64,000 nucleotides of DNA, taken from Candidatus Poribacteria bacterium (GTDB lineage Bacteria > Poribacteria > WGA-4E > WGA-3G). Positions 1-64,000 of the stretch are shown here, in pieces. The stretch lies in contig OZ246958.1 of the NCBI GenBank assembly GCA_965232115.1, positions 52,481 through 116,480 of the forward strand, read 5' to 3'. The position numbers were made by a program, and so were the translations under genes. A model generated the notes under the pieces. The model had not been told where the DNA came from and did no database searches. It was given only the letters and a program-made list of their open reading frames with translations. Each line of letters starts with the position of its first letter. Position 1 is the first letter of the stretch.

Positions 1-16
1 GAATATTACTCATTGT

Positions 17-1942
17 TTATTCCTCAAGGTTTGATTGCTGATAGTACTGCCCAAGGACTTCATTTGCCAGACTTCTGCCGTCCTCAATGACGCGAGCGGC
101 GAAATCAAGCGTAACTTCGGTGACATTGTTCTCTTGTGCTCGCTGTTCAATGCGCGTCTGGGTGATATTCCGCATGAATCCAGCAGGTACTAAGTTCAAA
201 CGTTCAATGGCTTCTTGAGTCCATTGCACTGGGCTCTCAAAACTTTGCCCGACCTCAGCAGTGTTCTGGGAGTCTGTTGTCTGTGACTGCACAGCTCTGA
301 GTTCGGGCGCATCTTCACGCACAGCTGCGGCTTCACCCATACTGTCGTTAATGATCTCGGTTGCAAAGGCGTTGGTAATCGTCCCAATCTTTTGGGAACG
401 TGCCGATTTCTCGATTCGCGCTTTGACGTTTCGGCGCATATAGCCGCGGGGTACACGACGGAGTGCTTTTTTCGCTTGTTCTGACCACTGGAGCCGCACA
501 CCATCAAATGTTTCCTCTTCCGCAGCACCACCTTCATCCACAGCGATATTTTGGAGTGAACCTTTATCCACCCTCTGGAACCGTTCTGGCGCAGCACTAC
601 AGACGGGACACTGGACGGGGTGTTGGTTGTGGGCAGCGTAGCCGCATTCGCCACAAATGTACGTCTGCACGGCCTCGGATTCCAAGACTTTCTGCTCGGC
701 GATCTCTTTTGCGACGCGTGTCAGTCTCTCAGAGGCACGCTGTGGCATAATTGCCTCCATCGCCTTGTCAATGACGCTTTCGGTGATGACCGAATGCCCG
801 CGTTCTATGGCAAACCGATGAACCGCAGTCTTCGCGATACCACGCACCAATGGTGGTGCCTTCTCCATTCTATCCAACGCTTCCTGCGTCCAGACGAGTA
901 TTTCCTCTGCTTTCACATCAATCTGTGGGAAATAACGTTGACTGACTAAAAGCACATTACAAGGTGCAAGGCGTAAGAGGTTCTCAGCGGTGCTACCGAT
1001 GTCTGCATCCTCTTCACAGTGAACTCCGATTCTGCCTAAAACCAGAAGCCACGGATTTGTCTTTCGGGTGTATTGTAAAATCTTTTCGTAGCCTTTCCCA
1101 TCGAGCAGCGTAATTTTTAGATTGTAGCCGTGTTCTTCTTTTGCGATAGAGCGTGCAACCTCAAGATGCGACTGATAGATTTTTGCCAACCCGGTATCAA
1201 TAACCTCTTCGTGAAGCTGCTCCTGTTCCTTAAATCTGAAAGTCCGTGCGGCACGTTCCGTCAGCACATTGACGACGGAATTGAAAACGATATAGTGAAG
1301 ATAGGGATCGTAGACCCCAACGGCTTCGACCTGTTTGTTGAGCTTCTGTCCGAGTTGGATAGCGGTTTTCAAACCTGAGAAAGACTCCGGACTTCCATCA
1401 ATCCCGACGAGGATATTTCCCTCATGTGCTTCAAGGGGTTCAAGGTCTCGAACAACGAGTGTGTCGGTATTAATACGACGGACAACCCGTTCACAGACCC
1501 CGCCGATGAGGCTATCTTTGACGGCACCCATACCGAGCGCGCCCATAATTACGAGATCGTAGTCGCTCGCCTTGATGTCCTCAACGAGTTTGATGTAGTG
1601 CTTGCCTTCGGGCATTTTCGCTTCAAATGGGATGTCAAGTTCGATGCACTTCTGCTTCATAACCTCCAGATAGGAATCGGAGATGAGTTGTAACCCCATG
1701 GTAATGAGTGTATCGTGAATTCGGCGTTGTTTTTCGAGTTCAACTTCGTCTTGGTACTCCTCTGGCAGGGTGTACTCCATCTGTTTAAAGCGGACATCGT
1801 GCATCTTTGCGGCGTAGACGTGCGAACCGACCAATTGAGATCCGAACTTCTTCGCGAACGCTATCGCTAAGGCGATACTGGCATCCGAGTAGTCCGAATT
1901 GTCAACGGGTACGTAGATTTTTTTTATCATGTTTTTCCTCAT
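17..1942 (-). CDS. Tandem universal stress protein (UspA) domains fused to a rubredoxin-type zinc ribbon and three PCP_red-like repeats
   Basis: 641-aa ORF. Two Usp-like halves (IYVPVDNSDYS..., ILVGIDGSPES...). Four-Cys knuckle CGECGY...CPVCS. Three repeats of type (V/L)xW(T/S)xEA...R(V/L)P..(F/Y)MR......RIE. Confidence 0.6.
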   Translation of the reverse strand: MRKNMIKKIYVPVDNSDYSDASIALAIAFAKKFGSQLVGSHVYAAKMHDVRFKQMEYTLPEEYQDEVELEKQRRIHDTLITMGLQLISDSYLEVMKQKCIELDIPFEAKMPEGKHYIKLVEDIKASDYDLVIMGALGMGAVKDSLIGGVCERVVRRINTDTLVVRDLEPLEAHEGNILVGIDGSPESFSGLKTAIQLGQKLNKQVEAVGVYDPYLHYIVFNSVVNVLTERAARTFRFKEQEQLHEEVIDTGLAKIYQSHLEVARSIAKEEHGYNLKITLLDGKGYEKILQYTRKTNPWLLVLGRIGVHCEEDADIGSTAENLLRLAPCNVLLVSQRYFPQIDVKAEEILVWTQEALDRMEKAPPLVRGIAKTAVHRFAIERGHSVITESVIDKAMEAIMPQRASERLTRVAKEIAEQKVLESEAVQTYICGECGYAAHNQHPVQCPVCSAAPERFQRVDKGSLQNIAVDEGGAAEEETFDGVRLQWSEQAKKALRRVPRGYMRRNVKARIEKSARSQKIGTITNAFATEIINDSMGEAAAVREDAPELRAVQSQTTDSQNTAEVGQSFESPVQWTQEAIERLNLVPAGFMRNITQTRIEQRAQENNVTEVTLDFAARVIEDGRSLANEVLGQYYQQSNLEE

Positions 1943-1968
1943 TTTTTATTTTTTTAGAAGAAACGAAC

Positions 1969-2241
1969 TCAATCTGCCTCGCTCTGTTCACGCGGTTTGT
2001 AGCGGGTCCCCAGAAAACCACCAAGTATGTGAGCAATCAGTGTTGCGGGCCATAAGTAAACCATTGCCGTCTGCCACTCCCAATCAAGAATAAAACGGCG
2101 GACGACGATGTTAATGACGATCGGAATGTAAAGACACCGACTCCACGGACGGCTTAATCTCTTAAAACGGACGCGAAAAAATCCGAACGGAAAGTGAACC
2201 AGAAAAACGGCAACGGAGATTAAGAGGTTCACATCCATCAC
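1969..2241 (-). CDS. Small hydrophobic membrane protein, unknown function
   Basis: 90-aa ORF with 2-3 hydrophobic segments. Its start overlaps the stop of the Sco1 gene by 4 nt (translational coupling). Confidence 0.4.
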   Translation of the reverse strand: MMDVNLLISVAVFLVHFPFGFFRVRFKRLSRPWSRCLYIPIVINIVVRRFILDWEWQTAMVYLWPATLIAHILGGFLGTRYKPREQSEAD

Positions 2242-2876
2242 TTCTGTAGGAGTGTTTTAATGTCGCGCCGGAGGCGTAACATCGCCGGTTTACTCCGACT
2301 GTCATAGTGATCATAGATCTGCCCGTCCGATGCTACAAGAACAAACCGTGTACTATGAAGGATTTCACTTCCTTTGTGTCCGGCGGCTAAACTAAAACCG
2401 TCTTTCGCTAATTCGTAAATACCTTCTTTCTCGCCAGTGAGAAAGTGCCAGCGTCTGTCATCCGCACCGTATTCTTTCGCATAGCGAGAGAGAACTTCTG
2501 AGGTATCCCGTTCAGGATCAACGGAGAAGGAAACGAAATAGACCGGGTCTGCGACGAATTCGGATTGGAGGCGCGCCATTTCCGAGGTCATTGCTGGGCA
2601 AATCGTTGGACAGTTAGTGAAGATAAAGTCTGCCACCCAAATTTTGCCCACCATATCCGATAACGCTAACGGCTTTCCCTGCTGATTGGTTAAACTAAAG
2701 TCAGGAACACTGACAGCAGTCTCTTTCGCTACTGTTGTCTCCGGTTTGGTGTCATAGGCTGACCACAAAGTGGCACCTGCAATACCGAGAATGATAACAC
2801 CCAACGCTACCCATACTAAGGTGCTTTTGTCGAGTCGGCGTTCAATTCTACTGGCATTACCGGTTTGTGTTTCCAT
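2238..2876 (-). CDS. SCO1/SenC family copper chaperone (thioredoxin fold)
   Basis: N-terminal TM anchor, CPTICP (CxxxC) copper motif, downstream conserved His (ILHSTRF). Sits in the cox cluster. Confidence 0.85.
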   Translation of the reverse strand: METQTGNASRIERRLDKSTLVWVALGVIILGIAGATLWSAYDTKPETTVAKETAVSVPDFSLTNQQGKPLALSDMVGKIWVADFIFTNCPTICPAMTSEMARLQSEFVADPVYFVSFSVDPERDTSEVLSRYAKEYGADDRRWHFLTGEKEGIYELAKDGFSLAAGHKGSEILHSTRFVLVASDGQIYDHYDSRSKPAMLRLRRDIKTLLQK

Positions 2877-2897
2877 ATTCGGAGCCCAACCAGTCTG

Positions 2898-3233
2898 TTA
2901 GTGCGCTGATGTATCAACGACTTCTGTGGGTATTTCTATTCCATCGAGCCTGTCCCCTGCGGTAAGGTCAGGCATCAGCATGATGACAAGAAAAACGCAA
3001 ATAAGGAACGGCGTTATCACGATAGCTGCCAAAGTTTTCCGCTCAAACTTCAGATGCATGAAATAGATAGCGACCAAAGCGGCTTTAGAACTCGCCAACC
3101 CGATGAGCAGAATAGCCTTCAGCACAATCGAGTATTCCGGTATCGCCACAGCCACCTCAATAATGGTGAGTGCAAGAAGCCACCAGAAAATTTTAAAGTA
3201 TTTTGGATGCTCTTTGTGTCCATTCTGTGCCAT
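2898..3233 (-). CDS. Cytochrome c oxidase subunit IV (prokaryotic COX4_pro family)
   Basis: 111 aa with three TM helices. Motif ...AALVAIYFMHLKFE... typical of CtaF/CyoD-like subunits. Lies directly downstream of CoxIII. Confidence 0.75.
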   Translation of the reverse strand: MAQNGHKEHPKYFKIFWWLLALTIIEVAVAIPEYSIVLKAILLIGLASSKAALVAIYFMHLKFERKTLAAIVITPFLICVFLVIMLMPDLTAGDRLDGIEIPTEVVDTSAH

Positions 3234-3247
3234 TTTTGTTCCTCCTC

Positions 3248-3898
3248 TTACAATAGATAAATGAAGGTGAAGACCATAATCCAGATAAGATCAACGAAAT
3301 GCCAATAAAGCCCGACAATTTCCACTTCATGGTTAAACTCAGCCGTATACCGACCTGACCACCCATTTCTCAATATAACGATCAGATAAATGACACCGCC
3401 TGTTACGTGCAATCCGTGGAAACCTGTAATTGCGTAGAAAGTCGGACCAAAAAGCGTTGACCCGCTAATCGCTGCCCCCGACAACCCGTGGTCAGGAATA
3501 CCGGTAAGCGTCAATCCATGGTGAATCAGATGGTACCATTCATAAGCCTGTAGTCCGAGAAAGATGAGTCCACCTAAAATTGTCAACCCCAGAAAATCGC
3601 ACATCCTTCCAACATTGCCGTTCTGAATAGACTCCAATGCCTTCACCATAGTGACACTGCTGCATATCAGCAGGAATGTCATAAACGCTGTCAGGTTAAT
3701 GCCGAGGATCTCGTCGGGTGGGACCCAACCGACGATACCGGCACCTGCTCGAACCGCCGCATAAGCCGCCAGCAAGGCACCAAAGGACATGGTATCCCCG
3801 ACGAGGAAGACCCACATGCCGAGTTTGCCAAGACTGTCCGGCGTAAGCGAAGGTTCGTATACGTCTTCAGTGTGATCTAAAGTGGTAGCGTGTTCCAC
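3248..3898 (-). CDS. ctaE: Cytochrome c oxidase subunit III
   Basis: 216 aa, polytopic. Motifs FYAITGFHGLHVTGG and YWHFVDLIWI are characteristic of haem-copper oxidase subunit III. Confidence 0.85.
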   Translation of the reverse strand: MEHATTLDHTEDVYEPSLTPDSLGKLGMWVFLVGDTMSFGALLAAYAAVRAGAGIVGWVPPDEILGINLTAFMTFLLICSSVTMVKALESIQNGNVGRMCDFLGLTILGGLIFLGLQAYEWYHLIHHGLTLTGIPDHGLSGAAISGSTLFGPTFYAITGFHGLHVTGGVIYLIVILRNGWSGRYTAEFNHEVEIVGLYWHFVDLIWIMVFTFIYLL

Positions 3899-3923
3899 TA
3901 TATTTAACTCCTTTATTCATTAT

Positions 3924-3958
3924 TAGTTGTCAGTTGTCGGTTGTTAGTTGTTAGTTAA
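3924..3958. repeat. Heptanucleotide tandem repeat (tagttgt/cagttgt/cggttgt/tagttgt/tagttaa)
   Basis: Five consecutive 7-nt units read directly in the spacer upstream of ctaE. Confidence 0.8.
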
Positions 3959-4220
3959 GGAGATTTCTGATGCGTAGCATACTTTTCTTTAACCCACTAC
4001 CGATGACCGATAACTTATAACCATTCCAATGTAAGAAAATCGTGCCGCCGACGAGCCCGAAAACCGTAAACGGCATCGCCATCATGAAAAGAATGCTCCA
4101 ATTAAAACCTTTATTAATAGGATCGTCAAGATTTTTACAGCCCGGACATGCCTCAAGATATGTCGGGGCTATGAGCATGACGAGTATCAAGATGGAAGTC
4201 CATAGAAAAAACCTTTTCAT
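3951..4220 (-). CDS. Small membrane protein with a periplasmic CPGC motif
   Basis: Internal ATG (MKRFFLWTSILILV...) chosen because the longer ORF overlaps the upstream CoxIII-like gene. Signal/anchor, then ACPGCKN, then a second TM helix. Confidence 0.4.
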   Translation of the reverse strand: MKRFFLWTSILILVMLIAPTYLEACPGCKNLDDPINKGFNWSILFMMAMPFTVFGLVGGTIFLHWNGYKLSVIGSGLKKSMLRIRNLLN

Positions 4221-4243
4221 TTTCAGTCTTCCTTTCACGACCT

Positions 4244-4840
4244 CTATAAGAGATATACCAATACGTAAAGAATCGGCCAGAGCGCGACAACAAAAATCCA
4301 ATAGATGGTGCAGGTATCAACGCCGACGTAACGTTCGGCGGAGAAACGCCCTGCAACTGCCATACCGTAAACGACCAGTAGCCATATAACAGCCGTTAGC
4401 ACATGAAGTGCATGGCATCCAATGAGTACATAAAAAATACCGCCGTATACACCCGATTGGAGCGTAAGCCCATTCCGAATGAGTTGCACCCATTCACTGC
4501 CCTGTACACCGAGAAATAGGACTCCCAACACACCTGTGATGAGAAGCCAACGCCGAAGCTGCTTCACCTGATCCCGCTGAATCGCACGATGCGCTTGGAA
4601 CATTGTGTAACCGCTCAGTAGCAGCAGTGCGGTATTGATACCAGTTATCATACGTGGGAGCTCAATCCCGATATGTGACGGTGGGGGCCAGGTAACATTT
4701 CCGACCCGAAACACAAGAAATGCCCCGATGAGCCCTGAGAACAGCATTGTCTCCGCACCGAGTAGGACTAAAACGGCTAATCGTGCGTTGCTTAGGGGTG
4801 GACGTTCACGAACTTCAACGTTATTCTGCGCCATTTTCAC
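4244..4840 (-). CDS. Second haem-copper oxidase subunit III family protein
   Basis: 198 aa, five TM helices. Motifs FYVLIGCHALHV and YWIFVVALW are paralogous to ctaE. Confidence 0.75.
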   Translation of the reverse strand: MKMAQNNVEVRERPPLSNARLAVLVLLGAETMLFSGLIGAFLVFRVGNVTWPPPSHIGIELPRMITGINTALLLLSGYTMFQAHRAIQRDQVKQLRRWLLITGVLGVLFLGVQGSEWVQLIRNGLTLQSGVYGGIFYVLIGCHALHVLTAVIWLLVVYGMAVAGRFSAERYVGVDTCTIYWIFVVALWPILYVLVYLL

Positions 4841-5075
4841 GTACCCGTCTCTTTACAATCCGAAGGACAATTTCAATGACCGCCACGAGAACAAGAAACG
4901 CCCCAATGATCCCCAGAACTGGCGTTTTAATGCTTTCCATCGCGCCTTCAACAGTAGGCGGTACTTTGCTACCCGTAATCATTACCCGCGTTGCGATGAT
5001 AAATAGCGCAACAAATAGCAGAGATAAAATAATACCAAGGCGACGATTTCGTTTGCGATGCTCTGGCGCGTTCAT
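4821..5075 (-). CDS. Small two-TM membrane protein, unknown function
   Basis: 84-aa ORF with two hydrophobic helices. Packed between ctaB and the CoxIII-like gene, with which it overlaps by 20 nt. Confidence 0.35.
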   Translation of the reverse strand: MNAPEHRKRNRRLGIILSLLFVALFIIATRVMITGSKVPPTVEGAMESIKTPVLGIIGAFLVLVAVIEIVLRIVKRRVRENGAE

Positions 5076-5088
5076 TTTATGTCAATTC

Positions 5089-6012
5089 CTAAATTTTATC
5101 CAATGCCATCGTGATAAATACCACCGGCAGATAGAGCAGTGAGGCGTACAACACATAACGTGCGGCTTTCACCGAGCGTGTACGCGACAAATAGATACCA
5201 ACTCCCAGAAACGCCAATCCAGATACCAGTGCCGTAAAGAAATAGATGCTACCAGCGACACCGTACAACGTCGGTAATAAACCTATACCGAGGAGTGCGA
5301 CGCAATTCACCACAATTTGGCGACCCGTACTCGCGCCATCGGGATGAATGACGGGTAACAGACGGAATCCGGCTTTTGCGTAATCCTCACGATAGATATA
5401 AGCGATTGCGAGCGAGTGTGGTAGTTGCCACAAAAAGAGTATCGTAAAGAGCACCCACGCTTCACCAGTCAACGAACCACGTGCCGCGACCCAACCGACC
5501 ACAGGCGGAAGCGCGCCCGGCACTGCACCAATGAGCGTACACAACGAGGTCTTCCGTTTAAGCGGCGTATAGAGAAACAGGTAACTCACAACTATCAGCG
5601 AGATAACAAAGCCGCTCAGGACGTTGACAATAAACGTCAGATAAAGCATCCCGCTACCCGTAAAAACAGCTCCAATAAGCAGTGCTGTCAACGGACCCAT
5701 CCTACCATCAGGGATTGGTCTTTCCTGTGTCCGTTCCATCAGTGCGTCCGCATCGCGTTCAAGGTATTGGTTAAGGCCTAAGACCCCTGCTGCTGTTAAT
5801 CCTGCACCGATCAGCGTATGCAAGCACCGAAGCCACTCGAAAGTCCGTGCACCGAGATAGAAACCTGCAGCGGTGGTAATGAGTATCATCACGACCAGTC
5901 GCGGTTTGCTGAGTTCAATCACATCGGCGATGCGCTGCACAAAAGTTGCATGCTTGGACGATGGGTTTGCTGTATTACTACTTTCTGGTAATGTCGCTGT
6001 TGTTGAACGCAT
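5089..6012 (-). CDS. ctaB: Protohaem IX farnesyltransferase (haem O synthase)
   Basis: UbiA-family polytopic protein. Motif NQYLERDADALMERTQERP matches the N..D.D..M.RT..RP signature. Confidence 0.9.
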   Translation of the reverse strand: MRSTTATLPESSNTANPSSKHATFVQRIADVIELSKPRLVVMILITTAAGFYLGARTFEWLRCLHTLIGAGLTAAGVLGLNQYLERDADALMERTQERPIPDGRMGPLTALLIGAVFTGSGMLYLTFIVNVLSGFVISLIVVSYLFLYTPLKRKTSLCTLIGAVPGALPPVVGWVAARGSLTGEAWVLFTILFLWQLPHSLAIAYIYREDYAKAGFRLLPVIHPDGASTGRQIVVNCVALLGIGLLPTLYGVAGSIYFFTALVSGLAFLGVGIYLSRTRSVKAARYVLYASLLYLPVVFITMALDKI

Positions 6013-6096
6013 CTTTTAAACTATTAAATCTGGTCACCGTTCCACTTCGTTCCACGGTGGTTTCCAATTAAGTCAACTGGATTTGGGTTATGAAAG
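6013..6096 (-). repeat. Conserved pre-start element, copy A (core CACCGTGGAACGAAGTGGAACGGTG on the coding strand)
   Basis: Core at 6035-6059. A shared flank ttatgaaag lies 29 nt away, as in copy B. The element ends ~22 nt upstream of the ctaB ATG. Confidence 0.7.
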
Positions 6097-6156
6097 ATCG
6101 CTTACAAATTTTGTATTGTTCAGTACCCTTACTGCTGTTGAATACGTTATCTTATC

Positions 6157-7092
6157 TCACTCTGTAACGAATGCCCTGCTCGTAGGTGCATCGACAGGGA
6201 CCGAGGCATCGGTGAACCTGTAAATCTTCAGGGTTAGGACAAAACTACTCACTAACATAAGTGCCCCGACCGCGACGTGCGCGGTCGTGATTGTCACCGT
6301 GAGCCCAGTTGCGAACGTTTCTCCCAAAGCCGTAAGTTTCGCGAAGAACGCCCCAGTACCGAGCATCAACTGGACCGCCAGCAGTCCGAGTAGTCCGAAT
6401 GCCATTGATGCAGCACTCTTCTGTGTCTCATGATTTGTGCCAAGGATACGCCTCGCCAACAAGAAGATATGTAGTGTGACCAAGAAGGCAAAAAGTAGAT
6501 GCATATCAAGTCTGCTTCCGGTATGTCGTAAAACCGCTCCAAAGATGAGTTGCACATAGATGAGGCATGTCGTAATCAGGCTTAACCGTCTCAATTTCTG
6601 TGCTGCGACGATTGGGGCTGCAGGCTTCTCTTGCCACCAGTCGCGAGAAGTGAACCACGCAATCCCACAGAGGAGCGCGAAAAATGCTTGTGCGAGACAG
6701 GCATGTACGATTGCGAAGTTGCGATTAATCTGCGTGACTCGAAGTCCACCGAGAACGCCTTGTACAACGACGGCGATGAGTGCAATGAGTCCGAGCCATT
6801 TCAGCCACTTACGGGAATCTCTTGCGAATATAAAGACTAACAGCCCAACAGTTAATATCCCAACGAGGGATCCCATGAGTCGATGGCTATGTTCATACAG
6901 AATGCCGCCTACCATTTCCGACAACGGATAGAGGAACATATTGTACCCGAAGGTTGTTGGCCAATCGGGTACAGCCAATCCAGAGTCGGTGCTTGTAACG
7001 ATCCCGCCGATAACAATCAACAGGAACGTCGCGCCTGCGGTGAGACGTGCCAATCTGTGTAGCCATGGGTTATAACTCACGTGTTGCTCCAT
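6157..7092 (-). CDS. ctaA: Haem A synthase (COX15/CtaA)
   Basis: Eight TM helices with conserved His pairs (YEHSHRLMG, VHACLAQ, LRHTG, TTAHVAVG). Start moved to MEQHVSYNPW because the upstream 30 codons are translated low-complexity repeat. Confidence 0.85.
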   Translation of the reverse strand: MEQHVSYNPWLHRLARLTAGATFLLIVIGGIVTSTDSGLAVPDWPTTFGYNMFLYPLSEMVGGILYEHSHRLMGSLVGILTVGLLVFIFARDSRKWLKWLGLIALIAVVVQGVLGGLRVTQINRNFAIVHACLAQAFFALLCGIAWFTSRDWWQEKPAAPIVAAQKLRRLSLITTCLIYVQLIFGAVLRHTGSRLDMHLLFAFLVTLHIFLLARRILGTNHETQKSAASMAFGLLGLLAVQLMLGTGAFFAKLTALGETFATGLTVTITTAHVAVGALMLVSSFVLTLKIYRFTDASVPVDAPTSRAFVTE

Positions 7093-7115
7093 GCCATATT
7101 CCCAGAAAAGAAAAA

Positions 7116-7188
7116 TGGAAGATTCTTGGTTGGAAGGTCGGAAGATTGGAAGGTTAGTATGCCCATTCTTCCATTCTTCCATTCTTCC
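7116..7188. repeat. Octamer-periodic imperfect palindrome (GGAAGATT-type arm versus CCATTCTT x3 arm)
   Basis: ccattctt is repeated three times at 7163-7186. The complementary ggaag(a/g)tt units lie at 7116-7153. Confidence 0.75.
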
Positions 7189-7201
7189 TTGCTATCTTCT
7201 C

Positions 7202-9025
7202 TTAGTCTCCACCTGTTGCGGGTGCATGTTCAGGCCGTGCTTGTGGAATCCAATCATCTTCTTCATCCGGGACGCTATATTCATAGGGACCGCGGTAGAC
7301 AGTCGGAATTTGACCGAAATTGCCGTGTGGGACGGGTGTCGGTGCTTCCCATTCCAGTGTATTGACGTGCCACGGATTCTGTTCGGCGACTTTTCCTTTG
7401 TACATGCTCCAGAAGAAGTTAAAGACGAGTATCAATTGTGCGAAACCGAGCGTGAACGCACTCATCGTGATAAAGATGTTCATGCCCTCAAAGCCTTGGA
7501 GGAACTCGTACTGCATCGGGTTGGAGATGCGTCGCATGTGCCCACCTACACCGAGAATATGCATCGGGAAGAATGTGCAGTTGAACGCGACAAAAGTCAA
7601 CCAGAAGTGAATTTTGGATAGCACATCGTTCATGTACCGCCCGTACATTTTCGGGAACCAGAAGATGATACCGCCGAAAATAGCGAATAGGCTTCCGCCG
7701 AACACAACGTAGTGAATATGCGCCACAATGTAGTAGGTATCGTGGATGAAGATGTCAACTGGCGTGTTTGCCATGTAGATACCGCTCAAGCCCCCAATCA
7801 CAAACATAGAGACGAAAGCGATACCGTGGAGCATCGGGGTTGTGAACCGGATGGAGCCTTTGAACATCGTGCCGAGCCAGTTAAATGTTTTGATAGCCGA
7901 TGGTACAGCAATAAGCATCGTTGTTGTCATGAAGATAGAACCGAGTCCGGGTCGCATGCCGCTCTGGAACATGTGGTGTCCCCAGACGATCCATCCCAAA
8001 AAGGCGATAGCAATCATAGCGTAGACCATCGAACGGTATCCAAAGATCGGTTTCCGTGAAAAAACAGCAATTAACTCAGAAGCGATACCCATACCCGGTA
8101 AGATAAGGATATAAACCTCAGGGTGTCCGAAGAACCAGAAAAGATGCTGCCACAAGAGGGGGTCGCCGCCACCTTCCGCCGTAGCCGTAAAGAACGTCGT
8201 CCCCGCAAGCCTATCAAAGACGAGAAGCACAATAGCGGACGAGAGTACGGGGAAAGCAAGTAGTAACAGGATCGCAACGATGAAAAGCGACCAGATAACC
8301 AAAGGCAACCGGAAGAACGTCATTCCCGGTGCGCGCATATTGATAACCGTTGTGATATAGTTAATAGACCCAACGAGCGAAGAAAGCCCCTGAACAAACA
8401 GACTCAATCCCCAGAGGATTTGGCCCCATTCGACCCCTGTCCACTGTGCAACAGAAGAGAGGGGTGCGTAGCCTGTCCATCCGGCTGCGGCGTGTCCACC
8501 CGGTACAAAGAATCCAATTGTCATGAGGACTGCGGCGAGGACTGCAAACCAAAAGGAGAGCATGTTGAGGATCGGAAACGCCATGTCGCGCGTTCCAATC
8601 ATCAAGGGGATTAGGAAATTTCCGAAGGCACCCACCAAAATTGGGACAACGACGAAAAATACCATAATAGTGGCGTGCATCGTGAACAGCATATTGTAAA
8701 ATGCGGGTTCGATGACACCGTTGGGCATGTTGACTTCAAGCCATTCCTCTTTTTCGGACTCATAGATGCGCTCCCACATTCTGTCGGCACCTGTTTCGAT
8801 TTCACCTTCCTCCATGTATTGTGTGGAAGCCCCGATAATCGGGAGCGGTCTTTCGGGATAGGCGAGCTGCCATCTAAAGAGGAGTGCCAACCCGCCACCG
8901 AGGAAGAACATAATCAGTCCATAGATAAGGAACTGTTTACCGATCGTCTTGTGGTCGAGTGAAAAAATGTATTTGCGAATAAAACTTTCTTCGTGATGGT
9001 GTGAAGTATGTTCATTATCGTGCAT
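7202..9025 (-). CDS. ctaD: Cytochrome c oxidase subunit I
   Basis: Motifs WFFGHPEVYILILP, HHMF and VAHIHYV. Start set at MHDNEHT (ATG 9025), preceded by AAGGAGA. Confidence 0.95.
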   Translation of the reverse strand: MHDNEHTSHHHEESFIRKYIFSLDHKTIGKQFLIYGLIMFFLGGGLALLFRWQLAYPERPLPIIGASTQYMEEGEIETGADRMWERIYESEKEEWLEVNMPNGVIEPAFYNMLFTMHATIMVFFVVVPILVGAFGNFLIPLMIGTRDMAFPILNMLSFWFAVLAAVLMTIGFFVPGGHAAAGWTGYAPLSSVAQWTGVEWGQILWGLSLFVQGLSSLVGSINYITTVINMRAPGMTFFRLPLVIWSLFIVAILLLLAFPVLSSAIVLLVFDRLAGTTFFTATAEGGGDPLLWQHLFWFFGHPEVYILILPGMGIASELIAVFSRKPIFGYRSMVYAMIAIAFLGWIVWGHHMFQSGMRPGLGSIFMTTTMLIAVPSAIKTFNWLGTMFKGSIRFTTPMLHGIAFVSMFVIGGLSGIYMANTPVDIFIHDTYYIVAHIHYVVFGGSLFAIFGGIIFWFPKMYGRYMNDVLSKIHFWLTFVAFNCTFFPMHILGVGGHMRRISNPMQYEFLQGFEGMNIFITMSAFTLGFAQLILVFNFFWSMYKGKVAEQNPWHVNTLEWEAPTPVPHGNFGQIPTVYRGPYEYSVPDEEDDWIPQARPEHAPATGGD

Positions 9026-9045
9026 ATTTATTGTTCTCCTTGCGC

Positions 9046-9711
9046 CTACTGAGGCCATCTTTCTTGTAGCCAGGCATCGTAGTCCGTTTGCGCATGCACA
9101 TTGAGGTATCCCAGCATTCCAGAATGTCCGAATCCACAGAGTTCAGCACATGGAATTTCATAGCGTCCTGCCTTTATCGCCTCAAACCAGACATCAATAA
9201 ACCGACCGGGCAATGCGTCTTGTTTGAGCCTTAATTCCGGCACAAAAAAACTGTGAATGACATCCACAGCGGTTAACCGGATATGCACGACCGCGTTGAC
9301 AGGTACATGCAGCTCATTTTCCAATGTCAGGTCATCATCCGTACCAAATTCGTTATCGGGTCCAGGGTACGTCATATCCCAGTTGAACTGTTTTCCGCTA
9401 ACTTGAACGACAACATCTGGATTCTCAGGAAATTGTGTGGGCGACTTAATATTATTCCACTGTGGGTAACTGAACATTGCAAGCCCAAAGACAATCACAG
9501 TCGTAGCAGCTGTCCAAGTGATTTCAAGCGTTGTGCTGCCTTCGATGTATTCCGCCTTATGACCTTCCCGATGGCGATATTTAATCAGGAAAACAATAAG
9601 GGTTCCAATCACAAGGATTAGTGTAACGAGCGTAATGTAATAAATTGCGTAAAAGAGGTTATCAACGCCTTGCCCGAACGTTGATACGTTATCAGGGAGC
9701 CATCGAAGCAT
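9046..9711 (-). CDS. ctaC: Cytochrome c oxidase subunit II (CuA, no fused cytochrome c)
   Basis: Two TM helices plus a cupredoxin domain. CuA ligands VIHSF ... CAELCGFGHSGM. No CxxCH motif. Confidence 0.9.
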   Translation of the reverse strand: MLRWLPDNVSTFGQGVDNLFYAIYYITLVTLILVIGTLIVFLIKYRHREGHKAEYIEGSTTLEITWTAATTVIVFGLAMFSYPQWNNIKSPTQFPENPDVVVQVSGKQFNWDMTYPGPDNEFGTDDDLTLENELHVPVNAVVHIRLTAVDVIHSFFVPELRLKQDALPGRFIDVWFEAIKAGRYEIPCAELCGFGHSGMLGYLNVHAQTDYDAWLQERWPQ

Positions 9712-9727
9712 TCAGTCCTCCTTTTAA

Positions 9728-9834
9728 TGGCTATCGGCAATCAGGTCGCTGCGCTTTCGGCTTCCAGTAAAGAGGTTTCTGATAAATCGGAGTCCTCTTT
9801 GCTGACGGCTGATAGCCGACGGCTGACTGCTATT
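9728..9834. repeat. Heptad-repeat inverted arms flanking a central hairpin
   Basis: Left arm ggctatc/ggcaatc/aggtcgc. Right arm gctgacg/gctgata/gccgacg/gctgact/gctattt. Central hairpin aaagagg...cctcttt. Confidence 0.75.
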
Positions 9835-10607
9835 TAATTCGTTTGTGTAGACGCGGTAACGGTTGCTCCGACGTACGTCAAAACACAAAACAGACCCGTA
9901 ATCAGCATAGAGAGTGCCCACGGAGGCGACTCGCTCCATGCTTTTACAGTGGTGTCAAGGTAGAGGCTGTGCCGAAAGGCTGCGAGCCCATACGTTAGTG
10001 GATTGAATTTCATTGTCCATGCTAACCAACCGGGGACACCCGTACTCGGAAAAAACGCGCCGGAAAGGAGCCATATCGGAATTAGCAGGAGATTCATAAT
10101 TGCATGGAACCCTTGCGTCGAGTCCATCCGCCACGCGATAAGCAGTCCCAAGTTTGTCAAGCCAAACGCTAAAAGCGTCATCACGCCGAGAGTGATAAAG
10201 AGCGATGCCCCCCCGAATCGAATGCCTATTATGGGTGCGAGTATTAGGAGCAGCACGCCTTGTAAGAGGGCTAACGTTGTCCCCCCTAACGCTTGTGCAA
10301 GGACAATCCGCCACCTCGGGACAGGCGCGACGAGTACACCTTGCAAGAAGCCTTCACGTCGATCATTTACGACAGAAATTGTAGCGAAAATGGACGTAAA
10401 AAGCAAGACTAAAACGACGATACCCGGATAAAAGTATTCGATATAACCGGGTCCACTCACGACCCCAGAAGGTTGAAAAGAAGCACTCAAGCCGCTACCG
10501 ATGAGAATCCAAAACACCAAGGGTTGTGCGATAGCACTGAAGAGCCGACTCCGTTGTCGATAAAACCTGATGATTTCGCGCCACCATATCGTTGCAATCG
10601 GTCTCAT
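9834..10607 (-). CDS. ABC-2 type transporter permease
   Basis: 257 aa with six TM helices. Typical ABC-2 organisation, directly downstream of the ATPase gene. Confidence 0.8.
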   Translation of the reverse strand: MRPIATIWWREIIRFYRQRSRLFSAIAQPLVFWILIGSGLSASFQPSGVVSGPGYIEYFYPGIVVLVLLFTSIFATISVVNDRREGFLQGVLVAPVPRWRIVLAQALGGTTLALLQGVLLLILAPIIGIRFGGASLFITLGVMTLLAFGLTNLGLLIAWRMDSTQGFHAIMNLLLIPIWLLSGAFFPSTGVPGWLAWTMKFNPLTYGLAAFRHSLYLDTTVKAWSESPPWALSMLITGLFCVLTYVGATVTASTQTN

Positions 10608-10700
10608 TAGCAGTCAGCAGTCAGCAGTCAGCGGTCAGCAAAGCGGCATTTAGTGTTGAAGATCCGTCTTTCAACTGATGGCTGATAGCCGATAGCCATT
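10608..10700. repeat. Heptad-repeat inverted arms (cagcagt x3, cagcggt / ...tggctga tagccga tagccat)
   Basis: Read directly. On the coding strand the left arm gives CTGACTG repeats, i.e. TGA every 7 nt, abutting the permease ATG. Confidence 0.8.
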
Positions 10701-10703
10701 CCT

Positions 10704-11621
10704 CTATACGAATGGGTTTCCGGTCAACTTTATGAATACGTCCTCCAATGTCGGTTTTCCGAATCGCACTGTCCGAATCTCATTTGGAAATGCGGCAACG
10801 ACATCTCGAACGAATTCATGTCCTCGTTCACATTCCACACGGAGGTGGTCGCCCGTTAACACCGGTGAAACGCCGAACTTTTGGGCAATTGCGGTGGAGA
10901 GAGTTTCGTTAGATTCACTCTCTATGAGAATAACGTCACCACCGACTTGCGCCTTGAGTTCATCAGGTGCTCCGATAGCGACCAAGCTGCCGTTATTCAA
11001 GATACCGACCCGGTTGCAAGCCTCCGCATCATCCAACAGATGCGTTGTGAGGAGAACGAGGATATCTTCCGTATCTGCAAGCGCGCGGAGATCGTCGTTG
11101 AGCTGCCTACGGACAGTTACATCCAATCCACTGGTCGGCTCGTCAAGGAGCAGTACACGTGGGGAATGGAGCATGGCTTTTGCAATTTCGACCCGCCTTT
11201 GCAAACCGCCAGATAGGACTTCAACGCGGTCTGCTGCCCTGTCGGAGACATTGACCCTTTCAAGGAGTTCAGCAATCCGACAGTTCAGGGTTTTACCCGA
11301 GCGTCCATAGAGATGCCCGTGATGCCGTAAATTCTCAGTGACAGTGAGTTTGACATCTAATCCCGGATGCTGAAAAACAACACCTAAGAGGTGGCGAATT
11401 GCCTTTACTTCGGTGCTTAAATCATATCCGAGAATCCGAACGGTGCCGGATGTTACCGGTATGAGTGTGGAAAGGATCCTAAAAAGGGTTGTTTTCCCAC
11501 TTCCGTTTGGTCCGAGGAGTCCAAAAATTTCGCCAGCAGACACACTAAAACTCACATTATTAAGTGCGCGTCGTGTCTGATAGGTATGCGAAAGATTTTC
11601 GACCTCAAGTCTGTTTTTCAC
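10704..11621 (-). CDS. ABC transporter ATP-binding protein
   Basis: Walker A GPNGSGKTT, signature LSGGLQRR, Walker B LLLDEPT. Confidence 0.9.
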   Translation of the reverse strand: MKNRLEVENLSHTYQTRRALNNVSFSVSAGEIFGLLGPNGSGKTTLFRILSTLIPVTSGTVRILGYDLSTEVKAIRHLLGVVFQHPGLDVKLTVTENLRHHGHLYGRSGKTLNCRIAELLERVNVSDRAADRVEVLSGGLQRRVEIAKAMLHSPRVLLLDEPTSGLDVTVRRQLNDDLRALADTEDILVLLTTHLLDDAEACNRVGILNNGSLVAIGAPDELKAQVGGDVILIESESNETLSTAIAQKFGVSPVLTGDHLRVECERGHEFVRDVVAAFPNEIRTVRFGKPTLEDVFIKLTGNPFV

Positions 11622-11687
11622 TTCTGAAGTTGGCGCGCTTTGTAAGCGCGCCTAAGAATAATTCACAACAGCGTGATGTGTGCAAAT

Positions 11688-12467
11688 TTATTTTAATTTG
11701 AGTGCGAAATCTTGCGTGACAGTGCCACCCGCCTCTACAGTAACAGAAACAGGTGCTGCGCTATTCGTGCCACAAGCCTCATGCCAATAACCGAGTTTAT
11801 AGGTGCCTGCGGGAACATCTTCAAGCGTGAACTCACCCTTTTCGTTCGTCACAGCGAAATACGGATGCGGTACGTAGGCAATCCAAGCGGACATCCAACC
11901 GTGAATGTCGCATTTTACCGAGACAGGACCTTCCGCTTTCTTTACTGCAGCGAGAGGCATTCTCCGACGGTTCTTCGTCTGCTGTTTGTTAACCGGTTTG
12001 TTGATGCTACTGAAGATATGGACGTTGTGATTAACTCTATCGTTGTTGAGCATCGTTAACCGTACACCGAGCGGAACAATCTGGACATGCGGCGTGAATT
12101 TACAACCCTTTTGGTCCATTTCCAGTTTGGTAGCCTTGTCGAAATCTTTACCTTGCGAAATATCCATAAGATAAACGACGGTATTTTTTAGAACGTTGCC
12201 TTCACCGACAACCAGAGATTCATCGTACTTTTCGGTGGCGGCACAGACCTCTTGGTCCTTGGTGATTTCGAGCATTTTCATTTCAGGTACGTCTCCCTCA
12301 AACTTCACGACGCCGCTAATTGTGCCGCCATTGCTGACGCTCGAAGCGGTATAGGCATCTGGAAATACTAACATTTCCACTTCCGCATCGCCATCAGCCG
12401 CAAAAGCAGTACCGACATAACAGCAGACGAGAAGTATCGCGAGACTTGCTAACAGATAGGTTTTCAT
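11688..12467 (-). CDS. Secreted cupredoxin-like (type-1 copper) protein with a carboxypeptidase-regulatory-like C-terminal domain
   Basis: Signal peptide. Putative ligands HNVH ... CDIHGWM (C-x2-H-x2-M, amicyanin-like spacing). C-terminal FTLEDVPAGTYKL motif. Paralogue of 18860-19609. Confidence 0.6.
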   Translation of the reverse strand: MKTYLLASLAILLVCCYVGTAFAADGDAEVEMLVFPDAYTASSVSNGGTISGVVKFEGDVPEMKMLEITKDQEVCAATEKYDESLVVGEGNVLKNTVVYLMDISQGKDFDKATKLEMDQKGCKFTPHVQIVPLGVRLTMLNNDRVNHNVHIFSSINKPVNKQQTKNRRRMPLAAVKKAEGPVSVKCDIHGWMSAWIAYVPHPYFAVTNEKGEFTLEDVPAGTYKLGYWHEACGTNSAAPVSVTVEAGGTVTQDFALKLK

Positions 12468-12483
12468 TTTTTCTCCTTTATTT

Positions 12484-12565
12484 GTAGTTATCAGTTGTCA
12501 GTTACCAGTTGTTAGGTAAAGTCCTTTTCGTCTTGAACACTGATAACTGAGAATTGACTATTTGT
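12484..12565. repeat. Heptad-repeat inverted arms
   Basis: Left arm gtagtta/tcagttg/tcagtta/ccagttg. The complementary ctgataactgag arm starts at 12539. Confidence 0.7.
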
Positions 12566-12578
12566 TATCTATTTTCAC

Positions 12579-14363
12579 TTACGAATTTCGCCGCTGCACG
12601 GCTGCGCGTAAACCAAGAAGCAATCCGAAAGAAAGAATTGCGATCAAAGGCGGATAAACGAATCGCCTTGAAGAGGGGACGGGTTCAAGAACGAAAGTAT
12701 ACCAACTCGTTATCGTCCGCTTTGTGTCAACGTCACCGTTTGAACCATCCCAAGCAGAAAAGGCGATCGGGACAAAAACACCGGGATCAAGTTGTAAGTC
12801 TTTCTTGTCTTCGGTCTTCAAAGCACGTTTCACCCACAATTTATATTGACCGTCCGTGTAAGCACTTTTCACCTGCAGGTCGGCTTGGACTTCCTGGACC
12901 TCAGTGCTGCTGATCCCCTTAGCTGTCAGCTCCGTTACCTGCTCAGGTGCGGAGGCTTTCCAGTGCCAGAGATAGACAGGGAGTCTACCGCCCCCTAAGA
13001 AATAGGGTTTCGGTGCGGTCGGTCCTTGTGGCACTTTAACAGGAAATTGGATTGCCAGCGCGTCTTCAAGGGTCTCACCTGTTTCCTCGTCTATTTCGTC
13101 AGTCGTATATGTTCGGTCGTCCCATATAAAGAGGAAGGCAACCTCTGTATCGTTATAAAACGATTTGACGTTTATGGCATCAATTGTCGGGTTAAACTGC
13201 CGAGGTTCAACGATGATTTGCCCAACGAGTGGAAAATAGCTGGCTTCGGACGTTTCCCAAACGGTATCATCAATTGTAGGCAATTCACCTTGAACATATT
13301 GCGAGCGGAGTACGTTATTGCCAATCGCGGGTGCCGGACGTTCTTCAGGCATAAGCGACTTCACATAGTTCGCCAGATGCCAACTCTTTTCATAAACGAC
13401 CTTCATTGCGTTGTCATACATCTGCTGTTCCGCTGCGGTCAATTCTGTGCCCTCGGCTCGCGTAAGAGCGACGTTGACAGCCTCATCCATCTTTTCATAA
13501 AGCTGTCCGGATTCCTCTTCCTCCGCCTCAGTCATCTCATCTTTGTTCTCTAATTCAATGAGGCGGTCAGACTCACCCGCCGTTAGCCCGAAATTCAGGA
13601 AACTATCGCCTTCAAAGGCAGGCATCGGTGAACCGGCAATCCCGCCGATGAATCGCTTGAAGATGTCTTCGGCATCAGAACCACCCCGATAAGTCCAACC
13701 TTGCGTAAGATTTGCGGGCCAGGTTTGGAAATTCCAGGCATCCGTCAGTGTAGGCGCAGATGTGCCATCCCCACGTCCTATGTTACCGTGGCATTCCACA
13801 CAACCGAGTTCTGTGTAAAGCCCTTTTCCAATCTCGACGCTCTCCTCAGAATACGGGATTTTCCCTTCCAAGCTAATTTCCCGCGGCGGCGCCTCACGTT
13901 CTTTAAATCCATCGTGAAATGTTTTAATATAAGCGACGACTTCCCAGCGATCATTAGCACTCAGGGCAGTTTCCCATCCGGGCATTGACGAACCCGGCAT
14001 CCCTTCGGTAATAATATCGAAGAGATCTTGGTCAGTCGGAAGTTCCCCGCTTTCTGTAGAACGGATCTTATACAAGCCGCGCGTAAAATCTCTGGGTTGC
14101 GGGAGCAAATTTTCAGCAGCGGCACCGTCGCCTCGACCTTCCGTGCCGTGGCAGTGTGCGCAGCTTTGCTCATAGACTTCTTTTCCTTTCTCGGAAGCCT
14201 CCGGCGCGTTCTGCGCGTCCGCCACCGTAAGCATGGAGAACACCCCTAAAATCAGGAACAACACAACCGCAGCAAACCGACAACGGAGGTTTGTGGATCT
14301 GAAGTAAAGAACGTTGTCTAACCAACCGTGTAATTTAACGCTTTGCGTCAGACAAAAGGTCAT
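12579..14363 (-). CDS. Dihaem cytochrome c fused to an EB_dh-like (type II DMSO-reductase haem-b subunit-like) domain with a C-terminal TM anchor
   Basis: CAHCH and CVECH motifs. C-terminal region AIQFPVKVPQG...YLWHWKA resembles the ethylbenzene-dehydrogenase gamma/NxrC-type fold. Hydrophobic tail. Confidence 0.65.
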   Translation of the reverse strand: MTFCLTQSVKLHGWLDNVLYFRSTNLRCRFAAVVLFLILGVFSMLTVADAQNAPEASEKGKEVYEQSCAHCHGTEGRGDGAAAENLLPQPRDFTRGLYKIRSTESGELPTDQDLFDIITEGMPGSSMPGWETALSANDRWEVVAYIKTFHDGFKEREAPPREISLEGKIPYSEESVEIGKGLYTELGCVECHGNIGRGDGTSAPTLTDAWNFQTWPANLTQGWTYRGGSDAEDIFKRFIGGIAGSPMPAFEGDSFLNFGLTAGESDRLIELENKDEMTEAEEEESGQLYEKMDEAVNVALTRAEGTELTAAEQQMYDNAMKVVYEKSWHLANYVKSLMPEERPAPAIGNNVLRSQYVQGELPTIDDTVWETSEASYFPLVGQIIVEPRQFNPTIDAINVKSFYNDTEVAFLFIWDDRTYTTDEIDEETGETLEDALAIQFPVKVPQGPTAPKPYFLGGGRLPVYLWHWKASAPEQVTELTAKGISSTEVQEVQADLQVKSAYTDGQYKLWVKRALKTEDKKDLQLDPGVFVPIAFSAWDGSNGDVDTKRTITSWYTFVLEPVPSSRRFVYPPLIAILSFGLLLGLRAAVQRRNS

Positions 14364-14365
14364 TT

Positions 14366-15142
14366 TTAGTGTGCCTCCCCAAAGGTACGGAATTGATAAC
14401 CGGTGTAGTCAGACAGAAAGAGGATAACATCCCAAATTTCCTCTTTCGTCAAGTGGTCTTCCCAAATAGGCATTGCGGAATCCCAAGGCGTGCCAGCTGC
14501 GGGTAACCCCGGTCCGCCTTTGGCAATTCGCCAAAAGAAGAAAGACTCTTGGAAGTTTGGAATAATCCCCGGGTCTTGGAAATTAGCGGGTAGCGGCTGG
14601 AGATACGAGGCAAAATGCCCTTGTCCATCGAGATGATCTCCGTGGCAGGGGAAACAATTCTGATGATAGACGCGCCTTCCGTTCTCAACATGTGCCTTGA
14701 ACGCCTCCGGATCATCCTTTTCATAGTGCCGGAAGGGGTTCACGACATCTTGCATCGTGCCAATGACTTCATCTTTGTACGTTAATTCAAGGGGCGGCGA
14801 TGGATGTGCGTCCCGCGGGCTTCCAGGCGGATTCGCGCGCTGGGCGATAATCGAGTAGGTATAGCCGAGCAGGAACAGCGGGATTAACACAGCGATAACG
14901 CGTCGGCGGAGCCGCCGTCTGTCATCGACAAGGGTTTCATGGATTGGCCGCAAGAACTCCCGAAAGAGCGAATCTTCAACGGAGATATGCACCAAGATCG
15001 CGATGATAACCAACCCCATATACATCGCAACCACGCTACCTGGTATCGGTACGGATATGAGACCCCCAACGACAAATTCCAGAAAGACCCAAGAAGCGAC
15101 CAGAATTATGAGACATATTGTAAAGAGCGACAATCTTTTCAT
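14366..15142 (-). CDS. Membrane-anchored monohaem cytochrome c
   Basis: Three N-terminal TM helices and a single CFPCH motif. Confidence 0.7.
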   Translation of the reverse strand: MKRLSLFTICLIILVASWVFLEFVVGGLISVPIPGSVVAMYMGLVIIAILVHISVEDSLFREFLRPIHETLVDDRRRLRRRVIAVLIPLFLLGYTYSIIAQRANPPGSPRDAHPSPPLELTYKDEVIGTMQDVVNPFRHYEKDDPEAFKAHVENGRRVYHQNCFPCHGDHLDGQGHFASYLQPLPANFQDPGIIPNFQESFFFWRIAKGGPGLPAAGTPWDSAMPIWEDHLTKEEIWDVILFLSDYTGYQFRTFGEAH

Positions 15143-15181
15143 TTTTTTAATTTTTAACTATTTGTTTAGTGTAAAAATAAA

Positions 15182-16690
15182 TTATTCGGCGGAAGCGTCA
15201 TCTGTCTCCGCTGGTGCTTCTTCCGCTGTGGCACCAGTGAGTGTGCTTAAGAAAGAGAGCAAATTGGTCATATCCGACACAGATAGCAAGAGCGGGAAGT
15301 TCTCAGGCATCGGTGAAGTAATCAGTAATTTTTTCCCAGAGGCGCGGGTAAAGGTAACTTCCTCAAGATCAAACGTATCAAATATCTCTTCACTTCCATC
15401 AACGATTAGGACGATTTCGTCGTCGTCCATTGTGCCAGAAACGTGCTCGCCAACAATTTCGTCACCATCAAAAGTGACAACGGTCATCATGCTTTTGACA
15501 TCTGCTTTAGAGAACGTCTTATCTTCGCCGTTTACTTTAAGAGTCACCGTCTCGTCAGTTTCAGAAACAATTGCCCCCGTTACCGGTGCATCTGCATCCG
15601 CGGGTGTTAGCGTCAAGGTCAAATACCCTTTCGCTTGTAGATTGCTGAGTTCTTCAATTGGCTCCTCATCAAGATCGCTCAGCAAAATCGTGTGTTCTTC
15701 CTCCACGCCATCGGCAGTTTTCGTTCGGACAACGATCTGCTCCGTATCTTGCGAGACGAGCGTACCTTGGTAGGTTATTCCGTTGGCGCGGACGGTGACC
15801 GCACCGTAACCACTCACAATTTGTGCGGCCGGCAGTAAGACTGATTCCTCAAGATACCGCATATCGTTAAAAGCAGCAATTTCGGAGAGGTCCGGGGCAG
15901 TGACAACTTCAAAGTCGGTCGTTGTTTCACCGGCTGCCGGACTTTCTATACCTTGAACCGCATGACACGAGATACATGCTGCACTCACAAAAACTTTTTT
16001 GCCGAGTTCGGGGTCGCCTGTAAGCAATGGCGGAAGTGCGGCGGCGGCTACTGCGGTGTCTGCCCTATCTATAGGCTCCTCAAATGGCGTCGGATCAATT
16101 TCGCCACCTTGACTCTGAAGGTAGGCAATAACGGCTTCAATCTCTAATTTAGAGAGCGCAATCGGTGCTTTCCAAACCGGCGGCATAATCTTGCCGTATC
16201 CGGTGACGAGATATTTTTCGGGTTCATAAAGCGACTCGATGAGATAGTCTTTTGCTGCCATGCCGGGGACGCGGTTTGCTGCGGTAATACCGATGTCCGT
16301 GAGATCCGGACATCTCCCAGGTGGTGCGGAGGGATCAACGGTATGACAGGCACTACATTGTCCCTTGCCATTAAAAACTAAGGCACCCTGTTCAGCAACT
16401 GCATCTGGATCGCTCCAATCCAATTCGGTCAGGCTGACTGCTGTGGAACTCTCTGGAACAAGACTTGCGACGAAAGCGTAAAACCATATCACAGCAAGCG
16501 AGAACGTCAACAATTTCATGACGTTGGACCACAAGACGATGTTTAGCACCACCGAGATGAGGAACCACGCTGACCAAGGGAGTAAATTCTCCGAGGCAAT
16601 TGGAAACGCAGATGCTCCAGCAATATAGGCGATGAAACTCACCACCATTAGGATTAGACTCGCGATTTTTATGAGCGTGTTCTTTGACAT
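15182..16690 (-). CDS. Membrane-anchored dihaem cytochrome c with an acidic C-terminal extension
   Basis: CSACH and CISCH motifs and three TM helices. Start moved to MSKNTLIK (ATG 16690) because the first 11 codons (MERCPEA...) are the translated repeat element. Confidence 0.7.
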   Translation of the reverse strand: MSKNTLIKIASLILMVVSFIAYIAGASAFPIASENLLPWSAWFLISVVLNIVLWSNVMKLLTFSLAVIWFYAFVASLVPESSTAVSLTELDWSDPDAVAEQGALVFNGKGQCSACHTVDPSAPPGRCPDLTDIGITAANRVPGMAAKDYLIESLYEPEKYLVTGYGKIMPPVWKAPIALSKLEIEAVIAYLQSQGGEIDPTPFEEPIDRADTAVAAAALPPLLTGDPELGKKVFVSAACISCHAVQGIESPAAGETTTDFEVVTAPDLSEIAAFNDMRYLEESVLLPAAQIVSGYGAVTVRANGITYQGTLVSQDTEQIVVRTKTADGVEEEHTILLSDLDEEPIEELSNLQAKGYLTLTLTPADADAPVTGAIVSETDETVTLKVNGEDKTFSKADVKSMMTVVTFDGDEIVGEHVSGTMDDDEIVLIVDGSEEIFDTFDLEEVTFTRASGKKLLITSPMPENFPLLLSVSDMTNLLSFLSTLTGATAEEAPAETDDASAE

Positions 16691-16775
16691 TCTTTTAACT
16701 ATTGCCTCTGGGCACCGTTCCACTTCGTTTCACGGTGGTCTCTGGTTAATTCCAACCGTTTCCGGATTATGAAAG
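16691..16775 (-). repeat. Conserved pre-start element, copy B
   Basis: Core CACCGTGAAACGAAGTGGAACGGTG (16737-16713 on the coding strand). The flank GGTTGGAATTAACCAGAGAC is shared with copy C. Confidence 0.75.
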
Positions 16776-16792
16776 GTTGCGAACTATTCTAA

Positions 16793-16846
16793 ATTCTTTT
16801 AACTATTACCTCTGTAGCACTGTTCCGCTTCGTTGTTTTACGCTAA
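16793..16846 (-). repeat. Degenerate tandem second copy of the proximal part of element B
   Basis: attcttttaactattacctctgtagcactgttccgcttcgtt aligns with 16689-16730 (attcttttaactattgcctctgggcaccgttccacttcgtt). It overlaps the stop codon of the bd-like gene. Confidence 0.65.
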
Positions 16847-18744
16847 TCATCACCTTCAGCAGCAACAGCTGCGTCAGTGATAGCCGCCTTTTCTTCCTTC
16901 TTCTTTTCGCCCCACAAACCGAGCCAGAAGATAAATCCAACGAGCGCGAAGAAAGCGACCATGATAATCGCTACGATATTCACCGCTTCACTGAGGAGCG
17001 GCGTAAACGCGTCAGCGGATGTATCTTGCATAACTCCAAAGATATGCCACGCTTCTCGCAGACCAGATCGGGCATAACCCATAAGTCCCATAAGCGATGT
17101 AAATGTAATTGCGAGGAGGATCAAGACGTATTGTGAACGATCTGTCATCTCGCCCCACTGAATGGTGCCGGATGTGGTTGCTTTGCGGTACATGAAGATG
17201 TCAACGACAGTAACAACCGCCATAACGGCAAGGGCAACCAGAACCTGATAGGGTGTTAGTACATTGACGCGCAAGTCCGTTGGCACGGTAAATCCGACGA
17301 TACCGATAACGACAATTGAGACAGTCGCGAGGAAGAAGATCGAAGAGATAGCGATATTTCCCACTTTTCCCCAACTCGCTGTTGGTGTCTTTCCGGAACG
17401 GCGATAAAACAGGAAACTCAAGAAGGTCGTGAGAATAATGATATTAACAGCCGTATTTTTGGCAGTCATCAACCCAAAGAGTCCGAGGTGTGGATGATTC
17501 GCCCCGCCCATTGCGCTTAGTTCACTGGCAGTTGAGATTTTAGAGAGCGTGCGGGGGGTCATCCAGATTGCGACACAGATGACAATAATCGTAATCATAT
17601 ACGGACGATAACGCGCATAGATTTCCGCACCATCAATCCGCCCCATGCCTGACCAGAGATAGTAATTCGCGCCAATGAAAAGCACACCAATCATGACTGC
17701 CTGAAGGATAAAGAGCCACGAAAATAGGCTTCCCATCATGTTAATGCCCATCGTGTTATTGAACATGTAGATTTCTCGACCAAGCCAATAGCCGAGGAAA
17801 GGCAGCGGTATGAGTCCACAAAGTGCGATAAAGTTGCCGGTATATCCCATCCAATCGTAATGCGCTTTGTCCTCTTTGGTCTTCGCGACGAGGAATCGGA
17901 ACGCCGCATAGGCAGCGACAATAGAACCTCCGAAGGCTATGTTCCCAACGAGTCGATGGATGTTGATGGGCATCCACGTAAAGTTGTTGACGGCATCCCA
18001 AACGGTTCCCATGAACTCCCCTGTTGTCTCGTTATGGAGCGGGACCATTGTATGGCTTGTAACCCCCTCCATGGCACTTTCAGGTGTTAGTGCTGGGTCA
18101 GCAGCCAACCGCTCTTCTATCCAAGACTTCCGTCGTCCTTCAGAGAGTACGCCGTATTGGGTTGCCGGGCTGGTTTGGTAACTCAGCCATGCGTTAGAGA
18201 CAAACATAATCGCAGTACCGAAAACATTGAGAAGTACACCGAGGAAAAGATGCCACCCTTTATGCCGTCCCTGCATCTTATCCCATCCGTAGGAGTAGAG
18301 GTAAAGCGTAAAAGTTTCGCCGAAGAACAGAACGACATAAAAGATCATCGTTGGTCCAAATATACCACTGAGTTTCGACATCACCTTCGGATAACACCAT
18401 ATCAGTATGAAGACGAGGACACCACCGAGTAAGGCAGTTGTCGAGAATGCGCCCATACAGAGTTTAATAAACTCTTGTGCCATCCGGTCGTATCGCATGT
18501 CCTTCGTCTTCCAGCCGATAAATTCAATGATAACGGCAAACATTGGGACACCGAGAATAAAGGATCCGAATAAGAGGTGGAGCTGCGCAGCGATCCATGC
18601 TGCAGTCCGGCTGCCGATCTTCGGGAAGGGGCGATATTCTGCCTCGGTTGCGTCTTGGGCAAACACGGGTGCAATCGCCAAGAAGACATAAACAACCAAG
18701 ACACAACCAAGTATGAGATAGAGGTTCTTTTTAGATACTTTCAT
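16843..18744 (-). CDS. Cytochrome bd-like (CydA-related) polytopic membrane protein
   Basis: 633 aa with about 14 TM helices. The N-terminal region (AAWIAAQLHLLFGSFILGVPMFAVIIEFIGW) resembles cytochrome bd subunit I. No cydB partner is present. Embedded among c-type cytochromes. Confidence 0.65.
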   Translation of the reverse strand: MKVSKKNLYLILGCVLVVYVFLAIAPVFAQDATEAEYRPFPKIGSRTAAWIAAQLHLLFGSFILGVPMFAVIIEFIGWKTKDMRYDRMAQEFIKLCMGAFSTTALLGGVLVFILIWCYPKVMSKLSGIFGPTMIFYVVLFFGETFTLYLYSYGWDKMQGRHKGWHLFLGVLLNVFGTAIMFVSNAWLSYQTSPATQYGVLSEGRRKSWIEERLAADPALTPESAMEGVTSHTMVPLHNETTGEFMGTVWDAVNNFTWMPINIHRLVGNIAFGGSIVAAYAAFRFLVAKTKEDKAHYDWMGYTGNFIALCGLIPLPFLGYWLGREIYMFNNTMGINMMGSLFSWLFILQAVMIGVLFIGANYYLWSGMGRIDGAEIYARYRPYMITIIVICVAIWMTPRTLSKISTASELSAMGGANHPHLGLFGLMTAKNTAVNIIILTTFLSFLFYRRSGKTPTASWGKVGNIAISSIFFLATVSIVVIGIVGFTVPTDLRVNVLTPYQVLVALAVMAVVTVVDIFMYRKATTSGTIQWGEMTDRSQYVLILLAITFTSLMGLMGYARSGLREAWHIFGVMQDTSADAFTPLLSEAVNIVAIIMVAFFALVGFIFWLGLWGEKKKEEKAAITDAAVAAEGDD

Positions 18745-18749
18745 TTTTT

Positions 18750-18861
18750 ATGGCTTATGGCTCATGGCTAATAGCGAATGGCAAATAGTAAAGAAAAGAG
18801 GTGTCTGGTAACCCGAAAGCCTCTTTGCTAACAGCCAACTGCCAATAGCCAATAGCCAATT
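18750..18861. repeat. Heptad-repeat inverted arms around a central hairpin
   Basis: Left arm atggctt/atggctc/atggcta/atagcga/atggcaa/atagtaa. Right arm gctaaca/gccaact/gccaata/gccaata/gccaatt. Centre aaagagg...cctcttt. Confidence 0.8.
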
Positions 18862-19609
18862 ATCTTGCGCGTTTCTTAAAATCAGCACTTGTAAAGTTTA
18901 CAGCAATATCACCACTCGCTGGGACTTCAATCGTCTTGTTTGCTGAACCGAGTTCTTCATGCCATGCAATGACACGGACCCGACCGGCGGGAACATCAGC
19001 GATCGAATAATTACCGGTATCTGCGGATTTCTCATAGTCATCCGAACTCATCCAAGCACCGTCAGCATTTTTGTAACCTGTGACCGTGAAAAAGTTGCTT
19101 GGGACAGCAACGATGTAACCTGTCATCCAAGCATGAATATCGCAAGTGAATTTAATCTCTTCAGCTTTCTCGATTTTGTGCGGAATGATTTTGCCGGGCT
19201 GCGGAATTTGATAGTTTATAGCCTCATTCTTTGTCGCATGGGAATGGACGTTGTGTGCGATCGGATCGCTGGATGTCAGGTCAACAGTAGAACCTGCGAC
19301 AACCGCCAGAACGTGTGGGTAATAAGCGCATCCCTTTTGGTCCATCACGGGATTCTTCTCCGGAATGGTAACTTTTGCGCCACGGACGCGTGCATAAAGG
19401 ACGACGTTCTTGATACCTTTGCCTTTTGAGACAACGAGTGCTTCGGATTTTGTGCCTGTTACAGCGTCAATGCAATGCTGGTCCTTAGTCGCCGTTAAAG
19501 CGGGACGTGCGGGGGCATCGCCATCATACATAACGGTCCCCGTGATAGTGCCGGCGAATGCAGTACTTGCAAGCATTGCGCACAAAACCAGGCTCACTAA
19601 AACTTTCAT
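18860..19609 (-). CDS. Secreted cupredoxin-like protein (paralogue of 11688-12467)
   Basis: Start at MKVLVSLVLC (ATG 19609) with AGGAGA 9 nt upstream. Ligand-like motifs HNVH ... CDIHAWM. C-terminal IADVPAGRVRV. Confidence 0.6.
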   Translation of the reverse strand: MKVLVSLVLCAMLASTAFAGTITGTVMYDGDAPARPALTATKDQHCIDAVTGTKSEALVVSKGKGIKNVVLYARVRGAKVTIPEKNPVMDQKGCAYYPHVLAVVAGSTVDLTSSDPIAHNVHSHATKNEAINYQIPQPGKIIPHKIEKAEEIKFTCDIHAWMTGYIVAVPSNFFTVTGYKNADGAWMSSDDYEKSADTGNYSIADVPAGRVRVIAWHEELGSANKTIEVPASGDIAVNFTSADFKKRAR

Positions 19610-19677
19610 AATTTGGCTTCTCCTTATATGGCGGAACTTACGCAAAATCAGAGAATTAGGTCTATCCTGACGCAATC

Positions 19678-19705
19678 GGTGCGGTTAGAAACCGCACCTA
19701 CCGGG
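19678..19705. repeat. REP-like hairpin GGTGCGGTT-AGA-AACCGCACC followed by TACCGGG
   Basis: 9-bp perfect stem read directly. Related copies lie at 27479-27606. Confidence 0.75.
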
Positions 19706-19792
19706 CAAGTGCGTAAGTCCTATATGGTTTAAATTTGTCCTGCAATATATTAACATTACAGAATTTCAGAATGCAAATAAAAAGACATAAAT

Positions 19793-19825
19793 GGTTATCA
19801 GTTGGCTGACAACCGACAACCGTTA
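19793..19825. repeat. Heptad repeat (ggttatc/agttggc/tgacaac/cgacaac/cgttaag)
   Basis: Read directly. Abuts the stop of the 120-aa cytochrome c gene. Confidence 0.65.
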
Positions 19826-20185
19826 AGACTCAGGGCGGAACGTCTCCTTAATATAGTCGAGAATTTCTCGTTGTTCTTCATCACTGAGGTAGTAGTAGAA
19901 CGCTGGCATATCGTCTTTGCCGCTGTTAATACTATCCAATAGTTGTTCATCGTCGTGCATTTCCCAGAGACTGTTATCAGTTAGGTCTGCCGGATCCAAC
20001 TTTTTGAAACGACCAATACGGCCACTACCTTGTCCATCGTTTCCGTGGCAGCCCGCACAGTATCGGGCGTATTTGTATTCAACCGCCGATTGATATTTCG
20101 TGCTCGGATCAATCTGATTGCCCAACCAAATTAATCCGTTGAGCCAGACAGCAATCATGACGATAACAACGACAAGATGTTTCAT
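19823..20185 (-). CDS. Monohaem class I cytochrome c (membrane-anchored or secreted)
   Basis: N-terminal hydrophobic segment, CAGCH motif, distal Met region DDMPAF. Confidence 0.8.
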   Translation of the reverse strand: MKHLVVVIVMIAVWLNGLIWLGNQIDPSTKYQSAVEYKYARYCAGCHGNDGQGSGRIGRFKKLDPADLTDNSLWEMHDDEQLLDSINSGKDDMPAFYYYLSDEEQREILDYIKETFRPES

Positions 20186-20248
20186 ATTGGCTATTGGTAA
20201 TTGGTTTCCAACTGCTAACCGCTAACAGCCAACTGCTATTTCCGCTAA
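20186..20248. repeat. Heptad repeat run (attggct/attggta/attggtt/tccaact/gctaacc/gctaaca/gccaact/gctattt)
   Basis: Nine 7-nt units fill the whole spacer between two genes. Confidence 0.8.
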
Positions 20249-23200
20249 CGTCCCAAGGATATGAGATACTCACGCACGAGTCGAATCTGTTCTTCAGCAT
20301 CATTGCCAGCATAACCATCAAGCGGCATATACTGTCCACCGACAAGGGGCCATGCCTGCGGCATTGCCGTTCCGGGTTGGAACGATTGTGGATCCTTCAT
20401 CCAGTCAATAAGCCAATCCGCTTTGAGTCGTTCCTTCGCCAAGGCGAGATCTGGTCGTCCTGCCTTATCGCTCCCTTCAGGAATAACTTCGCCCTGCGAA
20501 GGGTGACAGGAGATACACTGGAGTGCGTCAAAAATTTGTTTACCGACCCGCAATTCAGCAGTTGTTGGCGTCGGCACCTCAAGCGTCTCGTAAGGGAACG
20601 GTTCATCATCAAGTGCGGAGAAATACTTGACCAGCGTTGTCGCTTCGTCATCCGAGAGCTCGAAGGTCGGCATCCTGACTTTGAGCCCGTAGCGGATATC
20701 TGATGGCTCCTTGAGGAACGCAAATAACCAATCTGGATAGACCCTTGCCCCTTCAGCCTTCAACGGTGGCGGTGCAAACTGCTTGGCGTTCGTTTCATTC
20801 AATCCCTCGTGTGCGACGATAACATCAATATAATCGCCCCTTGCGCCTTCAATCTCATGGCACCCGGTGCAGTTATATTTTTTCACGAGTCGTCTACCGG
20901 CATCAATGCGGTTGAGTTTCTCAGATCGGTTATGGATATAACTGAGCGGGTACTGTTCGGGCTGAAAACTCTTCAAAAGTACCGCAAGTGCTTTTGCATC
21001 TTCATCGTTAACCTGAAAAACAGGCATACGAGAGACAATACGTCGGGTTTGATAACGGCGCGGATCCGTTATTTTCCCAAGCGTCCACCCTGTCCAACTA
21101 TGTTCAATGTCAACCGTGTCCCCGAAATCAAGTTCATCAACCATCTTTGCCCCGAATTCTCCGAGGTCAGCCCCGACCTTCGACTCATTTTCAAAACCTG
21201 GGATTTCATGACAACCGAAACATCCGTAGGTTCTGACGAGTGCCTCACCCTCCGCCACGTCAACCTCGCCGATGGATTCCGTAGTTGCATTTGGGGTCGC
21301 CTGCTGCAAGTTCATCAGATACGCAACAACGTTACCAACTTCTGTATCACTTAACCGCAAACTCGGCATACTCGTGTCTGGATCGTAGGCTTTCGGATCA
21401 CGAATCCACTGGCGTAGGTAGTTTGGCGTAACCTTTGTGCCGACGCTGTCAAGTGCAGGACCAAAATCGCTGCCTAAACCATCAACGGCATGACATGTGA
21501 GACAGCCAACGGTTTTAACAGTCTCCTCACCCGCTTCAATAGCGCGCTGAGATTCGGAATAGGTTGCACTGGATTCATCGAGATTCGCATCGCTCATCTG
21601 TGCAAGGTAAGCCGCGATAGACTTCACCTCATCAACAATGCGAAGGACGTAACTATCGGGATACGGATATTCCGTGCCGTCATCGGTTTTAATAACAATA
21701 CCGTTTGCGGTTTTGGTAACAACTCCTGTCCGTTTTCCACCATTCTTAAGGTAGACGACCTGTGTCATACCCTCGACGGGGAAGAAGTTAGGCATCGTCG
21801 CGTTCGGTAGGTACGCTTCAGGTTTCTTAATCCAACTCTCAAGCCACGCGACATCTTTGACTTTACTGCCGACTTTCGCAAGTGATGGACCGACTTTGGC
21901 GATGTTTTCAATAGCACTATAGCCTTCTACAGCATGGCAGCCGTGGCAGCCAAGGTCTTCAAAGAGTGCCAATCCTTTTGTGAGATTCGGCGCATAGTCC
22001 TGCGGTTCGTCTGTTTCAGGATCTACACCATAATCTAACATCATTACACCATCGTGGCAGCGGCGGCAGTTAGATTCCATGTATCCTTTTGTCTCTTCAG
22101 AGGTTCTATCGGTATGCTCATCCATTCCGAGTACGGGGGTGAGCCAATACTCCGCATGGGTCAAGGCGTGGGCAGCTTTCGCGGTGAGTGCTTGTCCTTG
22201 TCCACCGTGGCACGGTGTACATCCGAATCTATCAACAGGGTGTTTATCAAGGAGAACATCGCGATGTGGATGTGTCTGGAGTACTGAACGATAACCGGTC
22301 TCATAAGAGATTTCTACTTCGCCGAAAACATCCACATCACTGAACGTGAGGGTCCCGTTCTCTTCCAATGTATACTCATCGGGTTCGGCATCAAACCCAT
22401 CAATTATAATTGACTCACTGCCGAGTTTAACACTTGCGTGCTTGAGATAATGAACAACAGGATTTTCGCCATCCCCTTCCACCTCAAACATCTCTTGTGC
22501 GGACTGTTCGTAGCCGCTTCTATCGGCAGAGAAGTGGCATGTAGCACATCTGTCCGCGGTATAATCAAAATCCTCAAGATAGTGTTGAACAATAGTTCGG
22601 GTCTCACGGAATGGATTTTCTAAGAGACTCCCAAGGAAGGTCCGTTTGATACCACCGACTGAATGTAGCTTTTCCTCAAGACGTGCGACTTCGTCATACT
22701 TTGCCTTGTCGGCTTTTAGAGACTCAAGCGCAGCTTGCGCTGTGGCAATACCTTCAGCGATTTCTGTATCCGTAGCGTTATATTTCTGTGCGATGAGGTA
22801 GGTGCTGAGCGCGCGCTGGGGATCGCTATTGTTTTCATAGAACTGTGCTAACGTTTTGTTTGCGTTTGCAAAGACAGCCTCTGCTGTCAAAACGGCTTCA
22901 GTCAGTTCGCCTTCAATCTGGGACTCATAACCTGCCAATTTTTCTTGCCACTTTCTGACAGTCTCAGTGTATCTACCCTTCGATTCGTGGAGGCTATGCT
23001 GATACTTATAGTTAATTGCATCTGATTCGCTCTGTCGGAACTTGCGTTCTTGTAGTGCCTCGTCAAGTGCGACCTGTGCGTTCTCCACCTCTTTTGTCAA
23101 TTTTTGTAATTCTCTCGGGTCAGGCTCTTGAGGTGTGGGGAGTTCGGGCAAATCCGACAATGCGTTTGCTAATTCTGCCTTTGTCTTGTCATATTCGTAT

Positions 23201-23373
23201 TGATAAAATTGCTGCTGGATCTGCTTCCATGGACGGCGGGTAATCATCTCACTCCAGAATCCCCAAATCGTTACCAGTCCTAACAGTGCGGACAAAATAA
23301 AGAACAAAGCAGAATACGATTTATTCTCAGCAGGAATTTCTTTTTTGCTCCTCACGAAACTTTCTACCTCCAT
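20245..23373 (-). CDS. Membrane-anchored octahaem cytochrome c with an N-terminal coiled-coil region
   Basis: Eight CxxCH motifs (CATCH, CTPCH, CRRCH, CHGCH, CLTCH, CFGCH, CTGCH, CISCH). One N-terminal TM helix, then about 200 aa rich in heptad-like charged residues. Confidence 0.85.
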   Translation of the reverse strand: MEVESFVRSKKEIPAENKSYSALFFILSALLGLVTIWGFWSEMITRRPWKQIQQQFYQYEYDKTKAELANALSDLPELPTPQEPDPRELQKLTKEVENAQVALDEALQERKFRQSESDAINYKYQHSLHESKGRYTETVRKWQEKLAGYESQIEGELTEAVLTAEAVFANANKTLAQFYENNSDPQRALSTYLIAQKYNATDTEIAEGIATAQAALESLKADKAKYDEVARLEEKLHSVGGIKRTFLGSLLENPFRETRTIVQHYLEDFDYTADRCATCHFSADRSGYEQSAQEMFEVEGDGENPVVHYLKHASVKLGSESIIIDGFDAEPDEYTLEENGTLTFSDVDVFGEVEISYETGYRSVLQTHPHRDVLLDKHPVDRFGCTPCHGGQGQALTAKAAHALTHAEYWLTPVLGMDEHTDRTSEETKGYMESNCRRCHDGVMMLDYGVDPETDEPQDYAPNLTKGLALFEDLGCHGCHAVEGYSAIENIAKVGPSLAKVGSKVKDVAWLESWIKKPEAYLPNATMPNFFPVEGMTQVVYLKNGGKRTGVVTKTANGIVIKTDDGTEYPYPDSYVLRIVDEVKSIAAYLAQMSDANLDESSATYSESQRAIEAGEETVKTVGCLTCHAVDGLGSDFGPALDSVGTKVTPNYLRQWIRDPKAYDPDTSMPSLRLSDTEVGNVVAYLMNLQQATPNATTESIGEVDVAEGEALVRTYGCFGCHEIPGFENESKVGADLGEFGAKMVDELDFGDTVDIEHSWTGWTLGKITDPRRYQTRRIVSRMPVFQVNDEDAKALAVLLKSFQPEQYPLSYIHNRSEKLNRIDAGRRLVKKYNCTGCHEIEGARGDYIDVIVAHEGLNETNAKQFAPPPLKAEGARVYPDWLFAFLKEPSDIRYGLKVRMPTFELSDDEATTLVKYFSALDDEPFPYETLEVPTPTTAELRVGKQIFDALQCISCHPSQGEVIPEGSDKAGRPDLALAKERLKADWLIDWMKDPQSFQPGTAMPQAWPLVGGQYMPLDGYAGNDAEEQIRLVREYLISLGR

Positions 23374-23416
23374 TTATTAGCAATTAGGGCGTTCACTTCA
23401 AAACCCGAAGCCATTG

Positions 23417-23493
23417 TTAGCGATTAGTGGTTAGCGGTTAGTCCCTAACACCTAAGTGCTAACTGCTAATTGCTAAAGGCTATCTGCTAACTA
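23417..23493. repeat. Eleven consecutive heptads (4 x TTAGnnn then 7 x CTAnnnn)
   Basis: ttagcga ttagtgg ttagcgg ttagtcc ctaacac ctaagtg ctaactg ctaattg ctaaagg ctatctg ctaacta. The last unit contains the stop codon of the upstream gene. Confidence 0.9.
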
Positions 23494-24357
23494 AATATTA
23501 AACCACGGGGATACCCAGATATATTTCACATTGAAGAATATGCGCAAGATCATTTTTATCGGCAAAGCCATCATGGTTAAGAACAGAAATGAAACAACGA
23601 CGTATCGCACCAGTCCGAGTTCTTGTAAGAAACGGCTACTGTTGCGCTTCCATAGATAGAAAATCGGACCGATCGAGAAATAGCCAGCAACGACAACAAA
23701 GCCGAAGAAATTTGCAGTTGTTTCACTCCGAATACCGAAAAGATAGGACAGATTTACATTCGTTAGCGGTACGACAAGATGGGGATCCCAATACTCCCAC
23801 GGTGCGAAGAAGTTCCACCCTGGGCCTCTGAGGAAGGTTCCGACGATCATCAGAACGATCCATAGGACGATGAATCCGAAGCAGAACACCGCGAGCGCGA
23901 ACGGACGTTCTTTGATTGTATAATAACCTTTGCCTTTCGGATTGATGTCAACATAGGGAATAGCAATCAGTCCGGCAATAATCAACCCCGGCAGCACCAC
24001 GCCTGCGATCCAAGGATCGAAGTAGACGAGCATCTCCTGTAGTGCGAGGAAGTACCAAGGTGCTTTAGAAGGGTTCGGCGTTTTCGTCGGATCGCTCGGT
24101 TCTTCAAGGGGTGCGTCAATCATAATCGACCAGACGCCCAACACCAGCATAACGATAATCGCGCAGATAAACTCATTTCGGCACAGGTAGGGCCAGACGT
24201 AGACTTTATCGTTAAGTGCTGCATCCGAGGGGACACCCGCTATGTCCGTCTGACGTGCCTGCCGGTATGAAAGCCACATGAAATAGGGTATTAAAAAGAG
24301 AATAGCAAGAATCGGGACATTGTCCGGCTTCGTCACGAGTGCTAAAAAATGCTCCAT
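23491..24357 (-). CDS. Cytochrome b C-terminal part / b6f subunit IV-like protein (extended)
   Basis: Motif APWYFLALQEML (PEWY-type). Polytopic. Directly downstream of the cytochrome b6-like gene. Confidence 0.8.
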   Translation of the reverse strand: MEHFLALVTKPDNVPILAILFLIPYFMWLSYRQARQTDIAGVPSDAALNDKVYVWPYLCRNEFICAIIVMLVLGVWSIMIDAPLEEPSDPTKTPNPSKAPWYFLALQEMLVYFDPWIAGVVLPGLIIAGLIAIPYVDINPKGKGYYTIKERPFALAVFCFGFIVLWIVLMIVGTFLRGPGWNFFAPWEYWDPHLVVPLTNVNLSYLFGIRSETTANFFGFVVVAGYFSIGPIFYLWKRNSSRFLQELGLVRYVVVSFLFLTMMALPIKMILRIFFNVKYIWVSPWFNI

Positions 24358-24445
24358 ACTCTGCTCCTTTGAAGATTGGATTCCTTGCCCGTGCTAACAG
24401 AAACTGCTTCCGCCCACACAAAAGATTGGTTCCGACAATCTCTGT

Positions 24446-25216
24446 TTACAGCGGCCCGGAAATGCCGCCATCTTTACGCACCCGCCAGAAATGCAAAGCC
24501 ATCAAGACGCTCGCCAACAGTGGAACCGCAACGCAGTGCAAAATATAGAACCTTAACAGCGTTGAGGGCCCTACGATTGTTCCTGCCAGCAGTGCAAATC
24601 GGACATCATTTGATTGTGTGATGTCCTGTGGCGCAAACGGGCCTTCGTGTCCCAAAACTGGTGTTGCGCGTGCCATATTCGTCCCGACAGTCACAGCCCA
24701 AAACGCCAGCTGATCCCACGGTAACAGATAGCCCGTGAAACTCAGGAAGAACGTCACGAGTAATAAAATGACCCCGACTGCCCAGTTGAATTCTCGCGGT
24801 TTCTTATAGGAACCTGTTAAGAAGACTCTGAACATGTGTAGCATTACCGAAATAACCATTCCGTGGGCTGCCCACCGGTGCATGTTGCGGAGCAGCATGC
24901 CGAAGGGGATATCAAATTCGAGGTACTGTACATCGCGGAAGGCATATTCAGCTGTCGGACGATAGTAGAACATGAGGAGTACGCCTGTGACGGCGGTCAC
25001 CAGAAACATCAGAAAAGTGATGCCGCCCATACACCATGTAAAGCGGAAATTCAGCGCGTGCCGAGAAACCCGAGGAGGATGGAGATGCAACCAGACGTTT
25101 TGGAGGATTTGTAAGGTGTAACGACGCCCCGTATCTTCATATCCGTGGCGGAATATAGAGCGCCAAATATCGGAATTGGTAATCTTCTCTTTTAGCCCTT
25201 TACGTTCTTCGTTCAT
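24446..25216 (-). CDS. Cytochrome b6-like (N-terminal four-helix cytochrome b)
   Basis: Motifs WCMGGITFLMF, LRNMHRWAAHGMV and FFLSFTGYLLPWDQ (bis-His haem ligands). Confidence 0.9.
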   Translation of the reverse strand: MNEERKGLKEKITNSDIWRSIFRHGYEDTGRRYTLQILQNVWLHLHPPRVSRHALNFRFTWCMGGITFLMFLVTAVTGVLLMFYYRPTAEYAFRDVQYLEFDIPFGMLLRNMHRWAAHGMVISVMLHMFRVFLTGSYKKPREFNWAVGVILLLVTFFLSFTGYLLPWDQLAFWAVTVGTNMARATPVLGHEGPFAPQDITQSNDVRFALLAGTIVGPSTLLRFYILHCVAVPLLASVLMALHFWRVRKDGGISGPL

Positions 25217-25301
25217 ACTTTCTATCGCAAGCCTCGGCGTTCAGACGCGCCGAAATGCTTTTTCTGCCTAACCGGAGCCAGGCGCGAATGCTCTCCTTTC
25301 T

Positions 25302-25790
25302 TCAGACCTTCAAAAAGGAGCCTGGGTCCGTCCACTGCTCCTTCTCACCTAAAAACTTCACGGACTTATCAATTTCAATCTGACCGTCCTCTGCCAACGT
25401 AATCTTAACGCGTTCAAGGGGCCGTGGTGCGGGACCTTCATAGTTAATACCTTCTCGGTCAAACCCGCTCCCGTGACAGGGACACTTGAATTTGTCCTCA
25501 GACGAGAGCCACCGCGGCGTGCATCCGAGATGTGTACAAATCGTTAAAAGCGCGTAGAACTCACCGTCCTGTTTCCGAACAATCCAAACACCGAACGGTT
25601 CTTTTTTGAACTTTTCGCTAACGCTACCCGGTGGATATTCCGCGGGGAATCCTGCCTTAAAAATAGAGGATGGCTCAAACAGCACGCGCGGATACAGATA
25701 CCGAACCAATCCAGGTCCGAAAGTCAGTCCTAATGCTGCAACGAAATTCCCCCAACCGAGAAATTTGAAAAATTTACGTCGAGATACCAC
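25302..25790 (-). CDS. Rieske [2Fe-2S] subunit
   Basis: CTHLGC ... CPCHGS boxes. N-terminal RRKFFKF Tat-like anchor. Confidence 0.9.
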   Translation of the reverse strand: MVSRRKFFKFLGWGNFVAALGLTFGPGLVRYLYPRVLFEPSSIFKAGFPAEYPPGSVSEKFKKEPFGVWIVRKQDGEFYALLTICTHLGCTPRWLSSEDKFKCPCHGSGFDREGINYEGPAPRPLERVKITLAEDGQIEIDKSVKFLGEKEQWTDPGSFLKV

Positions 25791-26110
25791 TTACACCCCC
25801 GATCTTGTAGGCAGATACGTCAACGGTACCCACACGCTAAAGCGTGGAGCTTGTGCTTCCTCGCAGACAGCGGTTTTCCCAAAGGTCCGCCGTCTTACGT
25901 CTGCTCCACTTAAGGCAGCCGAGCCTGCCCGTTTTAGAATAGAATTAGGGGAACACACGCAGTCGGGTAGGATTCTACTCCGCTTCCAGCGTCGGTGTGT
26001 TCCGAACATGTTTTTAGACAAGGTGTCCCTTGTAGCTTGCTTACACCACCTCTCACAGTGGCGGACAACGCCTGCACAAGCGTGCAGGGTGAGAGTGTTG
26101 TCCAACAAGT
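25791..26110 (-). promoter_or_regulatory. Long (~320 nt) highly structured 5' leader or unassigned ncRNA upstream of the Rieske gene
   Basis: Lies between a near-consensus promoter and the Rieske start. Contains several 6-9 bp helices and two crossing 7-bp helices. No convincing ORF. Confidence 0.35.
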
Positions 26111-26117
26111 TACGTTA

Positions 26118-26147
26118 ATTATACCACAATTTTACACCAAATGCCAA
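26118..26147 (-). promoter_or_regulatory. Sigma70-type promoter (TTGGCA - 18 nt - TGgTATAAT) reading toward the Rieske gene
   Basis: Minus strand: -35 at 26147-26142 and -10 at 26123-26118, with a TG(n) extended -10. Confidence 0.55.
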
Positions 26148-26633
26148 GTTTTTTCTTGACACAACCATAGGCGGTGTCTACATCCCCGCCCTAAAGATTT
26201 ATCTTGGGGGTTTGACACCGAAGATTATGCTAAAATCTTTTCACACTCGAAAGGCCGCCGATTACGGGCAAGACATACTTACTAATTCCAGATGAGTCCG
26301 ATTAAAAAAGCGGAAAGTCTATTTCAAGTTATTTCGCATTCTGAGCGTTAATAATTATAACATGCTTTCACAAGTTTGTCAACCGTTTTTTAATTTTTTA
26401 TTAGCATCATTTGGTTTTTCAGTTGTTTGAATCGCGGATTGTCACAGATGACGCGGATTTCTGGATTTTGGCAAGCAACAACCTTTCAGTGATTTAGGGC
26501 ATTTTGAGAGAATTGAATGGCACTGCGTAAGCTCTAAAATTCTATTTCATTTCTCAAAGATCTATGCTACAATCTACCTCCGAAAGATCTTTAGTTTCGA
26601 GAAGTTAATGCTGATGAACAAAGGAGAATAACA

Positions 26634-27416
26634 ATGGTTCGCTTCACAATCAGTTTAATCACTATAGGTCTCATGTTCGCGCACTTCGGCAACGCTGAAA
26701 TCGATCCGGGGACTATTGTCGGTGCGTGGTTGTTTGATGAAACAGGTGGGAAAGTCGCCAAAGATTCGTCTGACAATGAAAATGATGGCGACCTCGTCGG
26801 GGGTGCTAAATGGGCAAAGGGTAAATTTGGCAACGCTATTGAGCTCAACGGTAAAGACGCTTGGGTGACGGTTCCAGAGATTGGACCGCTTGATGACTTT
26901 ACACTCATGAAATGGTTTAATGCAACAGGACGCGTCGGACAATGGAGATGCTTCTTTAACCGGAACGGTTGGACAGCCGGATACGTCCATTACCAATTTC
27001 GTCCAGACAACAAGATGGAGATGGCAATTCACTCTAACAACCCTGTGCGCCATCCGGGTTGGGACGGTTCAGATTTCATAGCAGACAAGGGTATCTTGAA
27101 CACATGGATCCATCTTGCAGTTGCCTACAGCAGCAACGATGAATCGGTTCGCGTCTACTTTGATGGCGAACTCGATGTGGACGATAAATGGGGACCCTTG
27201 CCGGGAGAATTTGGACCCGGACGTATCGGTTCATGGGACGGTGGCGGCAGAGAATGGGAAGGACTGTTCGATGAAATGTTACTCTTTGATGTCGCACTGG
27301 AAGAAGATGACATTCTCTCACTCATGGAAAACGGATTAGAAGCTGCGCTTGCTGTTGAAGCGGCAGGTAAACTGGGAACGATTTGGGGAGCACTTAAGTC
27401 AGGACGGGCGAAATAG
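26634..27416 (+). CDS. Secreted LamG (concanavalin A-like lectin) domain protein
   Basis: Signal peptide. Motifs GAWLFDE...DSS.NENDG and LDE(M/V)..F. typical of LamG_3-type jelly rolls. AAAGGAGA RBS. C-terminal GKLGTIWGALK tail. Confidence 0.75.
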   Translation: MVRFTISLITIGLMFAHFGNAEIDPGTIVGAWLFDETGGKVAKDSSDNENDGDLVGGAKWAKGKFGNAIELNGKDAWVTVPEIGPLDDFTLMKWFNATGRVGQWRCFFNRNGWTAGYVHYQFRPDNKMEMAIHSNNPVRHPGWDGSDFIADKGILNTWIHLAVAYSSNDESVRVYFDGELDVDDKWGPLPGEFGPGRIGSWDGGGREWEGLFDEMLLFDVALEEDDILSLMENGLEAALAVEAAGKLGTIWGALKSGRAK

Positions 27417-27478
27417 GTAGGCATGAATTGGAGACTCGTGCGGTTAAATGAAGTTTAAGAAAATAAATCGGTAATGTC

Positions 27479-27606
27479 CGGTGCGGTTAGGAAACCGCAC
27501 CTACCAGGTTTGGGGTGAATTCGGATTACCGAATTAATAAATTAATCTTCATAAAACCGCACTTACCAGAGTAGAGAAGCCCGGCGAGGTTAGAAGGCCT
27601 CGCCGG
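27479..27606. repeat. Cluster of REP-like hairpins
   Basis: CGGTGCGGTTAGGAAACCGCACCTACCAGG (27479-27508), half-copy AAACCGCACTTACCAG (27554-27569), AATTCGG-atta-CCGAATT, and CCGGCGAGGttagaaggCCTCGCCGG (27581-27606). Confidence 0.7.
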
Positions 27607-27765
27607 TGCTAATGTCCAATTAATAGACCTTGTGCTGGTGGCGGATAGTTTCTAAGGCAGGGATAGACTCGTTTCATGAGATGCGTGAGTAAAACCCTCA
27701 CTTTTGACTTGCTCTTTCCCAAAGCGTCTGATACAATTGACCCAAATTTTAATGGGAGAATTACA

Positions 27766-28653
27766 ATGCGGAAGTTGATAATTGCTGTTGTTATATTGCT
27801 TTTTATCTTTGTCGTTGATGGGTATTCTAACACACTTTTGGTTGACGAACAAGGGGATATTTTTGCTGAGACGGATCGGTATCAGGTGCGGTTTAAAAAG
27901 GGTAGCGTCATACACTTGCACAACAAACTCACGCAAGAAACGTATACACGTCAAGGAATAGAGGCAATTCCAGATGGGGATCATCATTTCGCATTCAATA
28001 GTTACAGGATAGCATACGCGGATTCCCTTGTCGTTGAAAAGGTTGCACCGCTGACAGCGAAACTGATAGCTGTGTGGCAGGAGAGGCAGTATCAGAAGGT
28101 GCTTACCCTATGGGTGTCTATTGACACGTTCACTGGTGATTTAATCATCAAACAGGAGGGGTTTGATGTAAGCGGGGCTGCTACTATCGGATGGAGATTC
28201 GGGAATTTAGATCACAATCAGGTTTCTGTAATTGTGCCAGCGACCGGGGGATCACTTATTGATGCTAACGCGCCTGAACATTTGAGTTTCGATAGCCCGG
28301 GTATCTCGTGGCAAGCGCGACTCGCACTCCTACAGGGGCATGCCGGTGGTTGTTCCATTATGAGTGTGGATGAAACGTATCGGTTTGACAGATTCAATTA
28401 TACACGCTACCCGAACACCTTTGAAGTTGAATTTATAACAGAAAATGTTTTTCCTTCTGAAAATCATCTTGAGGATTATCAACACATTGTTTCTACAACG
28501 TGGCGGTTGAATACATACCGCGGCGATTGGCAGGTGCCTGCGGAAACGTATCGTCAAGGGATGATACAGCGAAATGCATCGCGTGTCACTCCTAAACCTG
28601 CGTGGGTTAAAGATATTCAACTCGTTATAACGTACACGACTTGTGCTAATTAA
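27766..28653 (+). CDS. Secreted hypothetical protein; the last 5 codons and the stop are supplied by the IS end
   Basis: Start at MRKLIIAVVILLF (GGGAGA RBS). No recognisable domain. The ORF runs into the IS left inverted repeat. Confidence 0.5.
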   Translation: MRKLIIAVVILLFIFVVDGYSNTLLVDEQGDIFAETDRYQVRFKKGSVIHLHNKLTQETYTRQGIEAIPDGDHHFAFNSYRIAYADSLVVEKVAPLTAKLIAVWQERQYQKVLTLWVSIDTFTGDLIIKQEGFDVSGAATIGWRFGNLDHNQVSVIVPATGGSLIDANAPEHLSFDSPGISWQARLALLQGHAGGCSIMSVDETYRFDRFNYTRYPNTFEVEFITENVFPSENHLEDYQHIVSTTWRLNTYRGDWQVPAETYRQGMIQRNASRVTPKPAWVKDIQLVITYTTCAN

Positions 28654-29734
28654 TTGCTGCGTTATAGATTTGTGTTCATGCGAGAATAAGGTCTTTGAGT
28701 TTCATAAGGGGTCGTCCCAAACACTGATTCAAGAAAGCCCCAAGGAGACAAGCTCCCACCTTATTGCTCATACGTGTCTGAAGTCCCCAATGTCCACGCG
28801 CACGCAGCCGCGAAATACCAAACTGACTTGTGAGTTGACTGATCGTCGTCTCAATGCGTCTGCGCAACCGCACTTGAAGCTGCCGAAAGGTTTCGGGATA
28901 TTGCGTTTTCTGATTGCGTCGCAGCGTCGGGAGTAAACATGTCTCTTGAGTCTCTAATAACTCATCTTGAAGGTCTTGGGAAACATAGCCTTTGTCTGCG
29001 AGCAAAATCGGATATTGCCCCCTCTCAGAGAGCACGGGCAGGACTTCTCGGTCATCTATGTTCGCAGATGCAATCGCAACGTCAACAGGGAGACCATCTG
29101 CTGTGGTAATCAGATGTCCGCGAAACCCAAAGAACTTTCCGAGGCTTTTCGAGGCACACATGCCATAAGTTGCGATTGTTCCTGTGGCATCTGCCCACTT
29201 GAAATCAGACTTTGAAGTCTCAGCACGTTTGAAGTCACAGACCGGGATTGGAAACGAATCCACGATAAAGACATCCGTCTTGGGAAAGTAGTCTCGGAGC
29301 GTCTCTCGAAGGACTTCGCTCCTCGCAAGCAGGTTTCTTCGTCGGCGATTGAACCAAGAGCGTTCAGGTAAAGATGGAAAAAGTGTTTTCAACTCGACTT
29401 TCAAACGCTCATACCCGGAATGTTCAGTGTCGGCACCGATATATTCAAGGAGCCATGCGAGCGTGAGAATGTCGCTGTCTGGACGCTTGGGCATCGGTCC
29501 GGGTCTGCGTGCTTCGGCATTTGGAAAATGTGCTTCATAGAGGGTTTTCATGATCTTCTGAACCACGCCTGCGAGGTTGATGAGCGTGCGCGGGAGAGTT
29601 TTCAGTTGCAAAGCATAGGTTTCTAAGGTAGACTGTAGTTCCATCCTTATGCATCCTTTGGAGTGTTGATTGACTCATAAGGATAGCATAAGGATGGAAT
29701 CCTTCAAACTTCAAAACTAATTAGCACAAGGCGT
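28636..29734 (-). mobile_element. IS982-family insertion sequence (~1.1 kb)
   Basis: Terminal inverted repeats ACGACTTGTGCTAATTA (28636-28652) and TAATTAGCACAAGGCGT (29718-29734), 16/17 complementary, enclosing a single DDE transposase gene. Confidence 0.8.
28676..29644 (-). CDS. IS982-family DDE transposase
   Basis: 322 aa. Motifs DSFPIPVC, YGMCASK..FFGFRGHL and LLADKGYVS....L are characteristic of IS982 transposases. Confidence 0.8.
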   Translation of the reverse strand: MELQSTLETYALQLKTLPRTLINLAGVVQKIMKTLYEAHFPNAEARRPGPMPKRPDSDILTLAWLLEYIGADTEHSGYERLKVELKTLFPSLPERSWFNRRRRNLLARSEVLRETLRDYFPKTDVFIVDSFPIPVCDFKRAETSKSDFKWADATGTIATYGMCASKSLGKFFGFRGHLITTADGLPVDVAIASANIDDREVLPVLSERGQYPILLADKGYVSQDLQDELLETQETCLLPTLRRNQKTQYPETFRQLQVRLRRRIETTISQLTSQFGISRLRARGHWGLQTRMSNKVGACLLGAFLNQCLGRPLMKLKDLILA

Positions 29735-29915
29735 TAAAGACAAAATTTTTTTGCGATTTCGTGCATAAAATGCATAAAACGTCATAAAAAATGAAAATAG
29801 CGGGCATATACTAAACAAATGTCTACATATTTTCGGGCTTTACTATAACCCTTACTAAACTTGGGACAATTTTTCAGCGTTTGTTTTAGAGATGCAGTCT
29901 CCCCTTTCAGGGTAC

Positions 29916-29985
29916 ATAGCACTCCGCTGGAGTGCAGGAGGATAGATACACCGTTTTCTATAGATATAGCACTCCGCTGGAGTGC
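29916..29985. repeat. Two identical 20-nt palindromic units ATAGCACTCCGCTGGAGTGC spaced 50 nt apart
   Basis: Copies at 29916-29935 and 29966-29985. Each forms GCACTCC-GCT-GGAGTGC. The second is followed by GTATTTTTCT, which is terminator-like on the plus strand. Confidence 0.7.
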
Positions 29986-30480
29986 TGTATTTTTCTCGGA
30001 GTTCTGTGAGTGCCTGAAACCCACGGGAAAATACAACCCTTTGAAAATTCAACTTGCCCACAACACAAATTGTCTAAACTTTAGTATAACATGAGTTTGA
30101 TAATCAAACGTTGGTTCGAGAATAAAATACAAATATGGACGCAGGTTGGGTTAAGTGGTAAAACCACAAACTCATTTTCGCTATACACAGCGTTTCGTTC
30201 TTCAATGAACCACTCGGGTAGATAGGTGTAGCGAAACTCAACATTCCAAACGGTGTGGGTATCATAGTGTGTTGGGTCTCACTGGGTTTTTGGCGATTTC
30301 AGGTTTCTCTGTTCCCTTGAAAACGCTGTGCTGTGTGCGATTTTTAGGAGGTCTGTGTTCAATCTAAGGGAAACCCCCAAGCAAAAACACCTACAGGACG
30401 CTTCAATTTTTATTTTCAAACTCACGTTACCTACATATTTTCATAACTCACTATAATTTCCGAAAAAAGATAGGTTTCAA

Positions 30481-30514
30481 CAAAATATACGGACGGATGC
30501 AAGAATCCGTCCGT
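30481..30514 (-). terminator. Intrinsic terminator downstream of the 861-aa gene
   Basis: 10-bp stem ACGGACGGAT-(6 nt)-ATCCGTCCGT followed on the minus strand by ATATTTTG. Confidence 0.6.
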
Positions 30515-30559
30515 ATCTGATTTTCATGCTATAATTGAGACCGAAGTGCACGGATACGC

Positions 30560-33145
30560 TTAGTGGATAATCTTCACCTTAAGAACGGGACTATCCTGTA
30601 TAAAAGCTTTGTCGTTAATCGTTGCAGTACCCCGGAACTTGAACTCGTAAGTATCCGCCTTCAGAGAGCTAAGTGCCTTTAGCGGAACCTTGACCTCGGT
30701 TTCGTCCGCTGGAATGGTCGCCGCTTCCGTCGTGAAGCCTTCTGGCACATTAATGGGTGTCAGCGTGAGTTCGTCTGTAAATCCACCCTGTCGGACTATT
30801 GCTAACGTCAATATCGCTTCCTTTGTAAGCGGCACTTCACTTTCGGTTGCTTCGGTATCTGCTGTCAGGTTTGCTGCGATGACTGCAGCTCCACCATCTT
30901 GCCCCGTTGCTGTTTCATCTTTCGCCTTTGCTGGGAAGACAATACTAAAGCGCAACGGATCAACCGTTACAATGAAGGGTGCCTCCACAATAGTCAAAGG
31001 AATCGCAGGTGTTGACTGTTTCACCGTCTCACCATTGACAGTCGCTGTTCCAGTAACCGAAATGTAATTCGTGCCGGGTATAGGTAAGACAGAAAACTCT
31101 TCTCTCCGCTCGAAAGTACCTGCTTTCACTGTAAGCGTTGCCTCAGTCTCACCTTCAGCAAGCGTAACAGGTTTCTTGGAAACGGGATCAGGCAGTGCAG
31201 AAACGCGATTTGGGAGTCCCGATACCGATAGTGCAATGGGACCGACGAAGTCGTCGCGTCGGTTCGCCGTCACGTGGAGGTCAGCCGTTTTGTTGTGGAT
31301 GGCACTTAAACCGATCTCTGCGAGTGTCAGCGTGAATTCAGGAGCGTCCATCACGGTGAGCAGGATTGGAGAGGGAGTCGCAACACGTTCTATTTGGCGA
31401 TTACCCACGGCATAAACGCCAACGATGGAGATCTGCATCAGCCCAAGAGAGGCATCCCAGGGAGCCGTTATCGTGAGCATTGCTCTGTTTTGACCCGTTC
31501 CAATAATAGTGGGACTCACATCATAAGTTTTCGGCAGATCTGGACAAAGCAGACGGATTGGACCCGTGAATTGGTCAAGGCGAACAACGTCAACCTGCAT
31601 TGTGACACTACTCCCTCTATTGACCCGCGGATTATCCATAGGAGAAGGAATGTTCCGATTGTCAAGTACAACTACTTTGAGTTCACAGTCGGGTTCCAGT
31701 GGACGAATGTGCAAGCGATAGGGGTAGGTCTCACCACCTTGATTATTCAGGTCTCGAATGGCAACAGAATATTCTCCCGGTTCTTCAAAATTCCAGTCGA
31801 TACGGGCATCGGCACCAGTAGTGGCATCATCGTTTACCATTAAGACCTGTTCTTTATCGGCGCTCCATGCCATATCTTCCGAAACTCCCATCGGTTTTCC
31901 GGGTCCGTAGAGTGTAAGCAGCGCATCAAGCTTTGATGAAAGTTTCAATGCCTCTACCTCAAAAACGAGGCGTTGCGGTTCTGCAATCTGAAATGAAAAC
32001 CAATCAACATCGCCAGATTTGTCAATTTTTCCATTCAGCGTTATTGGGGTCGTAACAGCAGGCGCATTTCCGAGTGAATTATTCGGTTCAACCTCCACCA
32101 TTTCCGTCCAATTCCCGATAGCAAAGGGTCGGGCGTTAGTTGCCAATCCAGAGGGAGTCTGAACCCGCAAAGACTGTTCGCCTGCCGGCGTCTCAGCACC
32201 TATTGAGATCTGTATAGACTCGACCATTTCAAGATTCGCGCCCGTGACGGCGATCGCATTCTCAGTGCCGCGGCGTCCACCGAGCGGGAAAATTGTTTCC
32301 AGATACGGTAACTCACCGATGCTCAGTCGGTAGCCATACCCCTTTCCACCTTTGTAACGAATATCCCGAATGTGGAGCGTGTACTTCCCTGTTTCAAGGA
32401 CAGTATAATCCAAGACAGAGTCTAAGCCGTCGCCAAGTCCACTGTCAGCGACCTTAGTCCCATTAGCATCTCGAAGTACGAGGTATGAATCCAAGAGTGA
32501 ACCTATCCGCTGTGCCGTTACCTCACAGATCAGCCGCGTCCCCTTTTTCACTTCAAAGGTAAAACTATCTTCATCGTCAATTGACGCGATTGTGCCGTTT
32601 ACAGTGACCGGCAGCGCGATCCAGTTGGTCTCCGTCGTAGGAGAGGCTTCTGGGGAAACACCCAAGGAAAAACTCCCCGATTCCTCTTCAACGATTTCCC
32701 GTAGGTTTCCAACGACGAAACTGCCGGCGTTAGAGACACCATAAGGCGTAACGACGCGTATCTGTTGTATGCCCAACGGGGCATCGGAGGAAATTATCAA
32801 GGATGCTACCAACTGCGCATCGGTAGGCACACGTCCAGAAACACCAGCACCATTGAAAAGGACAGCAGCCTGTCCTGTTTTCTCTTTAATCTCCGCAGTG
32901 ATACCGTTACCACTAAACCACACCGCTGTTGCTTTACCGAGATTTGTGCCTGTGATCGTGACTTCTACGCTGCGTCCCTGTTGACCGCCCTGCGGGAAGA
33001 CACCCGTTAAGGTCGGTTGTACTTGCGCATAAGCGATGCTAATCGTTAGGAGGAAGACCGATAGGACGAGAAAAGACCGTTTCGTTAGGAGAGGAGAAAG
33101 CGGCGATTTAACCCGTCTCTTCTGCCGAAATAACATGTTAGACAT
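30560..33145 (-). CDS. Large secreted protein with pre-peptidase C-terminal (PPC)-like and Ig-like beta-sandwich domains
   Basis: Signal peptide. Repeated ...G.I....D.D.F.F...-type segments (DDEDSFTFEV, GDVDWFSFQI). Third gene of the DUF1549/DUF1501 operon. Confidence 0.55.
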   Translation of the reverse strand: MSNMLFRQKRRVKSPLSPLLTKRSFLVLSVFLLTISIAYAQVQPTLTGVFPQGGQQGRSVEVTITGTNLGKATAVWFSGNGITAEIKEKTGQAAVLFNGAGVSGRVPTDAQLVASLIISSDAPLGIQQIRVVTPYGVSNAGSFVVGNLREIVEEESGSFSLGVSPEASPTTETNWIALPVTVNGTIASIDDEDSFTFEVKKGTRLICEVTAQRIGSLLDSYLVLRDANGTKVADSGLGDGLDSVLDYTVLETGKYTLHIRDIRYKGGKGYGYRLSIGELPYLETIFPLGGRRGTENAIAVTGANLEMVESIQISIGAETPAGEQSLRVQTPSGLATNARPFAIGNWTEMVEVEPNNSLGNAPAVTTPITLNGKIDKSGDVDWFSFQIAEPQRLVFEVEALKLSSKLDALLTLYGPGKPMGVSEDMAWSADKEQVLMVNDDATTGADARIDWNFEEPGEYSVAIRDLNNQGGETYPYRLHIRPLEPDCELKVVVLDNRNIPSPMDNPRVNRGSSVTMQVDVVRLDQFTGPIRLLCPDLPKTYDVSPTIIGTGQNRAMLTITAPWDASLGLMQISIVGVYAVGNRQIERVATPSPILLTVMDAPEFTLTLAEIGLSAIHNKTADLHVTANRRDDFVGPIALSVSGLPNRVSALPDPVSKKPVTLAEGETEATLTVKAGTFERREEFSVLPIPGTNYISVTGTATVNGETVKQSTPAIPLTIVEAPFIVTVDPLRFSIVFPAKAKDETATGQDGGAAVIAANLTADTEATESEVPLTKEAILTLAIVRQGGFTDELTLTPINVPEGFTTEAATIPADETEVKVPLKALSSLKADTYEFKFRGTATINDKAFIQDSPVLKVKIIH

Positions 33146-33165
33146 TGTTAATCACCTTAAATTAA

Positions 33166-33302
33166 AGTTGTCAGTTATCAGTAGTCAGCCAAGAACCGAT
33201 TTGTAACAATCTTCTCTAACTTGGAATATCCCCAAGATAGATGAATTTTTACACGGAAACTTCTTAACTGACAACCGATAACTGACAACCGACAACTATT
33301 TA
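33166..33302. repeat. Heptad-repeat inverted arms flanking a ~75-nt spacer
   Basis: Left arm agttgtc/agttatc/agtagtc/agccaag. Right arm ctgacaa/ccgataa/ctgacaa/ccgacaa/ctattta. GTTGTCAGTTATC and GATAACTGACAAC are exact complements. Confidence 0.8.
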
Positions 33303-34745
33303 GAATATCCCCGCAATTGGTTCGCCTTTTACCAACTCGCGTGGCTGATCCAAATGGTTATAGACGATAGTGTGCGGGTCGATACCGAGTGTATGATAGA
33401 CTGTGGCAAGGATGTCGCGTGGATGTACAGGATTTTCAAGCGGTGTTGAACCCGTTGCATCGGATTTCCCGTAAACCTGTCCACCTTGGACCCCTGCGCC
33501 AGCGATCAAGCCTGTGTAGCAATAGGGCCAGTGGTCGCGTCCATCAGGTGCATTGCTATTACCGGAGGTGCTAATCCCCATCCGCGGCGAACGTCCGAAT
33601 TCACCAATCGCTAAGACAAGCGTGTCGTCCAACATACCGCGTTGATGTAGGTCTTCCAGCAGTGAAGACACTGCGCTGTCCAATTTCGGACAGTGAAGGT
33701 TCTTCAATGGACCGAAGTTGGTTGCGTGCGTATCCCAGGCTGTCGTATTCGGATCACCGTTAGCAACAGAGGGCCAGTTCACCTGTACGAAACGGGTGCC
33801 TGCCTCCACCAAACGACGCGCAAGGAGTGCGCTCTGCCCGAATGTGTGTCTACCGTACTTATCTCGCACCTCATCGGGTTCTTGAGATAGGTCGAAAGCA
33901 TTGCGTGCCCGCTGCGACAAGATGAGGTTGTACGCCTTCTCATAATATTCATTCAAAGCGTAGGAATCAGCAACCTTATCAATTTCGGGCATCCCTGCGT
34001 TAATCGTCTCAAGGAGGTCTTTCCGGCGTTTCAGACGTACAGGTGGCACCTCTGGCCGTAGACTCAAATCGTCGAGATTAATTTCCTCATTCGGGTCTTG
34101 GAACAGGAAATATGGATCATACGCCCTACCGAGGAATCCAGCGTTTCCACCTTTGCCGATGATATTACTCTCCTGCATCGGACGCGGGAGTTGGACTGCC
34201 GCGAGCATCGGTTCATCGGGTGGACGGTAATTAGCGATATGCGATGCAGCATTAGGATGGTCGGCTGGCGACGGTGGATCGAGCTGCCCTGAAGGCGCGA
34301 CTTTATCCGGCGTTTCACCGGTTACCATCTGATACATCGCAGCGGTGTGGTTGAAAAGTCCCGCGGGTGTGTAACTCACGGAACGGATCAGACAAGCCTT
34401 ATCCATCTGCTGCGCCAAACGCGGCATTGTCTCTGACAACTGAATCCCCGGGACATTGGTCGGAATCGGATTGAATTCACCGCGAATGTTCGAGGGTGCT
34501 TCGGGTTTTGGATCCCAGATGTCAAGGTGGCTGGGACCGCCTTGCAAAAAGAGAAGAATCACCGAGTTTGCTTTCCCCCACCCGTTGAGCGGCTTAGCGG
34601 GATCGACTGTCGTATTGGCTTTTGCTTGGAGTGACAATACCTGTGGCAGACTAATGCCGAGCATCGCCGCACCACCGACCCGCAAAAATTCACGCCGTGA
34701 AAACCCGTCACATAAGCGTCCGGGTAGTTGTGGTAACGATAACAT
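33300..34745 (-). CDS. DUF1501 family (sulfatase-fold) protein with a Tat signal
   Basis: Motifs SRREFLRVGGAAMLG, GGPSHLDIWDPKP and GEFGRSP....GRDHW are typical of DUF1501. Confidence 0.85.
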   Translation of the reverse strand: MLSLPQLPGRLCDGFSRREFLRVGGAAMLGISLPQVLSLQAKANTTVDPAKPLNGWGKANSVILLFLQGGPSHLDIWDPKPEAPSNIRGEFNPIPTNVPGIQLSETMPRLAQQMDKACLIRSVSYTPAGLFNHTAAMYQMVTGETPDKVAPSGQLDPPSPADHPNAASHIANYRPPDEPMLAAVQLPRPMQESNIIGKGGNAGFLGRAYDPYFLFQDPNEEINLDDLSLRPEVPPVRLKRRKDLLETINAGMPEIDKVADSYALNEYYEKAYNLILSQRARNAFDLSQEPDEVRDKYGRHTFGQSALLARRLVEAGTRFVQVNWPSVANGDPNTTAWDTHATNFGPLKNLHCPKLDSAVSSLLEDLHQRGMLDDTLVLAIGEFGRSPRMGISTSGNSNAPDGRDHWPYCYTGLIAGAGVQGGQVYGKSDATGSTPLENPVHPRDILATVYHTLGIDPHTIVYNHLDQPRELVKGEPIAGIF

Positions 34746-34766
34746 CTATTGTTTCCTCCGTTTAAT

Positions 34767-34840
34767 GGCTATCAGCAATCAGCGGTCAGCGGTCAGCCAA
34801 TCTTCCGGCTGACAGCCAACGGCTAACGGCTATGGCTATT
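34767..34840. repeat. Heptad-repeat inverted arms
   Basis: Left arm ggctatc/agcaatc/agcggtc/agcggtc/agccaat. Right arm ggctgac/agccaac/ggctaac/ggctatg. Confidence 0.8.
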
Positions 34841-37344
34841 TAGCGATTGAATAGGAAGGCGGGACTGTTAATCAACGCCCATAACAGGTCTTGCGCGCCT
34901 TCCTCTTTCGATTCGGCGTTCGCGAGATGTTCAATCGCTACTGCATATTCGTTCTTCTCTGGTAACCGAGAAAGCGTTGCGAGATAAAGTTCTTCAACGA
35001 GAGCCCGGTCGTCTTGATTCGTTTTGATAAGTTGTGCGATACGTCCTTCTGGATCAATGAGTGCTTCCGCAACCGTCGGTCCATTAATGAGATTCATTGC
35101 GTGTGCGAGGCTAACCTCAGTGGTGCGTTCACATTCACAGGAAGTTTCGCGTTCAGGTCTACCAAACAACTTCAAAAATCCATCATCTTTGACCTTGCTG
35201 TCTGGTAACTGTACGGCTCGGAAGTTTTTCGGTACCTCTTCAAACCGCGGTCGGCTTCCCGTTGCGACCCCGATAGCATCAAGTAGCTGCTCTGCCGTCA
35301 AACGTCTGGCAACGGCGTGCGAAAAGTTAATTGTGTCAGCCTTGTTCCACTCGTTCGTTTTGATGCTCTGCTGATAGGTGCGAGAACGTGTGATTGTTTT
35401 CATGATGTGCTTCATGTCAAATCCGCTGTCCACGAAATCCTTCGTCAACGCATCAAGCAACTCAGGGTTAGTGGGTGGATTACTTGTGCGAATATCGTCC
35501 ACAGGTTCAATAATCCCACGTCCCATGAAGTAGCTCCAGATCCGATTCGCGCCTGCGCGAGCAAACATCGGATTGTCTTCAGAGGTGAGCCACGCTGCGA
35601 GTATCTGACGTTTATCATCAGTTTTTGCGGCAACTTCCCCGAACGGAACTGACGGCTCAACGACTGCTAAGGTTCGCGGGTGCTTCACCGGTTCCGTGGT
35701 GTAATTGGCATAGACGACTTCATCGCCGGGAAGCTGCCCCGGTTTGACCCTGACATCCGCGAAGAATGCGCCGAGTTCGTAGTATTGATTTTGCGTCCAT
35801 TTTTCAAACGGATGGTCGTGACATTTGTTACACGAGAATCGAACACCCAAGAAAAGCTGCGTTGTATTTTCCACTGCAGCGGTGTATTCACGAGAGACAC
35901 GGAAATAACTCGCTGCAGGATTCGTGTAGGTACTACCCGTTGCGGTAATCAGATCTCGCACAAACTCGTCATACGGACGATTCTCGGCGATCGCTTGATG
36001 AATCCACTGCTGGAAGAGCCAGACCCCACGTTCACCGAGGAATTTACGGTTAGACTGTAACAGATCGCCCCATTTATGGGTCCAGTGATCAACAAACTCT
36101 GAGGTCTCAACAAGGGTATCAATGAGCTGCTCCCGTTTTACCTTTGATGGTGTTTTGTCGGTCAGGAAACCCCGAACCTGCTTCGGGGTGGGCGGAATAC
36201 CTGTTAAATCGAAATAGATACGCCGGACAAATTCCTCATCCGTACAAAGTTCAGAAGGTAGAACCTTCATCCGCTTTAGTTTATTGTGAACGTGCGTATC
36301 AATGTAATTATACTCTGGGGTTTCAACCCACTTGTAGCCCCTCCGGTCGCCCATCACGATGATATTGTTTGTGCTATAGGCACCCTCATACCGAGTCAGG
36401 ATAGCAGTTTCACCGCGACGTTCCGCGGTTACCACACCCTTGTCCGTGACGTTTGCCACTTCGTTGACGCTACTTGTGAATTTCGCCTCACGGGTGACAT
36501 CTCGTGTGGTTCCATCTGGATAGTGCGCGATGACTATAAGTTGTTGCTTCATACCCGGCACCGCGAGTTCAGCAGAATCGGGTAAAACTTCTAACCTTTC
36601 CACGCGCTTAGTGGTTTCAACATCTGGAATAGCACCTTCCGTTATCCACTGATGAATAACACTGTAATCCCGCTCCCCTGGAACGATGACCTGCCCGCCT
36701 TTATGTGGCACTTCGGAAGTCGGTTTTAACAGCATTAGGCTCTGTTCAGGAAACGCGCGGTTGAAACGTCTACCAGATATATCTTCAATCAGCAGTTCAT
36801 AATCAAAATCTGGATCGTAACCGCGAAGTGAGAGTTTGAACCCGTTTTTGCCTTTTGCTGCACCGTGACACGTACCGTTATTACACCCAGCATGGCTCAA
36901 AATAGGCATTACATCCCGCACAAAACTGACGGGTTCTGCCTCCATGCTCTTGACATTCACAGGCAATTCGGTAGTCACACCCTTGACGGTGACCGTAATT
37001 TTCGTTGTACCAACTGTCATCGGGAAGATATAACCATCTTCGTGCACCTTCACACCCGCGCTGGCAGGCATCAGCACAGCCCATGGTGTTACATCTACCC
37101 ATTTGCCATCTTTTGTCTTACCTGACACGAGCACGGTTCTACCATCACGGGCATGCTCCAATGTCAATGACTCCGGATGAACCCTCAACTCCGTTAAAGC
37201 GACGTTTGCAAGCCAATCTTGCTCCGTCGCAGCCTCTGCCCTTGTTGCTTTCTCTATCGGATTCCATCCGGTTAATTGGAACCCGAAACAAACAAGGCAT
37301 GCAACAAAAAGCACTGTTACAAAGTTCAACCTGGGTTTCATCAA
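34840..37344 (-). CDS. DUF1549 / Big_2 / DUF1553 protein (PSD1-type)
   Basis: Motifs DVMPILSHAGCNNGTCHG, the mid-region FSCNKCHDHPFEKWTQ and C-terminal PAFLFNR are typical of the planctomycete DUF1549-DUF1553 architecture. Confidence 0.85.
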   Translation of the reverse strand: MMKPRLNFVTVLFVACLVCFGFQLTGWNPIEKATRAEAATEQDWLANVALTELRVHPESLTLEHARDGRTVLVSGKTKDGKWVDVTPWAVLMPASAGVKVHEDGYIFPMTVGTTKITVTVKGVTTELPVNVKSMEAEPVSFVRDVMPILSHAGCNNGTCHGAAKGKNGFKLSLRGYDPDFDYELLIEDISGRRFNRAFPEQSLMLLKPTSEVPHKGGQVIVPGERDYSVIHQWITEGAIPDVETTKRVERLEVLPDSAELAVPGMKQQLIVIAHYPDGTTRDVTREAKFTSSVNEVANVTDKGVVTAERRGETAILTRYEGAYSTNNIIVMGDRRGYKWVETPEYNYIDTHVHNKLKRMKVLPSELCTDEEFVRRIYFDLTGIPPTPKQVRGFLTDKTPSKVKREQLIDTLVETSEFVDHWTHKWGDLLQSNRKFLGERGVWLFQQWIHQAIAENRPYDEFVRDLITATGSTYTNPAASYFRVSREYTAAVENTTQLFLGVRFSCNKCHDHPFEKWTQNQYYELGAFFADVRVKPGQLPGDEVVYANYTTEPVKHPRTLAVVEPSVPFGEVAAKTDDKRQILAAWLTSEDNPMFARAGANRIWSYFMGRGIIEPVDDIRTSNPPTNPELLDALTKDFVDSGFDMKHIMKTITRSRTYQQSIKTNEWNKADTINFSHAVARRLTAEQLLDAIGVATGSRPRFEEVPKNFRAVQLPDSKVKDDGFLKLFGRPERETSCECERTTEVSLAHAMNLINGPTVAEALIDPEGRIAQLIKTNQDDRALVEELYLATLSRLPEKNEYAVAIEHLANAESKEEGAQDLLWALINSPAFLFNR

Positions 37345-37549
37345 AAATTCGGCGTGGAAACGCCGTCCTCCTTAAATTGCTTTTTTAGCGATTAGGTTTT
37401 CGCTGAGCGTTTCTCCATTGTCGAAAATTGGTTTCTGTCTAATTCGTTGGCGAAGTTAAAGAACCTGACTTATACATTAAAAGCCTTGATTGTCGTTAGT
37501 GTTCAGCAATTTATCCCAACTATCTGCGTTGATTCTGTATCAATTTAGT

Positions 37550-38479
37550 CTATGTAAGATCCCAGAGCAGTACGGTGTGATCATCGCCGCCGCTGGCGAG
37601 GACACCCCCAGCAGGCGAATACTTAACACTCCTGACACTTCCTGTATGCCCTGTGAGTGTCCGTTTAGACGCACCTGTCTCAACATCCCACAAACGGATC
37701 GTATTATCGTTTCCACCGCTCGCGATAGCCGCACCGTCAGGGGAATAAGCGACGCTCCAGACATAACCCGAATGTCCTGTGAGTGTCGTTATTAAGTCTC
37801 TTGTGTCTGTGCTCCATAACCGAACCGTGCCGTCAATGCTACCACTGACAAGGGTTTCCCCATCAGGCGAATAGGCGACTGAATCGACAATATGGGTATG
37901 TCCTTCAAGGGTTGCTCTATGTTTTCCAGTGGCGGCATCCCACAACACCACAGTGTCGTCCCCAGTTCCTGCTGCGAGGGTTCTCCCGTTAGGAGCATAC
38001 GCGACACATCTGATAGAGCCTGCGTGTCCTTCGAGCATATCTTTCGCCTCTCCTGTGCTGGCATCCCATAACCGCACTGTCCCGTCAGGACTCCCACTTG
38101 CGACGGTAGCACCATCTGCAGAATACGCAACACTCCTAACAGCATCCGTATGTCCGACAAGCGTCGCTGTCGGAGATCCACTGATCGCGTCCCAGAGAAC
38201 TACCCTATTGTCTATACTCCCGCTGGCAATCGCACTGCCATCAGGCGAATAGGCGACACATCTGACGTATTCCTTGTGTTCAACGAGAAGGTTAAGTCCG
38301 AGTCCGCTTTCCACATCATAGACCCAAACGCCAATGTCACATGCGACAGCAAGTTGTGTGCCGTCTGGTGAAAATGCTATATCTCCAGTTAGATTGCCTT
38401 GATCGAGACGTGCTTTGACTCCTTCAGGTAGATCTGATTGTGCGTTTAAATTTTCCAATGATATAGTATCCTTTTTCAA
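37550..38479 (-). CDS. WD40 repeat protein (7 blades)
   Basis: Seven repeats of GH...V.SVAYSPDG..(L/I)ASGS.D.T(V/I)(R/V)LWD. Confidence 0.9.
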   Translation of the reverse strand: MKKDTISLENLNAQSDLPEGVKARLDQGNLTGDIAFSPDGTQLAVACDIGVWVYDVESGLGLNLLVEHKEYVRCVAYSPDGSAIASGSIDNRVVLWDAISGSPTATLVGHTDAVRSVAYSADGATVASGSPDGTVRLWDASTGEAKDMLEGHAGSIRCVAYAPNGRTLAAGTGDDTVVLWDAATGKHRATLEGHTHIVDSVAYSPDGETLVSGSIDGTVRLWSTDTRDLITTLTGHSGYVWSVAYSPDGAAIASGGNDNTIRLWDVETGASKRTLTGHTGSVRSVKYSPAGGVLASGGDDHTVLLWDLT

Positions 38480-38627
38480 TTCAAGCTAAAATTTGCTGCA
38501 TTAATGTTATTTATGTTCTTATACTTGTATGACGTTTAAAACGTCAAAGTGACGTATAGATTTCAAATGATATGTGGAAATGGAACGTCCGTTGAACTTC
38601 TATCACCAATCAGGAAAATACGTCGCG

Positions 38628-39485
38628 CTATTTTTCACTTTTCAACTGTCCCCACACTATCGGTAGTTTTCCGATAGCAGCGACATCTGCAAATTCAGAT
38701 TCACTTGCCAGCCAATTGATGACGTTTTCGGTAAGCTTCTCCAACTGCTCAATATCTTCATTATTCTTGTGGTAGTTCGGGAGTCGCCAGTTCATGTTGA
38801 AGACTTTACCGTCTCCAGCCTCCCAATAGCCGAACGCTGCAATCCGGTCAGCCCAATCGTTAGCAGGGGGTCCCCAAGCATTGGCAAGCGTAATAAATTC
38901 CGTCCAAATTTTGTCGTAATAGTCTCCACTCTTCGGATAGCCAGTAGAATTAACTTGAATTCTATCGTCCACTTGGGGTGTTTTTCCGTCGATATTTTCG
39001 AGCCCCTCTGTCAACCCTAACTTAATCGTCTCCTCCAACACAGTAATACCGACTGCGATACCATCTTCTGCGACGGGACCGAACTGACGCGCCACCACTT
39101 TTTCAAGTCCGAAGTTAGTCGCGTGCCGAATTGCCCATCCCGTTAAGAGGACAGCCCCACCACTTTCGGCATAGTCCATAAATGCGTCAATCTCCGCAGG
39201 AGATAACTCACCCGGATCGGTATCCCCCTCATGCCACCAAATGACCCCGAACTGCTTGAATGTATTACTCTTCAAGTCTGCTTTACCAAGTAACTCCGTT
39301 TTGAATGTTTTTTCAGCAAATTCCAATGCGGGTGCGGTGAAGGGTCCCTCATCACCGAGATAGATAAACCCGACTTCCACTGCAGCATTAGTTATACTTA
39401 TACCAAAAAAGAGAAGAAATGTCAAACAAAATACGATTTGACGAAACTTGTACGCTAAATTTTGCCATTTAAAAGTCCGTGCCAT
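38628..39485 (-). CDS. Secreted hypothetical protein with the C-terminal GKLPIVWGQLK tail
   Basis: Signal/anchor. No confident family assignment. Shares its C-terminal tail with the two LamG proteins. Confidence 0.45.
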   Translation of the reverse strand: MARTFKWQNLAYKFRQIVFCLTFLLFFGISITNAAVEVGFIYLGDEGPFTAPALEFAEKTFKTELLGKADLKSNTFKQFGVIWWHEGDTDPGELSPAEIDAFMDYAESGGAVLLTGWAIRHATNFGLEKVVARQFGPVAEDGIAVGITVLEETIKLGLTEGLENIDGKTPQVDDRIQVNSTGYPKSGDYYDKIWTEFITLANAWGPPANDWADRIAAFGYWEAGDGKVFNMNWRLPNYHKNNEDIEQLEKLTENVINWLASESEFADVAAIGKLPIVWGQLKSEK

Positions 39486-39506
39486 TGTTATCTCCTTGGG
39501 CAGAAG

Positions 39507-40316
39507 CTACTTCGTCTGTACCTTTTTGGATTTGTTTTCTGGGCCACTATTGCATTTGCGAAGCCGTTCATTCGCCGTTTTTACAAAACCCGGTTCACCC
39601 TCGAATCCGATGAAATCCCGCTGATGGCGTTTACACACAACAGGACAAGTACCCACACCTGCAAACGGGTCTAAAACCAAATCCCCCGGTGATGAACTCG
39701 CGAAGACAATCCGCTCAATCAACTTTTCGGGTTTCTGGATTGTGTTGAGTGCCTTTCGATTTACCAATTCCTTCGACTTATAGGTTAACTGTTTTATATC
39801 TCCCCAAACGTCGCCAGGATTTTTCCCTTTCGGATTATATTTCGTCTTGCTAAATCTACCGTTGGTCACAGACGGCACATTTTCACACCGATTCCGATGC
39901 TCCAATTCAACAAGTTGTGCGACCCTAATGGCATCAAGGTTGTAGCACTGTGGTCTTTTCCCCTTGATGAAGTAACAGATGATGTCATAATTATTGGTGT
40001 AACTGATGCGTCCTTGTGCGAGCCGGCTCGGTTGATACCACACAATTTTTGAACGAAGGTTTAAAAACTGACGGTAGTCTATAAAGTCAATGCAGTCCGG
40101 TTTTCCAAATAGATAAAGTGCGCCACCGTCCTTAAGTTTCGGTGTAAAGCGTTCAATGAGTTTGAGATTAAATTCTTGAATTGAGGTAATCCTGTCCCAC
40201 GGTTCATCCGTTATGCCATAAGGTCCATCACAGACAATCAGATCCACAGAGGCATCTTCTATCTCCTTGAGTAGACGAAACGTGTCGCCACAATGGATGG
40301 TATTGCGTTCAAGCAT
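39507..40316 (-). CDS. Beta-class N6A/N4C DNA methyltransferase (N4/N6 MTase family)
   Basis: Catalytic CDGPYG (DPPY-like) lies N-terminal to the AdoMet motif VLDPFAGVGT. No adjacent endonuclease. Confidence 0.85.
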   Translation of the reverse strand: MLERNTIHCGDTFRLLKEIEDASVDLIVCDGPYGITDEPWDRITSIQEFNLKLIERFTPKLKDGGALYLFGKPDCIDFIDYRQFLNLRSKIVWYQPSRLAQGRISYTNNYDIICYFIKGKRPQCYNLDAIRVAQLVELEHRNRCENVPSVTNGRFSKTKYNPKGKNPGDVWGDIKQLTYKSKELVNRKALNTIQKPEKLIERIVFASSSPGDLVLDPFAGVGTCPVVCKRHQRDFIGFEGEPGFVKTANERLRKCNSGPENKSKKVQTK

Positions 40317-40349
40317 GATATAGTAAAATATAGGATAAAGGTAAGAATA

Positions 40350-40745
40350 TTATTGCGTCACCGCTGCAATTGCCATAGAGATCAAATTCATAGTTTCAGA
40401 TGATGATATCCTTCCTCGCTTCCAGAGAAACCGTTGGGTGTCAGTAGAAAGACTACGTAATTGGAGCGTATCAACTGCAGATAACTTTGTAAGTCCATTT
40501 GTGTCATCCGGCTCTAATTTTACATGCCATACATTACTCGCGAAATAATCTTTCCATTCTGTTATTGGACAAACAATAGCAATAGGTAACATGCCCACTT
40601 CGTCTGGACTCACCACGACAACAGGACGCTCGTATTTGATTTCGTTACCAATACTTCCCTGAAGATCTGCCTGCCAAATCTCCCCGCGGCTTACATAAAC
40701 AGGTGTAACCTTAGTATGTCGCACATTCATCAATAAAGTTTCCAA
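40350..40745 (-). CDS. MazF/PemK-family toxin
   Basis: Motifs RGEIWQADL...RPVVVVSPDE...AIVCPIT fit the PemK fold signature. 2-nt gap to the upstream small gene. Confidence 0.7.
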   Translation of the reverse strand: METLLMNVRHTKVTPVYVSRGEIWQADLQGSIGNEIKYERPVVVVSPDEVGMLPIAIVCPITEWKDYFASNVWHVKLEPDDTNGLTKLSAVDTLQLRSLSTDTQRFLWKRGRISSSETMNLISMAIAAVTQ

Positions 40746-40747
40746 AT

Positions 40748-40987
40748 CTATAAGTCTGCTGGGGGTTCGTCAGCCATTTGTTCATAATGCTCTTTCATTT
40801 GTTCAGATTGTTGCATTAGGAGCTGACGGCGCTTCTCTAACGAAAGGCACATGAAAGCTGCTTGGGGCGACTGTTCATCTACCTCTCTGTTAACCAAATC
40901 AACCAACAGATGGTAGGCGACGGGCAACTTGGCCTTTGGGAGTTTCTTTACGAGTTGCTCTAACTGAGTATGTGTGACTGTTTTCAT
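40748..40987 (-). CDS. Putative cognate antitoxin
   Basis: 79 aa starting at MKTVTHTQ (AGGAGA RBS). Acidic C-terminus. Assigned from its position immediately upstream of the toxin. Confidence 0.5.
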   Translation of the reverse strand: MKTVTHTQLEQLVKKLPKAKLPVAYHLLVDLVNREVDEQSPQAAFMCLSLEKRRQLLMQQSEQMKEHYEQMADEPPADL

Positions 40988-41081
40988 TTTTTTTCTCCTA
41001 AGTTTTGATACATATTCATAAACCACTTCTAATTTGATGGAACTATATTACCATTTTTGAAACCTTCGATTTGCGAAGGTT

Positions 41082-42542
41082 TTACATCGGTCCGACCCGC
41101 CGCGGTCCTATGTCCATAGCGAACATAGATGCATCAAAATTTCGTTTTAGCAATTCCATTTTGACCTCCTGTTTCGCAGGTATATGCCAGAGGTTGTTAA
41201 ATTCATCTGGATCATCAATCAGATCGTAGAGCTCGCCTTCATCGTGTCCGTGATAAACCACCACTTTGTAGTGCTTATCCCGGTACATAGTTGCGAAAGA
41301 GTGATCGGGCAGATCAACAGCGTCGTAATATTCGCATCGAACAAAGTCGCGATGGTGGTTCGGAGCCGCCTCGCCTCTCAGTATCGGTAGTAGCGAACGT
41401 CCGTGCATCTCTTCAGGCACCGTTAAACCTGCTAACTCCAAGAGGGTCGGTGCTTTATCAACGAGTTCAACGAGTGCGTCGCTTCTGAGACCGCTTGCAA
41501 ATTGCGCCTGCCATGCGAAAATCAGTGGTACCCTAACCAGACCTTCATAAAACCGGCAGCCTTTTTGTATAAGTCCGTGGTCGCCGAGTGTCTCGCCATG
41601 GTCGCTTGTGAAAATGATAACCGTGTTCTCCCGCTGCCCTATCTCTTCTAACGTATCAAGAATCCTGCCCAACTGTTCATCAATCAGTTGAATCATGGCA
41701 TAGTAAGCGGCTTTGAGGGTTTTGGCATCCCTTGCGCCGACTGCCTCCGCTTCCTGACGCGGTGATTTTTTAGGCGTATGGGGCAAAATTGGGCTGCGGA
41801 TATCTAACTCATCGGGTGTACGCACTTTGGACTGAAAATCAACTGCCTGTAACCGGGTCTGTTGTTCAAGATCGCTGTCTCGGAAGAGCGGTTCTGGCAT
41901 CTCCGCAGGATTAAACCGTTCGCGATGCGTCTGTGGAGGGTTGAACGGTGGATGCGGGTCGTAGATGTTGACGCTCGCGAGCCACGGACACTCCCGCTCC
42001 TCACGAATGAATTCAATCGTTTTCTCGGCACACCAGGTCGTCTGATGCAATTCTGCGGGTACGCCTTCCGGATTCCGATTCAACTCACCGAGTATATAGC
42101 CTTTTGAACGGACCCAATCGGCGTAGTCGTGTCCCTGTTCCCAGTCATCACGGGGTGCGTGGCTGTATTGCCAGTAAAGATATCCATCATCCGTGCGCGG
42201 TTCTATGCGGCGATAAGCACTCGCGAGATGGAGTTTGCCAATAAGTCCACAATCGTAACCGATGTCTGCGAGGGTGCGCGTCACAAGCGGATACGTACCC
42301 GGATAGAAGTCGTTCCCGTTGCGATTGGCGTGTGTTGCGCTCGGGTACATACCCGTGAGAAAACTCGCTCGACTCGGTGTACAGATAGGACTTTGACAAT
42401 AGGCATGCGTGAAGGCGACACCATCCGCTACTAAGCTATCAACGTGCGGAGTCGACACATACGGATTGCCCAATGCACCGATTGTGTCGTATCGTTGCTG
42501 ATCTGTGCAAACCCAGAGAATATTCGGGGTATTAGTAGCCAT
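41082..42542 (-). CDS. Sulfatase (formylglycine-dependent)
   Basis: Motifs NILWVCTDQQR, CQSPICTPSRASFLTG (C-x-P-x-R) and SDHGE. Confidence 0.9.
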   Translation of the reverse strand: MATNTPNILWVCTDQQRYDTIGALGNPYVSTPHVDSLVADGVAFTHAYCQSPICTPSRASFLTGMYPSATHANRNGNDFYPGTYPLVTRTLADIGYDCGLIGKLHLASAYRRIEPRTDDGYLYWQYSHAPRDDWEQGHDYADWVRSKGYILGELNRNPEGVPAELHQTTWCAEKTIEFIREERECPWLASVNIYDPHPPFNPPQTHRERFNPAEMPEPLFRDSDLEQQTRLQAVDFQSKVRTPDELDIRSPILPHTPKKSPRQEAEAVGARDAKTLKAAYYAMIQLIDEQLGRILDTLEEIGQRENTVIIFTSDHGETLGDHGLIQKGCRFYEGLVRVPLIFAWQAQFASGLRSDALVELVDKAPTLLELAGLTVPEEMHGRSLLPILRGEAAPNHHRDFVRCEYYDAVDLPDHSFATMYRDKHYKVVVYHGHDEGELYDLIDDPDEFNNLWHIPAKQEVKMELLKRNFDASMFAMDIGPRRVGPM

Positions 42543-42567
42543 ATATCAGCCTTTGCGTTTCTGCAGA

Positions 42568-42837
42568 TTAGAGAAAGAAACTCTTGATAAATGCAGCAAG
42601 GGCGATGAGCGTTGGGGTGAGCCACGCAGCATGCTTCCAAAAGCGCGCTGTAGACGCACGTTCCCCGTGTTGGATCGCGACAAGTTCTAACATTTTATCA
42701 AGTTTAACTTCAATACGATCCATGCGCGTTTCAAGGCGGTCCTGGCGGTTCTCTAATGCTTCAAACCGTTGAGACATTATCCTATCTTGTGCATCGAATC
42801 GCTGAGACATTATCTCTTTCAGTTCTTCTACTGTCAT
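42568..42837 (-). CDS. Small coiled-coil protein with a C-terminal TM helix
   Basis: 89 aa. Internal duplication IMSQRF(D/E)A. Hydrophobic tail. Architecture is reminiscent of XhlA-like proteins, at low confidence. Confidence 0.4.
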   Translation of the reverse strand: MTVEELKEIMSQRFDAQDRIMSQRFEALENRQDRLETRMDRIEVKLDKMLELVAIQHGERASTARFWKHAAWLTPTLIALAAFIKSFFL

Positions 42838-42863
42838 GAGAAACTCCTAATGTGCATCGCATG

Positions 42864-44462
42864 CTATTTAGTCGTCGCGCTAAATCCGGTCTCTTTAACA
42901 ATATTTGCCAGGTCAGCGGCACTAACAGTATTTTTACGGACTTTAATGATTGCCTGGTCAGGGAGAGAAACTTCAACACTGATAACGTTTTGGTGATGTG
43001 AAAGTGCATCCTGCACTTTTGCGACGCAAGCCCCTCACGTCATACCCGTCACAACCAAAGCGACATCTTCGCTACCGGTTGGCTCAATCGGCACGGACAT
43101 AAAGGCGTTCAGCAATTTTCCAGAAGCCGTGTCAAATACTCGGATTTTTCCGTCAAAACCGCCTGTAGCAAGCTGTTTGCCATCGGGATGGAAAGAGACA
43201 GCAAAAACAGCAACAGTATCACCTTGCATTGTAGCGAGACGTCTCCCATCAGTTACGTTATAAATACGAGTCTCACCACTGGCACATCCAGTAGCAAGCT
43301 GATTTCCGTCTGCTGAAAATGCGACACTCTCAATGGATCCCGATTGTGCTTCATAGGCTTGAATGAGGTTAAAATCGGTATTGCCGACATCTCTTCGGAT
43401 TTCGCGAAAAATTCTGTAGAGGCGTGGTATTCGGTCTTCGCCACCGCTCAAAACTTGATCTTCGGTCGGATGCCGTGCGATGGTATTAATTTCGCCATAG
43501 CCTTTGTTACTGGAGTTGATGTCATCAACAAAAGAACCTGTATCGACCTCCACCAATTTGAGAGCAGTATCACGTCCACAGCTCACAAAATGCGATCCAT
43601 CGGTGGAAAAAACCGTACCGAAAACCCAATCGCTGTGGTTGTCGAATTTAACGAGTTCTTTTTCGTCTGCAATAGATAACACACGCACAGTCTTATCGGA
43701 GCACCCAAAGGCAACACGGCTGGCATCTGGTGAGAAAGAGAGTCCATAGACAGTATCATAACTCGAACGCAGTGCTTTGATGAGAGTCTTCGTTGCGGTA
43801 TCCCATAATTGCACTTCGCCAAACTGCCCCGGAGAGCCCCCTGCAACTCCCAATATCTTTCCATCTGCTGTATACATCAGCGATTGTATGCGATGTGCTT
43901 TACCGACCAAGCGCGCTTTAAGTTCAAAGTTGGTTGCGTCATACAATAAAACTTCACGGAATCCTGATACTGCAAGGGTACTACCATCGTGTGAATATGC
44001 AAGAGCCGAAACCACAGGCGGTACTGTGTAAGTCGGATAGTTTCCGTCCCCGAGAGCATCAATTTCGGTGGGGGTATCGTCGTGTGCGCCTTCAAGAATC
44101 CAACGGCGGAACAGTTCGACCTCTTCAGCGGAGAGCGGTTCCATGTTCTGTGGCATCGCTGGTTCGTCGCCAGAGATAAGTGTAATAAGGAGACTTTCAT
44201 CAGGTTTCCCTGGGATGATTGCCTCTCCTGCCATGCCACCGTGCTTGAGATCGGCGTAGGTCGTCACAATCAGGTCGCCGTTCGGATCACCGGGGTGATG
44301 ACAGCCTTGACAACTCCGCTTGAGAATCGGAACAATTTGTGAGTGATAACTGACTGCTGAACCGCCACCATGATTGTCCGCTGCTACCAAAGGGCTCCAC
44401 ACGACAAAACAGAGTAGATAGACCGCTAAATGCATAATAAACGCTGATCTTAATTTCTTCAT
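42864..44462 (-). CDS. PSCyt1 (planctomycete cytochrome c) - WD40 propeller - HMA domain protein; candidate selenoprotein with in-frame TGA at 43037-43035
   Basis: The 475-aa ORF ends ...VALVVTGMT-TGA. The same frame continues GACVAKVQDAL...GFSATTK-TAG. Together these form a complete HMA fold with TGA at the first Cys position of GMTCxxC. N-terminal CQGCH and ...FRRWILEGA. Confidence 0.6.
43001..43019 (-). promoter_or_regulatory. SECIS-like hairpin AAAGUGCA-GGA-UGCACUUU
   Basis: Perfect 8-bp stem beginning 15 nt 3' of the in-frame UGA, with a G-rich apical loop about 23 nt from the UGA. Confidence 0.45.
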
Positions 44463-44605
44463 ATTTCCTGAAATCCTCCCAGCCGTTACGATACCATTCT
44501 ATAGCGAGTTGTGCAAGAAAATGCCACAATTAACATATTTTTCCAATAATTATACTACAATTTCACAACGAAATTCAACAAAAATCTTGCACCGAATATT
44601 TCTGG

Positions 44606-44634
44606 TTGACACGTGTCTTAAAATAGGATATACT
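44606..44634 (+). promoter_or_regulatory. Sigma70 promoter TTGACA - 17 nt - TATACT
   Basis: Read directly. About 75 nt upstream of the YceI start. Confidence 0.6.
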
Positions 44635-44708
44635 TCTTTTGCCTAATAAAGACAATACGCTTTATATTATGAAACTTAACCCTTAAACGAATTGAAGGAG
44701 ATTTTTCA

Positions 44709-45329
44709 ATGAAAACAGACTTAGGACGCATCCGACAGATTTCCTATATTGGAGGTCTCGTTTTAGCGTTACTCATCATCGGTTTTACTGGCAGCACACA
44801 ACTCGCAGATGCAGCGGATACTTATGAAATAGACACGGCGCACTCCATGATACTTTTCCGTGCAAAACATAATGGCATCACTTACAACTACGGCAGATTT
44901 AACGAGTTCACCGGCAAAATCACAATGGATGAAACCGATATATCCAAAAGCATGGTAGAATTTGAAGTAAAAACAGCGAGTGTTGACACTGCCAATGAAA
45001 AACGCGACCAACACCTGAGAAGCCCTGACTTTTTCAGCGCGAAGCAGTTTCCCGTTATCACCTTCAAAAGCACAAAGGTGAATATGAAGGAAGGCGAAGA
45101 AGACATGCTGGAGGTCACAGGCGATTTGGAGCTACTCGGTGTTAAAAAATCTATCACAGTAGATGTCGCAATTACAGGAAAAGGCAAAGGGAGACAGGGC
45201 GAATCTTTGATCGGGTTTGAGAGCGTCTTTACGATTAACCGAAGCGAATTCGGAATGACCTATGGCGTTGGCGGACCTGTCAGTGACGACATTCGTCTTA
45301 TTGTCACCATCGAAGCGAAGCAAAAATAG
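44709..45329 (+). CDS. YceI family periplasmic protein
   Basis: Signal peptide. Motifs YEIDTAHS...F...H.G......G.F..F.G.I and FP.ITF.S are characteristic of YceI. Confidence 0.85.
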   Translation: MKTDLGRIRQISYIGGLVLALLIIGFTGSTQLADAADTYEIDTAHSMILFRAKHNGITYNYGRFNEFTGKITMDETDISKSMVEFEVKTASVDTANEKRDQHLRSPDFFSAKQFPVITFKSTKVNMKEGEEDMLEVTGDLELLGVKKSITVDVAITGKGKGRQGESLIGFESVFTINRSEFGMTYGVGGPVSDDIRLIVTIEAKQK

Positions 45330-45407
45330 ACATATACAACCCGATTTACTATTGGCGCGCTTAAAGAGTGCGCCACTCCCACGCAGCAAACATAAGGAGA
45401 TTCAGCG

Positions 45408-46313
45408 GTGTTACTAATTAAACAACTTCTTTTCGGTCTACTCCTACCGGCTATTGTCGGTGGTGTGATTTTTGTCATCGCGAGATCTCTTTCCCCTAAA
45501 GCTTATGCAACTGCTCGATACGAAAAAGAACAAGATGGATTTGCGGGTTGGCTTATCGCTGCCGCACTGGGTGTTGGCTACATAGTTGGCTACCTCGGCT
45601 TAGAAGGGTTGCCAGCATTTCCACCCAAGTTAGGAACCCATTGGCTCTGCTATCTCGCCATCATTGGGTTGATCGTTGCGCGTTTTTGGCATCGTGCCGT
45701 GTGGGGTCCGATAGCACAGATAGTAATCTCTATTATTATCCCGCGCCTCCTTCTAACTTCAACATTTAAACATACATGGGGCCCCATTGAAGGGATTATC
45801 TGGTGGGTGTGCCTCGCTGTCGTTATTTTTATTATCTGGCATCTCGTGGAACAGAGTTTTAGTGCGTTACCCTCTGGCGCATCCGGTCCGTTTGTCTACT
45901 TTGGACTCTCTGGCGGGACGGCTTTGATTCTCGCACTTTCAGGAAGTTTGCGACTGGCACAACATTGTGGGATTTTAGTGGCACTTTTCGCGGCGAGTTG
46001 GATTCTTACACTTGGTCTGCAGCGGGACAGGAAGCCGTTCGTTTTTCCACACGGTGCCTCGCCAGTCGTGACACTCCTACTTATTGGCATCTGGATGAAC
46101 GGTTACTTTTTTGCGGAAGTGCCAGCAGTGAGTGCTATCCTGTTGGCAGTTTCACCGCTTTTGGCACAAGTTGGGCGGATAGCGTCAGTTCAGGGGCTTG
46201 GTGGGTGGCGTTCTACGTTTGCCCAAATAGCAGCTGTTGCCCTCCCAGTCCTTATAGCTATAGGTATTGCCGTTATCCGTTCTGGCTTATTGGGTGAGAA
46301 CAGCGGTTACTAA
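45408..46313 (+). CDS. Polytopic membrane protein, unknown function
   Basis: GTG start with an AAGGAGA RBS. About 8 TM helices. Confidence 0.5.
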   Translation: MLLIKQLLFGLLLPAIVGGVIFVIARSLSPKAYATARYEKEQDGFAGWLIAAALGVGYIVGYLGLEGLPAFPPKLGTHWLCYLAIIGLIVARFWHRAVWGPIAQIVISIIIPRLLLTSTFKHTWGPIEGIIWWVCLAVVIFIIWHLVEQSFSALPSGASGPFVYFGLSGGTALILALSGSLRLAQHCGILVALFAASWILTLGLQRDRKPFVFPHGASPVVTLLLIGIWMNGYFFAEVPAVSAILLAVSPLLAQVGRIASVQGLGGWRSTFAQIAAVALPVLIAIGIAVIRSGLLGENSGY

Positions 46314-46466
46314 TGAGCGAACAAGTAACCATGGCAGTTTGTCTAAATATTTAAGGGTGACTTTGTAAATAGCAGTACCTTCGGAGAGAAGCGGTTTGTT
46401 TGGCAGTGAAAAAAGATTTGATCACCCTCTCGGTTGGAATAAAAGAACAAACATTTGGAGGCAAAA

Positions 46467-49400
46467 ATGGGTTTGGTACGTAATTTAAACTTTCCTATCA
46501 TAGCATTCCTGCTTGGTATCTTGATCTTGTTCAACGGTTGTGTGAAGATGGAAGCGACCCGGAAAGCGGATTGGGAGACACACTTCACAGATTTGCACTT
46601 CGTCAATCATAAACTTGGATGGATCGTCGGAGAACAAGGACTGATCATTCATACCGCAGATGGCGGTGAAACGTGGAAGCAACAAGAAGTTGACACAACA
46701 AGCGTTGGATATCGCATGCCCGATGCTTCCTTAGACTTCAAGGCGATCTACTTTACCAATGCAAACTACGGATGGGCGGTCGGTGATGAAGGGTTAATTG
46801 CGACAACCGATGACGGTGGTAAACATTGGACCTTACAACGGAGCGGCACTTCAGCGATGCTCCTTGATGTCTATTTTGCTAATTCAAAAGAAGGTTGGAT
46901 TGTTGGAGAAGATTCGGACGTTCTTTATACCAAAAACGGCGGAAAAGAGTGGAAACGTTACGAGTACGTCAGCGAGTTTATGCTCAATGGTGTCTGGTTC
47001 GTTGATGATTCAAGAGGATGGGTCGTCGGCACTCACGATAGGATTTTTCACACCCAAACAGGTGGTGAGGCGTGGCGGGAACAGAGCAATCGCTTTGAAG
47101 GTGAACGCGATCGGATGATTAATGACAATAAACAGGTCTTCTTCGTTAGCGACAATGAAGGTTGGATTGTTGGCAGCGATGGCTCCATTTTTCATACAAC
47201 CACGGGTGGTATAAACTGGGAACGTCAAGATAGCCGTATCCCTCTTATTAATGGACACGTCCGAGATACCATCAATAGTATCCATTTCACAGATGAAAAC
47301 TACGGAGTTGCTGTAGCGGATGTCGGCTTTATTACCCGTACCCAAGACGGTGGCGACAATTGGCAATTGATGGAAAGCGGTACTGAAAATAATTTGACGG
47401 GGGTCCAGTTCACTACACCGACAGAGGCGTGGGCTGTTGGATGGTACGGTACTATTTTACGCACAGCGGACGCCGGTGCGACATGGGAAATGACCAGCGG
47501 TACGACTGCCAACGATCTGCAGAATGTCCAGTTTACGAATGCGAATCGCGCCATCGCAGTCGGTAGGCGCGGGACGATGGCAATGAGTGAGGATGGGGGT
47601 CAGACATGGAACGAAATTGAGACAGATATTTGGGATGGTATCTGGAACATCTATTTCGCGACCGACAAACACGGATGGGCGGTTGGTGAACGCGGGCTTG
47701 TTGTCCACACCAGCGATGGCGGTATAAACTGGGAACGTCAGCGTAGCAATTCGGCATTCACGCTCCGTTCCGTCCACTTTATTAGCCCGCAAGTCGGTTG
47801 GACTGTCGGAGATATGGGAAGCATTTTACATACAATTGACGGTGGGCAAACGTGGCTTCCGCAGACCGCCGTTGGCGATTTCCTCTCCCTCATGCTAAAA
47901 GGGGTATTTTTCCTTGATGACAAGAAGGGGTGGGCTATCGGATGGCCGGGTGTTTGTCTGGCAACCGAGGATGGCGGTCTGAGCTGGACGCAGCAGGATA
48001 CCGGTACCTTCAATGAACTCTACGCTGTTTACTTCACAGATGAAAATACAGGATGGATTATCGGACAGTTCGGCGAGATTCTGCATACAAAGAACGGCGG
48101 CAAAAAGTGGAGTTTCCAACGCAGCAGGACACAAGAGAATCTAAATAAACTCTATTTCGCCGATGCACAGCACGGATTAATCGTCGGTGATAACGGTGTG
48201 ATGCTCACGACCGTCAACGGCGGGGCACAGTGGGAGCTTCAAGAGAGCGGCACCGATAACGACCTCTACGGGTTAGCTTTATCACCGGATGGCGTTGTAG
48301 CAGTCGGTAAGGGCGGAATTGCGATGCGTTACTCTGTTGAAGAGGCAGAATTGCCAGCCAAATTGCCACCGGTTGCCGAAGAGACGGAGGTTATTGTAAC
48401 TGCTGAAGAAGATACCCCTATTGAACCTATTGTCTACCATTGGGACATTCTCCGACAGGCAACATGGAGAACTGACTTTGCGGATGTCCACTTTATAGAT
48501 GCACAAAACGGATGGGCGGTCGGTTCGGACGGTGCAATCGCACACACCACAGATGGCGGAAAAACATGGTTCCCCCAACATAGCGGGGTTAATGAAAATC
48601 TGCAAGAAGTTGAATTCAGTGATGAGAAACACGGACGTGTTCTTGGTGCCGGATTTTTACTTCAGACCAAAGATGGTGGCGAAACGTGGCAGCCGATGCT
48701 CCAAGCAACCAAACAAAATCTTCCACGTGTTAGTATGATGCACTTCCTAAATGCTGAAGAGGGTTGGCTTGGAGCCAGAATTGGGGAAATTTTACACACG
48801 ACTGATAGTGGGAAAACGTGGAAAATCCAAAAAACTGGAACGACAACGGCAAGTATCACCGACATTCATTTCATCAATAGTCAGGTTGGATGGGCTGTCA
48901 CGCCCCAACGTCGAGATGGCGGGTTTATCCTCCACACTGTTGACGGCGGCGATTATTGGAAGATTCAGGCGAAGACAAACCAACCTGGTGTTGCTGTTTA
49001 TTTTGGTGATGAAAACCACGGTTGGGTGGTCCTTGGCAACGGCAACTCTTTATTGACGGAAGACGGTGGCGAAACGTGGAGACTGCAAACCACGACCCAA
49101 AGCACAAGCGGCTTGCGCCGTATCACCTTCCGTTCTAATACAGCGGCTTATGCACTCGGTGGCCGTGGTGCTTATGTCACCGAAGATCAGGGATTGACAT
49201 GGAAAACTGTTCCTGTTGATACGGGAGAAAATGCAGCTGATAATAGGGGCGCTATGGAAGAATTCAACCCGTTTTTATCCGAGGAATCCCAATTAGAATC
49301 TGAAGAACCCAAAGAAGCAGAAGAAGAGGTAGCAGAGGGACCGACGTTAACCTACGACGAGACACCAGAGGAAATCCAAAACAGGCTTCGCGCAGAGTGG

Positions 49401-50552
49401 CAACGCCCAGGTCGCCTCGCACCTGAGGGCGAACTTCCCCCTAACGCCGAACGCGCCACACCGTCACCGGAATCCGCACAGCAACAACCGCCGCCTCCAC
49501 CCGAACCTGAAGGACGCAGAAGGGGAAGAGGGAGTCGCCGAGTCGCCAATGTGTATTTCCTTGATGCAGAACTTGCATGGGCGGTCGGCAGTGGGGGTAG
49601 TATTTTCCACACGACAGACGGCGGACAGACGTGGGAACGTCAACTCGGCGAATCGGAACGTAACGACTTCCGAGAAGTCCTCTTCTACGACGACAAAAAC
49701 GGTTGGATAGCTGGAGATGGTGGTATTTTATTGGAAACCCAAGACGGTGGAGAGACTTGGGATTCACTTCCAAGCCGAACGCGTCAACGCCTGATCGGTA
49801 TACACTTCGCCAGTCTCGAACCGAAATGGGGTTGGACGATGCAACGCGACGGAACCGTCCTCTACACGACAGACGGCGCAGCGTGGACAGCAGGGGACAC
49901 CCCCGAACAACCGCCATTTATGGAAGGCGATTCTCCGGGAACCTTCTCGCTGAACGATGTTGACTTCGGTAAGTTTTCTGAAGGGTGGGCGGTCGGTAGA
50001 CTCGGATACATTATCCACAACAAAGACGGGGGGCCGACGTGGACACCTCAACGCACGACTGCTAACGACACCCTTACGGACGTAGATATGAAATTCGCGC
50101 CGCTCGGGTGGGCGGTCGGACAAGCCGGCGTGACCCAACGCACCATCAATGGTGGTGAGTACTGGCGGCTTCACGAAACGAAAATTAAGTACGATCTCAA
50201 TGCCGTCTCATTCATTGCTAAACGGACTGGATGGGCGGCTGGTGAGGCTGGTATTATCTTGAAGACGAGGGATGGCGGTTTCAATTGGGAGCCGAAAACG
50301 ACCGGCATTAACAAAACGCTCCACGGTATCCTCGCACTTTCTGAACAGGAAATCTATGCAGTCGGTGAAGCGGGTATAATTATCCGCTCAACCGATGGCG
50401 GCGAAACGTGGGAACAGGAACACACCGATATTGATAACAACCTTTATGTGATTACGCGTTCCAAAGATGGTAAAGCGTTGTGGGTTGTTGGACAGTGGGG
50501 TGTCGTCCTCCGCCGGACGTTAGAGACACAGGAACAGATGTCAATGCGGTAA
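46467..50552 (+). CDS. Giant BNR/Ycf48-like repeat lipoprotein (multiple beta-propellers)
   Basis: Lipobox LFNGC. About 26 (T/S)xDGGxTW-type BNR motifs. Acidic and Pro-rich linker (QQQPPPPPEPEGRRRGRGSRR) before the last propeller block. ATG 46467 follows GGAGG. Confidence 0.75.
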   Translation: MGLVRNLNFPIIAFLLGILILFNGCVKMEATRKADWETHFTDLHFVNHKLGWIVGEQGLIIHTADGGETWKQQEVDTTSVGYRMPDASLDFKAIYFTNANYGWAVGDEGLIATTDDGGKHWTLQRSGTSAMLLDVYFANSKEGWIVGEDSDVLYTKNGGKEWKRYEYVSEFMLNGVWFVDDSRGWVVGTHDRIFHTQTGGEAWREQSNRFEGERDRMINDNKQVFFVSDNEGWIVGSDGSIFHTTTGGINWERQDSRIPLINGHVRDTINSIHFTDENYGVAVADVGFITRTQDGGDNWQLMESGTENNLTGVQFTTPTEAWAVGWYGTILRTADAGATWEMTSGTTANDLQNVQFTNANRAIAVGRRGTMAMSEDGGQTWNEIETDIWDGIWNIYFATDKHGWAVGERGLVVHTSDGGINWERQRSNSAFTLRSVHFISPQVGWTVGDMGSILHTIDGGQTWLPQTAVGDFLSLMLKGVFFLDDKKGWAIGWPGVCLATEDGGLSWTQQDTGTFNELYAVYFTDENTGWIIGQFGEILHTKNGGKKWSFQRSRTQENLNKLYFADAQHGLIVGDNGVMLTTVNGGAQWELQESGTDNDLYGLALSPDGVVAVGKGGIAMRYSVEEAELPAKLPPVAEETEVIVTAEEDTPIEPIVYHWDILRQATWRTDFADVHFIDAQNGWAVGSDGAIAHTTDGGKTWFPQHSGVNENLQEVEFSDEKHGRVLGAGFLLQTKDGGETWQPMLQATKQNLPRVSMMHFLNAEEGWLGARIGEILHTTDSGKTWKIQKTGTTTASITDIHFINSQVGWAVTPQRRDGGFILHTVDGGDYWKIQAKTNQPGVAVYFGDENHGWVVLGNGNSLLTEDGGETWRLQTTTQSTSGLRRITFRSNTAAYALGGRGAYVTEDQGLTWKTVPVDTGENAADNRGAMEEFNPFLSEESQLESEEPKEAEEEVAEGPTLTYDETPEEIQNRLRAEWQRPGRLAPEGELPPNAERATPSPESAQQQPPPPPEPEGRRRGRGSRRVANVYFLDAELAWAVGSGGSIFHTTDGGQTWERQLGESERNDFREVLFYDDKNGWIAGDGGILLETQDGGETWDSLPSRTRQRLIGIHFASLEPKWGWTMQRDGTVLYTTDGAAWTAGDTPEQPPFMEGDSPGTFSLNDVDFGKFSEGWAVGRLGYIIHNKDGGPTWTPQRTTANDTLTDVDMKFAPLGWAVGQAGVTQRTINGGEYWRLHETKIKYDLNAVSFIAKRTGWAAGEAGIILKTRDGGFNWEPKTTGINKTLHGILALSEQEIYAVGEAGIIIRSTDGGETWEQEHTDIDNNLYVITRSKDGKALWVVGQWGVVLRRTLETQEQMSMR

Positions 50553-50565
50553 TATGGAGGCGTGT

Positions 50566-51138
50566 ATGTCATCTATTGCGGCAAGAACTTATCTGACCCC
50601 TGAAGAATATCTCGCTTTTGAACGCAAGGCGACGACGAAACATGAGTATCTCGCCGGAGAGATCGTCGCGATGTCGGGCGCAAGTTTCGCACATAATTTC
50701 ATCACTGGGGACATCTTCGGTGAACTTCGCGCCCAGTTGAGAGGCGGGAGGTGTAAGGCTGCCACGAGTGATATGCGCGTCAAAGTCAGCAAAACAGGCT
50801 CCTACTTCTACCCGGACGTTGTCGTCTTTTGTGGTGTACCGCAAGCAGAGGATAACCAATCTGATACGCTTCTCAACCCGACTGTCATCGTAGAGGTGCT
50901 TTCTCCATCAACGGAGGCACGTGATCGAGGAGAGAAATTCTGGCATTATCAGCAACTCGCGTCCTTGCAGGAATACATCCTTGTTTCCCAAGACGAAGTT
51001 TACGTCGAACATTATCTTCCTGAAGGTCCTCACTGGCTGCGAACCGAATTTCGATTACTTGAAGATAGAATGCCACTTCCGTCAATTGAATGTGAGTTGA
51101 GTTTACGTGACATCTATAACAGTATAGAAATGGAATAA
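50566..51138 (+). CDS. Uma2 family (DUF820) PD-(D/E)xK endonuclease-like protein
   Basis: Motifs YLTPEEYLAFERKATTKHEYLAGEIVAMSGAS..H and PDVVVF...EVLSPST are typical of Uma2. Confidence 0.8.
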   Translation: MSSIAARTYLTPEEYLAFERKATTKHEYLAGEIVAMSGASFAHNFITGDIFGELRAQLRGGRCKAATSDMRVKVSKTGSYFYPDVVVFCGVPQAEDNQSDTLLNPTVIVEVLSPSTEARDRGEKFWHYQQLASLQEYILVSQDEVYVEHYLPEGPHWLRTEFRLLEDRMPLPSIECELSLRDIYNSIEME

Positions 51139-51185
51139 AAAGAAAACTTGATACAGCCAATCAGATATGTTACACGCCATGCGTA

Positions 51186-52259
51186 ATGAACAACTTTAAC
51201 TTCATCGACCTCTTTGCTGGCATAGGCGGGATTCGCATTCCTTATGAAAAGTTAGGTGGAATCTGTGTGTTTAGTTCTGAATGGGACAAATACGCCCAGC
51301 AAACCTACACGCATAACTTTGGTGAAATACCTGCTGGCGATATTACTAAGATCGATGAAACTGACATTCCAGACCACGATATTCTATTGGCAGGTTTTCC
51401 GTGTCAGCCGTTCAGCATTATTGGGGATAAACAAGGCTTTGAAGACACGCGTGGCACACTGTTTTTCGACATCACTCGGATTTTGAAGCAGAAACAGCCG
51501 AGTGCGTTCCTTCTTGAAAATGTTAAGCAGCTGCTCACACATGACAAGGGACAAACCTTCGCGGTCATACAAGAACAATTATCACGATTGGGTTACACTA
51601 CTTACCACAAGGTGTTGAATGCGCTTGACTTCGGACTGCCACAGAAACGGGAAAGAATTTTCATCGTCGGGTTTCGCGAACCGATAGCATTTGATTTCCC
51701 GAAGCCTGTCGGCGTGTACAAACGGCTCTCAGAAATACTGGAACCTGACGAAGACATCGAACCGAGTTTATTTGCATCAGAACGTATCCAAAGATCGCGA
51801 CGCGAGAAGTGTAAAGGCACACCCTTCTTCCCCTCTATCTGGCACGAAAACAAAGGTGGTAATATTTCGGTGTTACCCTTTTCGTGCGCCTTAAGAGCTG
51901 GTGCCTCCTACAACTATCTTTTGGTAAATGGGGTCCGGCGACTTTCTGGTAGAGAACTGCTGCGCTTACAAGGATTTCCTGAAGACTTTAAAATTGTAGG
52001 AAATATGATGCAGGTTAGAAAACAGACTGGAAACAGTGTCGCTATTCCGGTCGTTCACGCGATTGCTGAAAAAATGTTGCAGGCATTGCAACAACGCAAA
52101 CCGATGATACCACTTGCTGAACAATTGCTTCTTTTTGAAAATAGAATTAATGCTTTCGCAAACGAGATAAAGGTTGAGTTTCCTTCAACCGATCCAGAAT
52201 TTACTGATTTCTTCAATACCCGCGGGTATTATTACTCAACATCTACTGACTTTTGGTAA
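51186..52259 (+). CDS. dcm: DNA (cytosine-5) methyltransferase
   Basis: Motif I DLFAGIGG, IV GFPCQPFS, VI ENV, VIII QKRERIFIVG, X GNSVAIPV. Confidence 0.9.
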   Translation: MNNFNFIDLFAGIGGIRIPYEKLGGICVFSSEWDKYAQQTYTHNFGEIPAGDITKIDETDIPDHDILLAGFPCQPFSIIGDKQGFEDTRGTLFFDITRILKQKQPSAFLLENVKQLLTHDKGQTFAVIQEQLSRLGYTTYHKVLNALDFGLPQKRERIFIVGFREPIAFDFPKPVGVYKRLSEILEPDEDIEPSLFASERIQRSRREKCKGTPFFPSIWHENKGGNISVLPFSCALRAGASYNYLLVNGVRRLSGRELLRLQGFPEDFKIVGNMMQVRKQTGNSVAIPVVHAIAEKMLQALQQRKPMIPLAEQLLLFENRINAFANEIKVEFPSTDPEFTDFFNTRGYYYSTSTDFW

Positions 52260-52320
52260 GTTTAAATTCCGTCATCGGAGAGTAAAAAAACGATTTTAAC
52301 GGCATACAGATCCCCATAGC

Positions 52321-52375
52321 GGTTGGAGTTAACCAAAAAACATCGTGAAACGTAGTGGAACGATGCCCAGGAGCC
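52321..52375 (+). repeat. Conserved pre-start element, copy C
   Basis: GGTTGGAGTTAACCAAAAAACATCGTGAAACGTAGTGGAACGATGCCCAGGAGCC is about 85% identical to copy B over 55 nt. It ends 13 nt before the vWA gene ATG. Confidence 0.75.
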
Positions 52376-52387
52376 TATAATAAAAAA

Positions 52388-53368
52388 ATGAAGTCAAAAT
52401 CCAGTAAAGCCTTACTCATTTCAGTTTTATTACACTTCGGTGTCGGGTTGATCGGATTCTTTTATTGGTTCGGTACAAACCCGCAGCGAAACACTGACAG
52501 CATCAACGCATTGCTTATCGCGGAAGAAAAACCGAAAGTTAGGCGTGTGCAACGACGGAAACGCGTACAAATGACACAGAAAAGGACCCGCGATACCAAT
52601 CAACCGCGACTGAAAATCCTTACGAGTAATCAGCCCGCTACGACTCGCGGTGTCGTTTCCGCTGCAGAACCAGCACCCTTCCAACCGTTCGACATGGATA
52701 ATTTAGGTGAACCCGTTGGACCCACAACAACAACGGTTGAATTTGACAATACACCACGTGTGCAAAGGGTTGTTGAACGTCCTTCCAGGAAACGACCGAA
52801 GACCCAAGAACGCCCCAAAAGTAGGTTAGTGCGGTTCATTGAGGTACAAGAAGGACCGCAACGCATCGTCTACTGCATCGACCTCTCTACGAGCATGCAA
52901 AACCTGCCACCGCACAAACTCAAGCGAGTTATAGACCTCATGCGAGATTCACTCACCTTCCTTGAATTGCATGACAGTTTCAATATCGTGGCATTTAGTG
53001 CAGAATTAGTCGTCTACCAAGAAGGTTTCATCCCTATAGATGAGCAGACAGTTGCGGCATCTTCAAACTATCTCGCTGACATCCAATCTCAAATCCATAC
53101 AGACGGCACCGACCACGACATGCTAACGGCATTGACAGAGATTGCAAAGACTGCACCCACGATTGTTGTCCTCTTTAGCGATGGTATTCCCACGACAATC
53201 GAAGGTCCCAATCTCACACTCGTCGGGCAACACGCTGCGGGAAACGGTCGTATTTTCGCTATGGGGACCGGAATGGCACCTAATTTCCCGGGGGCAGTGA
53301 TGCTGAAGCAACTCGCTACCGTCAGTGAAGGCGACCTCTGGCTGGTGGATAGAAGTAGAATTAGATAA
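52388..53368 (+). CDS. Membrane-anchored vWA domain protein with a TonB-like N-terminus
   Basis: Start at MKSKSSKALLISVLLHFG. Basic/Pro linker. MIDAS motif CIDLSTSM. The preceding MERCPGA codons are repeat-derived. Confidence 0.7.
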   Translation: MKSKSSKALLISVLLHFGVGLIGFFYWFGTNPQRNTDSINALLIAEEKPKVRRVQRRKRVQMTQKRTRDTNQPRLKILTSNQPATTRGVVSAAEPAPFQPFDMDNLGEPVGPTTTTVEFDNTPRVQRVVERPSRKRPKTQERPKSRLVRFIEVQEGPQRIVYCIDLSTSMQNLPPHKLKRVIDLMRDSLTFLELHDSFNIVAFSAELVVYQEGFIPIDEQTVAASSNYLADIQSQIHTDGTDHDMLTALTEIAKTAPTIVVLFSDGIPTTIEGPNLTLVGQHAAGNGRIFAMGTGMAPNFPGAVMLKQLATVSEGDLWLVDRSRIR

Positions 53369-53380
53369 GAGGAAATTGGC

Positions 53381-55153
53381 ATGCAGCAAGCCGTGCTGAC
53401 ACGTGCGGAAGAGATCGCCAAAGGTCTCTATCCACATCAGATAGAAGGAGTCGCCTTCCTGCTGGGTCGCCAGCGTGCACTCCTTGCCGATGATATGGGA
53501 CTCGGGAAGACCCGACAATCCGTCATCGCAATGGTTGAGGCAGAAGCAGAAGGCCCGTATCTTGTGATTTGTCCTGCCTCTGTCAAACGGAACTGGTCAC
53601 GTGAAATCCAACTCGTTCTCCCGAAAGCCGAACCCACCATCGTCGGACCTGGACCCCTCCCTTCAACCGACTGCCGAGATTGGGTCATTATCAATTATGA
53701 AATTCTTGGTAAACATCTCGAAGGACTGCTCGCCTTTGAATGGAAAGGCGTTGTCTTTGATGAAGCGCACTACTTGAAAAATCACCAGAGCAAACGCAGT
53801 CGGAACGCCGCCAAATTGGTGAAATCCATTCAGCATGAACCGATCGTCCACGCGCTAACCGGTACGCCGATGACTAACCGGCCTCGCGACCTTTTCCCGC
53901 TCTTACAATTGATGAATCATCCGTTGGGTAAAAGCTTCCTCAGCTTCGCCAAACGCTATTGTGATGCTTATCAGGGAGCATACGGACTCGTGGCAGACGG
54001 CGCAAGCAATATTGAGGAATTAACCGTTCAACTCCACGGGGTGATGCTGCGCCGGACCAAAAACGAGGTGTTAGATCTCCCACCCAAAGTCCGAACATGG
54101 CTGGATGTCGAGCTCCATCCCTACGCGGTTCAACACTTCAATAACGCGGTCCGAGAGTTCTTGACGAAATTTGACGCGCCTGAACCCATTGAAGATGTAA
54201 CAGAAAATACGGAGCGTCGGCAGGCGGTTGGTCGGTTGACGACAGCCCGCCGAAAACTCGCCTTTGCCAAGTGCAGGCAGACCATTAAGTTCGTCGAAAA
54301 CGCCTTGGAACAGGGAGAAAAGGTTATTCTGTTTACCGCTTTCCTCAATACGTTGGAGCGTTTTCACAAGCATTTCGGTGACCAAGCCGTCTACGTCTCA
54401 GGTGAGGTGCCAGCAGAGGAACGGCAAAACTGTGTGGATCGGTTTCAAAACGATGAAAACGTTAGACTCTTCATTGCCAATATGCACGTTGCAGGTGTAG
54501 GCATCAATCTAACGGCTGGGCGGCAGGTCGTCTTCAACGATTTAGACTGGGTACCAGCGAACCATTGGCAGGCAGAGGATCGCGCCTATCGTATCGGGCA
54601 GACTGGGACCGTTAACGTCACCTATATGATTGCACGTGGCACAGTAGACGAATTCGTCAAGACTGTGTTAGAAACGAAAGCCTCACTGATGGATGCCCTC
54701 GTTGAAGGCACGTTGTTAATATCTGACGCAGATGGTGCGCTTCAACCCGATGTTCTCAGTGAACTTAAGCGGATGATGAACGCGCTCTCTGTTGATACCG
54801 ACGCGGTCGAGGAATCGCAGCTGCTGAATGTCCTCCAAAAAGCGAGTGATGCTTATCTTGAAGAGAACGCTGCACACCTCAATGAAGCGACTCGTAAACA
54901 ACTGCGTCCGTATTCCGAAGAAGCTATCCGCACCCTCGCGCAAGTCCTCGCCGGTCCTGAGCGGAGCACCTATCATGCCGAGAGTTCGTCCCAAAAAGGT
55001 AAGTTTTATACGCTGGAAGTGGTCGGCGTAGATGTGACGTGTGATTGTCCGGGGTTCACACACCGCGGTAGTTGCCGACACGTCCGTCCTCTGAAATCCG
55101 CACTTGTCGCAGGGAAACCGCTGCCGAAAGGCTATAAGCAAGTTCCATCCTAA
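53381..55153 (+). CDS. SNF2-family helicase with a C-terminal SWIM zinc finger
   Basis: Motifs LYPHQ..GV.FL, DDMGLGKT and DEAHYLKN, helicase C motifs, C-terminal CDCPGF...GSCRH (CxCxnCxH). Confidence 0.85.
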   Translation: MQQAVLTRAEEIAKGLYPHQIEGVAFLLGRQRALLADDMGLGKTRQSVIAMVEAEAEGPYLVICPASVKRNWSREIQLVLPKAEPTIVGPGPLPSTDCRDWVIINYEILGKHLEGLLAFEWKGVVFDEAHYLKNHQSKRSRNAAKLVKSIQHEPIVHALTGTPMTNRPRDLFPLLQLMNHPLGKSFLSFAKRYCDAYQGAYGLVADGASNIEELTVQLHGVMLRRTKNEVLDLPPKVRTWLDVELHPYAVQHFNNAVREFLTKFDAPEPIEDVTENTERRQAVGRLTTARRKLAFAKCRQTIKFVENALEQGEKVILFTAFLNTLERFHKHFGDQAVYVSGEVPAEERQNCVDRFQNDENVRLFIANMHVAGVGINLTAGRQVVFNDLDWVPANHWQAEDRAYRIGQTGTVNVTYMIARGTVDEFVKTVLETKASLMDALVEGTLLISDADGALQPDVLSELKRMMNALSVDTDAVEESQLLNVLQKASDAYLEENAAHLNEATRKQLRPYSEEAIRTLAQVLAGPERSTYHAESSSQKGKFYTLEVVGVDVTCDCPGFTHRGSCRHVRPLKSALVAGKPLPKGYKQVPS

Positions 55154-55223
55154 GTAACTTAGTCATTTTTGATGAACAGCTCTCTTTTTTCGTTGTTCTC
55201 TCTTTTTGTTCCAAATTTTCTGC

Positions 55224-55252
55224 TTGACATCTACCTAAAAATTCGCTAAAAT
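55224..55252 (+). promoter_or_regulatory. Consensus sigma70 promoter TTGACA - 17 nt - TAAAAT
   Basis: Read directly. 30 nt upstream of the LamG start. CTTGACATCTA is shared with the promoter at 63616. Confidence 0.65.
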
Positions 55253-55282
55253 CAACCTAAATCAACACACGGAGGCGGACCG

Positions 55283-56068
55283 ATGAAACTAACTATAAGC
55301 GTAATCGTCTTGCTCTGTTGCCTGTTACCGATAGCAACGCAGGCAGAACTACCCCTTGATGACCTTGCTCTCTATATGTCCTTTGACGACATCCAAGGCA
55401 ACACAGTTATGGACGGTTCAGAGAATGGAAATGACGGCACGATTATGAAGGCATCCGTTGCAAAAGGTAAAGGGAAGTATGGCGATGCCATGGAATTCGA
55501 AGGTGGAGATAACCATGTCTTGATTAAGAGCTCAAACTCGCTCTCAATTGCGGATGAAGTCACGATTTCCGCGTGGGTCAACTGGAACGATGCACCTGGC
55601 AACGGTTGGTTGTGCATCATGGCAAACGGATCACAAGGCGGACCGTGGGAAAACTACGGACTCTTTGTTAACCGTGGCAGTCGCTACTTCTATTTTACGC
55701 TCTCTATAGGTGGCGAAGGTGCACACGTGGTGATGAATTCTGGCAACGGTACGACTGAACCTGAAAAATGGACCCACTGTGTCTGTGTCTATGATGGCAA
55801 AGACGCTAGCATCTATATTGACGGTGATCTGATAAATTCAGCACCGCATGGCGGCAAATTGGTTGCCGGAGATCAGGATTTGCGGCTCGGTCACCGCGGC
55901 GGAAGCGGACACTGGTATAACGGCTTACTTGATGATGTCGCTGTGTTCTCAGTCGCCTTAGATGAGGATCAGGTTAAAGAAGCGAGCGGTAGCATTGAAG
56001 AAGCACTTGCTGTTCAGGCGCGTGGTAAACTGACAACCGCCTGGGGCAAAATGAAGATAGGAAAATAG
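55283..56068 (+). CDS. Secreted LamG domain protein (paralogue of 26634-27416)
   Basis: Signal peptide. Motifs DGSENGNDG and LLDDVAVF. C-terminal GKLTTAWGKMK tail. Confidence 0.75.
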   Translation: MKLTISVIVLLCCLLPIATQAELPLDDLALYMSFDDIQGNTVMDGSENGNDGTIMKASVAKGKGKYGDAMEFEGGDNHVLIKSSNSLSIADEVTISAWVNWNDAPGNGWLCIMANGSQGGPWENYGLFVNRGSRYFYFTLSIGGEGAHVVMNSGNGTTEPEKWTHCVCVYDGKDASIYIDGDLINSAPHGGKLVAGDQDLRLGHRGGSGHWYNGLLDDVAVFSVALDEDQVKEASGSIEEALAVQARGKLTTAWGKMKIGK

Positions 56069-56083
56069 CCTGACTTCTCAGGT

Positions 56084-57013
56084 GTGGTTTGTGTTTTTTG
56101 TATGAGTGAAGTAAGAAAGATTTCTGACATAGGAAATGGACGCGGTAAACCGTATCGGAAGTTTTCGATACGGTTTCTGCTTTACTTTCTCTGTATCTTC
56201 CTATACTTTGCCTGTTCTGAAGAGGAACTGGCACAATCGCCTGAAGGCATGGTGCTGATTCCAGCGGGCACGTTCCAGATGGGTAGCACTACAGGCGATG
56301 TGGACGAAGCACCTGTACATACTGTCGAACTTGATGCGTTTTATATTGATCAACACGAAGTAACGAATGCTGAGTATAAGGCATTCGTTACTGCAACGGG
56401 ACACCCGGATCCACGAGGCATCGGTTATACTGCTGTTTACGAACGCCTCAAACACGATTACCAACCGTGGCAAGACCCGGATTTCAATCACCGGAATCAG
56501 CCTGTCACAACGGTGACATGGTTTGATGCTGTCGCCTACTGCGAATGGGCAGGTAAGCGGTTACCGACGGAAGCGGAATGGGAAAAAGCAGCACGCGGTG
56601 GCTTGGAAGGCGCGCGCTACCCTTGGGGAGACGCTGAACCTAATAACACGACTGCTAACTTCGCCGACAGTCAAACGGAATTTGAATGGCGGAGCGCAGA
56701 CGTAAACGACGGACATCTTTTCACTGCACCTGTCGGAACGTTTTCACCCAACGGCTACGGTCTATTTGACATGGCAGGAAACGTATGGGAATGGTGCGCC
56801 GATTGGTATAGCTCGACTTACTACAGCGATGCGGAAGATGTGGAGAATCCACGTAGAAATCCAAAGGGACCCGATACGGGTGAACGGCGTGTTTTGCGCG
56901 GTGGAACTTGGTATCGCGCTGCACATACCATCCGCAATGCCGAACGCATCAGTGACTACCCAGATAACAGCCTGAACGTCGTCGGTTTTCGGTGCGCGAT
57001 GGATGTTCCTTAA
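56084..57013 (+). CDS. Formylglycine-generating enzyme family protein (SUMF1/FGE-sulfatase domain), probable lipoprotein
   Basis: Motifs MVLIPAGTFQMGS, VTWFDAVAYCEWAGKRLPTEAEWEKAARGG, GNVWEWC and RVLRGG.W. The true start within the first ~10 codons is uncertain. Confidence 0.85.
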   Translation: MVCVFCMSEVRKISDIGNGRGKPYRKFSIRFLLYFLCIFLYFACSEEELAQSPEGMVLIPAGTFQMGSTTGDVDEAPVHTVELDAFYIDQHEVTNAEYKAFVTATGHPDPRGIGYTAVYERLKHDYQPWQDPDFNHRNQPVTTVTWFDAVAYCEWAGKRLPTEAEWEKAARGGLEGARYPWGDAEPNNTTANFADSQTEFEWRSADVNDGHLFTAPVGTFSPNGYGLFDMAGNVWEWCADWYSSTYYSDAEDVENPRRNPKGPDTGERRVLRGGTWYRAAHTIRNAERISDYPDNSLNVVGFRCAMDVP

Positions 57014-57057
57014 CACAACCCTCAGTCAGAAGGCGGGGATGCTTTGTCCCTCGTAGG

Positions 57058-57891
57058 TCAGTAATTTTTGATGAACAACTCTTTTCCTTTCGCGGCACTC
57101 TCCTTCCGATAATTGTTCATGCCGTATTGTAACGTCCATTCCTGAATCTCCGCAAAATCGAAGAGCTCCCTGATAACAGACGAATCGTCATAAGTAATTA
57201 GCCATCTGTGTGGACATTTCCGCATATTCTCCGCGAATTGCACGTGGTCAAACGCCGTATGCAGTTCGCCTCTCACGCCGTATAGCCTCGACTCCGTTGC
57301 TTTCCAATAAGGTGGGTCGAGAAAGATAAAAACATCTTCCCCATCGTGAAAAAGGGCATCGGTGTAATCACCATTTGTGATTTTGACCTCAGAAAGATAG
57401 GGACAGATGTTTTTCACGCGTTCAATAGAGGACGCTGTGAAACGCTTCTCGTAAGCGGATTGGGAATACCCACCGGAATCTACAATTCCAGAAAAAGTAA
57501 TGCGATTAAGCACGAAAAACCTTACGGCGCGTTGAAACTCGCAGAGCATGTCCCGATTCTGGTTCAGTTTATCTTTTGACTCTGTTAGTTTCTGAAATAA
57601 AGCGCGGCCGTCTGTAGCAGCCGTGTGTGTTTCTGTGAGTGTTTCAATCAAGTCTGGCGCGTTGTCTCGGACCTGTTTCCAGAAGCAGAAAAGATCGTAG
57701 TTGAGATCGTTAATCCAGTAGGACTTGATGCGATTCTGAAAGAGGCTACGGATTGCAAAAAAGACAGAACCACCACCGACAAAAGGCTCGCGAAATTCGG
57801 ATATATTCATCGGAATCAGCGGCAGAATTTGTTTCAATGCCCTTGATTTACCGCCGGGGTATCGGAGTGGACTTTTTGCCAATTTAGTCAT
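57058..57891 (-). CDS. Dam-like (D12 class) N6-adenine DNA methyltransferase
   Basis: Motifs LRYPGGKS, EPFVGGGSVFF and FLDPPYW. Overlaps the upstream endonuclease gene by 8 nt. Confidence 0.85.
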   Translation of the reverse strand: MTKLAKSPLRYPGGKSRALKQILPLIPMNISEFREPFVGGGSVFFAIRSLFQNRIKSYWINDLNYDLFCFWKQVRDNAPDLIETLTETHTAATDGRALFQKLTESKDKLNQNRDMLCEFQRAVRFFVLNRITFSGIVDSGGYSQSAYEKRFTASSIERVKNICPYLSEVKITNGDYTDALFHDGEDVFIFLDPPYWKATESRLYGVRGELHTAFDHVQFAENMRKCPHRWLITYDDSSVIRELFDFAEIQEWTLQYGMNNYRKESAAKGKELFIKNY

Positions 57892-59029
57892 GACGACCCG
57901 TTATCCATATTTGTAGTTTGTGATTTTGACTCGCTTCTTGATTAAGCAAAATGAGTCTCTTTTGATAAGTCTGGGTTAAGCGGTTTTGTACAGAAAAATT
58001 AAATACATCCTCTGTGGAACAAGGGAAAAATAGATTACCCGTAAAATCACCTGTTAGCTTTAATCGGGTCATAAACTGTGCATTTCCCTTCCCATCAACT
58101 GTCACTTCTTCCATATTCGCAAAGAGGATCAGTTTAAACAAACCATCTTTGATGTCATTTTCAGATGGAAATTTTCCGGTACTACTATTCTTGGATTCTT
58201 GTATGACTAATTGGGCACCCTCCCAATAAATCTCATCAGCGGTTAAATAATACTGTCCGCCGAGATAGTTTGAAATTTGGAAAACACCTTTCGTATTTTC
58301 TTCGAGGGACTCTAAGACATGTGTCGTTACAGATTCCCTGTGGGCAGCTTCATACGAGCGCGGAAGAGTTGCCTCTTTGAAAGATGCTAAACTAAAACGA
58401 CCATCTGCCTTAAATTTTTCAAGCGTCTGCAAGTGGTTTTTCGGACTGTGAACAGCAACGTTTTCCTTCCGAGATATTTTCTTGTATCCATCAACTGCGT
58501 TTAGATAAATTGCCTCGAAGTCTTTCTCAAAGTGTGTAGTGTTCCAGTGTAACGCTGTCATCTGATATTGACTTATTTCAACCAATTTTTCACGCACGCT
58601 TTCAACGTTCAGAATCTGATTGGTAATTCGGTCGGTCGTCCCAGGTTTCCTTTCCGCATCTTCGTACCATGCTAAGACGATGTAAATGTTCAACAGATTC
58701 ATCCATGAAAATGTAATGAAATTAATCCTGTCATTGTTTAGGGTCCCAGCTCCCTCATCTTTGATGATTGGAATAATTGTAACTTTTTTTGTATTGAAAT
58801 GAAACGTGTTATAAATCCTTGCAAAAGGATAGGTGCGCGTTCGTTTAGGTGAAACCCATTTTGAAAAGGCGAGATTATTCCCTGGTGTGCCCAAATCAAT
58901 CAGTCCGGACGCCTGCACTTCGTTCACATCAAATTGTGCTATATTATATTCTGTAAATTTCTCTGGATTGAGAGAGGGTCTGTATTTCACATCTCTTATG
59001 AAACCTTTTAAATAGAGGGTCGCCATCAA
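57884..59029 (-). CDS. Putative type II restriction endonuclease (PD-(D/E)xK)
   Basis: 381 aa with no recognisable family. C-terminal half has ...TADEIYWEGAQLVIQESK (D...ExK). Translationally coupled to the MTase. Confidence 0.5.
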   Translation of the reverse strand: MMATLYLKGFIRDVKYRPSLNPEKFTEYNIAQFDVNEVQASGLIDLGTPGNNLAFSKWVSPKRTRTYPFARIYNTFHFNTKKVTIIPIIKDEGAGTLNNDRINFITFSWMNLLNIYIVLAWYEDAERKPGTTDRITNQILNVESVREKLVEISQYQMTALHWNTTHFEKDFEAIYLNAVDGYKKISRKENVAVHSPKNHLQTLEKFKADGRFSLASFKEATLPRSYEAAHRESVTTHVLESLEENTKGVFQISNYLGGQYYLTADEIYWEGAQLVIQESKNSSTGKFPSENDIKDGLFKLILFANMEEVTVDGKGNAQFMTRLKLTGDFTGNLFFPCSTEDVFNFSVQNRLTQTYQKRLILLNQEASQNHKLQIWITGRHD

Positions 59030-59087
59030 ATGCCTCCACGCAAAAATTCATGGGTGTTCATTCTAAAGTCCTCTTACTATTTTTTTA

Positions 59088-59116
59088 AGTATAGCATGCC
59101 TTACTTTCACTTTCAA
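59088..59116 (-). promoter_or_regulatory. Sigma70 promoter TTGAAA - 17 nt - TATACT for the R-M operon
   Basis: Minus strand: -35 at 59116-59111 and -10 at 59093-59088. A GGAGG RBS lies before the ATG at 59029. Confidence 0.55.
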
Positions 59117-59166
59117 GATGCTGCCAGAAATATCCGATAGAAATTCGCGATTCCTTAACCTTAAAC

Positions 59167-59196
59167 TTGACATGCTTACAAGATTAATGCTATACT
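59167..59196 (+). promoter_or_regulatory. Sigma70 promoter TTGACA - 18 nt - TATACT for the SIR2/pAgo operon
   Basis: Read directly. Divergent from the R-M promoter. Confidence 0.55.
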
Positions 59197-59305
59197 TGCT
59201 TTTAAGAATGATCAGTTTAAGTAGGCTGGTTTGAATCTCTAAAGCTCTTCAAAACACGAGGTTGCAGCCCGAGCATTTATCACGCTAACCTGAGAGGACA
59301 ACATT

Positions 59306-62071
59306 TTGGCACTTCAAATAGCAAATATTGGACGTTTATGTTCGCTATTAATCCGGGGACCAGAGCCAATTTTTCTGTTGGGTGCAGGGACTTCTGTGAA
59401 ATCCGGCATCCCGCTTGCTGGTGAAATGGTTGAAAAAATGGCAAGATGGAGATATTGTCTTGAAAACGGCTTGGATCCGGAAGATCTAAGCCTTCGGCGT
59501 AGCGACTGGTACCCGTGGTTAAAAATGCAGAAGTGGTATTCCGAGGATGGGGAACGAGCAGATAACTATCCTGATGCTATAGAAAATATTCTTCAACCAC
59601 GTCAAACACGAAAAGATTTCTTTTTGGAGATGCTGAACACACAGGTCGAACCGAGCAGTGGGTACAAACATATTACAGAACTTATGGCAAGGAAACGCAT
59701 TCATACTGTCCTCACCACAAACTTTGATACAATTTTGCCAAAGGTTTGCAAGGACAATAAGCAACTTCATCATCTGGAGATCATCCAGACAAAATCTGAC
59801 TATACAAAATTATCAACGAGTCCACAATATCCGCAAATTATTTACCTACACGGTTCTGTCGAACATTACACGGACAAAAACACCATTACTGAAGTAAATG
59901 AGGAACTTGAATCAGATCTTGTCTCAAGATTACTGCCGCTTTTGAGAGATCATCCGTTGATCGTGATAGGGTATCGGGGGGCGGAACCTTCTGTCATGGA
60001 ACATCTTCTCATCAATCACGCCGAGGCAGCAGACAACTATCGAAATGGAATCTATTGGTGCACACGGAACTATAAGGAAAATCGGGACGACAGTTTAACT
60101 CACTTAGTGCATAAACTTGCTGAAAAAATCCAAGGAAACCTTCAGGTCGTCCCCATTGATGGATTTGACGAAGTGATGGCTGCCCTATGGCAGTACATTC
60201 GTAAGCACGAACCGGATTATCATCAAACGCAAATCACAGCAGTTTCTGAACCATCACCAGAACTCCCATACGATTTAAAGATGCTCACTGAATCCAGTCT
60301 TGACGATTTTGACTGGCCGTCCATGAGAGTTCGGCTTTTACAGTACTGCGACAGGACAGGTATCCGAGTGCCTCCCGTTAGGGACAACAATTGGTTTCTT
60401 CAGCTATTGTGTGATCGAGATCTCGCTACACGTAGAAAAGAAGAAGATATTTTTCCTACGGTTGGAGGCTACTTACTCTTTGCCGATATACCGCAGAACC
60501 ATATCCAAACCGCTCAAGTTATCGTTCGCTTAAAAGGAGATCCGCAGTGGATTGAAAACAATTTTGATGTTTCAGATGATGCTGAATCGGACGGAGAAAA
60601 GATAAAGGAAGTAATTGAGGGAAACCTGTGGATGCAGCTTGACGTAATATATGAGTTATTCTCTCGCGTCAATCGATCATTTCTGCTAAAGGAAGGACGC
60701 TACTCAAAATATGTGTACCCCTATCCTCCGAATGCCTTACGGGAAATAGTTGTCAACGCTCTCGTTCACCGTGACTACGAGAAAAACGAGCCAATCTTGA
60801 TAGAGATTGCGGAAACCTATATTCGTGTACGTAACCCGGGGGGATTGGTTGAGGATGTAATAGAGCAGATGATAGGTACATCTCAAGAGGAGATAAAAAA
60901 CGTGTTTGAAACAGAAATCAAAAAGGGGACACGCGGCATTCGCGGCTATCGGAACCCTGTTGTGGCCGACTTGTTCTATGGTGCAGAAGAAATGGAGAAG
61001 GCCGGTTCAGGGCTAGCAGATGTATGGCAGGAAAGCGAGAAAAACAAAAATGAAGTGAACTTTGGTCCTATTGATAACAACACAACTTTTGAGATAACGA
61101 TCTCCCGCCGCCCGGAAGTTGTGGACACGATTACGGGAACTGCCTCTAGTAGCGATAATTTCACTCGTTACGCCAGCAATCTCCTCGAGGTGGTTAGCCT
61201 CCCTACTGCCATTTGGCACGCTAGAACCAATATGTGGAAAGCAAAGGAGGTATGGGAAAAAACTGGTGCAGATTGGTTACCTCCATTTGTGACTCATAGT
61301 GGACAAATTTTCACGTTCCGTGATCTTTCAACATCGGCTAATCCGCTCTATGCTGTGATCGACACCAACGATATAGGAAAGATGACTGTTGAGGAATTCA
61401 CCGATGCTTATGGAGAACGGCGTTTCGTGTGGATCCTCAACGAATGTTTTTATAGGCACCTTGAAGCGCAAGGACTCTGGGTCGATAAAGACCGTATGCG
61501 CGCATATTTTCCTCGAACTGACGAGGGACATCGAAGAATCAAGTACCAAGCACGTTTGCGTCGGGCAACCCGGACAGTAGTGAAACAGATAAAGAACTAT
61601 TGGGAGCATAAGTCCTTTCGGTTTCGGTTTGAACGATTTGGTGATGTTTGGACGCTTGTTATGCTGCCGGGATACGTTTTCACAACCGATGGTAAATCAG
61701 ATCTTCTGGAAGGAAAGGAAGTTAACAGGCTTTCTACAAAGCGTGAAGGACGAGACTACAATAATGTTGTCCACAATGACCTTGTGTTCTGGACGTGGGT
61801 GCTTTCGGGGGGAAAACACAGTATCTTTGTACTTAATACAGATCCAATGAGCACTCAAATTGACGTGATTTCACCAGACAAGATTCACAAACAGAACGGA
61901 AATCAGATTCGTATCAGATCAAACTTATCAGCGACAGTTGCGCCTGACTTCGGAGATGATGCATGGGGCATAAAACAGGTTGAGAAATTGGAGGAAAACC
62001 AATTAGCACAGTTGGAGTCAGAATTTTCACAGGCGGTTTCGCAATTGGAGAAGATAGAAGATGTTGATTGA
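59306..62071 (+). CDS. SIR2-like domain protein with a central Schlafen/AlbA_2-like + HATPase_c_4 (RecG-C-like) module and a ~300-aa C-terminal region of APAZ size
   Basis: TTG start after GAGAGGA. N-terminal SIR2_2 motifs FLLGAGTSVKSGIP, TTNFD and YLHGS. Central TVGGYLLFAD and REIVVNALVHRDY...IRVRNPGGL...YRNPVVADLF. C-terminus unassigned. Confidence 0.7.
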   Translation: MALQIANIGRLCSLLIRGPEPIFLLGAGTSVKSGIPLAGEMVEKMARWRYCLENGLDPEDLSLRRSDWYPWLKMQKWYSEDGERADNYPDAIENILQPRQTRKDFFLEMLNTQVEPSSGYKHITELMARKRIHTVLTTNFDTILPKVCKDNKQLHHLEIIQTKSDYTKLSTSPQYPQIIYLHGSVEHYTDKNTITEVNEELESDLVSRLLPLLRDHPLIVIGYRGAEPSVMEHLLINHAEAADNYRNGIYWCTRNYKENRDDSLTHLVHKLAEKIQGNLQVVPIDGFDEVMAALWQYIRKHEPDYHQTQITAVSEPSPELPYDLKMLTESSLDDFDWPSMRVRLLQYCDRTGIRVPPVRDNNWFLQLLCDRDLATRRKEEDIFPTVGGYLLFADIPQNHIQTAQVIVRLKGDPQWIENNFDVSDDAESDGEKIKEVIEGNLWMQLDVIYELFSRVNRSFLLKEGRYSKYVYPYPPNALREIVVNALVHRDYEKNEPILIEIAETYIRVRNPGGLVEDVIEQMIGTSQEEIKNVFETEIKKGTRGIRGYRNPVVADLFYGAEEMEKAGSGLADVWQESEKNKNEVNFGPIDNNTTFEITISRRPEVVDTITGTASSSDNFTRYASNLLEVVSLPTAIWHARTNMWKAKEVWEKTGADWLPPFVTHSGQIFTFRDLSTSANPLYAVIDTNDIGKMTVEEFTDAYGERRFVWILNECFYRHLEAQGLWVDKDRMRAYFPRTDEGHRRIKYQARLRRATRTVVKQIKNYWEHKSFRFRFERFGDVWTLVMLPGYVFTTDGKSDLLEGKEVNRLSTKREGRDYNNVVHNDLVFWTWVLSGGKHSIFVLNTDPMSTQIDVISPDKIHKQNGNQIRIRSNLSATVAPDFGDDAWGIKQVEKLEENQLAQLESEFSQAVSQLEKIEDVD

Positions 62072-63542
62072 TATGGAACTCACCCAATTGCCGATACCGA
62101 ATATTGAGTTGGGTTCGCCGGGGACCTTCAAAGATCCAAAAGTAGGACTTACGAAGGCAGGACCCTTTGACCTCCGTTTCGGTGCTACGCGAAAAAAAGA
62201 GATGCGCGTTGGGCTCGTTGGAAACTCTGATATGCTAAAGAAAGCACAACAGTGGCTTGACCGGTGTTGTGCGCCGATTCCCTCTAACATCAAAGATTCT
62301 ACACAACACCTTGATTTTCCTGGGTTTAACGCGGCCTTCCACACCTCACTCCTGTTTGACCGGCAATGGCAAACAGAAATTAATAACGGTATACTTGAAG
62401 TCGTGCTTAAGAAAGATCCGAAATCACGCTTTGAAGCAGTATTGGACATATATACAGATAGTGTAGAGAAATTAGCCGATAACACCAATATTCGCCCCGA
62501 TATTGTCTTATGCTGTCTACCTGATGATGTAGTTCAAACGTGCTGGAGTATCTCAAAATCTTTGACTTCAAGGCAGCGTAGGCTTATCAAGATGCGACAA
62601 GCTGAGCGTGAATCGGGACAACTACTTTTGTTTCAGGACATAGAAGAAACCGAGGGAGACTTGTTGAATCGAGATTTCAGACGGGCATTGAAGGCCCGAG
62701 CAATGAAATTTCGCATGCCAATTCAGATTGGGACCCGTAATTTGTTTGAAAATCAGAACACCAATCAAGATCCTGCGACGCGAGCGTGGAACATGAGCGT
62801 GGGGATCTATTATAAAGGAGGAGGAATACCGTGGCGTTTTAAATCTACTGGCCCAGAAACCTGCTTTGTCGGTATCAGTTTCCACCATTTGAGAACGCCC
62901 CGACAGCATCTCGTCTATTCAAGTTTGGCACAGGCTTTCTCAAGCCGCGGCGAGGGATTCGCTCTTCGCGGCGAGGCTATCCCATGGGACACAGGACAGG
63001 GGCGTAATGTACACCTAACAACAGATCAAGCAGCCAGATTAGCAGGTCAAATTCTTCAGAAATACAATGAACAAACTGATGGAAATCCACAGCGCGTCGT
63101 GCTCCACAAAACATCAAGATTCGACGAGTCTGAGCAAGAAGGCTTTCGACATGGTTTTCGCGATATTCCCATCGTCGAATTAATGAGTATTATGCCTACA
63201 CAGTTTCGACTTTTGACGTATGGAACATATCCACCGAGGAGAGGTACGCTTTGTACTGTGAATAAAACAGCCGCATATCTATTCACCACAGGTTACATGC
63301 CTGAATGGCGAACATACCCTGGGCCTCACATTCCTGCTCCTGTAAGACTTGTAAGCGATGATGATGTTGACATGTATCAGGCCGCCTCAGATATCCTCGG
63401 GCTTGCCCGTATGAATTGGAATACGGCAAGTATGAGCAGTGCCCACCCGGTAACACTCTTCTTTTCTCGACGAGTCGGTGGCATTATGGCAGAAGTGGGA
63501 CCAAACCGTGTACCACATCCTTCCTTCCGCTATTATATATAA
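62061..63542 (+). CDS. Short prokaryotic Argonaute (MID-PIWI), catalytically inactive
   Basis: PIWI motifs AWNMSVGIYYKGGGIPWRF, CFVGISF (Ser where the catalytic Asp is expected), VVLHKTSRF and LARMNWNT. 493 aa with no PAZ or N domain. Overlaps the upstream gene by 11 nt. Confidence 0.8.
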   Translation: MLIDMELTQLPIPNIELGSPGTFKDPKVGLTKAGPFDLRFGATRKKEMRVGLVGNSDMLKKAQQWLDRCCAPIPSNIKDSTQHLDFPGFNAAFHTSLLFDRQWQTEINNGILEVVLKKDPKSRFEAVLDIYTDSVEKLADNTNIRPDIVLCCLPDDVVQTCWSISKSLTSRQRRLIKMRQAERESGQLLLFQDIEETEGDLLNRDFRRALKARAMKFRMPIQIGTRNLFENQNTNQDPATRAWNMSVGIYYKGGGIPWRFKSTGPETCFVGISFHHLRTPRQHLVYSSLAQAFSSRGEGFALRGEAIPWDTGQGRNVHLTTDQAARLAGQILQKYNEQTDGNPQRVVLHKTSRFDESEQEGFRHGFRDIPIVELMSIMPTQFRLLTYGTYPPRRGTLCTVNKTAAYLFTTGYMPEWRTYPGPHIPAPVRLVSDDDVDMYQAASDILGLARMNWNTASMSSAHPVTLFFSRRVGGIMAEVGPNRVPHPSFRYYI

Positions 63543-63615
63543 AACGCAAGATATCTTCTCTCGTACTTATCCCTATTCCTTTCCCGCCCCTGATTCCCCT
63601 TACGCTATTTTCCAC

Positions 63616-63644
63616 TTGACATCTATCCGAAAACCCTCTAAAAT
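63616..63644 (+). promoter_or_regulatory. Consensus sigma70 promoter TTGACA - 17 nt - TAAAAT
   Basis: Read directly. 39 nt upstream of the sulfatase ATG. Confidence 0.65.
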
Positions 63645-63682
63645 GGAAACAGCCAAACCAAAATAGAGAGGAAAATAGAAAC

Positions 63683-64000
63683 ATGCCACAAACTGACGCA
63701 AATCAACCCAATGTTATCGTCTTTTTCACCGACCAGCAGCGATGGGATACCTCCGGCTTGCATGGAAACCCACTCGACCTAACCCCCAATTTCGACCGGA
63801 TGGCACAACGCGGCACACACGTCCATCGCTCTTTTACATGTCAACCCGTCTGTGGACCCGCCCGTTCATGTCTGCAAACTGGACTATACGCGACCCGCAC
63901 AGGATGCTTTCGAAACGGTATCCCGTTGTCCCCAAACCTCAAGACCCTCGCACACCACTTCGGTGAGGCAGGTTACGCCACGGGATACATCGGCAAGTGG
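63683..64000 (+). CDS. Sulfatase, 5' part (runs off the window)
   Basis: Own translation: MPQTDANQPNVIVFFTDQQRWDT...FTCQPVCGPARSCLQTG (C-x-P-x-R). Not in the ORF track because no stop lies within the window. Confidence 0.8.
   Translation, partial: MPQTDANQPNVIVFFTDQQRWDTSGLHGNPLDLTPNFDRMAQRGTHVHRSFTCQPVCGPARSCLQTGLYATRTGCFRNGIPLSPNLKTLAHHFGEAGYATGYIGKW

What the first reader, a model, noticed from the sequence alone, without database searches (positions are those of the whole stretch)
42864..43060. In-frame TGA at the first Cys of a GMTCxxC motif: candidate selenocysteine-containing HMA domain with a SECIS-like hairpin
Seen in sequence. The PSCyt1-WD40 ORF stops at ...EDVALVVTGMT-TGA (43037-43035). 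The same frame then stays open for 56 more codons (GACVAKVQDALSHHQNVISVEVSLPDQAIIKVRKNTVSAADLANIVKETGFSATTK, TAG at 42866-42864). Only the joined sequence gives a complete ~68-aa beta-alpha-beta-beta-alpha-beta heavy-metal-associated domain. The TGA sits exactly where the first metal-binding Cys of GMTCxxC belongs, giving U-G-A-C. Fifteen nt after the UGA is a perfect 8-bp hairpin AAAGUGCA-GGA-UGCACUUU. Its G-containing apical loop is ~23 nt from the UGA, which fits the geometry used to model bacterial SECIS elements. Read-through also closes an otherwise unexplained ~195-nt gap before the next gene. Established knowledge: Sec in bacterial selenoproteins almost always aligns with a redox or metal-binding Cys in homologues. 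Inference: this is a Sec-containing metal-binding tail on a periplasmic cytochrome c/WD40 protein. I cannot say from memory whether an HMA-type selenoprotein family is already catalogued.
Basis: partly seen in the sequence, partly recalled or inferred. Interest (0 to 1): 0.8.

Follow-up and report, generated by a model that had tools for sequence, protein, structure and literature searches.

The report
Selenocysteine metal-binding tail in Poribacteria
The apparent stop codon is almost certainly a conserved selenocysteine codon, so a secreted cytochrome/WD40 protein of sponge-symbiont Poribacteria carries a selenium-containing metal-binding domain that every public annotation cuts off.

Summary
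The minus-strand gene 44462..43035 ends ...VVTGMT-TGA. The frame then stays open for 56 codons, and the joined tail is a full HMA domain (Pfam 36.7 bits).

In 80 of 80 Poribacteria species genomes the TGA and the open 56-58-codon tail are both kept. A DNA pattern scan found 104 such sites in this family. The tail evolves as coding sequence (pN/pS 0.24).

Codons +6 to +12 form the hairpin AAAGUGCA-GGN-UGCACUU. Synonymous change there is about 12 times lower than in the rest of the tail. The hairpin meets the published bacterial SECIS geometry.

Five other Poribacteria species carry an uninterrupted orthologue with TGT/TGC at this codon and without the SECIS consensus.

The Sec machinery could not be searched directly. 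One paper's COG table lists SelA, SelB and SelD for Poribacteria WGA-3G, a genome that has this gene.

HMA-type selenoproteins are already catalogued. The new points are the PSCyt1-WD40-HMA[Sec] architecture and its spread in Poribacteria. The same module also occurs in small lipoproteins and in tandem proteins with 3-4 Sec. The metal-handling function is inferred.

The parts
42864..44462 (-). Complete recoded gene: signal peptide, PSCyt1 haem-c domain, WD40 propeller and HMA[Sec] domain. It encodes 532 residues including Sec476, with the true stop TAG at 42866-42864.
   Evidence: Translation. Pfam domains. The same read-through frame is open in 80 of 80 orthologues.
44379..44462 (-). Predicted N-terminal export signal (MKKLRSAFIMHLAVYLLCFVVWSPLVAA).
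   Evidence: Read from the translation. This is inference: no signal-peptide predictor was run. A c-type haem motif also implies export.
44151..44312 (-). PSCyt1 (Planctomycete cytochrome c) domain. Its haem-binding motif CQGCH lies at 44312-44298.
   Evidence: Pfam PF07635 at 36.8 bits (cut-off 22), residues 51-104. The peptide CQGCHHPG was one of the six conserved peptides used as search patterns to find orthologues.
43098..44006 (-). WD40 beta-propeller.
   Evidence: Pfam WD40 and several beta-propeller models, residues about 153-455.
42867..43070 (-). Heavy-metal-associated (HMA) domain spanning the UGA. The motif is GMT-U-GA-C.
   Evidence: Pfam HMA at 36.7 bits for the joined sequence. 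Matches to CopZ, MerP and the UxxU metal-binding family in NCBIfam. PDB alignments to ATP7B, CopZ and MerP.
43035..43037 (-). In-frame UGA read as selenocysteine (residue 476), at the position of the first metal-ligand Cys.
   Evidence: TGA in 80 of 80 orthologues and at 104 main-family sites. TGT/TGC in 7 of 7 Cys-type orthologues.
43026..43028 (-). TGC codon for the second metal ligand, the Cys of U-x-x-C.
   Evidence: Cys is invariant in 80 of 80 orthologues, with TGT and TGC both used.
43001..43019 (-). SECIS-like hairpin AAAGUGCA-GGA-UGCACUUU. The loop is at 43011-43009.
   Evidence: The 7-bp core is paired in 98% of cells across 64 distinct sequences. Synonymous divergence is 0.053 here against 0.63 in the rest of the tail. 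The core GUGCNGGNUGC is present at all 106 unique UGA sites; 101 of them read exactly GUGCAGGNUGCAC. Energy is -8.0 kcal/mol in context.

Best explanation
The gene 44462..42864 (minus strand) is one selenoprotein gene. UGA at 43037-43035 is decoded as selenocysteine.

Recoding mechanism. A hairpin starts 15 nt downstream of the UGA. It has a 7-8 bp stem and a GGN loop 23 nt after the UGA. It acts as a bacterial SECIS. It would recruit SelB-GTP-Sec-tRNA(Sec) to the ribosome paused at UGA, so the chain continues for 56 more residues. This mechanism is inferred from established knowledge of bacterial Sec insertion.

Product. The protein is exported and has three parts: a mono-haem c domain (PSCyt1), a WD40 propeller, and a C-terminal HMA domain. 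The metal site of the HMA domain is a selenolate-thiolate pair (GMT-U-G-A-C) in place of the usual Cys pair.

Function (inferred, about 50% confidence). The tail binds or hands over a soft metal ion such as Cu(I) or Hg(II) in the periplasm. Sec would give a site that stays deprotonated, binds soft metals more tightly, and is easier to re-reduce in an oxidising compartment. The haem domain may supply electrons.

What is shown: the conserved UGA, the coding tail under purifying selection, the conserved hairpin, the Cys orthologues and the domain identities. What is inferred: SelB dependence, export, the metal and the role of the haem.
For: 1. Conserved recoding. TGA followed by an open 56-58-codon frame is present in 80 of 80 Poribacteria species genomes at 72-94% aa identity. 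The pattern GGNATGACNTGA..TGYGT..GTGCNGGNTGC matches 116 stretches among 185,579 species genomes. By record title almost all are Poribacteria or unnamed MAGs; one is Bacterium BMS3Bbin03. 104 of the sites are in this family.
2. The tail is translated. pN/pS is 0.24, against 0.26 upstream. Variation is the third-position kind. Ungapped identity is 0.77 in the tail and 0.37 after the real stop.
3. An RNA element lies inside the coding sequence. Codons +6 to +12 have pS 0.053 against 0.63 elsewhere. GTG, CAG and GCA are essentially fixed although they are 4-, 2- and 4-fold degenerate. The loop codon changes amino acid (D/G/A) but keeps G..U.
4. The hairpin fits the published bSECIS model: loop of 3-9 nt, stem of 4-16 bp, G in the first two loop positions, 16-37 nt from the UGA, MFE at or below -7.5. 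Observed here: 3 nt, 7-8 bp, GG, 23 nt, -8.0 kcal/mol.
5. A Sec/Cys pair exists. Five Poribacteria species chromosomes and two metagenome contigs carry a full-length orthologue (about 61% identity) with TGT/TGC at the site. There the SECIS consensus is lost: GTA/GTG varies, the loop is GAA and the 3' arm is CGCGC.
6. The UGA aligns with the first Cys of GMTCxxC in solved HMA structures.
7. TGA is an ordinary stop in this genome. It ends 5 of 38 long ORFs in the window and is the true stop of the tail in three orthologues.
8. Poribacteria use Sec, according to the literature. Table S4 of PMC5649159 lists SelA=2, SelB=1 and SelD=1 for Ca. Poribacteria WGA-3G. That genome carries this gene (L047). 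Poribacteria are also among the phyla with Sec-type group 4 hydrogenases (PMC13582414).
Against: - No selA, selB, selD or tRNA-Sec was seen directly. None is in the window or in the 3.36 Mb of loci held, about 2.5 Mb of it Poribacteria. The tools cannot read whole Poribacteria genomes, so the machinery rests on one paper's COG table.
- The hairpin shows no significant covariation because it hardly varies.
- In the single window sequence its stability is ordinary: z = -0.53, and -7.3 kcal/mol for the hairpin alone.
- bSECISearch itself was not run.
- There is no protein-level evidence such as 75Se labelling or mass spectrometry.
- Insertion of Cys at UGA by a tRNA(ReC)-type system cannot be excluded from sequence.
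- The metal-handling function is inferred from domain homology only.
Confidence: 0.9

Rival explanations
1. UGA is recoded with the help of the same hairpin, but the residue inserted is cysteine (a tRNA(ReC)-like or mis-acylated tRNA(Sec) route) rather than selenocysteine.
For: PMC13582414 reports tRNA(ReC)-like tRNAs in some Sec-using MAGs and cites work showing SECIS-dependent UGA recoding by them. Nothing in the DNA distinguishes Sec from Cys insertion.
Against: More than 100 species keep UGA although a single base change gives TGY. One Poribacteria clade did make that change and then lost the SECIS consensus. This argues that UGA encodes something Cys cannot replace for free. SelA and SelD are reported for WGA-3G.
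Confidence: 0.04
2. Translation truly stops at TGA. The 56-codon tail is a decaying remnant of a former HMA domain, or untranslated 3' sequence.
For: All gene callers and NCBI/JGI annotations end the protein at 475 aa, naming it 'hypothetical protein' or 'WD40 repeat protein'.
Against: The frame is open in 80 of 80 species. pN/pS is 0.24 and variation is mainly at third positions. Identity drops from 0.77 to 0.37 right after the real stop. Cys-type orthologues have the domain contiguous.
Confidence: 0.01
3. The tail is a separate small gene, translated from an internal start such as the invariant GTG at 43016-43014 (the 50-aa ORF 42864..43016).
For: A GTG-initiated 50-aa ORF exists, and that GTG is invariant.
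Against: Such a product would lack strand beta1 and both metal ligands (U476, C479). The tail alone is below the Pfam HMA cut-off (22.2 against 24.8 bits). The GTG invariance is explained by the hairpin, since the neighbouring CAG and GCA are equally fixed. This reading does not explain why the stop is always TGA and always at the Cys position, nor the Cys-type fusion.
Confidence: 0.01
4. The organism reads UGA as a standard amino acid throughout its genome (genetic code 4 or 25), or the TGA is a sequencing or assembly error.
For: None beyond the in-frame TGA itself.
Against: TGA ends 5 of 38 long ORFs in the window and is the true stop of the tail in L019, L063 and L076. More than 100 independent assemblies, many deposited as single complete chromosomes, agree on TGA.
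Confidence: 0.005

Closest known systems
[quoted passage not shown] ABB15669.1)
   Same: A catalogued bacterial selenoprotein family with a UxxC motif in a heavy-metal transport protein (PMC13188914; PMC2398784). Sec replaces the first Cys of a CxxC pair.
   Different: That protein is a cytoplasmic-facing membrane pump. The protein here is an exported haem-c/WD40 protein with the HMA domain at its C-terminus. I did not verify that the ATPase's UxxC lies in its HMA domain. That is my inference from the motif.
NF041115 'UxxU_metal_bind' metal-binding (seleno)protein, NF045683 MerT/CopZ fusion-like selenoprotein, and the 'MerP' selenoprotein of the GOS survey
   Same: These are small HMA-like selenoproteins. 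NF041115 is the best-scoring selenoprotein model for the tail (39.5 bits) and for the Poribacteria paralogues (47-69 bits per single domain). MerP is listed as a Sec family in PMC2398784.
   Different: Scores are far below the NF041115 cut-off of 95 bits. The motif here is UxxC, not UxxU. The architecture (PSCyt1-WD40 fusion, lipoprotein or tandem repeats) and the host phylum differ.
Cys-type HMA domains: CopZ, MerP, and the metal-binding domains of ATP7A/ATP7B
   Same: Same fold family and the same GMTCxxC loop. The tail aligns end to end with ATP7B domains, CopZ (1cpz) and MerP (1afi).
   Different: The first ligand is Sec. The domain is fused to a cytochrome/propeller protein and is predicted to be periplasmic.
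Bacterial SECIS (the E. coli fdhF type and the bSECIS consensus of Zhang and Gladyshev)
   Same: A hairpin inside the coding sequence immediately 3' of the UGA, with a small apical loop starting with G and 23 nt of spacing (criteria quoted in PMC13188914).
   Different: It is a very short element with a 3-nt loop and no bulged U, and it sits at the lower end of the stability range. Its sequence is almost invariant across paralogues, which suggests it spread together with the domain.
PSCyt1-WD40 proteins without HMA (more distant homologues, 40-51% identity)
   Same: Same signal peptide, CxxCH and propeller body, alignable over residues about 30-465.
   Different: They end a few residues after '...VPVPI'. 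They have no HMA domain and no recoded UGA. The HMA tail is found only in Poribacteria.

Membership tests
Bacterial selenoprotein gene (SelB/SECIS-dependent UGA recoding) | In-frame UGA conserved among orthologues, with conserved coding sequence on both sides | tested here: met
   80 of 80 species. 104 main-family sites. Tail pN/pS 0.24.
Bacterial selenoprotein gene (SelB/SECIS-dependent UGA recoding) | Homologues with Cys (TGY) aligned to the UGA | tested here: met
   7 of 7 Cys-type orthologues have TGT/TGC at the same codon. Solved HMA structures also align their first Cys to the UGA column.
Bacterial selenoprotein gene (SelB/SECIS-dependent UGA recoding) | bSECIS hairpin: loop 3-9 nt, upper stem 4-16 bp, G in the first two loop positions, 16-37 nt from the UGA, MFE at or below -7.5 kcal/mol | tested here: met
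   Criteria from PMC13188914. Observed: loop GGA (3 nt), 7-8 bp, 23 nt spacing. Energy is -8.0 kcal/mol in context and -7.3 alone, which is borderline. bSECISearch itself was not run.
Bacterial selenoprotein gene (SelB/SECIS-dependent UGA recoding) | Evolutionary support for the RNA structure (covariation or synonymous-site constraint) | tested here: inconclusive
   Synonymous constraint is strong (pS 0.053 against 0.63). Covariation is not significant because the stem is nearly invariant. A few flanking-pair changes are seen in paralogues.
Bacterial selenoprotein gene (SelB/SECIS-dependent UGA recoding) | The genome encodes selA, selB, selD and tRNA-Sec | not testable with these tools
   None is in the window or in the 3.36 Mb of held loci, about 2.5 Mb of it Poribacteria. 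Whole genomes cannot be read. Literature only: WGA-3G has SelA=2, SelB=1, SelD=1 (PMC5649159 Table S4).
Bacterial selenoprotein gene (SelB/SECIS-dependent UGA recoding) | Selenium shown in the protein (75Se labelling or mass spectrometry) | not testable with these tools
   The organism is uncultured and no proteomic data were available.
HMA domain (Pfam PF00403) | Score above the gathering threshold over the whole domain | tested here: met
   36.7 bits against a cut-off of 24.8, profile positions 4-61 of 62, with U written as C.
HMA domain (Pfam PF00403) | GMTCxxC metal-binding loop | tested here: met
   GMT-U-GA-C. The second Cys is invariant.
NF041115 UxxU metal-binding (seleno)protein | Score at or above the curated cut-off (95 bits) and a UxxU motif | tested here: not met
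   39.5 bits. The motif is UxxC. This is not a member; it is only the nearest selenoprotein model.
PSCyt1 (Pfam PF07635) cytochrome c domain | Score above the gathering threshold and a CxxCH haem motif | tested here: met
   36.8 bits against a cut-off of 22. CQGCH at residues 51-55.

The most novel reading that the evidence does not exclude
Poribacteria have built a family of exported selenoproteins from one portable module: an HMA domain whose helix-1 codons (..VQxAL..) double as its SECIS. The module is fused to a cytochrome/WD40 protein in about 100 species. It also occurs as single-domain lipoproteins and as tandem proteins with 3-4 selenocysteines, each UGA followed by its own hairpin. 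On this reading the phylum uses a selenium-based periplasmic system for handling soft metals. None of the papers I read or searched describes it. All 120 top database entries for the main-family protein stop at about 475 aa, and those that carry a name call it 'hypothetical protein' or 'WD40 repeat protein'.
Probability: 0.5. Interest if true: 0.7.

Novelty: new variant of a known kind. Interest (0 to 1): 0.62.

Why it matters
**Annotation.** All 120 top public entries for this protein stop at about 475 aa and so lack its metal-binding domain. The few that are named are called 'hypothetical protein' or 'WD40 repeat protein'. The other UGA-containing HMA genes found here would be cut the same way by standard gene callers, so Poribacteria selenoproteomes are likely undercounted.

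**Selenium biology.** The finding adds a well-supported, phylum-wide selenoprotein in which Sec is a metal ligand in an exported protein. It comes with a natural Sec/Cys orthologue pair and with multi-Sec tandem paralogues. That material suits the question of what Sec gains over Cys in metal binding outside the cytoplasm.

**Recoding.** The same short hairpin appears at more than 100 UGA sites in several protein architectures. This is a clear case of a SECIS travelling with the domain that encodes it.

**Sponge symbiosis.** The data point to selenium-dependent periplasmic metal handling in a dominant sponge symbiont.

Tried and rejected
- **Single-sequence folding of the UGA region.** The z-score is -0.53, which is uninformative. 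The lowest-energy fold in the window pairs the UGA itself, and that fold is not conserved in other species.
- **Rfam and tRNA scans of the window.** Nothing found.
- **Covariation tests.** I tested the 8-bp hairpin and a possible lower stem (alignment columns 10-14 with 37-41). Neither is significant, and the lower stem pairs in only 81% of cells.
- **Search for the Sec machinery.** tblastn of E. coli SelA, SelB and SelD and ARAGORN on all held loci found no hits and no tRNA-Sec. I considered scanning the genome collection with a generic tRNA-Sec or SelA/SelD pattern and dropped the idea. It would return tens of thousands of genomes, only 80 rows are listed, and Poribacteria cannot be targeted.
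- **Representative search.** With the 475-aa query, the list was dominated by giant WD40 proteins. It still showed that more distant homologues lack the HMA domain.
- **Literature.** One search was badly posed and gave nothing useful. Searches for 'heavy metal-associated' plus SECIS and for the Carboxydothermus ATPase found nothing. The supplement of PMC13582414 is not held.
- **Polarity of Sec versus Cys.** A rough NJ tree gives a three-way split (sponge Sec, pelagic Sec, Cys), so polarity is unresolved.
- **Structure prediction.** Not run. Sequence matches to Pfam and PDB already settle the fold, and the tool would not accept the joined sequence.
Full report
**1. The observation**

- A 475-codon ORF ends ...EDVALVVTGMT-TGA, with TGA at 43037-43035.
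- The same frame continues for 56 codons (GACVAKVQDALSHHQNVISVEVSLPDQAIIKVRKNTVSAADLANIVKETGFSATTK) to TAG at 42866-42864.
- With U written as C, the 68-residue junction segment matches Pfam HMA (PF00403) at 36.7 bits over profile positions 4-61 of 62. The tail alone scores 22.2 bits, below the 24.8-bit cut-off.
- Alignments to solved structures (ATP7B metal-binding domains, CopZ, MerP) put the UGA on the first Cys of GMTCxxC.
- The upstream body carries PSCyt1 (36.8 bits, CQGCH haem motif) and a WD40 propeller. It starts with a hydrophobic signal-like N-terminus.
- The hairpin AAAGUGCA-GGA-UGCACUUU lies at 43019-43001, 15 nt after the UGA. Its loop is 23 nt after the UGA.

In this one sequence the hairpin is unremarkable. 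The fold z-score is -0.53. Allowing one mismatch, the core motif occurs at least once in 18 of 100 shuffles of the window. The energy is -7.3 kcal/mol alone and -8.0 in context.

**2. Who carries it**

A protein search returned 120 top homologues at 73-93% identity. Nearly all are about 475 aa and cover 89% of the joined query, so every gene caller stopped at the same place. The names point to Candidatus Poribacteria.

Fetching the DNA from one genome per species gave 80 Poribacteria loci at 72-94% identity.
- In 80 of 80, the codon after GMT is TGA and the frame stays open for 56 codons (57 and 58 in two loci).
- The tail is conserved as U-x-x-C-V-x-K-V-Q...VSLP...KVRK...GF.A and ends in TAG, TAA or TGA.
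- An exact DNA pattern for the UGA, the second Cys and the hairpin core matched 116 stretches in the collection of 185,579 species genomes. By record title almost all are Poribacteria or unnamed MAGs; one is Bacterium BMS3Bbin03.
- 100 sites are the sponge-type gene. 4 are a pelagic Poribacteria version with a longer linker.

Assembly error and recent nonsense mutation are therefore excluded.

**3. The tail is coding and an RNA element sits inside it**

Across the 80 sequences compared (the window plus 79 orthologous loci):
- The tail has pN 0.133 and pS 0.544 (ratio 0.24). The 50 codons upstream of the UGA give 0.26.
- Ungapped nucleotide identity is 0.77 in the tail and 0.37 just after the true stop.
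- Per-codon entropies show third-position variation of 0.4-1.9 bits along the tail, except at codons +6 to +12 (AAA GTG CAG GAT GCA CTT ACA). There third positions are essentially fixed (0-0.6 bit). GTG is found in 80 of 80, CAG in 78 and GCA in 79.
- Synonymous divergence at those codons is 0.053 against 0.63 in the rest of the tail.
- The loop codon changes its amino acid (Asp, Gly or Ala) through its middle base while keeping G and U.

These seven codons are the hairpin. Its 7-bp core is paired in 98% of cells. Because it hardly varies, covariation tests are not significant, so the structural evidence is conservation and not compensation.

The element meets the published bSECIS constraints: 3-9 nt loop, 4-16 bp stem, G in the first two loop positions, 16-37 nt from the UGA, MFE at or below -7.5 (PMC13188914). 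The energy is only just within range.

**4. Sec/Cys pair**

Querying with the last propeller blade plus the HMA domain (Cys form) found two 132-aa fragments reading VVTGMTCGACVAKVQNAL....
- Their contigs encode the whole PSCyt1-WD40-HMA protein. One is interrupted only by a scaffold gap. The other has frameshifts in a 1x long-read contig.
- Five Poribacteria species chromosomes (6.3-6.9 Mb) carry an uninterrupted orthologue with about 61% identity over residues 37-530 and TGT/TGC at the site.
- Those genomes have no match to the UGA-hairpin pattern.
- In the Cys genes the Val codon alternates between GTA and GTG, the loop reads GAA and the 3' arm reads CGCGC. The SECIS consensus is gone where it is not needed.
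- More distant homologues (40-51% identity) stop a few residues after ...VPVPI and have no HMA domain at all.
- A rough tree puts the sponge-Sec, pelagic-Sec and Cys clades in an unresolved three-way split, next to the HMA-less proteins. The fusion therefore looks Poribacteria-specific, and whether Sec or Cys came first is open.

**5. Alternatives**

TGA is a normal stop here. It ends 5 of 38 long ORFs in the window and is the true stop of the tail in three orthologues. That rules out a reassigned genetic code.

A separately initiated tail (GTG at 43016) would lack both metal ligands. It also would not explain a stop fixed as TGA at the Cys position.

Cys insertion at UGA through a tRNA(ReC)-like route cannot be excluded from DNA. 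It is hard to reconcile with more than 100 species keeping UGA when one clade simply mutated to TGY.

**6. Sec machinery**

I could not test this directly. The window has no tRNA and no Rfam match. The 3.36 Mb of held loci, about 2.5 Mb of it Poribacteria, contain no SelA, SelB or SelD homologue and no tRNA-Sec. Whole genomes are not readable with these tools.

From the literature:
- Table S4 of Slaby et al. 2017 (PMC5649159) lists COG1921 SelA = 2, COG3276 SelB = 1 and COG0709 SelD = 1 for Ca. Poribacteria WGA-3G. That genome is my locus L047 and has the TGA and the tail.
- A 2026 survey lists Poribacteria among the phyla with Sec-containing group 4 hydrogenases (PMC13582414).

**7. Function**

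These points are shown:
- a haem-c motif;
- a propeller;
- an HMA domain with a Sec/Cys ligand pair;
- conserved synteny in the Sec-type loci: a sulfatase downstream in 73 of 80, and a YceI-like protein, an unknown 301-aa protein and a large BNR-repeat protein upstream in about 55 of 80.

Export is inferred from the hydrophobic N-terminus and the c-type haem motif; no signal-peptide predictor was run.

These points are inferred: a periplasmic soft-metal (Cu(I)/Hg(II)) binding or hand-over site that is hardened by selenium, possibly coupled to the haem for redox. I give this functional reading about 50%.

**8. What is known, and novelty**

HMA-type selenoproteins are already catalogued.
- The heavy-metal P-type ATPase family with UxxC, a UxxU metal-binding protein (NF041115) and a MerT-type protein appear in the 2026 review.
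- NCBIfam also holds a MerT/CopZ fusion selenoprotein model, NF045683.
- The GOS survey lists MerP and the ATPase.
- The tail scores 39.5 bits against NF041115, whose cut-off is 95, and has UxxC rather than UxxU. It is not a member.
- The review's table has no PF00403, PF07635, WD40 or sponge entry.
- Public annotations stop at about 475 aa.

I therefore rate it a new variant of a known kind.

**9. Beyond the finding**

The same U-x-x-C plus GUGCNGGNUGC core module (101 of 106 unique sites read exactly GUGCAGGNUGCAC) occurs in other exported Poribacteria proteins.
- Single-HMA lipoproteins: L195, L201, L202, L230, L253, L264.
- Tandem proteins with 3-4 Sec-HMA repeats plus one Cys repeat, each UGA followed by its own hairpin: L215, L224, L225, L257.
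- An HMA[Sec]-rhodanese fusion in an unrelated MAG: L232.

These are documented. They suggest a portable domain-plus-SECIS module.

Noticed in passing
L215 (OZ241378.1), L224 (JAPPDN010000611.1), L225 (PYIY01000077.1), L257 (CATQHZ020000001.1): These encode exported tandem-HMA proteins with 3-4 in-frame UGAs (GMT-U-GGC...) plus one Cys-type repeat (GMVCDAC). Each UGA is followed by its own GUGCAGGAUGCAC or GUGCAGGGUGCAC hairpin. Bacterial proteins with several Sec residues are uncommon. L224 also has a second such gene on the opposite strand.
   Followed up: partly
L195, L202, L201, L230, L253, L264 (Poribacteria, sponge and pelagic): These encode small proteins with a lipoprotein-type signal (..GC), a low-complexity linker and a single HMA[U-x-x-C] domain with the same hairpin. 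They look like MerP/CopZ-like periplasmic selenoproteins. L195 and L202 have a further UGA site about 590 nt upstream (U-GS-C-PPAVQDAL).
   Followed up: partly
L232 (BDTM01000136.1, Bacterium BMS3Bbin03), about 4610-5351: This is the one pattern match whose record title names something other than Poribacteria or an unnamed MAG. It encodes a signal peptide, an HMA domain with GMT-U-HSC and the same hairpin core, and a C-terminal rhodanese-like domain (..VVYCRGG..).
   Followed up: partly
L055 / L259 (PYJE01000053.1, AGPOR5), sites at about 6470 and 7484: The 3' end of the gene (last blade, UGA and tail) occurs twice, 1,014 nt apart, with a few differences. This is either a tandem partial duplication or an assembly repeat.
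   Followed up: no
window 39507-41026 (minus strand): A DNA methylase (N6_N4_Mtase, 269 aa), a PemK/MazF-type toxin (131 aa) and a 92-aa ORF just upstream of the toxin (a likely antitoxin) lie between the conserved sulfatase and a WD40 gene. The toxin and the 92-aa ORF are found in only 5-7 of 85 related loci, so they look like a small variable island.
   Followed up: partly
window 44709-50552 (plus strand): Divergently transcribed from the selenoprotein gene are three genes: a YceI-like protein (206 aa), a 301-aa protein with no Pfam match and a 1365-aa BNR/Sortilin-repeat protein. The trio is conserved upstream in about 55 of 80 Sec-type loci and absent from the 6-kb flanks of the Cys-type loci.
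   Followed up: partly
L091 (JAYGDX010000130.1, deep-sea Poribacteria MAG OC6_3000m), about 6001-6549: The same MAG that carries the Sec-type long gene (L208) also has small Cys-type HMA proteins (TGMTCGACVAKVQGAL) whose codons still form a GUGCAGGGCGCAC-like hairpin. This could be a precursor or a remnant of the SECIS.
   Followed up: no
window 43035-44462 and database entries P0001-P0120: Every public protein record for this family stops at the UGA (about 475 aa). Those that carry a name are called 'hypothetical protein' or 'WD40 repeat protein'. This is a systematic annotation truncation.
   Followed up: yes

What the first reader, a model, noticed from the sequence alone, without database searches (positions are those of the whole stretch)
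59167..63542. Short pAgo coupled to an extended SIR2 - Schlafen/AlbA_2 - HATPase_c_4 - (APAZ-sized) partner: a non-canonical SPARSA-like system
Seen in sequence. This is a two-gene operon with its own promoter, and the pAgo ATG overlaps the end of the upstream gene by 11 nt. The 493-aa protein is MID-PIWI only, with PIWI hallmarks (YYKGGGIPWRF, LARMNWNT). Its catalytic positions are substituted (CFVGISF, LHKTSRF), which is the definition of a short inactive pAgo. Established knowledge: short pAgos work with an APAZ-containing effector such as SIR2-APAZ (SPARSA) or TIR-APAZ (SPARTA), triggering NAD+ depletion on guide-directed target recognition. What is unusual here: the partner is 921 aa. Its first ~300 aa are a SIR2_2-type domain (GAGTS, TTNFD, YLHGS) and its last ~300 aa are of APAZ size. 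In between sits a ~280-aa module resembling the AlbA_2/Schlafen-like nucleic-acid-binding domain plus the HATPase_c_4/RecG-C-like region (REIVVNALVHRDY..RVRNPGGL..YRNPVVADLF). From memory, characterised SIR2-APAZ proteins lack this insert. I cannot tell without a search whether this architecture has been catalogued, and I am not aware that it has been studied experimentally. The operon lies next to an R-M system in an MTase-rich island.
Basis: partly seen in the sequence, partly recalled or inferred. Interest (0 to 1): 0.85.

Follow-up and report, generated by a model that had tools for sequence, protein, structure and literature searches.

The report
Short Argonaute with SIR2-ATPase-APAZ partner
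This is an intact two-gene bacterial defence cassette: a catalytically dead short Argonaute and a partner that joins a SIR2 NAD-cleaving domain, a GHKL-type ATPase and the Argonaute-docking APAZ domain. The subtype is widespread and already catalogued, but I found no experimental study of it, and it contains no Schlafen domain.

Summary
The two ORFs, their 11-nt overlap, the promoter-like site and all quoted motifs are real. The 493-aa protein is a short pAgo. It matches solved short pAgos over its full length, its guide 5'-end pocket is conserved, and its former catalytic positions are never Asp in 70 relatives. The 921-aa partner is SIR2 (about 18-303), then one GHKL ATPase module (about 319-603), then APAZ (about 621-848), then a variable tail.

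1. There is no AlbA_2/Schlafen domain. The insert is only the ATPase half of the "Schlatpase" module (hhalign 99.9% to the GHKL part, 0.7% to the AlbA_2 part; 0 of 48 family members hit PF04326).
2. The pAgo and APAZ resemble clade S2B systems (SPARHA, SPARDA), not canonical SPARSA. Only the SIR2 head is SPARSA-like.
3. The architecture is already catalogued: a near-full-length PADLOC model, Ryazansky 2018 og_40, and probably Koopal 2022 "DHS-like-APAZ". It occurs in at least seven phyla, always followed by the pAgo.

No experimental study was found. Both the SIR2 catalytic residues and the GHKL ATP-site residues are invariant or nearly so. This suggests a guide-directed NADase whose assembly is controlled by ATP. 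It is a new member of a known, uncharacterised subtype, of moderate interest.

The parts
59167..59196 (+). Promoter-like site TTGACA-18 nt-TATACT with a TG before the -10
   Evidence: Best site in 58900-64000, 11 of 12 matches. Consensus match only. A facing site on the minus strand (59116-59088) could serve the divergent R-M genes.
59292..59298 (+). Shine-Dalgarno GAGAGGA, 7 nt before the TTG start
   Evidence: Read directly from the sequence. An in-frame stop at 59291 excludes an earlier start, and homologues are also about 921 aa.
59306..62071 (+). Partner gene: SIR2-GHKL-APAZ protein, 921 aa
   Evidence: ORF. PADLOC PDLC02402 covers residues 9-911 at 1069 bits. The full-length AF2 model has mean pLDDT 86.4.
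59357..60214 (+). SIR2 (DHS-like) NADase domain, residues about 18-303. Cofactor loop GAGTS 26-30; catalytic N139 and H182.
   Evidence: Pfam SIR2_2. Residues 21-301 align with GsSir2 chains 8in8_B/8jkz_A at 3.3e-13, with N139 = GsSir2 N142 and H182 = H186. Those residues are shown to be catalytic in PMC11452484. N139 is kept in 48 of 48 and H182 in 47 of 48 family members.
60260..61114 (+). GHKL (Bergerat-fold) ATPase module, residues about 319-603. N-box E480/N484/H488; G1 NPGG 510-513; RN 549-550; G2 K565-x-G567-S-G569; D572.
   Evidence: Pfam HATPase_c_4. AF2 pLDDT 81. Foldseek: 3LMM at 5e-10, then histidine-kinase CA domains and PDHK. hhalign: 319-603 aligns to Schlatpase 129-372, probability 99.9. 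ATP-site residues are invariant in 48 sequences down to 28% identity.
61166..61849 (+). APAZ domain (the pAgo N-L1-L2 equivalent), residues about 621-848
   Evidence: phmmer: 623-841 to 9om4_A HNH-APAZ at 5.6e-18, plus DREN-APAZ and DUF4365-APAZ chains. PADLOC REase-PNTD1-PNTD2 models match 621-846. Foldseek TM 0.70-0.77 to SPARHA/SPARDA APAZ chains. Y818 aligns with SPARHA APAZ Y340, which contacts the target 3' base.
61850..62068 (+). Variable C-terminal tail, residues 849-921, ending in a predicted helix (897-917)
   Evidence: Low pLDDT at 849-864 and 882-895. Poorly conserved. Most non-poribacterial relatives align only to about residue 845.
62061..62071 (+). 11-nt overlap between the end of the partner gene and the pAgo ATG (translational coupling)
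   Evidence: A similar overlap (17 nt) is seen in L001.
62061..63542 (+). Short pAgo (MID-PIWI only), 493 aa. MID pocket D205/R207/K211/Q222/K252; former catalytic positions S273 and T351.
   Evidence: PADLOC pAgo_I at 487 bits, covering 5-493. Full-length matches to solved short pAgos. In 70 family members K211, Q222 and K252 are invariant, and positions 273 and 351 are never Asp. D205, R207, K211 and I223 align with SPARHA D178, R180, K184 and I196, which bind the guide 5' end.

Best explanation
The locus is a self-contained, horizontally mobile short-pAgo defence cassette of clade S2B type, in a Candidatus Poribacteria genome.

Shown here:
- A catalytically dead MID-PIWI Argonaute is encoded directly after, and overlapping, a partner protein built as SIR2, then GHKL ATPase, then APAZ.
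- The SIR2 catalytic Asn/His, the GHKL ATP-binding and hydrolysis residues, and the pAgo guide 5'-phosphate pocket are all conserved across the family.
- The four-module order is kept in at least seven phyla.

Inferred mechanism:
1. APAZ docks onto the pAgo to form an Argonaute-like heterodimer.
2. The pAgo loads 5'-phosphorylated small guide RNAs, probably with a 5'-A(U) bias as in SPARHA, SPARDA and SPARSA.
3. Pairing with complementary invader ssDNA triggers a conformational change and higher-order assembly.
4. Assembly brings SIR2 domains together, aligns H182 with N139 and switches on NAD+ hydrolysis. The result is growth arrest or death of the infected cell (abortive infection).
5. The GHKL module between effector and sensor most likely acts as an ATP-dependent dimerisation or oligomerisation switch. 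In the Schlafen-Argonaute RzAgo, the homologous GHKL domain drives ATP-dependent tetramerisation. Here it would either license or restrain SIR2 assembly, with hydrolysis (E480) resetting the switch.

My confidence in the identity and architecture is about 0.95. It is about 0.7 for a guide-directed NADase output, and about 0.4-0.5 for the ATP-switch role of the GHKL module.
For: - Architecture.
- Homology to experimentally characterised systems. The SIR2 head aligns with GsSir2, with N139 = N142 and H182 = H186; PMC11452484 shows those residues are catalytic and that tetramerisation aligns H186. The pAgo and APAZ are closest to SPARHA and SPARDA, which use 5'-AU guide RNAs against DNA and assemble on activation (PMC12738770).
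- MID residues contacting the guide 5' end in SPARHA are identical here and conserved in 70 relatives.
- Purifying selection: in 48 members down to 28% identity, N139, E480, N484, H488, G512, R549, N550, G567, G569 and D572 are invariant, and H182 is kept in 47 of 48.
- Operon conservation: in all 82 related loci held at that point, every locus with enough sequence has SIR2, GHKL, APAZ and then pAgo. Variants with extra N-terminal domains keep the pAgo too.
- GHKL role by analogy: in RzAgo, ATP binding by the PF13749 GHKL domain (E314/N318) drives tetramerisation (preprint 10.64898/2026.05.29.728809).
Against: - No experiment exists for this subtype. The NADase output, the guide type and any ATP dependence are all inferred.
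- In RzAgo the GHKL domain works together with an adjacent SLFN domain, which is absent here, so the analogy may not transfer.
- Characterised SPARSA, SPARTA, SPARDA and SPARHA systems assemble without any ATPase, so the GHKL module is not needed for the basic mechanism and could do something else, such as sensing a nucleotide or a phage factor.
- SPARHA's U2-specific D212 falls in an alignment gap, R367 is T389 here, and Y818 is only moderately conserved (26 of 48). Guide and target end preferences may therefore differ.
- Clade placement rests on bit-score ranking against solved structures, not on a phylogeny.
Confidence: 0.6

Rival explanations
1. One reading: the roughly 280-aa insert is a Schlafen/AlbA_2 nucleic-acid-binding (or RNase) domain plus HATPase_c_4. 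The partner would then carry a second nucleic-acid-directed activity, as in SLFN-pAgo.
For: [quoted passage not shown] JGI names close homologues 'predicted HTH transcriptional regulator', a generic label. [quoted passage not shown]
Against: - There is no PF04326 hit on residues 301-495 even at E <= 10, and 0 of 48 family members hit it while 48 of 48 hit HATPase_c_4.
- Stand-alone relatives have AlbA_2 at about 13-122, and the insert aligns only after it.
- hhalign gives probability 0.7% for the AlbA_2 part against 99.9-100% for the GHKL part.
- No E(x)4(D/E)xK or SAFAN motif occurs anywhere in the protein.
- No Schlafen structure appears among the top 50 Foldseek hits.
- The 175 aa between the end of SIR2 and E480 equal the RzAgo spacing from the end of SLFN (142) to E314, which leaves no room for a further 120-140-aa domain.
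Confidence: 0.03
2. The GHKL module is a passive structural spacer or dimerisation scaffold that has lost nucleotide dependence. The system would work exactly like SPARSA or SPARTA.
For: All characterised short pAgo systems activate without ATP. The Pfam HATPase_c_4 score is only just above threshold (28.5 bits against a cut-off of 26). The G1 position N510 varies (N27, S18, T3).
Against: The residues that bind Mg-ATP and catalyse hydrolysis in GHKL enzymes (E480, N484, G512, G567, G569, with R549, N550 and D572) are invariant in 48 sequences spanning 28-64% identity and at least seven phyla. That pattern is not expected for a degenerate spacer.
Confidence: 0.15
3. The SIR2 domain is not a bulk NADase. 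It might ADP-ribosylate a target or make a signalling nucleotide, or the real effector might be the ATPase, for example through ATP depletion or kinase-like activity.
For: Relatives stack further enzymatic heads (PNP_UDP_1 phosphorylase, Metallophos, Trypsin_2) in front of SIR2, which suggests nucleotide-processing outputs may be more elaborate. SIR2-family chemistry is versatile (general knowledge).
Against: The closest characterised SIR2 domains (GsSir2, and more distantly ThsA) are NAD+ hydrolases, with the same catalytic Asn/His. GHKL ATPases are slow switches rather than bulk ATP consumers (general knowledge).
Confidence: 0.12
4. The cassette works as part of a composite island with the adjacent R-M system (a Dam-family methyltransferase plus a 381-aa ORF).
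For: The two are divergently arranged around a shared 276-bp intergenic region with facing promoter-like sites. A C5 methyltransferase and an SNF2 helicase lie nearby.
Against: None of the 82 related loci (4-6 kb flanks), including poribacterial ones at 81-86% identity, holds a homologue of the methyltransferase, the 381-aa ORF or the FGE gene. L001 is flanked by metabolic genes. Koopal 2022 found no third conserved partner for short pAgo systems.
Confidence: 0.05

Closest known systems
Clade S2B short pAgo systems: SPARHA (HNH-APAZ + pAgo, PDB 9OM4) and SPARDA (DREN-APAZ + pAgo, PDB 9JSB, 9QBP, 9VX1)
   Same: The pAgo is most similar to these (2.8e-72 and 2.7e-48, aligned over the full length). 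The APAZ is most similar to theirs by sequence and fold. The MID residues that bind the guide 5'-phosphate and 5'-A are the same. The two-gene operon has the partner first.
   Different: The effector is a SIR2 NADase-type domain rather than a nuclease, and a roughly 285-aa GHKL ATPase sits between the effector and APAZ. No such module exists in SPARHA or SPARDA.
SPARSA (clades S1A/S1B; GsSir2/Ago, PDB 8IN8, 8JKZ, 8Y80)
   Same: The SIR2 head is homologous (3.3e-13), with catalytic N and H conserved. The overall logic is SIR2 + APAZ + an inactive short pAgo. The full-length model's best Foldseek hit is the SPARSA SIR2-APAZ chain.
   Different: The partner is 921 aa against about 585 aa, because of the GHKL insert and a tail. 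The APAZ shows no sequence match to the SPARSA APAZ. The pAgo is only distantly related (66 bits against 247 bits for SPARHA).
Catalogued but uncharacterised subtype: PADLOC PDLC02402 / PDLC02418 ('Aga_SIR2-Kinase-PNTD1-PNTD2'); Ryazansky 2018 og_40 and the 13 SIR2 proteins of APAZ group IIb; Koopal 2022 'DHS-like-APAZ' (S2B)
   Same: There is a near-full-length HMM match (residues 9-911, 1069 bits). The domain content and pAgo association match those descriptions.
   Different: Nothing substantive: this locus is a member. The equation with og_40 and with 'DHS-like-APAZ' is my inference from their descriptions, because I could not inspect their sequence lists. The 2018 'Schlafen' label does not correspond to an AlbA_2 domain in this family.
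SLFN-pAgo (RzAgo) and the 'Schlatpase' supradomain (preprint 10.64898/2026.05.29.728809); DIP2311, PDB 3LMM
   Same: The GHKL module is homologous to the PF13749 ATPase half of Schlatpase proteins, with the same ExxxN N-box. It is likewise attached to an Argonaute sensing platform.
   Different: There is no SLFN/AlbA_2 nuclease domain and no HTH. The module is embedded in an APAZ partner of a short pAgo, not fused to a long-B pAgo. The predicted output is NAD+ hydrolysis, not tRNA cleavage.

Membership tests
Short pAgo system (generic) | pAgo consists of MID and PIWI only, with no N or PAZ domain | tested here: met
   The 493-aa protein aligns end to end with solved short pAgos of 471-507 aa. 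PADLOC pAgo_I covers 5-493.
Short pAgo system (generic) | PIWI lacks the DEDX catalytic tetrad | tested here: met
   S273 sits in G-I-S where active PIWI has G-x-D, and T351 sits in H-K-T-S where active PIWI has R-D-G. Neither is ever Asp in 70 family members, and the same substitutions occur in the SPARHA and SPARDA pAgos. Mapping these positions to the tetrad rests on established knowledge of PIWI motifs. I made no direct alignment to an active long pAgo.
Short pAgo system (generic) | An adjacent gene encodes an APAZ domain fused to an effector | tested here: met
   APAZ; SIR2; adjacent, overlapping by 11 nt.
Short pAgo system (generic) | pAgo and the APAZ protein form a heterodimer; guide-dependent target binding activates the effector; defence phenotype | not testable with these tools
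   Needs biochemistry and genetics. No multimer prediction was available.
SPARSA (S1A/S1B) | SIR2 domain with the catalytic Asn/His of GsSir2 (N142/H186) | tested here: met
   N139 and H182 align with them and are kept in 48 of 48 and 47 of 48 members. Their catalytic role is from PMC11452484.
SPARSA (S1A/S1B) | SIR2 fused directly to APAZ (partner about 580 aa, or a fusion with the pAgo) | tested here: not met
   A roughly 285-aa GHKL module lies between them.
SPARSA (S1A/S1B) | pAgo and APAZ belong to the S1 lineage | tested here: not met
   The pAgo scores 66 bits to GsAgo, against 247 (SPARHA), 168 (SPARDA) and 151 (SPARTA). The APAZ gives no sequence hit to the GsSir2 APAZ. This is a bit-score ranking, not a tree.
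Clade S2B short pAgo systems / 'DHS-like-APAZ' subtype | pAgo and APAZ closest to S2B references, with a DHS-like (SIR2-superfamily) head | tested here: met
   A formal phylogeny against the Koopal reference set was not done.
PADLOC Aga_SIR2-PNTD1-PNTD2 (PDLC02402) | Full-length match to the family HMM | tested here: met
   Residues 9-911 match model positions 3-862 of 876 in one stretch, at 1069 bits.
Schlafen / SLFN-APAZ / Schlatpase | SLFN_AlbA_2 domain (PF04326) | tested here: not met
   0 of 48; probability 0.7%.
Schlafen / SLFN-APAZ / Schlatpase | E(x)4(D/E)xK nuclease motif and SAFAN box | tested here: not met
   A regex finds neither anywhere in the 921 aa. The motifs are defined in the preprint.
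Schlafen / SLFN-APAZ / Schlatpase | PF13749 GHKL ATPase half of the supradomain | tested here: met
   48 of 48; probability 99.9-100%.
GHKL ATPases | Bergerat fold | tested here: met
   The AF2 model (pLDDT 81) matches 3LMM, histidine-kinase CA domains, PDHK2 and BCKDK.
GHKL ATPases | N-box Glu/Asn and the G1 and G2 glycine boxes | tested here: met
   E480, N484, G512, G567 and G569 are invariant in 48 sequences.
GHKL ATPases | ATP binding and hydrolysis; nucleotide-dependent dimerisation | not testable with these tools
   Requires purified protein.

The most novel reading that the evidence does not exclude
This family would be the first short-Argonaute defence system whose effector activation is gated by a nucleotide switch. 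In this reading, the GHKL ATPase wedged between SIR2 and APAZ couples ATP binding and hydrolysis to the assembly (or restraint) of the SIR2 NADase oligomer after guide-directed DNA recognition. The system would then integrate invader detection with the cell's energy state. The same SIR2-GHKL-APAZ chassis would also serve as a platform onto which further effector heads (PNP-type phosphorylase, metallophosphoesterase, trypsin-like protease) are stacked.
Probability: 0.4. Interest if true: 0.7.

Novelty: new member of a known kind. Interest (0 to 1): 0.45.

Why it matters
All short-pAgo systems characterised so far (SPARTA, SPARSA, SPARDA, SPARHA) switch on by target-induced oligomerisation alone. 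This subtype keeps an apparently active GHKL ATPase between effector and sensor, across at least seven phyla. That implies an extra, conserved layer of control that nobody has tested.

The recent finding that the homologous GHKL domain drives ATP-dependent tetramerisation in Schlafen-Argonautes gives a concrete, testable hypothesis. Cultured, sequenced hosts carry orthologues (Roseiarcus fermentans DSM 24875, Chitinophaga rhizosphaerae, Pontibacter virosus DSM 100231, Bradyrhizobium spp., Shimia biformata), so experiments are feasible.

The analysis also corrects a label that has been repeated since 2018 ('SIR2-Schlafen-APAZ'). These proteins have the ATPase half of the Schlatpase module but not the Schlafen nuclease. 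For the window itself, the result is ordinary annotation: an intact defence cassette in a poribacterial genome.

Tried and rejected
- **AlbA_2/Schlafen domain in residues 305-470.** I looked for it with Pfam at a permissive threshold, a family-wide Pfam scan, profile-profile comparison, fold search and a motif regex. All were negative, so I rejected it.
- **Pfam and NCBIfam on the pAgo.** Neither gives a significant hit. This is a sensitivity limit of those libraries for short-pAgo PIWI, not evidence against PIWI, because PADLOC and PDB sequence searches are decisive.
- **Functional linkage to the neighbouring R-M genes.** No co-occurrence in 82 related loci, so I rejected it.
- **SIR2-less 'GHKL-APAZ' variants** suggested by 560-660-aa hits. 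P0135 and P0137 are truncated gene calls that start inside SIR2. P0125 is a split arrangement with a separate SIR2 gene and an intervening HTH gene upstream. I found no good evidence for such variants.
- **Looking up the window's own partner protein in the contig index.** Not on record. The host was inferred from the closest loci, all Candidatus Poribacteria.
- **Genome scan with the 48-sequence alignment.** It failed for lack of a conserved 7-10-column stretch and was repeated with a 10-sequence alignment.
- **Intrinsic terminator after the pAgo.** None was found.
- **A residue-level alignment of the pAgo to a catalytically active long pAgo.** The tetrad positions rest on motif knowledge and on identity with the SPARHA and SPARDA pAgos.

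Full report
**Observation.** The window holds two co-directional ORFs: 59306..62071 (921 aa, TTG start) and 62061..63542 (493 aa, ATG start). They overlap by 11 nt. An in-frame TGA at 59291 and a GAGAGGA Shine-Dalgarno 7 nt upstream fix the TTG start, and homologues have the same length. The strongest promoter-like site in 58900-64000 is TTGACA-18-TATACT with an extended -10 TG at 59167-59196, which is the finding's start coordinate. It is only a consensus match, and no intrinsic terminator was found.

**The 493-aa protein.** Pfam and NCBIfam give no significant hit. PADLOC's pAgo_I model covers residues 5-493 at 487 bits. phmmer against the PDB aligns the protein end to end with solved short pAgos: SPARHA 9om4_B (2.8e-72), SPARDA 9jsb_A (2.7e-48) and 9qbp_B, SPARTA 8fex_B (4e-43), and much more weakly the SPARSA pAgo 8in8_C (2.1e-17). 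The SPARHA structure paper names the residues that hold the guide 5'-phosphate and 5'-adenine: D178, R180, K184 and the backbone of I196. Through the alignment these are D205, R207, K211 and I223 here, all identical. In 70 distinct pAgos recovered from related loci, K211, Q222 and K252 are invariant. The positions that carry catalytic Asp in active PIWI domains (S273 in G-I-S, T351 in H-K-T-S) are never Asp.

**The 921-aa partner, ends.** Residues 21-301 align with the SIR2 domain of GsSir2 (8in8_B/8jkz_A, 3.3e-13). N139 falls on N142 and H182 on H186. Those are the residues shown to be catalytic, with H186 aligned only on tetramerisation (PMC11452484). Residues 623-841 align with the APAZ part of the SPARHA HNH-APAZ chain (9om4_A, 5.6e-18) and with DREN- and DUF4365-APAZ chains. 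PADLOC REase-PNTD1-PNTD2 models match the same span. A full-length AlphaFold2 model (mean pLDDT 86.4) superposes this block on APAZ domains of SPARHA, SPARDA and SPARTA (target TM 0.69-0.78, rmsd 2.4-5.5 Å). As a whole it is best matched by the SPARSA SIR2-APAZ chain, with the alignment spanning the insert. Residues 849-921 form a poorly conserved, low-confidence tail.

**The insert.** Pfam finds HATPase_c_4 at 496-597 but no AlbA_2, even when residues 301-495 are scanned alone at E <= 10.
- A search of 1.84 billion representatives with residues 305-620 found same-architecture proteins of about 900 aa. It also found stand-alone 420-480-aa proteins in which the query start aligns to target residues of about 140-180. 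Two of those stand-alone proteins, checked with Pfam, carry SLFN_AlbA_2 at about 13-122, before the matched part.
- Profile-profile comparison settles it. The family's residues 319-603 align to Schlatpase positions 129-372 (probability 99.9%, E 2.6e-37). The AlbA_2 segment alone scores probability 0.7%.
- None of 48 divergent family members hits PF04326, while all 48 hit both SIR2_2 and HATPase_c_4.
- No E(x)4(D/E)xK or SAFAN motif, the Schlafen nuclease signature defined in the 2026 preprint, exists anywhere in the protein.
- An AlphaFold2 model of the insert (pLDDT 81, pTM 0.80) matches 3LMM (DIP2311), then histidine-kinase catalytic domains, PDHK and BCKDK. No Schlafen structure is in the top 50.
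- The 175 residues between the end of SIR2 and the N-box Glu (E480) equal the spacing in RzAgo between the end of its SLFN domain (142) and E314.

The insert is therefore one GHKL ATPase module, the ATPase half of the 'Schlatpase' supradomain, without the Schlafen nuclease and without the HTH.

**Conservation and distribution.** In 48 members down to 28% identity, the invariant residues are N139 (SIR2) and the GHKL ATP-site residues E480, N484, H488, G512, R549, N550, G567, G569 and D572. H182 is kept in 47 of 48. A scan of one genome per GTDB species returned 79 loci from Candidatus Poribacteria (up to 86% identity, so the window is almost certainly poribacterial), Alphaproteobacteria, Acidobacteriota, Bacteroidota, Actinomycetota, Chloroflexota and Verrucomicrobiota, including cultured strains. 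In the 82 related loci held at that point, every locus with enough sequence has SIR2, GHKL and APAZ followed immediately by the pAgo. Flanking genes are not conserved. L001 sits among metabolic genes, and no related locus has homologues of the window's Dam-family methyltransferase, the 381-aa ORF or the FGE gene. The two genes are thus an autonomous, mobile cassette.

**Comparison with what is known.** The architecture is catalogued.
- PADLOC-DB v2 (2023) has a near-full-length model (PDLC02402, 1069 bits over residues 9-911) and a sibling named 'SIR2-Kinase-PNTD1-PNTD2'.
- Koopal 2022 lists 'DHS-like-APAZ' partners in clade S2B.
- The SPARHA paper still calls such S2B effectors uncharacterised.

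The equation of this family with og_40 and with 'DHS-like-APAZ' is my inference from those descriptions. Six full-text searches found no experimental work on an APAZ protein with a GHKL/HATPase module. The only paper holding both 'APAZ' and 'GHKL' is the 2026 SLFN-pAgo preprint, which concerns a different, long-B fusion protein. The library lacks many subscription journals, so absence is not proof. In membership terms, the locus is a short pAgo system of S2B type. It is not a member of SPARSA sensu S1A/S1B: the direct SIR2-APAZ fusion and the S1 lineage were both tested and not met. It is not a Schlafen-containing system either.

**Mechanism.** By homology the most likely operation is as follows.
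1. APAZ and the pAgo form the bilobed sensor.
2. The pAgo binds 5'-phosphorylated guide RNA.
3. Recognition of a complementary DNA target triggers assembly.
4. SIR2 domains come together, which activates NAD+ hydrolysis and leads to abortive infection.

These steps are shown for relatives and inferred here. The invariant ATP-site residues argue that the GHKL module binds and hydrolyses ATP. In RzAgo the homologous domain drives ATP-dependent tetramerisation. I therefore propose that here it acts as an ATP-dependent oligomerisation switch that licenses or restrains SIR2 assembly. This is the least certain step (about 0.4-0.5), because RzAgo's GHKL acts next to a SLFN domain that is absent here, and other short pAgo systems need no ATPase.

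**Verdict.** The locus is a new member of a catalogued but apparently uncharacterised short-pAgo subtype. The useful corrections are GHKL-only rather than Schlafen, S2B rather than SPARSA-with-insert, and already catalogued and widespread rather than new. Interest is moderate (0.45). The unanswered question of what a conserved ATPase does inside a short-pAgo NADase is real and testable, but the system is not a new kind.

Noticed in passing
window 57058-59029 (- strand): A Dam-family D12 N6-adenine methyltransferase (57058-57891; Pfam 2.9e-42, TIGR00571) overlaps by 8 nt with an upstream 381-aa ORF (57884-59029) that has no match in Pfam, NCBIfam or PDB sequences. The ORF is a candidate restriction endonuclease of an undescribed family, transcribed divergently from the pAgo operon.
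   Followed up: partly
window 51186-57013: Upstream genes are a C5 cytosine DNA methyltransferase (51186-52259), a VWA-domain protein (52355-53368), an SNF2-family helicase (53381-55153), a LamG/ConA-like secreted protein (55283-56068) and an FGE-sulfatase (SUMF1-like) protein (56084-57013). Methyltransferases and a helicase are thus mixed with sulfatase-related genes, so the 'island' is not purely defensive.
   Followed up: partly
window 63616-64000: A second strong promoter-like site (TTGACA-17-TAAAAT, 63616-63644) precedes an ORF starting near 63683 (MPQTDANQPNVIVFFTDQQRWDT...). It looks like a sulfatase and runs off the window end.
   Followed up: no
P0129 (L003:5001-8666), P0134, P0160: Family variants carry an extra N-terminal enzymatic domain in front of SIR2-GHKL: PNP_UDP_1 phosphorylase (1221 aa), Metallophos phosphoesterase (1267 aa) or a Trypsin_2 protease (1096 aa). 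The PNP variant is followed by a short pAgo 54% identical to the window's. Its locus also holds a Peptidase_C14-DEAD helicase gene upstream.
   Followed up: partly
L083:1876-7488: In one relative the partner is split. A separate 321-aa SIR2_2 gene is followed by a 182-aa HTH_23/28/32 gene (possibly an insertion-element remnant), then a 662-aa GHKL-APAZ gene, then a 495-aa gene in the pAgo position. The break falls at the SIR2/GHKL domain boundary. An AbiEii gene lies just upstream.
   Followed up: partly
L017 and L065 (both on contig CBDBFT010000001.1): One Candidatus Poribacteria genome carries two diverged copies of the whole cassette (partner 65% and 61% identical to the window's).
   Followed up: no
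P0122 (1169 aa) and P0154 (966 aa): Further relatives have N-terminal extensions of about 258 aa and about 103 aa before SIR2. The 258-aa extension of P0122 has no Pfam annotation; P0154 was not scanned.
   Followed up: no
literature (PMC6299218, og_40): [quoted passage not shown] The proteins examined here have only the GHKL half of the AlbA_2-GHKL supradomain, so the 'Schlafen' label is misleading.
   Followed up: partly
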